Position numbers and translations under genes: made by a program
Part shown: positions 1-15,233 of the stretch, piece after piece
Position numbering within the stretch: position 1 is the first letter of the stretch
How the letters are laid out: each line of letters opens with the position of its first letter
Virus record (IMG/VR): IMGVR_UViG_2585427789_000028
Coordinates: 1-15,233 of that record
Strand: one strand, 5' to 3'
Source of the DNA: a virus
Taxonomy: Duplodnaviria > Heunggongvirae > Uroviricota > Caudoviricetes
DNA length: 15,233 bases
Notes under the pieces: generated by a model
What the model was told of the DNA's origin: nothing
The model's database searches: none
Seen by the model: the letters and a program-made list of their open reading frames with translations, nothing else

Positions 1-7479: not shown

Positions 7480-8001
7480 TTACCTAAAAAACCACATATG
7501 GATATCACATACGACCCAGTACATAACCGGATGCCGCCACGGGAATCTTTCGGGACCACCAGGATATAAACTTTTTTCCTTGCTGTACCGGTGAAACTCC
7601 GCCATCACATCGTCAATGGTGACGCCAAGAACCATCTTGCTGTCTTTGCACCACTTGATGAATTGCCCAGGCGACGGCCAGAACGGAGATTCACTGGCGC
7701 GGGCGTGGCGCATACCAGCAGAAACTTGTTCACGGGTTCGGATCCCCCCTTCGGCAAACGCAGCAATCCACTGCTGTTTTGCAGCAACTTCCTGCTCTGG
7801 CGTCTTCAGGTTGGTTACCACTGCCGCCGGAAACAGTTGTTTCAGCTGTTTGAAAAGGGTATCAACAAGCCTCTCTGCTGACATGTTCACCACGTTGTCA
7901 TTGTTGGTGTACTGATGCTCATAACCTGACATGCGAGAAAGGGCTTCTCCGTCACGGTTTTGTATCGCGGTAAAAACGTTGTTCACAAGAAATCCTCCCA
8001 T
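7480..8001 (-). CDS. Lambda P-like replication protein (helicase loader), apparently C-terminally truncated
   Basis: Translation FPAAVVTNLK...WIAAFAEGGIRTREQVSAGMRHARASESPFWPSPGQFIKWCKDS aligns by eye with the lambda P N-terminal half (FPASLANRDQ...WVLAFRENGITTMEQVNAGMRVARRQNRPFLPSPGQFVAWCREE). The ORF ends about 80 residues short of lambda P (233 aa) just before the tailspike. Start codon uncertain. Confidence 0.65.
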   Translation of the reverse strand: MGGFLVNNVFTAIQNRDGEALSRMSGYEHQYTNNDNVVNMSAERLVDTLFKQLKQLFPAAVVTNLKTPEQEVAAKQQWIAAFAEGGIRTREQVSAGMRHARASESPFWPSPGQFIKWCKDSKMVLGVTIDDVMAEFHRYSKEKSLYPGGPERFPWRHPVMYWVVCDIHMWFFR

Positions 8002-8798
8002 GCTTCAGGGCTGTTCCAGTGCGGAACGTTGTTATCAGGTAATGTTGATTGCTTCTGTCTGCTAATCTGCAGCCGCCTTGCCAGCTTCTGCTCCCACTGT
8101 GCCTGATGGTATGCCTTACCCTCAGCCATCCAGTAAATTCTGAACTCTGCAAGTTCCTGTGCCGTTGGCAGACTGTCCAGGTAGATCCCCTGCAATGAGC
8201 TTTTCCGAAGAAAGTCATCTGATGGCCGCCATTGTTCATGCATGACAAATTTGCCTAATTGCCCTGGCCCACCAGGAGGAACAAAGTTATTCATCACGGC
8301 GTTGTTTGCGCCGGGGTCATGATGCACAGAATCCCCGTTTTTTGTCCTGCTCTCCCTCTCTTGGTTAAATGACTGGTTATATGACTGGTTCTGGATCCCG
8401 TTTTTGGGATCATTCAACATCCCGTTTTTGGGATCATTCAACATCCCGTTTTTGGGTATATTCCCGTTTTCGGTAACATTACCGTTTTCGGGTTCATTGC
8501 CCCCCTCCCGGTTGCCTTTAATGTTCCCGTTTTTGGTTATATTAAGAGAGAAAACCCGCACTCTTTTTGTCGCTCCCTTTCTCTCTCCGGTATCTGAAAT
8601 AAGCCCCATTTTCATGAGCGATATAAGCCCGGCCTGCACGGTTTTTTTATTCAGGCAAGTGTCTTTAACGAGGCGTTCTATGCTGGGGTAGCAGAGGTTA
8701 TATTCATCGGCTCTGTCAGCCATCGAGAGCAGTATGAGCTTTAATGATGAGCTACCTGGATCTGTCTCCCAGGCCCAATCTGTTGCATGTCTGCTCAT
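7983..8798 (-). CDS. O-like replication initiator protein containing internal iterons
   Basis: 271-aa ORF with GGAG SD, upstream of and overlapping the P-like gene. N-terminal HTH-like region. The central part is encoded by tandem DNA repeats (protein NGN/PKNG repeats), as in lambda O, which contains ori. Confidence 0.7.
   Translation of the reverse strand: MSRHATDWAWETDPGSSSLKLILLSMADRADEYNLCYPSIERLVKDTCLNKKTVQAGLISLMKMGLISDTGERKGATKRVRVFSLNITKNGNIKGNREGGNEPENGNVTENGNIPKNGMLNDPKNGMLNDPKNGIQNQSYNQSFNQERESRTKNGDSVHHDPGANNAVMNNFVPPGGPGQLGKFVMHEQWRPSDDFLRKSSLQGIYLDSLPTAQELAEFRIYWMAEGKAYHQAQWEQKLARRLQISRQKQSTLPDNNVPHWNSPEAWEDFL
8395..8542. repeat. Iteron array, putative phage replication origin inside the O-like gene
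   Basis: ATCCCGTTTTTGGGATCATTCAAC occurs twice exactly (8395-8418, 8419-8442), followed by degenerate copies with core CCGTTTT(T)GG through about 8542. An additional 10-bp direct repeat ATGACTGGTT lies at 8369-8378 and 8381-8390. Confidence 0.7.
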
Positions 8799-8813
8799 GA
8801 TTAATCTCCGCTA

Positions 8814-9014
8814 TCAGCTTGAGTGTTGTGGGGAGGAATTAATCATGATCTGCTTAATCTCTGCCCTGATGCGACGGTTTGATTCCATGGTGCACTCAAC
8901 ACAGTGTCCGTTGTAAACCCAGCGTTCACTGTCATGTCCATGCTTACATGGTTTTCCGGTGTAGTAGCGTTTAAGTCCGCGCTTTGCGGCATCAATACGT
9001 GTAATGATTTCCAT
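8814..9014 (-). CDS. Small Cys/His-rich (zinc-ribbon-like) protein between the Cro-like and O-like genes; function unknown
   Basis: ORF track gives 8814..9077. Start chosen at the internal ATG (MEIITRID...), the only one with a weak SD. Contains C-x2-H-x-H ... C-x2-C (GKPCKHGH...GHCVEC). Occupies the cII position. Confidence 0.45.
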   Translation of the reverse strand: MEIITRIDAAKRGLKRYYTGKPCKHGHDSERWVYNGHCVECTMESNRRIRAEIKQIMINSSPQHSS

Positions 9015-9117
9015 GGTAAGCCCTGTTATTAGTATTGGGATTACGGTCATTTTGTGCTGACACAAAAAAAAGATCAACCATATTTGGTTTTTTATTACCT
9101 TTGAGGTACGAATAGAT

Positions 9118-9143
9118 ATGAAAAGACCGCCGGGTGGCGGTCT
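9118..9143 (-). terminator. Putative intrinsic terminator downstream of the Cro-like gene (tR1-like position)
   Basis: On the minus strand: AGACCGCC-ACCC-GGCGGTCT followed by TTTTCATAT. An 8-bp GC-rich stem with a short T-run. Confidence 0.45.
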
Positions 9144-9164
9144 ACAGAGGGTTGTGGCTGGATA

Positions 9165-9395
9165 TCATGAGTAGAAGAAGTATGCCAGTTCTGCTTTTGA
9201 GCGCAGCCATTGTCTTGTTTTACAGGCTTTAAAAAGCCCATTCATCAATACCTTACCTGGCATTTTGCGCTTACCTGTTAAGTGAGTCTGGATATAGTGA
9301 CTCGTCGTTCCGGCTTCCTGTGCGAAGGCTTCACGCTCATCCGGAGTAAGTGCAAGCCAGTGCTTTTTGAAATCGAAATGTCCGTTATCGCTCAT
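9165..9395 (-). CDS. Cro-like / YdaS-type small HTH regulator
   Basis: 76-aa ORF divergent from the repressor gene. Translation LALTPDEREAFAQEAGTTSHYIQTHLTGKRKM resembles Cro/YdaS-family HTH proteins. Confidence 0.6.
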   Translation of the reverse strand: MSDNGHFDFKKHWLALTPDEREAFAQEAGTTSHYIQTHLTGKRKMPGKVLMNGLFKACKTRQWLRSKAELAYFFYS

Positions 9396-9549
9396 AGCTA
9401 TTGCCTGATATTTATTTCAGATAATAAATATTCACCCATAAGGTAACAAAAATCAAGGATAGTTACCTATGGGGTGCATTTACCTGTTGGGTAATATTGC
9501 TTTAAATTGAATCATCTACTGATTCATATATGAGGCGATTTTCCAGAAA
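9396..9549. promoter_or_regulatory. Divergent promoter/operator region of the immunity switch with repeated TTACC-N4-GGGT(AAT) palindromes
   Basis: Sites at 9463-9475 (TTACC-TATG-GGGT) and 9480-9495 (TTACC-TGTT-GGGTAAT), plus AGGTAAC at 9441-9447, between divergent Cro-like and repressor genes. Confidence 0.55.
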
Positions 9550-10134
9550 ATGAAAAGTATCCAGGACGTCCGCAGGCAAAATCTCAACGACTTGATCGAC
9601 CGTGAATTCAATGGTGTTCAGACGCGGATGGCTGAAAAACTTGGAACTCAGGCAAATCTGGTAAACCGCTGGGCTCTTGGCAAGAAGGTTATCGGCGACC
9701 AGGTTGCACGAAAAATTGAAGCTGCCGCCAATAAACCCCGTAACTGGCTTGATATTGATCGCTCGCTTTCTCAGGAGGGTTTTCAGCCTGTCGGCCCGAG
9801 TGATATAGGTCAGCTGGCGGCTCACAACCTGGAACGCTGGATGAGCGAAAGCCGCGACCTTTCAACGCAGGGAAAACTACACCGCGCATCCGGCGTCGCC
9901 CAGGTGACAATCAGCCGCCTGTTAAACAATGAGGTCAGCGTTTCCATTTCCACCCTGGAGAATGTTGCATCCGCATTCGGGCGTCACGGCTATGAATTAC
10001 TGATTCACCCGCACGACCCTGCGACCATCAACTATGATCGCTCGCGCTACGCATTGTTACCCGAAACCGAGAAAGCAAAGATCGAAAGTTACATTGAATT
10101 TGTCATCAACCAGAACGAAAAAAACAAACAATAA
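9550..10134 (+). CDS. Prophage repressor candidate with two HTH (XRE-type) domains and no recognisable LexA/S24 peptidase domain
   Basis: 194 aa. HTH-like segments GVQTRMAEKLGTQANLVNRW and GKLHRASGVAQVTISRLLNNE. Sits in the cI position, has its own terminator, and is flanked on both sides by operator-like palindromes. Confidence 0.65.
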   Translation: MKSIQDVRRQNLNDLIDREFNGVQTRMAEKLGTQANLVNRWALGKKVIGDQVARKIEAAANKPRNWLDIDRSLSQEGFQPVGPSDIGQLAAHNLERWMSESRDLSTQGKLHRASGVAQVTISRLLNNEVSVSISTLENVASAFGRHGYELLIHPHDPATINYDRSRYALLPETEKAKIESYIEFVINQNEKNKQ

Positions 10135-10155
10135 AATCATATTTTTCAGTAAGTA

Positions 10156-10179
10156 AGCCGCCTTCTGGCGGCTTTTTTA
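10156..10179 (+). terminator. Rho-independent terminator after the repressor gene
   Basis: AGCCGCC-TTCT-GGCGGCT followed by TTTTTT. Confidence 0.65.
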
Positions 10180-10187
10180 TTGCCTAT

Positions 10188-10287
10188 TCGATTACCTAAT
10201 GGGTAATTTTTTTAACTCATATCTATTGACACCAAACCAGATACGCATAATTATTACCTCAACGGTAACAGACCGAGGTAACAAGTT
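10188..10287 (+). promoter_or_regulatory. Early (PL-like) promoter with flanking operator palindromes
   Basis: TTGACA at 10226-10231, 17-nt spacer, AATTAT at 10249-10254. Operator-like sites ATTACC-TAAT-GGGTAAT (10191-10207) and TTACC-TCAAC-GGTAAC (10255-10270), plus AGGTAAC at 10276-10282. Confidence 0.5.
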
Positions 10288-10440
10288 ATGCAGTGGAAAA
10301 TCATCAACGGTTGGTACTGCGTTACTGCATGCGGATTCATGAGCTGGAAGTTCCGCACCTTACAGGAAGGCATTAAGTGGGCTTTCGTCAGCAAAGAAGC
10401 TCGCGATGTGGCCAACGATAACGAGATATGGGAGGGCTGA
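10288..10440 (+). CDS. Small protein (50 aa), first gene of the early operon; function unknown
   Basis: ATG at 10288 with GAGGT 8 nt upstream; stop TGA at 10438-10440. Translates MQWKIINGWYCVTACGFMSWKFRTLQEGIKWAFVSKEARDVANDNEIWEG. Not in the supplied ORF track (below its length cutoff). Confidence 0.4.
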   Translation: MQWKIINGWYCVTACGFMSWKFRTLQEGIKWAFVSKEARDVANDNEIWEG

Positions 10441-10442
10441 TA

Positions 10443-10742
10443 ATGAACGTTAATCAGCAGAAAAATCTTCAAAAAATCATGCTGGCATTCGACAAGGACT
10501 ACCGCCTGTCAGAACAGCTATATGACCGACAAGTTGAACTGATTGAGAGTATCCGGCTTCATCAACTGGCATCAACTTTCGACGTTGTAACAGTTAAAGG
10601 CGTTCGCCAGGAAGTACTGGAGGCCGCTAAAGACAGCCCTGAGTTCGAAGAACTAATGGATGCCTACCGGCGCGAGGCAATGGCAATTATCGCCCGCTGG
10701 GATCTGGCTGATCAGATTGATGGGCAGAGGGACGCGGCATGA
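10443..10742 (+). CDS. Hypothetical early protein (99 aa) immediately upstream of the recombination genes
   Basis: Start chosen at the ATG with GGAGGG SD (MNVNQQKNL...). Stop overlaps the exonuclease start (ATGA). Confidence 0.55.
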   Translation: MNVNQQKNLQKIMLAFDKDYRLSEQLYDRQVELIESIRLHQLASTFDVVTVKGVRQEVLEAAKDSPEFEELMDAYRREAMAIIARWDLADQIDGQRDAA

Positions 10743-11560
10743 ATCCGGGAATTTATTTCGATATCAGCAACGAGGACTACCACGCCGGTGACGGCGTGAG
10801 TAAGTCGCAGCTAGATATGGTGGCTAAGAACCCTGCCCTTCTGAAATGGGTGAAGGCTGCTCCGGAAGACGAAGAGAAGAAGTCTGCACTGGACATGGGT
10901 ACTGCTCTGCACTGTCTGCTTCTGGAACCTGGAGAGTTTGACAAACGCTTCATCGTTTCACCGAAATTCGATCGTCGGACAAAACAAGGTAAAGCTGACG
11001 AAGAGGCATTTATTCGTGATGTAGCGGATATGGGGATTTCGGTACTTGATGCAGAGCAGTGGCGAAAACTGGAGCTGATGCGTGATAGCGCAATGGCTCA
11101 CCCGGCGGCACGCTGGATGTTGGAAGCACCTGGTTACTGCGAAGCATCAATGTACTGGAACGATGAAGATACGGGTGAGTTGTGCCGAATTCGTCCAGAC
11201 AAATGGCTGAAAGAGCACAACGTGATCGTCGACGTGAAAAAGGTTGCAGATATGGACCGTTTTGCACGCCACATCGAGGAGTTCCGCTACCACGTGCAGG
11301 ACGCAATGTACCGCGAAGGCGCAATGAGGGTTACTGGTCAGCCACATGGTTTTTTCTTTCTTGCCGTGAGCGAAAGCATTGATTGTGGTCGGTATCCGGT
11401 ACGCGTGTTCGAGCTGGATGCGCCGGATGTCGATGCCGGGCACGCTCTGTTCCGCCGGGATCTGAATACCTATCACGAATGCCGCATCAACGATGAATGG
11501 GGCGGAGTGGAAATTATTAAACGCCCTGACTGGGCACGTAAACAGGATATGTACGTATGA
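10739..11560 (+). CDS. PD-(D/E)XK-family recombination exonuclease (RecE-like nuclease domain)
   Basis: 273 aa. Contains IRPD...IVDVKK consistent with a PD-(D/E)xK active site. Translationally coupled to, and directly upstream of, the annealing-protein gene. Confidence 0.7.
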   Translation: MNPGIYFDISNEDYHAGDGVSKSQLDMVAKNPALLKWVKAAPEDEEKKSALDMGTALHCLLLEPGEFDKRFIVSPKFDRRTKQGKADEEAFIRDVADMGISVLDAEQWRKLELMRDSAMAHPAARWMLEAPGYCEASMYWNDEDTGELCRIRPDKWLKEHNVIVDVKKVADMDRFARHIEEFRYHVQDAMYREGAMRVTGQPHGFFFLAVSESIDCGRYPVRVFELDAPDVDAGHALFRRDLNTYHECRINDEWGGVEIIKRPDWARKQDMYV

Positions 11561-12438
11561 GCAATGATATCGCAATCACATCACAACCAGGCGCAACTGT
11601 AGGCACTGCTGCGGCAATCTTCAGCCCCGAGGGCATGAATCAACTGGTGCGTTTCGCGGAGTTGATGTCACAAAGCAAAGCGACTGTACCGAAACATCTT
11701 GAAGGCAAACCTGCCGATTGCCTGGCGGTGACCATGCAGGCGGCACAGTGGGGAATGAACCCTTTCGCCGTGGCGCAGAAAACGCATGTGGTAAACGGAA
11801 CGTTAGGCTACGAAGCACAGTTGGTAAACGCGGTCGTATCCTCTTCCAGCCTGCTGGCGACACGCCTGAATTATCGCTGGAGCGGTGACTGGTCGAATGT
11901 TAACGGCAAAACAGATAAATCACCGAATCTGACGGTAACTGTGTCAGCAGTTCTTAAAGGAGAAGCAGAACCACGTGAGCTTACCATCAGTATGGCGCAA
12001 GCAGGAGTGCGTAACTCTCCATTGTGGGAACAGGATCCGCGCCAGCAACTTGCCTATCTTTGCACGAAACGATGGGCTCGCCTGCACGCTCCTGATGTAC
12101 TTCTCGGTGTTTACACCCCTGACGAATTACAGGAAACGGCACCGCGCGTTGAGCGAGACATTACTCCGCAAATGACTACGGCTGCGGGAATGAACAGTCT
12201 GATCAACGCTAAATCAGTGAAAAAGCCTGATGAGCAAACGCGTAAAGCGGATAGCCGTGAGCCAGAAGAAATGCTGATGGCCTTTACCAGCGCAGCGATG
12301 AATTACAGCACTGTCTCCGAACTGGATAAGGCTTACAAATACATTGCACAAAAACTTTCAGATGATGACGAACTGCTGGCAAAAGCCACCGACGTTTACA
12401 GCGTTCGTCGGGAAGAATTAAACGAAACATCTATGTAA
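11557..12438 (+). CDS. Single-strand annealing protein of the RecT/Red-beta superfamily
   Basis: 293 aa. Segments MQAAQWGMNPFAVAQK and SPLWEQDPRQQLAYLCTKRWARL resemble lambda Bet (ANQYGLNPWTKE, GPWQSHPKRMLRHKAMIQCARL) as recalled from memory. ATGA overlap with the nuclease gene. Confidence 0.8.
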   Translation: MSNDIAITSQPGATVGTAAAIFSPEGMNQLVRFAELMSQSKATVPKHLEGKPADCLAVTMQAAQWGMNPFAVAQKTHVVNGTLGYEAQLVNAVVSSSSLLATRLNYRWSGDWSNVNGKTDKSPNLTVTVSAVLKGEAEPRELTISMAQAGVRNSPLWEQDPRQQLAYLCTKRWARLHAPDVLLGVYTPDELQETAPRVERDITPQMTTAAGMNSLINAKSVKKPDEQTRKADSREPEEMLMAFTSAAMNYSTVSELDKAYKYIAQKLSDDDELLAKATDVYSVRREELNETSM

Positions 12439-12487
12439 CCACCACCGCGGCGCCACGCGCGCCGCACTGCAACCAAGAGAGGTATTT

Positions 12488-12736
12488 ATGAAAGGTGCAT
12501 TAGGTAAGAAGGAACTCCTGGCGGTGGTGCCACTGTCATGGAGCACTATCGACCGTATGGAGCGCGCAGGGGAATTTCCTAAACGCTGGTATATCACCGA
12601 TAAACGCTGCGCATGGAACCGTGATGAAGTTGAGCGTTGGCTTGATGAACGTCAGGCAGCAAGCCCGGCAGAGTTCCAGGGTAAAAAACCTCCTGTTCAG
12701 CAACGTGTATATCGTCCTGTGAGCAACGCGGCATGA
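12488..12736 (+). CDS. AlpA-family small DNA-binding protein (excisionase or transcriptional regulator)
   Basis: 82 aa with GAGG SD. Pattern LLAVVPLSWSTIDRMERAGEFPKRWYI...W..DEVERWL matches the AlpA/phage-excisionase HTH family. Confidence 0.7.
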   Translation: MKGALGKKELLAVVPLSWSTIDRMERAGEFPKRWYITDKRCAWNRDEVERWLDERQAASPAEFQGKKPPVQQRVYRPVSNAA

Positions 12737-12849
12737 GTGTGCTGCTAAGGCACTGGAGCAAATGGTCAGGATGGTACTTATTCCTGGCCTCTGTTTCAGC
12801 ATGGCTTTATCTGCTGGCATTAATTTTCAGAGAGGGTTGGATTAAGTGA
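12733..12849 (+). CDS. Small hydrophobic peptide (38 aa, single predicted TM helix, Trp-rich), translationally coupled to the AlpA-like gene
   Basis: ATG overlaps the AlpA-like stop (ATGA). Translates MSVLLRHWSKWSGWYLFLASVSAWLYLLALIFREGWIK. Stop overlaps the GTG start of the next ORF. Not in the ORF track (below cutoff). Confidence 0.35.
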   Translation: MSVLLRHWSKWSGWYLFLASVSAWLYLLALIFREGWIK

Positions 12850-13145
12850 GAAAGTTAAGCCGACTTGAAAAATATCACATGAACAAGGTTTCAATGCGCA
12901 GCCCTTCAAAGGTTGTTGCCGTTACTCCTGCGGCGATAGAGATCGAAAAACGCGCGATTGAAAGAGAGAAAAAAGGGCAGTTCCGCATTGCCGCCCACCT
13001 TTGGCTTCAGTGTATGGATGTTGCTTCTGGTGATGTTGAACGTGCAAGGATCGCGGTTCGCAGGGACCAATGTATCACAAAAGGTAACGGCCTTCGCCGT
13101 GGCGACTATAGCGGCATAGGATGTTGTGGGGTGGTTTATGACTAA
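12846..13145 (+). CDS. Hypothetical small protein (99 aa), possibly a PerC-like regulator
   Basis: GTG start overlapping the upstream stop (alternative ATG at 12880). The segment EKKGQFRIAAHLWLQCMDVASGDVERARIAVRRDQC loosely resembles PerC/Pch-family regulators from memory; unverified. Confidence 0.45.
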   Translation: MRKLSRLEKYHMNKVSMRSPSKVVAVTPAAIEIEKRAIEREKKGQFRIAAHLWLQCMDVASGDVERARIAVRRDQCITKGNGLRRGDYSGIGCCGVVYD

Positions 13146-13788
13146 GAAATACACACTAATCTATGCAGATCCACCCTGGGCATACCGGGACAAAGCCACA
13201 GATGGTAATCGCGGTGCCGGTTTTAAATATCCGGTTATGAGTGTGCTGGATATCTGCCGCCTTCCTGTGTGGGATTTGGCCGGTGAAAACTGTCTGTTGG
13301 CCATGTGGTGGGTGCCAACACAACCACTCGAAGCACTAAAAGTTGTTGAAGCCTGGGGATTCCGTCTGATGACCATGAAGGGCTTCACGTGGATAAAATG
13401 TGGTAGTCGACAACCAGATAAACTGGTTATGGGGATGGGACACATGACTCGCGCCAACAGTGAAGATTGCCTGTTTGCGGTAAAGGGAAAACTACCTCCG
13501 CGCATTAATGCAGGTATCGTTCAGTCATTTACCGCACCGCGGCTTGAGCATTCAAGAAAACCAGATGTCGTTCGTGAAAAACTTGTGCAATTGTTAGGCG
13601 ATGTTTCTCGCATTGAACTGTTCGCCAGACAGTCGTCTCATGGCTTCGATGTTTGGGGTAATCAGTGCGAAGACCCGGCAGTGCAACTACACCCAGGATA
13701 CGCGTTGGATATTGCCGGATTAACAAATGCATTCAGCAATGCTCCGCTGTCACCAACAGACAACCAGGGGCGGGAGCGTGCAGCATGA
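13138..13788 (+). CDS. N6-adenine DNA methyltransferase, MT-A70-like, with no adjacent restriction endonuclease in the window
   Basis: DPPW motif (LIYADPPWAY) near the N-terminus, typical of adenine-N6 methyltransferases. Start ATG at 13138 overlaps the upstream stop (ATGACTAA); the ORF track's 13126 would be a GTG start. Confidence 0.8.
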   Translation: MTKKYTLIYADPPWAYRDKATDGNRGAGFKYPVMSVLDICRLPVWDLAGENCLLAMWWVPTQPLEALKVVEAWGFRLMTMKGFTWIKCGSRQPDKLVMGMGHMTRANSEDCLFAVKGKLPPRINAGIVQSFTAPRLEHSRKPDVVREKLVQLLGDVSRIELFARQSSHGFDVWGNQCEDPAVQLHPGYALDIAGLTNAFSNAPLSPTDNQGRERAA

Positions 13789-13979
13789 ACAGGGCATCAC
13801 CAGCAGATTTAAGGAAATGCCTTGAAACTGCAAACATGCTTGCACACAGCGGGATCAGGTTTGTTCCAATTCCCGCTGTCACTGATGCTGAATTTGCAAC
13901 ACTGTCAGCAATATTCACAGATAAAATTGAATCACTGGCAGCAGAAGCCGAGATGGAAGAAAATCAGCAGAACTATTAA
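13785..13979 (+). CDS. Hypothetical small protein (64 aa), translationally coupled to the methyltransferase
   Basis: ATG at 13785 overlaps the methyltransferase TGA (ATGA). Stop at 13977-13979, 3 nt from the convergent integrase stop. Confidence 0.45.
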   Translation: MNRASPADLRKCLETANMLAHSGIRFVPIPAVTDAEFATLSAIFTDKIESLAAEAEMEENQQNY

Positions 13980-13982
13980 ACG

Positions 13983-15233
13983 TTATTCCCCCGCCATCCA
14001 CTTCTCAAACTTCGACGGGGAGAACGGAATCAGATCCGTATGCTCCCCGTTAATCCAAGAATCAATCATATCGGCCCACTGCTGCAACATGTAGGCGCGC
14101 TGTCTGGCGTATTCCGCTTTGTTATATACGGCGCGCACACCTTTCTGCTCATGTGCCAGAGCCTTTTCAATCCAGTCTGAAGGATAACCAGCCTCATGCA
14201 ACAACGTACTGGCTGTACGGCGCATATCGTGTACGGTGAAGTCCTGAATATGCTCACCATCTTCATTTATTATTTTCACCGTTCTGTCGATCAGAGAGTT
14301 CAGCGCGGCATTAGATAATGGCTTCCGGAAATTGTAACGACCAGGAACCAGATATTCACTTCCACCAGCGCACATCTGCAACCCGACCAATATATCCTGA
14401 ACCTGTTTAGGCAGGTAAATAACATGCGCCCGGCTTCCCTTCATGCGGTCTGAAGGAATTGTCCATGTCCATTTTTTAAAATCTATTTCATCCCACGTTG
14501 CATTGGTGAATTCGCCCTTACGAACCATAGTGATAAGCACCAGTTTTAAAGCCATTTTCATAGTGCCCATAGCACCAATGGCATCCAACGTGCGGAAGAA
14601 CAGGCCAATTTCTTCTGGTGTCAGTGTTCGCTCTCGTGGTTTAAATATGGCGATAGACGAAGGTTTAATGTCAGCCGCAGGATTAAACAAACCATGACCA
14701 CGGTCATTGGCGTGACGGTATACGCTGCTGATGATCTCCCTGGCCTGTACTGCTGTTGCCCGACCACCGCGTTCGACAATCCGGTCACACAAATCACGAA
14801 CCATCGATGTGGTAATTTCAGCCATCATTTTGTTGCCAAGAACCGGAAGTATGTCACGGTCGATCACCGCCTGCTTCATTGCGCGGGTACTGTCAGCCAG
14901 GATGACGTGTTTCATATAACTGTCGGTATGTACCGCAAACGTCTCGGCACCACGAATTTTTTTGATACCGTCACGTTTAGCCGCAGCCGGCGACTGGCCT
15001 GCTTTAAGCAGCTTCTTTGCAGCAATCAGTTCTTCTCGCGCTTCTGCCAGGCTGATACCGTCACGCCCATACTGCCCGATTACCAGTGTTTCGCGGCGAC
15101 CGTTGATACGGTAGTCATAGCGAAACGAGACCGTGCCTGACGTAAGCACAGCTACATACAGCCCGTCACGATCGGAGACCTTGTACAGTTTGTCCTGCGG
15201 CTTGAGGTTTTTTAATTTTGTATCGGTAAGCAC
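13983..15233 (-). CDS. Tyrosine integrase, P4-like family (partial: N-terminus at or beyond the window edge)
   Basis: 416-aa ORF reaching the window end. N-terminal arm-binding-like sequence LTDTKLKNLKPQDKLYKVSDRDGLYVAVL; C-terminal catalytic region with HDMRRT...LAHE...Y typical of tyrosine recombinases. Confidence 0.9.
   Translation of the reverse strand: MLTDTKLKNLKPQDKLYKVSDRDGLYVAVLTSGTVSFRYDYRINGRRETLVIGQYGRDGISLAEAREELIAAKKLLKAGQSPAAAKRDGIKKIRGAETFAVHTDSYMKHVILADSTRAMKQAVIDRDILPVLGNKMMAEITTSMVRDLCDRIVERGGRATAVQAREIISSVYRHANDRGHGLFNPAADIKPSSIAIFKPRERTLTPEEIGLFFRTLDAIGAMGTMKMALKLVLITMVRKGEFTNATWDEIDFKKWTWTIPSDRMKGSRAHVIYLPKQVQDILVGLQMCAGGSEYLVPGRYNFRKPLSNAALNSLIDRTVKIINEDGEHIQDFTVHDMRRTASTLLHEAGYPSDWIEKALAHEQKGVRAVYNKAEYARQRAYMLQQWADMIDSWINGEHTDLIPFSPSKFEKWMAGE

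What the first reader, a model, noticed from the sequence alone, without database searches (positions are those of the whole stretch)
8369..8542. Iteron-type replication origin embedded in the O-like gene
Two exact 24-bp direct repeats plus several degenerate copies (core CCGTTTTTGG) and an additional 10-bp direct-repeat pair lie inside the coding sequence of the O-like protein, mirroring lambda, where ori lies within O. The repeats also impose an NGN/PKNG peptide repeat on the protein.
Basis: partly seen in the sequence, partly recalled or inferred. Interest (0 to 1): 0.4.

Follow-up and report, generated by a model that had tools for sequence, protein, structure and literature searches.

The report
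Probable phage replication origin repeats
The repeats are real and are most likely the initiator-binding sites of the replication origin of a phiV10-type phage, lying inside the initiator gene as in phage lambda; here they sit in a broken prophage that probably can no longer use them.

Summary
Six copies of CCGTTTTYGG lie at 8398-8536 (0.06 expected by chance), including two exact 24-bp units. A 12-bp repeat (TGGTTAWATGAC) follows at 8362-8385. All lie inside gene 7983-8798(-).

The window is a phiV10-like (Uetakevirus) prophage remnant in an E. coli chromosome. The gene is phiV10 gp43, a winged-helix HTH_36 N-domain plus a DnaT-like C-domain. It is not a sequence member of the lambda O family. 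A lambda-P-type loader gene follows it.

Comparative evidence points to a DNA-level cis element rather than a peptide repeat:
- The same dyad-symmetric motif follows this N-domain in about 80 diverse proteobacterial loci.
- 39% of the copies are in other reading frames and encode different peptides.
- The spacing (17/18 and 24 bp) is conserved.
- A second conserved 12-mer element follows the array.
- The array is absent from relatives with a different N-domain.
- Edwardsiella phage GF-2 joins this N-domain and array to a lambda-O C-domain.

Best reading: an iteron origin analogous to ori-lambda. No replication or binding test was possible. No strongly AT-rich unwinding region is present. The P gene here is truncated (161 of 261 residues), so the origin is probably a relic. 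It is a new member of a known kind, of modest interest.

The parts
7983..8798 (-). Replication initiator gene (271 aa), the homolog of phiV10 gp43. It has an N-terminal winged-helix domain (aa 1-88, Pfam HTH_36), a disordered linker (aa 89-190) whose first part is encoded by the repeats, and a DnaT-like C-terminal domain (aa 184-252).
   Evidence: Pfam. PHROG 1032 'replication initiation protein', E 5e-108. PDB DnaT C-domain matches, E 2e-20. AlphaFold2 pLDDT about 80-88 for aa 1-88 and below 50 for aa 89-190. 97.5% identical to phiV10 gp43.
8524..8547 (-). Iteron 1, the most degenerate copy (coding strand TAACCAAAAACGGGAAC). It lies 45 bp upstream of iteron 2.
   Evidence: The only polymorphic core position among relatives is in this copy.
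8479..8502 (-). Iteron 2 (GAACCCGAAAACGGTAAT).
8461..8484 (-). Iteron 3 (GTTACCGAAAACGGGAAT), 18 bp from iteron 2.
8443..8466 (-). Iteron 4 (ATACCCAAAAACGGGATG), 18 bp from iteron 3.
8419..8442 (-). Iteron 5, an exact 24-bp unit (core GATCCCAAAAACGGGATG) that contains a GATC site.
8394..8418 (-). Iteron 6, an exact 24-bp unit. Its core is the perfect 18-bp palindrome GATCCCAAAAACGGGATC (8394-8411) with two GATC sites. It is the last copy before the 12-mer element.
   Evidence: In homologs the last copy is also the most symmetric.
8362..8393 (-). Second repeat element: three units of about 12 bp (coding strand AGAACCAGTCAT / ATAACCAGTCAT / TTAACCAAGAGA; TGGTT at 8362, 8374 and 8386 on the plus strand). 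It is a candidate unwinding or helicase-entry element.
   Evidence: TRF. The equivalent AGAAYCnnnCAn tandem units follow the last iteron in 61 of 77 homologous loci, against 0.007 expected per 300 nt. Unit number varies between relatives (2 here, 3 in phiV10). The function is inferred.
8330..8361 (-). Purine-rich tract on the coding strand (AAGAGAGGGAGAGCAGGACAAAAAACGGGGA). It contains a degenerate iteron half-site (8334-8345). In position it matches the A-rich tract of homologs and the AT-rich segment of ori-lambda, but it is only about 55% A+T.
   Evidence: (repeat family D5).
7480..8001 (-). Truncated lambda-P-type helicase loader gene. It is 95% identical to phiV10 gp44 over the aligned part and matches through residue 161 of 261, then runs into 7 unrelated codons and a stop.
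   Evidence: Pfam PF06992, profile positions 1-127 of 162. BLASTP against phiV10 gp44. RefSeq marks it as a pseudogene.
7426..7503 (.). Deletion junction. Homology to the phiV10 replication region stops at about 7503 and the sequence continues into the upstream region of the tailspike gene (4351-7425, minus strand).
   Evidence: The junction occurs in 1 of 5426 complete E. coli genomes.

Best explanation
The repeat array is the replication origin of a phiV10-type temperate phage. It is an iteron origin embedded in the initiator gene.

Shown by tool results:
- Six dyad-symmetric sites of 16-18 bp (consensus GATCCC-AAAAAC-GGGATC) lie in the segment that encodes the disordered linker just after the initiator's N-terminal winged-helix domain.
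- They are followed by three 12-bp units and a purine-rich tract.
- This arrangement is conserved with that N-domain in many distantly related phages and prophages, whatever the C-terminal domain or the downstream helicase or loader gene.

Inferred by analogy with ori-lambda and with plasmid iteron origins:
1. Dimers of the initiator bind the iterons through the winged helix.
2. The phased sites and their A-tracts wrap or bend the DNA into an O-some-like complex.
3. This destabilises the adjacent 12-mer and purine-rich segment.
4. The DnaT-like C-domain engages the exposed single strand and/or the P-DnaB complex. In E. coli DnaT this domain binds ssDNA and acts upstream of DnaB loading.
5. The lambda-P-type loader delivers the host DnaB helicase.

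In this window the loader gene is cut short and most of the prophage is deleted. The origin is therefore most likely an intact but unused relic that could fire only with a helper phage of the same specificity.
For: 1. The repeats are far beyond chance: 6 cores against 0.06 expected.

2. The constraint is on DNA, not peptide.
- The same CCCAAAAACGG motif occurs in other reading frames. GF-2 copy 1 encodes TQKR, and Vibrio phage H20 and PPompW have similar cases.
- 39% of 325 motif instances in 77 loci are outside the majority frame.
- The encoded residues vary (PKNG, PENG, PKIG, PIYG, PKFG, TENG) while CC-N6-GG with an A-rich spacer is kept.

3. Dyad symmetry extends beyond the core, and the flanks change together between lineages. 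The outer flank pair is complementary in 192 of 325 instances, against 124 +/- 7 in shuffles (maximum 148). The middle pair is complementary in 220, against 175 +/- 6.

4. The array co-occurs with the N-domain.
- Motif density is 9.6 per kb in the 260 nt after the domain against 0.51 per kb elsewhere in the loci.
- Without assuming a motif, 60 of 78 loci have at least 4 copies of some 10-mer there, against 1 of 688 control windows.
- Relatives that share only the DnaT-like C-domain (Tyrion, SPN1S, TL-2011b, Rac YdaU) lack the array.

5. The module is portable.
- All 73 initiators scanned have HTH_36. Their C-domains are DnaT (7), Phg_2220_C (5), DnaA_N (2) or unassigned.
- Downstream genes are lambda-P (16), DnaB-type, IstB-type or others.
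- GF-2 gp62 combines this N-domain and array with a C-half 62% identical to lambda O residues 156-299, followed by a P gene.

6. The architecture is conserved. Spacing peaks at 17 and 24 bp, and the pattern ..17,17,24,24 followed by 12-mers recurs in Vibrio, Acinetobacter and E. coli. The 12-mer element is present in 61 of 77 loci.

7. Within the phiV10 group, 1 of 60 core positions is polymorphic against 17 of 128 non-core array positions. The window's array is the commonest variant, identical in 14 of 80 relatives.

8. The encoded peptide is predicted to be a disordered linker, so it can tolerate DNA-imposed sequence.

9. The gene context is a lambdoid early-right operon: repressor, a cro-like gene, a terminator, a small ORF, the initiator, then P.
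Against: - There is no direct evidence of binding or of replication. I found no paper that describes this origin, and the phiV10 and epsilon15 genome papers were not available.
- There is no clearly AT-rich unwinding segment. The flank at 8350-8394 is 57-63% A+T, only about the 75th-85th percentile of duplex instability in the window. The least stable 30-mer in the gene lies at iteron 1, at 8517.
- The 18-bp spacings are not helically phased.
- Unit number is very variable among close relatives: 4-9 cores in IMG/VR contigs, and proteins of 263-311 aa. This shows that slippage acts on the array and that exact copy number is not critical.
- The polymorphism contrast could partly reflect concerted evolution.
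- Related sequences share ancestry, so the co-occurrence counts are not independent events.
Confidence: 0.8

Rival explanations
1. The repeats are initiator-binding sites whose main role is regulatory, with initiation taking place at another site. Possible roles are autoregulation of the replication operon, titration or handcuffing for copy control, or a roadblock to transcription.
For: Iterons have such control roles in plasmids; this is established knowledge (for example, the iteron control discussed in PMC3401445, listed). The adjacent flank is not strongly AT-rich. Copy number is very variable.
Against: No other cluster of the motif exists anywhere in the 15-kb window. The array has the same position as ori-lambda relative to the initiator domains, and in GF-2 it replaces lambda's iterons exactly. 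A second conserved repeat element and an A/purine-rich tract follow the array, as expected for an origin.
Confidence: 0.1
2. The repeats are selected at the protein level. On this view an NDPKNGML-type peptide repeat forms a functional linker or an interaction motif, for example for P or for host proteins, and the DNA repeat is only its by-product.
For: The array is in frame and changes by multiples of 3 (24, 18, 12 bp). Most copies share one reading frame. G134 and P131 are conserved in small alignments.
Against: 39% of motif instances are in other reading frames and encode unrelated peptides such as TQKR, PTTE and ECTQKR. Residues within the unit change radically (K/E/I; N/I/Y/F) while the DNA pattern is kept. 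The sites are dyad-symmetric with co-varying flanks, a property of DNA targets and not of peptides. The segment is predicted to be disordered. In-frame changes are expected anyway, because frameshifts would destroy the C-domain.
Confidence: 0.05
3. The array is a neutral, slippage-generated minisatellite in a tolerant linker and has no function.
For: Unit number varies even between the window and its closest genome, AST205, which has one 24-bp unit fewer. The two 24-bp units are exact copies.
Against: The same core sequence, symmetry, spacing and downstream 12-mers are kept from Enterobacteriaceae to Vibrio, Acinetobacter, Sphingomonadales and Desulfovibrionaceae relatives whose N-domains are only 41-67% identical. 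Neutral minisatellites do not persist in that way.
Confidence: 0.03

Closest known systems
ori-lambda within gene O of phage lambda (four 18-bp iterons, an AT-rich region, and the O-P-DnaB pathway)
   Same: - The iterons lie in the part of the initiator gene that encodes the linker just after the N-terminal DNA-binding domain. Lambda's Pfam domain covers aa 22-115 and its iterons lie at codons about 117-145. Here the domain covers aa 1-88 and the iterons lie at codons 88-136.
- The sites are dyad-symmetric with C-rich and G-rich arms around an AAAAC centre: lambda ATCCCTCAAAACGAGGGAT against GATCCCAAAAACGGGATC here.
- Spacing is on a similar scale: lambda 20, 24, 23 bp; here 18, 18, 24, 24 bp.
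- Lambda's iterons also fall in different reading frames.
- A P-type loader gene follows immediately.

   Different: - The initiator is in a different Pfam family (PF13730, not PF04492), and the profile comparison with lambda O is not significant.
- The C-domain is DnaT-like, not the lambda O C-domain.
- The central spacer is 6 bp rather than 9 bp.
- There are six sites rather than four.
- There is no 40-bp AT-rich block. Tandem 12-mers and a G-containing purine tract take its place.
- Function has not been tested.
DopC/DopE, domesticated O/P-like gene pair of Cellvibrionales and Oceanospirillales (Brezellec et al. 2017, PMC5509034)
   Same: The two-gene architecture is identical: an HTH_36 N-domain plus a DnaT C-terminal motif, followed by a lambda-P-family protein (compared).
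   Different: The authors found no iteron-like sequences in dopC, and the genes are resident chromosomal genes. Here the gene pair is in a prophage and carries a full array. This suggests that the DnaT-type C-domain was already present in phage initiators before domestication. That is my inference; I did not compare any DopC sequence.
Edwardsiella phage GF-2 gp62/gp63 ('replication initiation O-like' + P)
   Same: The N-domain type is the same (50% identity over aa 1-139). The iteron type is the same (AATGATCCCAAAATTGGGAT, three copies at 24-bp spacing plus degenerate copies). The downstream AGAATC units are the same, and a P gene follows.
   Different: The C-terminal half is of the lambda-O type, 62% identical to lambda O residues 156-299, rather than DnaT-like.
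Iteron origins of theta plasmids with winged-helix Rep proteins (RepA/RepE/pi type)
   Same: Both have a winged-helix initiator, tandem directly repeated binding sites of about 17-24 bp, and an adjacent element with short tandem repeats where unwinding is expected.
   Different: Plasmid iterons are usually intergenic and asymmetric, and are bound by Rep monomers. Here the sites are inside the coding sequence and are dyad-symmetric. The fold search gave only generic winged-helix matches (E > 0.01), among them staphylococcal RepA N-domain entries 4pql and 5kbj.

Membership tests
Lambdoid iteron origin embedded in the initiator gene (ori-lambda type) | At least 3-4 tandem direct repeats of about 18-24 bp with internal dyad symmetry, inside the initiator gene just after its DNA-binding domain | tested here: met
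   There are six copies at 8394-8547, starting at codon 88 right after the winged-helix domain. Dyad symmetry was tested.
Lambdoid iteron origin embedded in the initiator gene (ori-lambda type) | An AT-rich, easily unwound segment next to the iterons | tested here: inconclusive
   The flank at 8350-8394 is 57-63% A+T, at the 75th-85th percentile of duplex instability. Conserved tandem 12-mers and a purine-rich tract occupy the position.
Lambdoid iteron origin embedded in the initiator gene (ori-lambda type) | Iteron specificity goes with the initiator's N-terminal domain, as in modular exchange among lambdoid phages | tested here: met
   The array is present with this N-domain in diverse loci. 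It is absent from relatives with other N-domains but the same C-domain. The GF-2 chimera with the lambda O C-domain is shown.
Lambdoid iteron origin embedded in the initiator gene (ori-lambda type) | A helicase-loader gene (lambda P type) immediately downstream | tested here: met
   PF06992, E 1e-46. However, the gene is truncated in this window, with 161 of 261 residues.
Lambdoid iteron origin embedded in the initiator gene (ori-lambda type) | The initiator binds the repeats, and the segment supports initiator- and loader-dependent replication | not testable with these tools
   This needs EMSA or footprinting and a replication assay. I found no published test.
Lambda O protein family (Pfam PF04492 Phage_rep_O N-domain plus the O-type C-domain, PF09524) | Significant match to PF04492 in the N-domain | tested here: not met
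   The window protein matches PF13730 and PF17948 only. Lambda O matches PF04492 at 6e-36. BLASTP between the two is not significant. hhalign gives a probability of 6.5%. Remote homology is claimed through HHpred in PMC5509034.
Lambda O protein family (Pfam PF04492 Phage_rep_O N-domain plus the O-type C-domain, PF09524) | An O-type C-terminal (P-binding) domain | tested here: not met
   The C-domain is DnaT-like (PF17948, E 2e-15; PDB 4ou6/2ru8/9zbt, E about 1e-19 to 2e-20).
E. coli primosomal protein DnaT (the name given in many annotations) | Full-length DnaT architecture and a chromosomal replication-restart role | tested here: not met
   Only the C-terminal domain matches (query aa 180-265 to DnaT aa 85-170). 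The N-terminus is an HTH_36 winged helix and the gene is in a prophage replication module.
phiV10 gp43 family / PHROG 1032 replication initiation protein | Full-length sequence match and conserved gene neighbourhood | tested here: met
   PHROG 1032, E 5e-108 over aa 1-269. 97.5% identity to phiV10 gp43 with the same neighbours.

The most novel reading that the evidence does not exclude
The window carries one copy of a portable, three-part origin cassette that has not been described, as far as the papers I could search show. The three parts are an HTH_36 winged-helix N-domain, dyad-symmetric CCC-A6-GGG iterons in a conserved 17/24-bp pattern, and tandem AGAAYC 12-mers that stand in for a classical AT-rich unwinding element.

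The cassette has been shuffled among phages of Gamma-, Beta- and Alphaproteobacteria and Desulfovibrionaceae. It is combined with at least three kinds of C-domain (DnaT-like, lambda-O-like, DnaA_N-like) and several helicase or loader partners.

Its DnaT-C/P version would be the phage ancestor of the domesticated DopC/DopE pair, which then lost the iterons.
Probability: 0.45. Interest if true: 0.45.

Novelty: new member of a known kind. Interest (0 to 1): 0.3.

Why it matters
If confirmed, the finding gives phiV10 and other Uetakevirus phages, and a wide set of prophages that use the same N-domain, a defined origin of replication. These include phages used for O157 reporter and typing work.

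It would also provide a sequence rule (HTH_36 domain, then CCC-A6-GGG iterons, then AGAAYC 12-mers) for annotating origins in metagenomic phages.

It adds a natural example of how initiator DNA-binding modules and their target sites move together between replication systems. It also bears on the origin of the DopC/DopE helicase-loading pair.

The principle itself, an origin inside the initiator gene, has been textbook knowledge since lambda. The gain is therefore incremental.

Tried and rejected
- RNA element: an Rfam scan of 7400-9700 found nothing.
- Terminator: the two 'terminator-like' hairpins on the plus strand at 8405-8448 are just neighbouring iteron half-sites pairing with each other. 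They lie antisense to the gene, and I regard them as a by-product.
- Direct homology to lambda O: BLASTP and hhalign were not significant.
- Fold search: the AlphaFold model gave only generic winged-helix hits, all with E > 0.01, so it places the N-domain no closer than 'winged helix'.
- Strong AT-rich unwinding element: none was found.
- Other motif copies: a search for further iteron copies elsewhere in the window, such as operator-like sites near the promoter, found none.
- Literature: five searches for a description of this origin found none. The phiV10 and epsilon15 genome papers are not held, so prior mention there cannot be excluded.
- Homolog search with the N-domain alone: this returned mostly truncated or frameshifted fragments and was of little use for building a deep alignment.
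- Own iterons in relatives with other N-domains: Tyrion, SPN1S, TL-2011b and Rac showed only weak two-copy repeats, so I could not say where their origins lie.
Full report
**Where the window comes from**

The window is a piece of E. coli chromosome that carries a degraded phiV10-like (Uetakevirus) prophage.
- Positions 7503-15233 match phage phiV10 and its relatives at about 95-98% identity.
- The window is almost identical to the chromosome of E. coli strain AST205, with the prophage between yfgI and guaA.
- The gene that holds the repeats, 7983-8798 on the minus strand (271 aa), is the homolog of phiV10 gp43. It is annotated 'putative primosomal protein / replication initiation protein'.

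**Checking the observation**

- Two exact 24-bp units, ATCCCGTTTTTGGGATCATTCAAC, lie at 8395-8418 and 8419-8442, with a third partial unit after them.
- The core CCGTTTTYGG occurs six times, at 8398, 8422, 8446, 8464, 8482 and 8527. All copies are on one strand and none occurs elsewhere in the window. Dinucleotide-preserving shuffles give a mean of 0.06, and none of 200 reaches six.
- Start-to-start spacings are 24, 24, 18, 18 and 45 bp.
A third TGGTT unit begins at 8386.
- On the coding strand the units read ...CCCAAAAACGGG... and encode NITKNGNI, NEPENGNV, NVTENGNI, NIPKNGML, NDPKNGML and NDPKNGIQ.
- The last copy is a perfect 18-bp palindrome, GATCCCAAAAACGGGATC, at 8394-8411.

**The protein**

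- Pfam finds an HTH_36 winged-helix domain (aa 18-67) and a DnaT C-terminal domain (aa 184-252). It finds no match to the lambda O family, PF04492. Lambda O itself matches PF04492 at 6e-36.
- The C-domain matches solved E. coli DnaT C-domain structures at about 1e-19 to 2e-20.
- PHROG 1032, 'replication initiation protein', matches over the full length at 5e-108. The N-domain alone also hits several 'replication initiation O-like' PHROGs.
- An AlphaFold2 model gives a confident winged helix for aa 1-88 (pLDDT about 80-88) and no confident structure for aa 89-190 (pLDDT below 50). That low-confidence stretch includes the whole part encoded by the repeats.
- Fold search returns only generic winged-helix proteins, all with E > 0.01.
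- BLASTP and hhalign against lambda O are not significant. A published HHpred analysis does assign HTH_36 to the lambda O N-terminus (PMC5509034).
- 'O-like' is therefore right as a functional analogy and perhaps as remote homology, but the protein is not a sequence member of the O family.
- The next gene, 7480-8001 on the minus strand, is a lambda-P-family loader.

**Is the repeat a DNA element or a peptide repeat?**

Five lines of evidence favour DNA.

1. *The motif follows the N-domain in distant phages.* Homologs of the N-domain in Edwardsiella phage GF-2, Vibrio phage H20, Acinetobacter phage AP22 and the E. coli PPompW prophage all carry the same kind of repeat directly after the domain. 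Examples are AATGATCCCAAAATTGGGAT, CCCGAAAACGGTAC and GAACCCAAAAACGG.

2. *The reading frame is not fixed.* In several of these phages one copy of the same DNA motif lies in another frame and encodes unrelated residues, for example TQKR instead of PKNG. Within the majority frame the residues change radically (K/E/I and N/I/Y/F) while the CC-(A-rich 6-mer)-GG pattern stays.

3. *The pattern holds in a broad sample.* I examined 80 loci from one genome per species. They include Enterobacterales, Vibrio, Pseudoalteromonas, Marinomonas, Acinetobacter, Sphingomonadales, Polaromonas and Desulfovibrionaceae, with N-domains 41-87% identical to the query.
   - A strict motif occurs at 9.6 per kb in the 260 nt after the domain, against 0.51 per kb elsewhere in the same loci.
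   - Loci that scored zero carry a variant motif, such as AGTCCCAACAATGGGAC in Acinetobacter.
   - In a test that assumes no motif, 60 of 78 loci have at least four copies of some 10-mer (one mismatch allowed) in that 260-nt stretch. Only 1 of 688 control windows does.
   - Of 325 motif instances, 39% are outside the majority reading frame.

4. *The sites are dyad-symmetric beyond the CC/GG core, and the flanks change together between lineages.* Arm pairs include ATCCC/GGGAT, GTCCC/GGGAC, CACCC/GGGTG and CCCCC/GGGGG. The outer flank pair is complementary in 192 of 325 instances, against 124 +/- 7 in shuffles (maximum 148). The middle pair is complementary in 220, against 175 +/- 6. This is what a binding site for a protein dimer looks like, and a peptide repeat has no reason to produce it.

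5. *The architecture is conserved.* Spacings peak at 17 and 24 bp. The order '...17, 17, 24, 24' recurs in Vibrio, Acinetobacter and E. coli, and the window has 18, 18, 24, 24.

**A second conserved element**

- After the last iteron, nearly all homologs have two or three tandem units of about 12-13 bp of the form AGAAYCnnnCAn, followed by an A-rich or purine-rich tract.
- A tandem GAAYC pair at this spacing occurs in 61 of 77 loci, against 0.007 expected per 300 nt of background.
- The window's 12-mers at 8362-8393 are this element.
- These units also fall in different frames in different lineages.
- I take the element, with the purine-rich tract at 8330-8361, as the candidate site of unwinding or helicase entry. 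This is inference.

The segment is not strongly AT-rich.
- It is 57-63% A+T, at about the 75th-85th percentile of duplex instability in the window.
- The least stable 30-mer in the gene lies at iteron 1, starting at 8517.
- This is the clearest difference from ori-lambda and the weakest point of the origin reading.

**Modularity**

- Relatives that share only the DnaT-like C-domain have other N-domains and lack the array. These are Enterobacter phage Tyrion, Salmonella phage SPN1S, E. coli phage TL-2011b and Rac YdaU.
- Conversely, all 73 initiators with this N-domain match HTH_36, but their C-domains differ: DnaT in 7, Phg_2220_C (the lambda-O-type C-terminus) in 5, DnaA_N in 2, and unassigned in the rest.
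- Their downstream genes are lambda-P (16), DnaB-type helicases, IstB/DnaC-type ATPases and others.
- The most telling case is GF-2 gp62. It has the phiV10-type N-domain and repeats, then a C-terminal half 62% identical to lambda O residues 156-299, followed by a P gene.
- In GF-2 the module 'N-domain plus repeats' stands exactly where lambda has 'O N-domain plus iterons'. This is the classical lambdoid pattern in which origin specificity travels with the initiator's N-terminus.

**Comparison with ori-lambda**

| Feature | ori-lambda | This window |
|---|---|---|
| DNA-binding domain | aa 22-115 | aa 1-88 |
| Position of the iterons | just after the domain | codon 88 onward, just after the domain |
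| Site sequence | ATCCCTCAAAACGAGGGAT | GATCCCAAAAACGGGATC |
| Spacing (bp) | 20, 24, 23 | 18, 18, 24, 24 |
| Reading frames of the sites | three different frames | one frame here, others in homologs |

The two sites look alike: C-rich and G-rich arms around an AAAAC centre, with a shorter spacer here. I did not test whether this reflects common descent.

**Variation among close relatives**

- In 80 IMG/VR contigs whose N-domains are at least 99% identical there are 42 array variants with 4-9 cores. They differ by whole 24-, 18- or 12-bp units.
- The window's array is the commonest variant, identical in 14 of the 80.
- E. coli proteins of this family range from 263 to 311 aa for the same reason.
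- AST205 has one 24-bp unit fewer than the window.
- Among 59 arrays of equal length, 1 of 60 core positions is polymorphic, against 17 of 128 other array positions.
- So slippage changes unit number freely, while the core sequence is kept.

**State of the element in this window**

- The P-like gene matches phiV10 gp44 only through residue 161 of 261. It then runs into 7 unrelated codons and a stop.
- Homology to the phiV10 replication region ends at about 7503, and the sequence continues into the upstream region of the tailspike gene.
- Only one of 5426 complete E. coli genomes has this junction. RefSeq marks the P gene there as a pseudogene.
- The deletion removes the rest of P and, by the phiV10 gene order, everything between P and the tailspike gene.
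- The iterons and the initiator gene are intact, but the replicon is almost certainly dead unless a helper phage supplies P.

**Likely mechanism**

What is shown: the sites, their symmetry, their conservation together with the N-domain, and the domain architecture of the protein.

What is inferred by analogy with lambda O, P and DnaB and with plasmid iteron origins:
1. Initiator dimers bind the six sites through the winged helix.
2. They assemble a bent nucleoprotein complex.
3. The complex opens the adjacent 12-mer and purine-rich segment.
4. The DnaT-like C-domain binds the exposed single strand and/or the P-DnaB complex.
5. P loads the host DnaB helicase.

**Known or new?**

- The phiV10 record annotates no origin in this region.
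- Five literature searches found no description of these iterons. The original phiV10 and epsilon15 papers were not available.
- The closest published relative of the gene pair is DopC/DopE, a domesticated pair with the same HTH_36 + DnaT-C / P architecture. Its authors found no iterons in dopC. The prophage version here has them.
- The principle that a lambdoid origin lies inside the initiator gene is long established. I therefore class this as a new member of a known kind, with modest interest.

**Verdict**

- Confidence that this is the phage origin is about 0.8.

Noticed in passing
window 4043-4292: About 32 tandem copies of the 8-bp unit GCACAGCA lie in two blocks separated by CTGTGATAA. 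They cover the 3' end of the acyltransferase gene (oac-like, 3268-4179 on the plus strand) and the DNA just after its stop. The unit length is not a multiple of 3, so a change in copy number shifts the reading frame of the protein's tail. The BLAST pieces against AST205 overlap in this region (query 4152-4181 appears in both), so the copy number may differ. Four copies in a row occur in only 4 IMG/VR contigs.
   Followed up: partly
window 7426-7503: This is a prophage deletion junction. The P gene is cut after residue 161 of 261 and joined to the upstream region of the tailspike gene. The junction occurs in 1 of 5426 complete E. coli genomes (strain AST205). The remnant keeps the lysis genes, acyltransferase, tailspike, replication and immunity region, recombination genes and integrase.
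   Followed up: yes
window 8395-8442, compared with L171 (AST205) at about 10290-10330: The window has one more 24-bp iteron unit than the otherwise near-identical AST205 chromosome (271-aa against 263-aa protein). Unit number has therefore changed, or been assembled differently, even within this dead prophage lineage.
   Followed up: yes
window 8405-8424 and 8429-8448 (plus strand): The right arm of one iteron and the left arm of the next form a 6-bp hairpin followed by a T run. The scanner scores these as terminator-like sites antisense to the initiator gene. They are probably a by-product of the dyad-symmetric iterons.
   Followed up: no
window 8394, 8408, 8432: Three GATC (Dam) sites lie within 40 bp, all inside iterons 5 and 6. 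The window as a whole has 48 GATC sites, against about 60 expected from its length alone. Whether methylation affects initiator binding is unknown.
   Followed up: no
proteins P0001-P0036 and alignment A4: Many database entries for this initiator are fragments of 47-143 aa that stop within or just after the repeat region. Some read the array in another frame, for example the repeated ECTQKRVF in P0014. This suggests that the array often breaks short-read assemblies or gene calls, or that such genes are frameshifted.
   Followed up: no
window 9124-9143 (minus strand) and 9421-9449 (minus strand): A rho-independent terminator lies between the cro-like gene (9165-9395) and the small ORF upstream of the initiator. 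It is also annotated in phiV10. A promoter-like site lies upstream of the cro-like gene. Transcription into the origin region would therefore have to pass a terminator, as it does at lambda tR1.
   Followed up: no
L104-L106 (Marinomonas loci): Marinomonas belongs to an order reported to carry the domesticated DopC/DopE pair, yet these loci have full arrays (AATACCCCCAAAATAGGGGGT, 5-6 copies). I did not determine whether they are prophage copies or dopC itself.
   Followed up: no

What the first reader, a model, noticed from the sequence alone, without database searches (positions are those of the whole stretch)
9396..10287. Immunity region: tandem-HTH repressor without a LexA-like cleavage domain, flanked by a family of TTACC-N4/5-GGTAA operator-like palindromes
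At least five related palindromic sites cluster on both sides of the repressor gene (9463-9475, 9480-9495, 10191-10207, 10255-10270, plus GGTAAC half-sites). This is an OR/OL-like layout, with one cluster between the divergent Cro-like and repressor genes and one overlapping a near-consensus early promoter. The repressor has two HTH motifs and no evident S24 autopeptidase domain, so induction may rely on an antirepressor rather than RecA-stimulated self-cleavage. A weaker TTACC-N5-GGTAC copy lies at 9095-9109.
Basis: partly seen in the sequence, partly recalled or inferred. Interest (0 to 1): 0.45.

Follow-up and report, generated by a model that had tools for sequence, protein, structure and literature searches.

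The report
Known phiV10/epsilon15-type prophage immunity switch
This is the repressor gene and its DNA binding sites from a well-known family of E. coli/Salmonella prophages (phiV10, epsilon15, SPC32H), sitting here in a crippled prophage that has lost the antirepressor gene that would normally switch it off; it is real but already understood.

Summary
TTACC-N5-GGTAA palindromes are strongly enriched around the 194-aa gene: 5 sites with at most 1 mismatch, all within 9095-10268, against 0.32 expected. 181 kb of host DNA holds 1 perfect site; this 1.2-kb stretch holds 3. All spacers are N5.

The protein is 100% identical to the phiV10/ZX5 repressor. It is a full-length homologue of Salmonella phage SPC32H Rep (PDB 5D50, E=4e-42) and has no S24 peptidase domain. 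The literature describes SPC32H Rep as a tetramer that a small LexA-controlled antirepressor (Ant) takes apart. The epsilon15 GenBank record already annotates the equivalent palindromes as repressor-binding sites.

Two additions:
- The promoter-flanking operator pair lies 62 bp apart in 13 of 14 such pairs across seven genomes (one is 63 bp).
- This copy is a defective prophage. A roughly 25-kb deletion (junction 7503/7504) removed ant, its LexA box and the late genes, so this copy keeps the repressor but has no ant gene and no LexA box.

Interest is low.

The parts
9550..10134 (+). rep: 194-aa prophage repressor (N-terminal HTH DNA-binding domain, middle HTH_3-like dimerisation domain, C-terminal tetramerisation/Ant-binding domain)
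   Evidence: 100% identical to phiV10p40 and ZX5 ORF21. PDB 5D50 SPC32H Rep, E=4e-42, residues 1-190 aligned to 2-197. Pfam HTH_3 at 106-147, no S24. Domain names from PMC9986798. NLVNRW (36-41) is invariant in 6 relatives.
9165..9395 (-). Cro-like 76-aa HTH protein (homologue of phiV10p41 / epsilon15 gp39)
   Evidence: phrog_35 'transcriptional repressor', E=5.6e-13. No Pfam or PDB sequence hit. AF2 model pLDDT 81.6 with five helices; best fold matches are YdaS, 434 repressor and C.AhdI at TM 0.55-0.62, but with weak E-values. AGTTSHYIQ.HLT is invariant in 6 phages.
9432..9446 (.). Operator OR-a, TCACCcataaGGTAA (1 mismatch); lies inside the leftward PR-like promoter
   Evidence: Position conserved in 6 phages. 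Overlaps both candidate PR promoters (and inspection of alignment A1).
9463..9477 (.). Operator OR-b, TTACCtatggGGTGC (2 mismatches; degenerate in the phiV10 group, perfect in epsilon15, SPC32H and Klebsiella phage BUCT711)
9480..9494 (.). Operator OR-c, TTACCtgttgGGTAA (perfect), 17 bp from OR-b and 48 bp from OR-a
9421..9456 (-). PR-like promoter for the Cro-like gene. Two overlapping candidates: TTGTTA-17-TATTAT (9449 to 9421) or TTGATT (9456-9451)-17-GAATAT (9433-9428)
   Evidence: The first comes from the scan (9 of 12). The second is inferred from the invariant AAAAATCAA block in alignment A1. No transcript data.
10155..10181 (+). Intrinsic terminator after rep
   Evidence: 8-bp stem, 6 GC pairs, T-run. 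Annotated in phiV10. Conserved in Tyrion and BUCT554.
10191..10207 (.). Operator OL-up, ATTACCtaatgGGTAAT (perfect 6-bp arms), 19 bp upstream of the -35 of PL
10226..10254 (+). PL-like early promoter, TTGACA-17-AATTAT
   Evidence: 10 of 12. CTATTGAC and ATTATTACC are invariant in 6 phages.
10253..10269 (.). Operator OL-down, ATTACCtcaacGGTAAC; it shares its first bases with the -10 and covers the expected transcription start. It is 62 bp from OL-up.
10288..10440 (+). First gene of the repressed leftward operon (phiV10p39 homologue), followed by the RecE-like nuclease and RecT
9124..9143 (-). Intrinsic terminator after the Cro-like gene
   Evidence: Annotated in phiV10. Conserved.
9095..9109 (.). 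Accessory operator-like site, TTACCtttgaGGTAC (1 mismatch), 17 bp upstream of a conserved promoter-like element
   Evidence: The position is conserved at 1 mismatch in phiV10, Tyrion and the Klebsiella phage, and at 2-3 mismatches in epsilon15, SPC32H and BUCT554.
9049..9077 (-). Conserved promoter-like element, TTGATC-17-CAAAAT, ahead of the p42 and replication genes
   Evidence: GGTTGATCTTTTTT and AAAAT are invariant in 6 phages. It scores 8 of 12, below the scan threshold. Inferred.
7503..7504 (.). Deletion junction of the defective prophage. It joins phiV10 coordinate 20917 (upstream of the tail fibre gene) to 34730 (inside replication gene P). Lost: ant, its LexA box, the Bro-N antirepressor, all head and tail genes, and a third Rep-controlled promoter.
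   Evidence: blastn against phiV10. (junction present in 1 of 5426 E. coli genomes). (P annotated as truncated). (no Ant homologue and no LexA box in the window).

Best explanation
Identity. The region is the immunity (lysis-lysogeny) switch of a phiV10/epsilon15-type (Uetakevirus) prophage integrated at guaA in E. coli.

The repressor. The 194-aa Rep is a non-cleavable, SPC32H-type repressor. It has an N-terminal HTH domain that reads DNA, a middle HTH-like dimerisation domain, and a C-terminal p53-like tetramerisation domain that is also the antirepressor docking site.

Operators and promoters. Pairs of N-terminal domains bind the 15-17-bp palindromes (A)TTACC-N5-GGTAA(T).
- At the leftward early promoter PL, two operators 62 bp apart bracket the promoter. 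One lies 19 bp upstream of the -35. The other is fused to the -10 and covers the start site. A Rep tetramer can therefore hold both and shut the RecE/RecT operon.
- Between rep and the divergent Cro-like gene, three operators (centres 31 and 17 bp apart) overlap the Cro-like gene's promoter and lie next to the still unidentified rep promoter. This resembles lambda OR1-3.
- A further site (9095-9109) sits upstream of a conserved promoter-like element for the replication genes.

Induction in the intact phage. DNA damage removes LexA from the ant promoter. Ant then takes the Rep tetramer apart and releases it from DNA. Rep is not cut by RecA-stimulated autoproteolysis.

This copy. A roughly 25-kb deletion has removed ant and all late genes. 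The element can keep expressing Rep and the O-antigen acyltransferase, but it has no ant gene and cannot make phage.

Shown here: motif enrichment, site positions, promoter overlap, conservation, homology, absence of an S24 domain, and the deletion.
Taken from the literature on the homologue: tetramer binding and the Ant mechanism.
Inferred: which sites Rep and the Cro-like protein each occupy, clamping across the 62-bp pair, and the rep promoter.
For: - Motif enrichment.
- Promoter and terminator positions.
- Footprints. The half-sites, the -35 and the -10/operator fusion are invariant in six phages, while the OL alignment averages only 52% column identity and the OR alignment 75%.
- Spacing. 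It is 62 bp in 13 of 14 promoter-flanking pairs across seven genomes.
- Repressor identity and homology. 100% identical to the phiV10/ZX5 repressor. SPC32H Rep, PDB 5D50, E=4e-42 over the full length.
- No S24 domain.
- The recognition-helix motif NLVNRW is invariant, and the tetramer-interface aromatics are conserved: SPC32H F187/F190 align with Y181/F184 here.
- Experiment on the identical protein. Overexpressing ZX5 ORF21 abolished free phage and cut lysis-gene transcripts by more than 99.9% (PMC9782041).
- Literature on the homologue. SPC32H Rep binds palindromic sites as a tetramer, and tetrameric Ant breaks it into dimers (PMC9638917; PMC9986798). LexA-controlled antirepressor induction is cited for Kim and Ryu 2013 (PMC7380047).
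- The epsilon15 GenBank record annotates the same palindromes as 'protein_bind: repressor'.
- phiV10p24 is 88% identical to SPC32H Ant and has CTGTATAAATACACAG upstream.
- Deletion.
Against: - No binding or transcript data exist for this exact sequence.
- The primary SPC32H and epsilon15 papers could not be read here. Details of Rep-DNA binding therefore rest on secondary descriptions and my recollection.
- Rep is only 42% identical to SPC32H Rep overall, and 34% in the middle domain. Transferring oligomeric state and Ant sensitivity is an inference.
- No convincing promoter for rep was found.
- The OR spacings (31, 17 and 48 bp) do not match the 62-bp rule, so the tetramer-clamp picture may not apply there.
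- The Cro-like protein has an equally invariant HTH and could be the main reader of some sites.
Confidence: 0.85

Rival explanations
1. The palindromes are read mainly by the 76-aa Cro-like protein (or by it alone) and Rep recognises something else.
For: The Cro-like HTH (AGTTSHYIQ.HLT) is invariant, and the protein is 58-84% identical across the genus. That matches the invariance of the half-sites at least as well as Rep does, at 42-78%.
Against: - Sites of the same motif lie ahead of late, lysis and tail-fibre genes throughout the phiV10, SPC32H and epsilon15 genomes. That fits a prophage-silencing repressor.
- The epsilon15 curators assign the sites to the repressor.
- SPC32H Rep is described as binding palindromic sites.
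- The Rep recognition motif NLVNRW is also invariant.
- Shared operators for both proteins, as in lambda, is the simplest reading.
Confidence: 0.05
2. A classical lambda/LexA-type switch: Rep is inactivated by RecA-stimulated self-cleavage and the antirepressor is irrelevant.
For: The overall OL/OR layout is lambda-like.
Against: - There is no S24 domain.
- The whole length aligns to SPC32H Rep, whose domains are DBD, dimerisation and tetramerisation.
- The parent phage carries an Ant homologue with a LexA box.
- A review cites Kim and Ryu 2013 for antirepressor-mediated induction.
Confidence: 0.03
3. The motif cluster in this copy is a dead relic: the remnant no longer expresses Rep and the sites have no present function.
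For: The prophage is defective and its deletion junction is unique to one strain. No rep promoter could be identified.
Against: - Rep is 100% identical to the repressor of viable phages.
- The window's immunity region (8800-10800, which holds all six sites) is 97.7% identical to viable phiV10, and all seven aligned genomes keep the same site layout.
- The deletion looks recent: 1 of 5426 genomes carries it, and flanks remain about 96-97% identical to phiV10.
Confidence: 0.07

Closest known systems
Salmonella phage SPC32H Rep-Ant system (PDB 5D50, 5D4Z; Kim and Ryu 2013; Kim et al. 2016)
   Same: - Full-length homology, E=4e-42.
- Same three-domain order and conserved tetramer-interface aromatics.
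- Same TTACC-N5-GGTAA sites at the same places, with the same 62-bp pair spacing.
- Same gene order.
- The parent phage phiV10 has an 88%-identical Ant with a LexA box.
   Different: - Only 42% identical overall: N-terminal domain 54%, middle domain 34%, C-terminal domain 48%.
- PL has two operators here against three in SPC32H and epsilon15.
- OR-b is degenerate here.
- ant is deleted from this copy.
Escherichia phage phiV10 gp40 / vB_EcoP_ZX5 ORF21 repressor
   Same: Protein 100% identical and DNA 97.7-98% identical. Overexpression of ZX5 ORF21 blocks lytic growth.
   Different: Those are intact, viable phages carrying ant and Bro-N antirepressor genes. This window is a deletion derivative. 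Operators are not annotated in the phiV10 record.
Salmonella phage epsilon15 gp38 repressor and its annotated operators (GenBank AY150271.2; Kropinski et al. 2007)
   Same: ATTACC-N5-GGTAAT sites are annotated as repressor-binding at the PL side and at other promoters. The OR three-site layout is the same, at 30/17 bp against 31/17 bp here.
   Different: The repressor is 42% identical. The central N5 is A/T-rich in epsilon15 and mixed here. The record does not annotate the OR-side sites or the site after the Cro-like gene's terminator.
Lambda CI/Cro with OR1-3 and OL1-3
   Same: Works alike in several respects: a repressor gene transcribed in the same direction as PL, a divergent small HTH gene, three operators in the divergent region, and operators overlapping PL and PR.
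   Different: Not a member of that family. There is no S24 autocleavage domain. The oligomerisation module differs. The Cro-like gene is followed by a terminator, and the replication genes appear to have their own promoter. Induction goes through an antirepressor.
Coliphage 186 CI/Tum and Gifsy/Fels-2 antirepressors
   Same: The induction logic is the same: LexA represses an antirepressor gene, and the antirepressor inactivates a non-cleavable repressor.
   Different: The repressor and antirepressor folds are unrelated. From my recollection of Kim and Ryu 2013, SPC32H Ant is described as a structurally distinct class.
pLS20 Rco/Rap (TetDloop tetramer, DNA looping)
   Same: An N-terminal HTH plus a C-terminal p53-like tetramerisation domain, with an antirepressor partner.
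   Different: Rco has no middle dimerisation domain, comes from a Gram-positive plasmid, and has no detectable sequence similarity in the tetramer domain.

Membership tests
SPC32H/epsilon15-type Rep (Uetakevirus prophage repressor) | Full-length sequence homology to the solved SPC32H Rep | tested here: met
   phmmer against PDB: 5d50_A E=4e-42, query 1-190 aligned to 2-197; 5d4z_A (residues 92-198) E=4e-20.
SPC32H/epsilon15-type Rep (Uetakevirus prophage repressor) | Domain order: N-terminal HTH DNA-binding domain, middle dimerisation domain, C-terminal tetramerisation/Ant-binding domain with an aromatic interface (F187, F190) | tested here: met
   The alignment covers all three domains. F190 aligns with the invariant F184, and F187 with Y181. 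Pfam sees HTH_3 at 106-147 and a weak HTH at 21-61. No structure of this protein was modelled.
SPC32H/epsilon15-type Rep (Uetakevirus prophage repressor) | No RecA-stimulated autocleavage module (peptidase S24) | tested here: met
   No S24 hit in Pfam at E<=0.01. The 194 residues are fully accounted for by the three domains.
SPC32H/epsilon15-type Rep (Uetakevirus prophage repressor) | Palindromic TTACC-N5-GGTAA operators at PL, at the rep/cro divergent region and at further promoters | tested here: met
   The epsilon15 record annotates them as repressor sites.
SPC32H/epsilon15-type Rep (Uetakevirus prophage repressor) | Cognate small antirepressor (Ant) behind a LexA box, divergent from the tail fibre/tailspike gene | tested here: not met
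   There is no Ant or Bro-N homologue and no CTGT-N8-ACAG box in the window. The locus was removed by the deletion at 7503/7504. The feature is met in the parent phage phiV10: p24 is 88% identical to SPC32H Ant and has a LexA box. This is loss from this copy, not evidence against homology.
SPC32H/epsilon15-type Rep (Uetakevirus prophage repressor) | Binds DNA as a tetramer and is released by Ant | not testable with these tools
   Known only for SPC32H Rep, from secondary descriptions.
Lambda CI / LexA-type (S24) cleavable repressors | C-terminal peptidase S24 domain with a Ser-Lys dyad and an Ala-Gly cleavage site | tested here: not met
   No S24 hit. The C-terminal half is homologous to the SPC32H Rep dimerisation and tetramerisation domains.
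Lambdoid immunity-region layout (functional analogy only) | Divergent repressor and Cro-like genes separated by a tripartite operator, plus a second operator cluster on PL downstream of the repressor gene | tested here: met
   Three OR sites. Two PL sites and the promoter. The Cro-like protein is supported as an HTH protein by PHROG and a predicted fold.

The most novel reading that the evidence does not exclude
Rep control in this phage group may rest on a reusable 'bracketed promoter' cassette. The cassette is: operator, 19 bp, CTATTGA(-35), 17 bp, then a -10 fused to a second operator, with the operators 62 bp (six helical turns) apart. It is seen at PL and at a third promoter after the replication genes (P3, deleted here). 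One Rep tetramer would clamp both operators and cage the promoter. The replication-gene promoter at 9049-9077 has only the upstream operator-like site, and no downstream partner was found. This architecture, and the orphan, ant-less immunity module that a host strain retains, do not seem to have been described explicitly for the phiV10 group.
Probability: 0.4. Interest if true: 0.3.

Novelty: already known. Interest (0 to 1): 0.15.

Why it matters
It matters little beyond correct annotation. It confirms that this widespread E. coli prophage family uses the SPC32H-type non-cleavable repressor; the immunity region is found in 566 of 5426 complete genomes. It gives exact operator and promoter coordinates for the phiV10 group, which its GenBank records lack. 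It also flags that strain AST205-like genomes carry an ant-less remnant. By inference, that remnant could still confer immunity to phiV10-type phages, which matters if such phages are used for O157 detection or biocontrol. The conserved 62-bp operator pair offers a simple, testable handle on how the Rep tetramer engages DNA.

Tried and rejected
- Primary papers. Kropinski 2007, Kim and Ryu 2013 and Kim 2016 are not held. I used secondary descriptions and GenBank annotation instead.
- N4 spacer variant: zero matches.
- Promoter for rep. The consensus scan found none. TTTACC (9479-9484)-17-TTAAAT (9502-9507) is conserved in alignment A1 but scores only 8 of 12. I kept it as a low-confidence idea only.
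- Downstream partner for the 9095-9109 site at +62 bp: not found. At +60 bp there is only a decayed TGACC...CCCAA.
- Cro-like protein. No Pfam hit and no PDB sequence hit. Foldseek E-values are all at or above 1, although the top folds are all HTH types.
- Ant or Bro-N homologue, or a LexA box, in the window: none.
- Rfam families in the window: none.
- The idea that the remnant is a widespread 'domesticated' form is rejected. The junction is in 1 of 5426 genomes.
- I did not model Rep or run the large protein-database searches, because the PDB homology already settles its identity.

Full report
**What the window is.**
- Positions 8800-10800 are 97.7-98% identical to Escherichia phage phiV10 and its relatives (genus Uetakevirus). 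They are 100% identical to the chromosome of E. coli AST205, and similar DNA occurs in 566 of 5426 complete E. coli genomes.
- Annotation of phiV10 and AST205 gives the gene order. Reading rightwards on the + strand: rep (9550-10134), a terminator, then a small-gene/RecE-like/RecT/AlpA/PerC/methylase operon, and the integrase next to guaA. Reading leftwards on the - strand: a 76-aa gene (9395 to 9165), a terminator, a small gene, a DnaT/O-like gene and a P-like gene.
- This is the lambda arrangement: the repressor gene points the same way as PL and diverges from a Cro-like gene and the replication genes.

**Check of the observation.**
- TTACC-N5-GGTAA with at most one mismatch occurs five times in the window, all between 9095 and 10268. 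Shuffles give 0.32 expected, and none of 200 reaches five. Three sites are perfect: 9480-9494, 10192-10206 and 10254-10268.
- The N4 version has no match.
- Against 181.4 kb of the host chromosome (1 perfect, 12 one-mismatch sites), the 1.2-kb region is enriched with Poisson P of about 5e-8.

**The protein.**
- Pfam finds HTH_3 at residues 106-147, a weak YdaS-type HTH at 21-61, and no peptidase S24.
- The protein is 100% identical to phiV10p40 and to ZX5 ORF21. It aligns over its whole length to the Salmonella phage SPC32H repressor, PDB 5D50 (E=4e-42).
- Published descriptions give that repressor three domains: an N-terminal DNA-binding domain, a middle dimerisation domain, and a C-terminal tetramerisation/antirepressor-binding domain with a p53-like fold (PMC9986798). 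It binds palindromic sites as a tetramer, and the tetrameric antirepressor Ant splits it into dimers (PMC9638917).
- So the second 'HTH' is the dimerisation domain, not a second DNA reader.
- Identity to SPC32H Rep is 54%, 34% and 48% for the three domains.
- The likely recognition-helix motif NLVNRW is invariant in six relatives, and the interface aromatics are conserved.
- Overexpression of the identical ZX5 protein abolished free phage and reduced lysis-gene transcripts by more than 99.9% (PMC9782041).

**Operators in relatives.**
- The epsilon15 GenBank record annotates ATTACC-N5-GGTAAT sites as 'protein_bind: repressor'. They lie on the PL side, before the terminase gene, before gp3, in the gp19/tailspike intergenic region, and after the replication genes.
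- My scan finds the same motif at the equivalent places in phiV10, SPC32H, Tyrion, BUCT554 and Klebsiella phage BUCT711.
- Alignments of the two intergenic regions average 52% column identity on the PL side and 75% on the OR side. Yet the half-sites, the -35 (CTATTGAC) and the -10/operator fusion ATTATTACC are invariant.
- At PL, and at a third promoter beyond the replication genes, the two operators are 62 bp apart in 13 of 14 pairs across seven genomes; one pair is 63 bp. The cassette is: operator, 19 bp, -35, 17 bp, then a -10 whose last base is the first T of the second operator.
- Between rep and the Cro-like gene there are three sites in every phage, with centres 30-31 and 17 bp apart. 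Here their quality is 1, 2 and 0 mismatches.
- The site nearest the Cro-like gene (9432-9446) lies inside the leftward promoter, whichever candidate is right: TTGTTA-17-TATTAT from the scan, or TTGATT-17-GAATAT built on the invariant AAAAATCAA block.
- I could not identify the rep promoter.

**The weak site at 9095-9109.** It follows the terminator of the Cro-like gene (9143-9124). It sits 17 bp upstream of a promoter-like element, TTGATC-17-CAAAAT (9077-9049, - strand), whose core GGTTGATCTTTTTT is invariant in all six phages. The site keeps its position at 1 mismatch in phiV10, Tyrion and the Klebsiella phage, and at 2-3 mismatches in epsilon15, SPC32H and BUCT554. It is probably a real accessory operator for a separate replication-gene promoter. 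No downstream partner was found.

**The Cro-like protein.** It has no Pfam or PDB sequence hit, but it matches PHROG 35, 'transcriptional repressor' (E=5.6e-13). A single-sequence AlphaFold model (pLDDT 81.6) is a five-helix bundle. Its best PDB fold matches are YdaS, the 434 repressor DNA-binding domain and C.AhdI (TM 0.55-0.62), though E-values are weak. Its HTH, AGTTSHYIQ.HLT, is invariant across the genus. 'Cro-like' is reasonable but not proven.

**Induction.**
- In SPC32H, ant lies divergent from the tailspike gene. phiV10p24, at the same position, is 88% identical to SPC32H Ant and has the LexA box CTGTATAAATACACAG upstream.
- A review cites Kim and Ryu 2013 for SOS induction through a LexA-controlled antirepressor rather than repressor cleavage (PMC7380047). 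The detail that SPC32H Rep is not cleaved is my recollection of that paper's abstract.

**This copy is defective.**
- blastn against phiV10 shows window 7302-7504 matching phiV10 21119-20917, and window 7503-11834 matching 34730-30380.
- A deletion therefore joins the region just upstream of the tail fibre gene to the middle of gene P. P is annotated as truncated in AST205.
- The deletion removes ant, its LexA box, the Bro-N antirepressor, all head and tail genes, and the third Rep-controlled promoter.
- The window has no Ant or Bro-N homologue and no LexA box. The junction is found in only 1 of 5426 genomes.
- The remnant keeps Rep, the operators, the recombination operon, integrase, lysis genes, a tail fibre gene and an acyltransferase.

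**Verdict.** The modest additions are exact operator and promoter coordinates for the phiV10 group, the conserved 62-bp bracket, the accessory site with its promoter-like element, and the finding that this copy has lost its antirepressor.

Noticed in passing
window 7503-7504 (and the whole of 1163-15233): The prophage is a remnant of about 14 kb. A deletion of roughly 25 kb joins the tail-fibre upstream region to the middle of replication gene P. The junction is present in only 1 of 5426 complete E. coli genomes (strain AST205).
   Followed up: yes
window 4043-4292: An 8-bp tandem repeat, (GCACAGCA) x 31.8, lies between the 3' ends of the acyltransferase and tail fibre genes. The window differs from AST205 by about 113 bp in this stretch.
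   Followed up: partly
window 8395-8498: A 24-bp unit x 2.6 (ATCCCGTTTTTGGGATCATTCAAC) and an 18-bp unit x 3.1 lie inside the DnaT/O-like gene (7983-8798, - strand). These are probably replication-origin iterons, as in lambda gene O. AST205 appears to have 24 bp less in this gene.
   Followed up: partly
window 3025-7301: The acyltransferase (3268-4179) and the 1024-aa tail fibre gene (4351-7425) have no nucleotide match to phiV10. This looks like a swapped receptor-binding/serotype-conversion module.
   Followed up: no
L009 (phiV10) 20543-20800 and L004 (SPC32H) 19676-19936: Ant is 88% identical between phiV10 and SPC32H, although the Reps it should target are only 42% identical (middle domain 34%). 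This raises the question of which Rep surface Ant recognises, and whether Ants cross-act between these phages.
   Followed up: partly
L009 (phiV10) 87-119, 3252-3266, 20497-20511, 20877-20891, 24692-24706, 35070-35146; equivalents in L004 and L010: Rep-type palindromes occur throughout intact genomes. They lie at or just before the small-terminase gene start, ahead of the portal-region operon, on both sides of ant, and ahead of the holin/lysis genes. A 62-bp pair also brackets a third promoter after gene P. Rep therefore appears to silence many promoters directly, not only PL and PR.
   Followed up: partly
L003 45487-45501 (about 40 bp beyond the right end of the window); phiV10 26870-26884: A one-mismatch copy of the motif (TTACCttaaaGGTAT) lies between the integrase gene and attP. 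In the epsilon15 record this area is annotated with integrase and RNase III sites.
   Followed up: no
window 10739-12438: The RecE-like nuclease (273 aa) and RecT (293 aa) are separate overlapping ORFs here. The phiV10 record annotates a single 'recET fusion', and similarity to phiV10 is interrupted at 11834-12031.
   Followed up: no
window 9271-9285: A two-mismatch copy (TTACCtgttaAGTGA) lies inside the Cro-like coding sequence. It is probably chance: about 5 such sites are expected per window at 2 mismatches.
   Followed up: no

Follow-up and report, generated by a model that had tools for sequence, protein, structure and literature searches.

What is encoded by the pair of short genes that open the early operon of this prophage, and could either product act on the host? 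The window, by which we mean the whole stretch of 15,233 nucleotides that was analysed, is a defective prophage of the phiV10/epsilon15-like (Uetakevirus) type that sits at guaA in E. coli. An earlier note on this DNA had placed two small ORFs of 50 and 99 residues, both with good Shine-Dalgarno sequences, between the early promoter and a pair of exonuclease and annealing protein genes, and had proposed that they head the early operon. The coordinates, the Shine-Dalgarno sequences and the promoter were all confirmed, and the two ORFs (here ORF-A and ORF-B) indeed lead a repressor-controlled early-left operon directly 5' of the exonuclease and RecT genes. The elements of the locus are as follows.

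9550..10134, plus strand: prophage repressor with two HTH domains, homologue of phiV10 gp40 (Pfam HTH_3, PHROG 8).
10155..10184, plus strand: intrinsic terminator of the repressor transcript (8-bp stem at 10155-10174 with 6 G-C pairs, then a T run).
10192..10206, unstranded: distal operator-like palindrome TTACC-N5-GGTAA, 5' of the -35 hexamer (exact motif match).
10226..10254, plus strand: early-left promoter, TTGACA, 17-nt spacer, AATTAT (10 of 12 consensus positions), between the two operator palindromes.
10254..10268, unstranded: proximal operator-like palindrome TTACC-N5-GGTAA, adjoining the -10 hexamer and the point where transcription is expected to begin (exact match).
10288..10440, plus strand: ORF-A, 50 residues (phiV10 gp39, epsilon15 gp37, PHROG 898), ATG at 10288, stop at 10438-10440.
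10443..10742, plus strand: ORF-B, 99 residues (phiV10 gp38, epsilon15 gp36, PHROG 856), ATG at 10443, stop at 10740-10742.
10739..11560, plus strand: RecE-like PD-(D/E)XK exonuclease, DUF3799 (Pfam PF12684, E 2e-22; PHROG 412, 'exonuclease VIII').
11557..12438, plus strand: RecT single-strand annealing protein (Pfam PF03837, E 1.4e-31; PHROG 561).

The phiV10 and epsilon15 records label the gp40-type homologue of the 9550..10134 gene as a repressor, and overexpression of the ZX5 repressor, which is identical to that of the window, blocked transcription of lysis genes (PMC9782041). The terminator 3' of the repressor gene has an annotated counterpart in the phiV10 record. TTACC-N5-GGTAA sites occur five times in the window versus 0.32 expected by chance, and the motif is identical to that of the annotated epsilon15 repressor sites. 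From the sequence we infer that in lysogeny the repressor would occupy the operators on both sides of the early-left promoter and keep ORF-A and ORF-B silent, and that upon induction or infection their products would be the first made. Only 2 nt separate ORF-A from ORF-B, the exonuclease start overlaps the ORF-B stop (ATGA at 10739) and the RecT start (11557) overlaps the exonuclease stop, an arrangement that points to coupled translation of all four genes as a unit.

Both small ORFs are genuine coding genes and count among the early genes of a temperate phage of the phiV10/epsilon15 type. They are under purifying selection, belong to full-length PHROG families and co-occur in phage records. 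In comparisons of the window with four divergent phages, codons 1-25 of ORF-A gave pS values of 0.49-0.76 and pN values of 0.016-0.073. For ORF-B, dN/dS was 0.06-0.20 (only pairs lacking saturated synonymous sites were used). ORF-A matched PHROG 898 over residues 1-50 of 50 (E 1.9e-38), ORF-B matched PHROG 856 over residues 1-99 of 99 (E 4.6e-55), and the two were found together in one set of 36 phage records. The ORF-A Shine-Dalgarno sequence is GAGGT at 10275-10279, 8 nt 5' of the start, and that of ORF-B is GGGAGGG at 10430-10436, 6 nt 5' of the start and within the final codons of ORF-A. A longer reading of ORF-B (104 residues) from the ATG at 10428 is possible, but the homologues begin M/V-N-[IV]-Q-Q.

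Existing annotation gave neither gene a function. PHROGs has no functional annotation for PHROG 898 or PHROG 856, the counterparts of both ORFs are called hypothetical in every phage and E. coli record retrieved, and PADLOC gave no match to either. The papers on phiV10, epsilon15, ZX5 and SPC32H do not treat the homologues, and none of the papers searched mentions the six protein accessions. In the epsilon15 re-annotation that used HHpred, gp36 stayed hypothetical.

The earlier note had pointed out that this position in lambdoid phages commonly holds functions such as Kil-type division inhibitors or Gam- or Abc-type RecBCD inhibitors, and that ORF-B does not resemble Gam by eye. By eye that holds, but profile methods place ORF-B as a remote homologue of lambda Gam. 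When the ORF-B family was aligned with 19 Gam proteins of GamS length, hhalign returned a probability of 85.8% (E 5.4e-6, score 37.2), and use of the distant ORF-B relatives only gave 88.8% (E 2.5e-6). The alignment is collinear, with ORF-B residues 32-86 paired to GamS residues 34-90 (overall bounds 31/32-86/88 in ORF-B and 33/34-90/91 in GamS). Reversed profiles, a control that preserves helical periodicity, scored 19.3 and 17.5, and 200 column shuffles gave a mean of 11.9 (sd 2.3, maximum 20.5), versus the real score of 37.2. Among 21 early-left proteins of lambda and P22 compared with ORF-B by hhalign, only Gam stood out (24.4 versus at most 15.1 for the others).

Wider searches led to the same family. 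When the 177,635 distinct sequences of the PDB were all searched with the profile, Gam (5mbv, 2uuz) ranked 4-5 with an E value of 0.09. Three entries scored higher, RESC6 and two designed helical-repeat proteins; the designed ones do so only by adding up sub-threshold stretches, and Gam is the best non-repeat match. For the ORF-B family member P0086, PF06064 (Gam) was the top hit among 24,736 Pfam models (E 0.0042), with residues 31-94 aligned to positions 33-96 of the 98-position profile. Conversely, when a Gam profile was run against 1,224 six-frame ORFs, lambda Gam ranked first and ORF-B relatives took ranks 2-10 (best E 2.6e-5), and ORF-B was the top ORF across the whole phiV10 genome and likewise in the window. 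Invariant or nearly invariant positions of the two families coincide at G53/G56, F68/F72, E70/E74 and R77/R81 (ORF-B/Gam), R77 of ORF-B being invariant only among its close relatives.

A Pfam scan of the window ORF-B gave no match even when E values up to 10 were allowed, the window protein scored 10.4 bits against the Gam profile, and P0086, the best family member, reached 17.7 bits, below the PF06064 cutoff of 25. With close E. coli-type ORF-B sequences only, the hhalign probability was 13% and the alignment did not follow the order of Gam. An initial HMMER match of ORF-B residues 8-42 to Gam residues 98-132 was likewise out of order and was set aside; ORF-B has a weak internal repeat that matches one Gam helix twice and accounts better for this initial match. 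Given this repeat, part of the Gam signal could come from a generic acidic amphipathic helix, and the alignment on which we rely is the in-order one obtained from diverse profiles. No link between PHROG 856 and Gam was present in PHROGs, in the precomputed Pfam domains of the homologues, in NCBIfam or in the phage and E. coli records retrieved. HMMER, run exhaustively over 1.84 billion representatives, returned only 32 proteins, all of them short members of the same narrow family except the weakest match, a protein of 1,143 residues. Two other identities for ORF-B were rejected. One was a detached N-terminal segment of a long RecE, but neither RecE residues 1-600 nor PHROG 412 showed similarity; the other was a RacC relative, and RacC showed none either.

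On these profile comparisons ORF-B is probably a remote, highly diverged homologue of the lambda Gam family (PF06064), and it is thus likelier to be a diverged representative of that known family than the novel factor that had been suggested. It resembles lambda Gam (GamS; PDB 2UUZ, 5MBV) in length (99 residues versus 98), in acidic pI (4.71 versus 4.99), in being predicted all-helical and in its place in an early-left operon directly 5' of phage exonuclease and annealing protein genes. The two differ in that identity is only about 20% and recognisable solely by profiles built from diverse family members, and in that the ORF-B alignments show no confident counterpart of the helix at the N terminus of Gam, the part that enters and plugs the RecB channel. 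Unlike GamL, ORF-B has no N-terminal extension. The partner genes also differ, these being a RecE-like or YqaJ exonuclease plus RecT for ORF-B and Exo plus Bet for lambda Gam.

The GamS dimer occupies the DNA-end binding site of RecBCD (PMC5218532). By analogy with GamS, ORF-B, a small, acidic and predicted all-helical protein, would form a dimer on the DNA-end site of the host enzyme, and we infer that it inhibits host RecBCD. Such a block would protect the linear ends of phage DNA and leave them to recombination by the phage exonuclease and RecT. Of the checks proposed in the earlier note, the remote homology search led from ORF-B to Gam and gave ORF-A no relative among the lambda, P22 and Rac early proteins compared, and in structure prediction both AF2 models were of low confidence. 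The ORF-B model (pLDDT 66) is all-helical, with helices at 3-45, 56-63 and 66-98, and that of ORF-A (pLDDT 54) is unusable. Foldseek searches of PDB and BFVD with the ORF-B monomer model returned nothing, a monomer being a poor probe for the obligate dimer and extended helix of Gam.

P22 Abc2/Abc1 and T7 gp5.9 are phage proteins that neutralise or redirect RecBCD and, like the two ORFs, are small early proteins encoded beside recombination genes. The sequences of Abc1 and Abc2 are not similar to those of ORF-A and ORF-B (hhalign probability at most 0.8% for Abc2/Abc1 against either ORF), and of the Gam- or Abc-type inhibitor expected at this locus only the Gam part was supported, for ORF-B. 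Abc2 is described as hijacking RecBCD with no DNA mimicry (PMC9836394).

Residues 1-25 of ORF-A are nearly invariant across phages of E. coli, Klebsiella, Enterobacter, Salmonella and Erwinia. This 25-residue core, MQWKIINGWYCVTACGLMSWKFRTL, suggests a conserved host target, and the likeliest reading, a tentative one, is that ORF-A acts early on the host by binding one of its conserved proteins. We consider it fairly likely that the explanation holds as a whole, that is, early genes with a Gam-family ORF-B that would inhibit RecBCD and an ORF-A directed at the host.

ORF-A might instead be a Kil-type element, a small inhibitor of cell division or of other host physiology (e.g., a CIII-like FtsH inhibitor) with a target conserved across the Enterobacterales, which we regard as possible but doubtful. 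Lambda Kil (PF06301) is an FtsZ inhibitor of 47 residues, close to the 50 of ORF-A. ORF-A shares with lambda Kil, P22 Kil and Rac KilR its small size and its gene position, directly 5' of a Gam-type gene within an early-left operon under repressor control, and the strong purifying selection on residues 1-25 across host genera fits a conserved host target. Against this, the pI values differ (9.6 for lambda Kil and 6.1 for ORF-A) and no likeness was found by HMM, hhalign or shuffled Smith-Waterman comparisons. Comparisons of ORF-A with lambda Kil, CIII and N, with P22 Kil, C3, Arf, Abc1 and Abc2, and with Rac KilR, YdaE, YdaF, YdaG and RacC revealed no similarity. Hhalign probabilities against lambda Kil, P22 Kil and KilR were at most 0.5%, with no Pfam match, and Smith-Waterman z-scores against the Kil proteins from the shuffled tests were inconsistent across family members. 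To our knowledge Kil proteins share no common sequence, and gene position is therefore the only argument for a Kil-type ORF-A. The statement that ORF-A is unlike lambda N and Kil thus stood, and its proposed host-takeover role comes from gene position only.

Several other identities for ORF-A were tried and rejected. ORF-A had no match in Pfam, NCBIfam or PADLOC. A resemblance to lambda CIII (PF02061), which inhibits FtsH through an amphipathic helix, seen by eye (MQYAIAGW and MQWKIINGW) scored -0.1 bits by HMM and 0.8% (lambda CIII) and 0.3% (P22 C3) by hhalign, and a resemblance to Rac YdaF, also seen by eye, lacked statistical support. Zinc binding through C11 and C15 was discounted, both residues being replaced in the relative L108 (RITISG) and C15 in L107 (CITISG); the single 'Phage_zn_bind_5' match in Pfam came from the ORF-A variant P0077, the C-terminal tail of which is wholly unlike that of the other family members and looks frameshifted. 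A membrane peptide was also rejected, as hydrophobicity is moderate (a rough estimate) and the DUF2985 matches (E 0.03-0.11) are not significant. Finally, a nut- or put-like RNA element under the 5' part of ORF-A was set aside given the many synonymous changes in the first 25 codons (pS 0.49-0.76) and a predicted fold no better than that of shuffled sequence (z -0.65). Rfam gave sub-threshold matches only, on the terminator upstream of ORF-A.

A more far-reaching proposal, which we think unlikely, treats ORF-A as the founding member of a new class of tiny early effectors of phages, with a core that binds a conserved host protein. ORF-A and the Gam-like ORF-B might together make up one module against RecBCD or other defences (compare P22 Abc1 plus Abc2), and in this reading ORF-B would be a Gam fold redirected from RecBCD to another DNA-end-binding nuclease or to an immune sensor.

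For ORF-B, the placement 5' of the recombination genes is kept in all relatives examined, save for short insertions in some. P22 Arf assists Erf, and ORF-B could similarly be a helical cofactor of the exonuclease or RecT that is unrelated to Gam, the likeness reflecting convergence of acidic helical proteins. The overlap of the ORF-B stop with the exonuclease start would suit such a cofactor, as would the weak score of the window protein alone against Gam, the internal repeat that matches the same Gam helix twice and the lack of any Foldseek match. However, ORF-B is retained before two different modules with unrelated exonuclease types, either the DUF3799 exonuclease plus RecT or a YqaJ exonuclease plus a 340-residue RecT, and in Tyrion, BUCT711 and L108 extra genes lie between it and the exonuclease. 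The two exonuclease types and the intervening genes indicate that ORF-B is not tied to one enzyme. Moreover, the reversed profiles fell far short of the real score (17.5-19.3 versus 37.2), and ORF-B has no similarity to P22 Arf, Abc1 or Abc2. We judge a cofactor role quite unlikely and retain Gam homology as the reading of ORF-B. Of the genes compared, ORF-B diverges fastest, with 39-54% amino acid identity versus about 80% for the exonuclease and 56-83% for RecT.

One proposal sees in phage recombination loci a reservoir of genes that inhibit RecBCD or counter immunity (bioRxiv 10.64898/2026.07.10.737580), and the present locus behaves like an accessory hot spot, with variable genes between ORF-A and ORF-B (57 residues, or 319-344 residues) and also between ORF-B and the exonuclease (45-84 residues). 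That ORF-A and ORF-B are themselves accessory genes which counter or trigger a specific immune system, with no role against RecBCD or cell division, is nevertheless improbable, since both occur in every relative examined and belong to the fixed part of the locus, not to its variable part, PADLOC matched neither and the Gam signal already accounts for ORF-B.

If the preferred reading is correct and ORF-B inhibits RecBCD, this would explain survival of linear DNA in the epsilon15/phiV10 temperate podoviruses, and the lambda Gam family would reach well past the detection of current domain models. The locus would also provide a natural, tightly packed cassette of Gam, RecE-like exonuclease and RecT for recombineering. 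ORF-A, which is short, extremely conserved and predicted to be always the first gene expressed, offers a cheap and well-defined experimental target. Retron Ec48 and P2 Old are immune systems that sense RecBCD inhibition, and with an inhibitory ORF-B about 10% of sequenced E. coli would hold a latent trigger for such sensors. The 701-bp region that contains both ORFs (10100-10800) was matched in 563 of 5,426 complete E. coli genomes, and in 512 of the 563 the match covered at least 80% of its length.

The two small early genes, ORF-A and ORF-B, stand at the head of an operon laid out as follows, with 2 nt between the ORF-A stop and the ORF-B start.

9095..9109: TTACC-N5-GGTAA palindrome with one mismatch, just past the terminator after the cro-like gene
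9432..9446 and 9480..9494: TTACC-N5-GGTAA palindromes in the divergent promoter region
9550..10134: repressor gene, upstream of ORF-A, with a terminator after it
10192-10206 and 10254-10268: perfect TTACC-N5-GGTAA palindromes on either side of the early-left promoter
10226-10254: early-left promoter, TTGACA-17-AATTAT
10288..10440: ORF-A, 50 aa, GAGGT 8 nt 5' of the ATG
10443..10742: ORF-B, 99 aa, GGGAGGG 6 nt 5' of the start, within the end of ORF-A
10739..11560: DUF3799 RecE-like exonuclease, its ATG overlapped by the ORF-B TGA
11557..12438: RecT, overlapped by the exonuclease gene

The window holds five TTACC-N5-GGTAA sites (0.32 expected by chance), which cluster at both early promoters and presumably are repressor operators; the 9095..9109 palindrome might have a regulatory role. 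Given the palindromes flanking the promoter and the repressor-binding sites with identical half-sites annotated in the epsilon15 record between the repressor gene and gp37, we assign the promoter as the repressor-controlled early-left promoter. Hence the early promoter that the earlier note had placed ahead of the two ORFs was borne out, its ORF coordinates were exact, and both Shine-Dalgarno-like sequences and the downstream exonuclease/annealing-protein pair were present as described. The phiV10 RefSeq record has a single fused RecE-RecT CDS of 1,761 nt (phiV10 locus L001, 5640..7400); the two genes are separate and overlapping in the window (10739..12438), AST205, Tyrion, BUCT554, BUCT711 and phiv142-3.

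Comparison with relatives shows that ORF-A and ORF-B are genuine genes. They correspond to phiV10 gp39 and gp38 and to epsilon15 gp37 and gp36, respectively, and give full-length matches to PHROG 898 (ORF-A) and PHROG 856 (ORF-B). Codons 1-25 of ORF-A, compared with those of epsilon15, Tyrion, BUCT711 and BUCT554, showed 6-10 synonymous and 1-4.5 non-synonymous changes (pS 0.49-0.76, pN 0.016-0.073), and ORF-B gave dN/dS values of 0.06-0.20 in non-saturated pairs. An RNA element behind the conservation of the ORF-A 5' half was ruled out and selection acts on the protein; the RNA fold predicted for the 5' region was no better than that of shuffled sequence (z -0.65) and Rfam gave no match there. 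Instead of ORF-A, the Tyrion record has an ORF on the opposite strand (Tyrion locus L004, 2405..2617, - strand), which looks like a mis-annotation, as the synonymous/non-synonymous pattern favours the + strand ORF-A. Both proteins are hypothetical in every record and database retrieved, and the literature searched made no mention of their accessions. In the RefSeq re-annotation of epsilon15, where HHpred is cited for genes nearby, gp36 and gp37 were left unnamed.

Ordinary searches with ORF-B (Pfam, NCBIfam, PADLOC and single-sequence PDB) found no match. The first hint was that an HMM of close homologues placed lambda Gam, the RecBCD inhibitor (Pfam PF06064), at the top of 21 lambda/P22 early-left proteins. 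When a diverse ORF-B family alignment reaching down to 31% identity was compared by hhalign with 19 Gam proteins of GamS length, the probability was 85.8% (E 5.4e-6, score 37.2), with ORF-B 32-86 aligned to GamS 34-90. Thus, proteins of nearly equal length match in order and register. Reversed profiles scored 19.3 and 17.5 and 200 column shuffles gave a mean of 11.9 (sd 2.3, maximum 20.5). The seven most distant ORF-B members by themselves gave 88.8% (E 2.5e-6, 31-88 to 33-91), close homologues by themselves 13%. Against lambda, P22 and Rac early proteins, Gam alone stood out for the diverse alignment. Family-conserved positions of ORF-B and GamS coincide at G53/G56, F68/F72, E70/E74 and R77/R81, the invariance of the last being limited to close ORF-B relatives.

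When an ORF-B profile was run against all 177,635 PDB sequences, Gam (5mbv, 2uuz) ranked 4-5 (E 0.09, 30-86 to 32-90) behind RESC6 and two designed helical-repeat proteins; the two designed proteins reach their scores only via summed sub-threshold stretches. The best Pfam match of one family member (P0086) was PF06064 (E 0.0042, 31-94 to 33-96 of 98), under the curated cutoff. A Gam HMM used in turn as the query on 1,224 six-frame ORFs (window plus 18 loci) ranked lambda Gam at the top, followed by nine ORF-B relatives (best E 2.6e-5; window ORF-B E 0.045; first unrelated ORF E 0.17), and ORF-B was top-scoring across the entire phiV10 genome (482 ORFs) and the window (192 ORFs). The window ORF-B alone scored a weak 10.4 bits against the Gam profile. 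ORF-B falls below the PF06064 sequence threshold and passes the profile-level tests. The pI values of ORF-B and GamS are near-equal (4.71 and 4.99), and a low-confidence AF2 model of ORF-B consists of helices only, the N-terminal one being long, although Foldseek with this poor-quality monomer model found no match. The Gam N-terminal helix enters the RecB ssDNA channel (PMC5218532); that of ORF-B aligned with it at zero confidence, F16 and Y20 standing opposite the invariant GamS W15 and Y19. Two segments of ORF-B, residues 9-42 and 55-88, match one and the same C-terminal Gam helix, a weak internal repeat that may have arisen when a helix unit was duplicated in the distant past.

From these profile comparisons we consider ORF-B probably homologous to lambda Gam and best filed as a divergent new member of that family. 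The earlier note had proposed host-takeover functions (Kil-, Gam- or Abc-type) from gene position and suspected novel factors; the positional argument stood, whereas the novelty did not hold for the Gam-like ORF-B. This agrees with the case made in a preprint for phage recombination loci as a reservoir of RecBCD inhibitors that have gone unrecognised (bioRxiv 10.64898/2026.07.10.737580). To a specialist the finding is useful and unsurprising.

RecBCD inhibition by ORF-B, proposed by analogy with Gam, is somewhat less certain than the homology. Upon derepression ORF-B, the exonuclease and RecT would be co-expressed, and an ORF-B dimer would block the DNA-end binding site of RecBCD, such that linear or rolling-circle phage DNA would be protected and DNA ends passed to the phage recombinase. 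Operon place, coding status and Gam profile similarity are shown for ORF-B; the expression, dimer and RecBCD steps are inferred. An exonuclease-specific cofactor fits less well than a host-directed inhibitor, because ORF-B is kept with two unrelated exonuclease types and is the fastest-diverging gene compared (39-54% amino acid identity between host genera; exonuclease about 80%, RecT 56-83%).

ORF-A belongs to the uncharacterised family PHROG 898. Its residues 1-25 are near-invariant across phages of E. coli, Salmonella, Klebsiella, Enterobacter and Erwinia, and its tail has at least two versions. An essential cysteine pair was excluded, since the distant relatives at loci L107 and L108 have one or both cysteines replaced; these relatives preserve the motif G-x-Y-x-x-T-x-x-G-L-M-S-W-K-F-x-x-L-x-x-x-I-x-W-A-F. 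No significant similarity was found to Pfam, NCBIfam or PADLOC models, to lambda N, Ral, CIII, Kil and Gam, to P22 24, Ral, 17, C3, Kil, Arf, Abc1 and Abc2, or to Rac KilR, YdaE, YdaF, YdaG and RacC, and the AF2 model (pLDDT 54) was unusable. Such extreme conservation suggests that ORF-A has a host partner which is itself conserved, and our best guess from context is a host-directed early factor. A Kil-like inhibitor of division or physiology is possible, ORF-A having the position of lambda kil, first after the promoter and directly 5' of a Gam-like gene. A partner of ORF-B or the recombination system seems unlikely, and an anti-defence function still more doubtful.

ORF-A and ORF-B co-occur in the same 36 phage records. 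Both are also present at the further loci inspected with flanks (Klebsiella, Citrobacter and Erwinia genomes, IMG/VR contigs and one metagenome contig), except L012, a contig terminating immediately 5' of ORF-B. Across 1.84 billion representative proteins, exhaustive HMMER searching with ORF-B gave only 32 sequences, all short and of the same narrow family except the weakest, a 1,143-aa protein. Gene order (repressor, promoter, ORF-A, ORF-B, exonuclease, RecT) was constant in the relatives examined, and both ORFs are retained with either version of the recombination module: the DUF3799 exonuclease with a 293-aa RecT (window) or a YqaJ/lambda-Exo-type exonuclease with a 340-aa RecT (epsilon15, K. 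pneumoniae ATCC 13883, Erwinia dacicola).

Two positions in the locus vary. The ORF-A/ORF-B gap is an insertion hot spot, being empty or occupied by a 57-aa ORF or a highly charged 319-344 aa protein; the gap between ORF-B and the exonuclease is empty or holds an ORF of 45-84 aa. Insertions in the comparison loci are:

Between ORF-A and ORF-B: L007 2659..3693; L103 and L104 2534..3493; L108 2513..3493; L111 4147..4320
Between ORF-B and exonuclease: L004 (Tyrion) 2954..3091; L005 (BUCT711) 2943..3197; L108 (IMG/VR contig) 3803..4030

The 319-344 aa protein has a long Glu/Arg/Ala-rich, highly charged centre. The Tyrion insert 3' of ORF-B is an ORF of 45 aa that include two CxxC pairs, and those of BUCT711 and an IMG/VR contig (75-84 aa) have a common LRDYFAAKAMQ motif. 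All three types are without Pfam match.

The 701 bases around the two ORFs are up to 100% identical to E. coli chromosomes and 97% to phiV10, one of the Uetakevirus relatives of the prophage (phiV10, epsilon15, SPN1S, SPC32H, Tyrion, BUCT711). The corresponding stretch of strain AST205, flanked by yfgI and guaA, is a short remnant of a prophage and keeps the lysis cassette, acyltransferase, tail-fibre gene, truncated P-like replication gene, DnaT-like gene, immunity region, early-left operon and integrase. Neither this remnant nor the window (1..15233) has head or tail-assembly genes, and the window prophage is defective. It lies between yfgI and guaA and retains the immunity region, early-left operon, lysis genes, acyltransferase and integrase, and its truncated lambda-P-like replication gene (7480..8001) adjoins the tail-fibre gene (4351..7425). 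The DnaT-like replication-initiator gene (7983..8798, - strand) is 24 nt longer than its AST205 counterpart and encodes a tandem peptide repeat rich in Asn and Gly (two NGMLNDPK copies and related units). Second in the rightward operon (8814..9014, - strand) is a 66-aa homologue of phiV10 gp42 and epsilon15 gp40, which has no Pfam match and, given its Cys/His-rich motif C..H.H....C..C, may be a small zinc-binding regulator.

Follow-up and report, generated by a model that had tools for sequence, protein, structure and literature searches.

The window, a 15,233-nt stretch of Caudoviricetes DNA, carries beside a tyrosine integrase gene a block of five tightly packed genes for an AlpA-like protein, a 38-residue peptide (hereafter orf38), a PerC-like protein, an MT-A70 methyltransferase, and a DUF1382 protein (Table 1). 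These five overlapping genes are real. A script run on the window placed the stop/start overlaps ATGA, GTGA, ATGACTAA, and ATGA exactly where an earlier note, made from the sequence alone, had put them, and the last stop codon of the block (TAA, 13977-79) lies 3 nt from the minus-strand integrase stop (13983-85), also as claimed. The family assignments of that note proved right as well, with profile matches above cutoff for AlpA (PF05930), PerC (PF06069), and MT-A70 (PF05063). The block is 97.9% identical in nucleotide sequence to phage phiV10, in which the genes are annotated p36-p32; it is already known as the annotated tail of the phiV10/epsilon15-type early operon, and as a gene block it adds nothing new.

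Table 1. Features of the early region and the five-gene block (window coordinates)
Feature	Position	Strand	Description
Intrinsic terminator after the repressor gene (9550-10134)	10155-10174	+	8-bp stem with 6 GC pairs, then TTTTTATT
PL/OL-like control region	10191-10269	+	operator-like palindromes flank or overlap the promoter-like site
Operator-like palindrome ATTACCTAATGGGTAA(T)	10191-10207	+	
Promoter-like site TTGACA-17-AATTAT	10226-10254	+	pattern match
Operator-like palindrome ATTACCTCAACGGTAA	10253-10268	+	
phiV10 p39 homologue, small early gene	10288-10440	+	AST205 PGAP annotation, phiV10 annotation, sequence
phiV10 p38 homologue, small early gene	10443 or 10428 to 10742	+	AST205 PGAP annotation, phiV10 annotation, sequence
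RecE-like PD-(D/E)XK exonuclease	10739-11560	+	PF12684, E 2e-22; 4-nt overlaps on both sides
RecT-family recombinase	11557-12438	+	annotation, including that of AST205
GC-rich hairpin GCGGCGC-CACGC-GCGCCGC	12447-12465	+	inside the 49-nt recT-alpA gap
alpA-like gene	12488-12736	+	82 aa; AlpA-family winged-helix protein
orf38	12733-12849	+	38 aa; ATGA overlap with the alpA-like gene; predicted single-helix membrane peptide
PerC-like gene	12846-13145	+	99 aa; GTGA overlap; PerC/ANR-like small regulator
MT-A70 methyltransferase gene	13138-13788	+	216 aa; ATGACTAA, 8-nt overlap
DUF1382 gene	13785-13979	+	64 aa; ATGA overlap; lambda Orf63 homologue
Tyrosine integrase	13983-15233	-	Arm-DNA-bind_3, Phage_int_M, Phage_integrase; convergent with the operon

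Rather than a self-contained unit, the five genes are the distal end of an operon of ~3.7 kb. The terminator behind the repressor gene stands at the same spot as the one in the phiV10 annotation and is followed by the PL/OL-like control region; epsilon15 is annotated with repressor-binding sites that share the TTACC-N6-GGTAA form and precede the first gene of its operon. The hairpin between recT and alpA is not an intrinsic terminator because it has no U-run, and the epsilon15 annotation gives a stem-loop ('transcriptional pausing') in its own recT-alpA gap. Between 10174 and a weak site at 14999, no terminator-like site was predicted on the plus strand, the folding of 13930-14060 revealed no hairpin with a U-run behind it, and an Rfam scan of the whole window returned no match. 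The co-transcription proposed for the five genes, together with their terminator-free read-in to the convergent integrase gene, is backed by this terminator prediction. Based on these pattern matches for promoter, operators, and terminator absence, the block would constitute the promoter-distal part of a repressor-controlled, lambda-PL-like early-left operon.

Overlapping gene ends are common in such phages. The phiV10 annotation holds 45 same-strand junctions, of which 24 overlap (12 by 4 nt and 3 by 8 nt). Six and five successive overlapping junctions occur in a row elsewhere in the genome, and 4-nt overlaps also join p38 to the recE-like gene and the latter to recT upstream in the same operon, so a five-gene chain is not unusual. 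The -4/-4/-8/-4 overlaps recur in epsilon15, Tyrion, SPN1S, PAT1, and Klebsiella phages. Shine-Dalgarno energies were -8.9 kcal/mol for alpA, -7.0 for the PerC-like gene, -7.7 for the methyltransferase gene, and -7.8 for the orf63-like (DUF1382) gene, on a background in which -6 or lower is reached at only 6.7% of positions; orf38 reached only -1.9 (-0.9 to -4.9 in relatives). The 'strict' translational coupling claimed for the chain is therefore plausible for orf38 alone, which lacks a Shine-Dalgarno sequence of its own and whose translation probably relies on re-initiation from alpA; the other three downstream genes have their own.

The only debatable junction is the start of the PerC-like gene, for which RefSeq phiV10 uses the ATG at window position 12879, 33 nt later. 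The overlapping GTG owns the Shine-Dalgarno match given above and the ATG has none (+0.4 kcal/mol); the PerC-like genes of relatives start at an ATGA overlap, and the residues LEKYH upstream of the 12879 ATG are conserved. The GTG is thus probably the genuine start, with the RefSeq phiV10 start 33 nt too late.

Among complete E. coli genomes, 559 out of 5426 (~10%) carry the block, and the whole window was matched only in E. coli strain AST205, between yfgI and guaA, its end coinciding with the integrase start codon. The window is a 14-kb defective prophage without ~25 kb of morphogenesis genes, that is, a deletion remnant compared with phiV10: phiV10 coordinates ~34734-39104 and 1-20916 are missing, the remnant has a truncated replication protein P, and a deletion covers the region with the Bro-N (antirepressor-like) gene p23. 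A search for the att core in AST205 gave 11-nt repeats only.

Eight relatives share the gene order. Both phiV10 (NC_007804.2, p36-p32) and epsilon15 (NC_004775.2, gp33-gp29) share the gene content, order, and overlaps of the block as well as its convergent integrase, although epsilon15, with ~76% nucleotide identity to the block, differs by an extra 35-aa gene, by intergenic gaps flanking the methyltransferase gene, and by having no DUF1382. The five genes could alternatively be one dedicated system, either a membrane toxin with a regulator and a protective methylase or an exclusion or defence module, for which the tight overlaps speak, as do the AlpA/orf38/PerC-like triad, contiguous in 9/9 loci with overlapping junctions in most, and the finding that, within the phage collection, orf38 turned up in this phage group alone. 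However, overlaps are the norm in this genome, and the block has a modular make-up. In relatives, genes are inserted or deleted between the PerC-like and methyltransferase genes (the inserts being DUF1317, winged-helix, or DGQHR genes) as well as downstream of the latter, and unrelated genes or nothing at all take the place of the DUF1382 gene; moreover, Stx2a phages carry the pair of methyltransferase and DUF1382 without the triad. PADLOC matched nothing beyond generic MTase_II models and gave no defence-system context for the block. A dedicated system is accordingly regarded as highly improbable, and the distal end of an early operon as the better description.

The AlpA-like protein matched PF05930 at 24.2 bits (cutoff, 21 bits), phrog_66 'excisionase and transcriptional regulator' (E 2e-16), and PDB 8C3T 'AlpA family phage regulatory protein' (E 1.8e-11), for which a literature search found no publication. 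Its gene displays a dN/dS of 0.04-0.08, and the Arm-DNA-bind_3 integrase, annotated in phiV10 as INT_P4 (P4-type), lies 1.25 kb downstream. These matches suggest a probable excisionase/regulator.

The next gene, orf38, corresponds to phiV10 p35 and epsilon15 gp32 (phrog_17484, E 5e-27) and sits between the AlpA and PerC-like genes at every locus examined. PGAP leaves it out, giving alpA, a 109-nt spacer, and the PerC-like gene; an open frame arising by chance would also be consistent with the missing Shine-Dalgarno sequence and with the lack of a Pfam or NCBIfam match. Against this stands the frame itself, which is kept open at exactly 38 codons in phages of E. coli, Salmonella, Enterobacter (Tyrion), and Klebsiella, with 66-79% amino acid identity, 12-17 synonymous changes per pairwise comparison, and dN/dS of 0.13-0.26. 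Both 4-nt overlaps are conserved in relatives, and a tblastn search of phages found the gene at full length in 35/35 records, all from this phage group. The chance origin is largely refuted by these comparisons and hardly credible, and orf38, with a hydrophobic core at about residues 14-32, is predicted to be a single-pass membrane peptide, conserved and shaped by purifying selection, which the PGAP annotation misses. The role as a toxin or exclusion factor that the earlier note suggested for it is hypothetical.

The PerC-like protein matched PF06069 at 30.1 bits (cutoff, 22.6 bits) over model positions 5-50 of 90 and phrog_868 (E 6e-62), along with a sub-threshold ANR match (23.6 bits; cutoff, 32 bits). 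PerC-like proteins of mobile elements are reported to activate, leave unaffected, or repress LEE1 (PMC11773190). The remote homology search proposed for the 64-residue protein was rewarding: it is a full-length DUF1382/lambda Orf63 homologue, matching PF07131 at 105.7 bits over positions 1-60 of 60 and PDB 8DSB (E 6e-13) over residues 2-62, the latter being lambda Orf63 from the exo-xis region (PMC10869804). The small ORFs encoding orf38 and this 64-residue protein are hence conserved, contrary to the possibility raised earlier that they might not be.

The methyltransferase matched PF05063 at 76.9 bits (cutoff, 23.9 bits) over profile positions 1-172 of 172, as well as the PDB structures of MTA1 (E 5e-13) and METTL3 (E 2e-5). 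Its catalytic motif IV, DPPW, stands at residues 11-14 and is invariant in the alignment. By these matches, it is an orphan MT-A70 enzyme of the beta class with predicted N6-adenine activity. The absence of an adjacent endonuclease was confirmed, the neighbours being the PerC-like and DUF1382 genes and PADLOC giving MTase_II models only; apart from the RecE-like recombination exonuclease, no nuclease turned up in the operon. A non-specific methylase like M.EcoGII was rejected as a model, since M.EcoGII is a 349-aa DPPY protein whose description makes no mention of MT-A70 (PMC5778455).

Characterized relatives bear on the substrate. The window enzyme is 83% identical over residues 1-187 (E 1e-124) to M.EcoPA8orf6770P of the Stx2a phage PA8 (PMC10810198), which like M.EcoGV of O104:H4 shares DPPW and the variable loop, is encoded towards the integrase end of the early region, and has a DUF1382 gene behind it. 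It is 40% identical (E 4e-49) to p32 of Serratia phage BZS1, which was GATC-specific in an MboI/DpnI assay and is 41% identical to the GATC-specific enzyme of Tn1549, M.EfaBMDam (PMC7556043). These two belong to the same prokaryotic MT-A70 subfamily, are orphans near integrase/excisionase genes (PMC7556043), and have all invariant core residues in common with the window enzyme. According to the PA8 report, M.EcoGV, an enzyme of high similarity, methylates GATC in vivo if it is overproduced in the absence of the partner PNB-2, and REBASE annotates many relatives as GATC enzymes (PMC10810198). Given that M.EcoGV alone reportedly does so, that two more distant members are GATC-specific, and that PNB-2 is absent here, the most likely activity, by analogy, is Dam-like GATC m6A methylation of DNA.

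Several observations temper this assignment. Purified M.EcoPA8orf6770P alone exhibited no significant activity in vitro on unmethylated GATC DNA, and the authors cautioned against possible off-target methylation by overproduced Dam-like enzymes (PMC10810198); any GATC methylation that the subunit performs alone may therefore be weak or artefactual. At about residues 86-100, the window enzyme has a short loop resembling the Stx-phage type and differing sharply from the epsilon15 type, and the GATC-specific BZS1/HK639 type has a 23-aa insertion there; its specificity may therefore differ. The GATC frequency in phiV10 (observed/expected, 0.79) and the window is uninformative on specificity. E. 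coli is already Dam+, so a second GATC methylase may bring little benefit. Anti-restriction or epigenetic roles, as the earlier note suggested, are possible, but the only functional work on a closely related enzyme favours control of prophage induction via rRNA methylation with PNB-2 (PMC10810198), the partner that is missing here.

The latter raises the question of whether the enzyme acts as in PA8, as part of a heteromer that methylates host 16S rRNA rather than DNA and tunes the frequency of prophage induction. Apart from the identity of the catalytic core, this is encouraged by the inactivity of the PA8 enzyme alone and its preference, at 1:1 with PNB-2, for 16S rRNA and 30S subunits, by the DPPW-dependent rise in spontaneous prophage induction (PMC10810198), and by the partner subunits that MT-A70 enzymes typically require (PMC10810198; PMC7544214). 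A tblastn search with PNB-2 (L015:1074-1502), however, found no homologue in the window or any Uetakevirus locus examined, while PA8 PNB-2 did match HK639_37 at 54% identity. The C-terminal tail beyond residue 187, suggested by the authors for PNB-2 binding, is unrelated to that of the PA8 enzyme, whose STEC-type tail comprises the last ~27 aa; variants without this tail occur without PNB-2, according to the same authors (PMC10810198). The PerC-like gene lies directly upstream instead, and no promoter was predicted before the methyltransferase gene, whereas PA8 gp6-gp5 has a reported stationary-phase promoter (PMC10810198). Action on rRNA is therefore considered rather unlikely by this analogy. 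Two candidate partners from relatives were rejected: gp06 of Stx phage PA28 (62 aa, upstream of the methyltransferase gene) matches the PA8 PNB-2 ORF with its last 21 residues only, and Tyrion gp30, a winged-helix protein encoded directly upstream of the Tyrion methyltransferase, shows no BLASTP similarity as a PNB-2 equivalent.

The place of PNB-2 might also be taken by a neighbour serving as specificity subunit, namely the upstream PerC/ANR-like protein or the downstream helix-binding Orf63-like dimer. The hints are that in BZS1 the GATC-specific MT-A70 gene is immediately preceded by a true ANR gene, that the pairing of methyltransferase and DUF1382 recurs in Stx2a phages, and that MT-A70 enzymes usually depend on partners (PMC10810198). 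The window PerC-like protein gave no BLASTP alignment to BZS1 ANR, and only the BUCT554 PerC-like protein showed a weak match (E 3e-4). Such a partnership is judged improbable; if true, PerC-like and Orf63-like phage proteins would be methyltransferase-targeting factors choosing between DNA and RNA substrates.

The arrangement as a whole resembles the PL operon and exo-xis region of lambda (exo, bet, orf60a/63/61, xis, int), where the repressor gene and the early-left operon are likewise co-directional, recombination genes are followed by small accessory genes, one of them a true Orf63 homologue here, and an excision function stands beside the integrase gene. Unlike in lambda, the integrase gene of the window is inverted and convergent, so that it cannot be read from the operon, the excision protein is of the AlpA type rather than lambda Xis, and the operon carries a methyltransferase, which lambda is not known to encode. 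Taken together, the five genes probably represent the distal end of the early-left operon in a temperate phage of the phiV10/epsilon15 type (Uetakevirus), of which the window is a defective remnant.

Transcription would start at the PL-like promoter, which overlaps the repressor operators just past the terminator of the repressor gene, and run through the two small genes, the recE/recT-like genes, and the GC hairpin into alpA, orf38, and the PerC-like, methyltransferase, and orf63-like genes. With no intrinsic terminator predicted, the transcript would continue antisense into the convergent integrase gene, where Rho probably ends it, and could hamper expression of the integrase. As the operon is apparently repressor-controlled, its genes should stay off in the lysogen and be jointly turned on after derepression or infection, although in the defective prophage of this strain derepression may never occur. 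Translation would proceed across overlapping gene ends of the kind seen at half of the junctions in this phage, and only orf38, without its own ribosome-binding site, should depend on re-initiation from alpA. By family, the AlpA-like protein may act as a recombination directionality factor for the neighbouring integrase, as an activator, or both; orf38 would be a conserved single-pass membrane peptide and the PerC/ANR-like protein a small regulator. The Orf63-like protein may modulate early development as in lambda and Stx phages, and the MT-A70 enzyme would be an orphan adenine methyltransferase, most likely placing m6A on DNA at GATC.

Two features give the block wider relevance: its presence in about a tenth of complete E. 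coli genomes and the closeness of its methyltransferase to an enzyme reported to raise Stx-prophage induction via rRNA methylation. The methyltransferase without PNB-2 also offers a natural test case for the catalytic subunit alone.

The five genes at 12488-13979 are a widespread phage operon segment that is already known and annotated. Escherichia phage phiV10 (NC_007804.2) shares 97.9% identity with the block, and its annotation names the products of p36-p32 as AlpA-family regulator, membrane protein, PerC-family activator, DNA methyltransferase and DUF1382 protein. Identity to Salmonella phage epsilon15 and to related phages of Enterobacter and Klebsiella is about 76%. Of 5426 complete E. 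coli genomes, 559 carry the block. The chain proposed in the earlier note is present at its coordinates with four stop/start overlaps (in order ATGA, GTGA, ATGACTAA and ATGA), and the families guessed there (AlpA, PerC, MT-A70) agree with the profile matches. The note had also described a 3-nt gap to the convergent integrase without a terminator, which was borne out by pattern scanning and folding: the last stop codon (13977-79) lies 3 nt from the minus-strand integrase stop (13983-85), no terminator-like site was detected on the plus strand between 10174 and 14999, and the fold of 13930-14060 contained a sole hairpin, inside the integrase gene and without a following U-run. This stable hairpin (14013-14051, 3' part of the integrase gene; z-score of the 131-nt fold -2.3) has no U-run after it on the plus strand. 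The overlapped packing is typical and not special, because overlaps make up 24 of the 45 same-strand junctions of phiV10, which elsewhere has 6 and 5 of them in a row.

The terminator of the repressor gene, the promoter-like site, the palindromes and the gene order place the five genes in what reads as the distal third of a lambda-PL-like early-left operon.

Features of the predicted early-left operon and its control region
Feature	Position	Strand	Basis or remark
Repressor gene	9550-10134	+ (same direction as the five genes)	
Strong terminator ending repressor gene	10155-74	+	pattern scan
Two palindromes, TTACC-N6-GGTAA	10191-10207; 10253-10268		flanking or overlapping the promoter-like site
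Promoter-like TTGACA-17-AATTAT	10226-54	+	pattern scan
p39 and p38 homologues	between promoter-like site and RecE-like gene	+	
RecE-like exonuclease gene	10739-11560	+	
RecT gene	11557-12438	+	
Perfect 7-bp GC hairpin, no U-run	12447-12465		49-nt recT-alpA gap
alpA-like gene, 82 aa	12488-12736	+	translation
orf38, 38-aa peptide	12733-12849	+	translation
PerC-like gene, 99 aa	12846-13145	+	translation
Methyltransferase gene, 216 aa	13138-13788	+	translation
DUF1382 gene, 64 aa	13785-13979	+	translation

The lambda exo-xis region has a similar layout, except that the integrase of the window is inverted. In epsilon15, sites of the same palindromic form ahead of the operon's first gene are annotated as repressor-binding. 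Operator-like copies also occur in the divergent repressor/cro-like region (9430-9492), and the placement at both regions is consistent with one repressor acting over both early operons. The recT-alpA gap is the only non-overlapping junction of the operon; epsilon15 carries an annotated stem-loop there ("transcriptional pausing"), and the hairpin could be a processing or pause site parting the recombination genes from the excision genes.

The strict co-expression claimed for the block was overstated at the translational level. Anti-Shine-Dalgarno pairing was strong for alpA (-8.9 kcal/mol), the PerC-like gene (-7.0), the methyltransferase gene (-7.7) and the orf63-like DUF1382 gene (-7.8), against a background mean of -2.0 with values of -6 or below at 6.7% of positions. 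For orf38 it was -1.9 kcal/mol (-0.9 to -4.9 in relatives), so orf38 alone seems to need re-initiation from its upstream gene, while the others look able to initiate independently.

In epsilon15, Tyrion, SPN1S, PAT1 and two Klebsiella phages, orf38 is likewise an open frame of 38 codons and keeps both 4-nt overlaps; the BUCT554 counterpart is shortened and diverged. The gene's place at every examined locus is between those for AlpA and the PerC-like protein, with agreeing annotations at the other matches, and all 35 phage records that contain it have it at full length. Pairwise dN/dS values of 0.13-0.26 (12-17 synonymous changes) count against the note's refuting condition that the small ORFs are not conserved. 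The peptide has a hydrophobic core (residues ~14-32) with charged residues on either side. The conserved gene is missing from the PGAP annotation, a side result worth keeping. The GTGA junction downstream was also supported, since the PerC-like gene of relatives starts at an ATGA overlap, "LEKYH" is kept upstream of the ATG chosen by RefSeq for phiV10, and a Shine-Dalgarno match is present at the overlapping GTG and absent at that ATG. The start of phiV10 p34 is thus likely mis-set in RefSeq.

The AlpA-like protein matches PF05930, a phrog "excisionase and transcriptional regulator" and PDB 8C3T, and would be an excision factor and/or integrase activator because a P4-type integrase lies nearby. 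The 99-aa PerC-like protein scores above the PF06069 cutoff across half the model and also matches ANR below threshold. Among published PerC-like proteins encoded on mobile elements, effects on LEE1 range from activation through none to repression (PMC11773190). The 64-aa protein is a full-length DUF1382 homologue of lambda Orf63 (NMR structure PDB 8DSB), a dimeric early protein of the exo-xis region that promotes lytic development. In Serratia phage BZS1 (L013 1322-2169), a true ANR (AraC negative regulator) gene lies directly upstream of a GATC-specific MT-A70 gene, and its product weakly matches the PerC-like protein of BUCT554 (E 3e-4).

The methyltransferase matches MT-A70 over the full length and carries DPPW at residues 11-14. 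As had been noticed, no endonuclease adjoins it: no nuclease neighbour was found, and PADLOC matched MTase_II models only. A relation to the non-specific M.EcoGII was rejected. The protein shares 40% identity (E 4e-49) with BZS1 p32, an enzyme found GATC-specific by MboI/DpnI assay; p32 is in turn 41% identical to the Tn1549 enzyme, which has the same GATC specificity (PMC7556043). The core of the window's enzyme shares 83% identity (E 1e-124) with M.EcoPA8orf6770P from Stx2a phage PA8, which raised spontaneous prophage induction in a DPPW-dependent manner (Gong et al., PMC10810198). M.EcoPA8orf6770P alone showed no significant in vitro activity, unmethylated GATC DNA included, and its 1:1 complex with the upstream, co-expressed PNB-2 preferred 16S rRNA and 30S subunits (PMC10810198). 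The same authors describe GATC methylation in vivo by the highly similar M.EcoGV when overproduced without PNB-2 (PMC10810198). A PNB-2 homologue was found in phage HK639, and none in the window or at any Uetakevirus locus examined, and the C-terminal tail past residue 187 is unrelated to that of M.EcoPA8orf6770P. Given the BZS1 p32 and M.EcoGV results, the absence of PNB-2 and the unrelated tail, Dam-like GATC DNA methylation upon induction or infection is tentatively ranked as the most likely activity, and rRNA methylation with a partner other than PNB-2, as the PA8 complex might suggest, is improbable. The remaining probability falls to a weakly active lone subunit or to another specificity. 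A loop at residues ~86-100 (13393-13437) is swapped wholesale among otherwise 75-81% identical enzymes in an alignment of homologues (A1): the window and the Stx2a phages have IKCGSRQPDKLVMG, and epsilon15, Tyrion, SPN1S and a Klebsiella phage have HKTNKHKGNSAIG. At this place the GATC-specific BZS1/HK639 type is longer by a 23-aa insertion. The loop possibly serves in substrate recognition and bears on specificity. Also worth keeping is that the catalytic subunit described recently for an "rRNA methyltransferase" has a PNB-2-less counterpart in a common E. coli prophage.

Relatives carry extra genes between the PerC-like and methyltransferase genes, again joined through overlaps: DUF1317, a winged-helix protein or, in SPN1S, a 355-aa DGQHR/DndB-like protein. 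Regardless of which gene comes next, the PerC-like gene is followed by a conserved ATGAC..TAA junction; ATGAC(T)TAA (13138-13145; L003-L009 in relatives) occurs with the methyltransferase in the window and phiV10 and with DUF1317 in relatives, and the proteins encoded next both begin with "MT". The pattern resembles exchange or loss of modules precisely at gene borders. The content 3' of the methyltransferase gene also varies, with DUF1382 there in the phiV10 type and Stx2a phages only. Such insertions before and variable content after the methyltransferase argue against a five-gene functional unit. In SPN1S-type phages (L005, Salmonella phage SPN1S, 3388-5045), the inserted DGQHR/DndB-like gene (~331-355 aa) immediately precedes the MT-A70 gene, which it overlaps by 4 nt; the two could be a functional couple, and the methylase there is not strictly "alone".

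By its sequence, the window is a defective phiV10-like prophage remnant with an intact early-left arm. The whole arrangement occurs in one of the 5426 genomes (strain AST205), between yfgI (533-1072) and guaA. The prophage is roughly 14 kb, ~25 kb short of phiV10, and lacks phiV10 34734-39104 and 1-20916. The replication P gene is cut at ~7500 (truncated P, 7480-8001) and fused there to sequence immediately upstream of the tail-fibre gene, which leaves the remnant without terminase, portal, capsid and most of the tail genes; the Bro-N antirepressor-like p23 is lost as well. The tail-fibre gene (4351-7425, 1024 aa) encodes a C-terminal Peptidase_S74 chaperone domain, and a divergent acyltransferase-like gene (3268-4179) has a weak hexapeptide match. 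Both show no or weak similarity to the phiV10 genome and sit where phiV10 has its tailspike and O-acetyltransferase genes, which suggests that O-antigen specificity and the serotype-conversion module are different here. Copies of the 11-mer ATACCGTCACC lie in the two prophage-host junction regions of AST205 (L014 3751-3761 and 17650-17660), one near Rz and the other upstream of the integrase gene. These repeats may be integrase arm-type sites, in which case both att arms would survive in the remnant.
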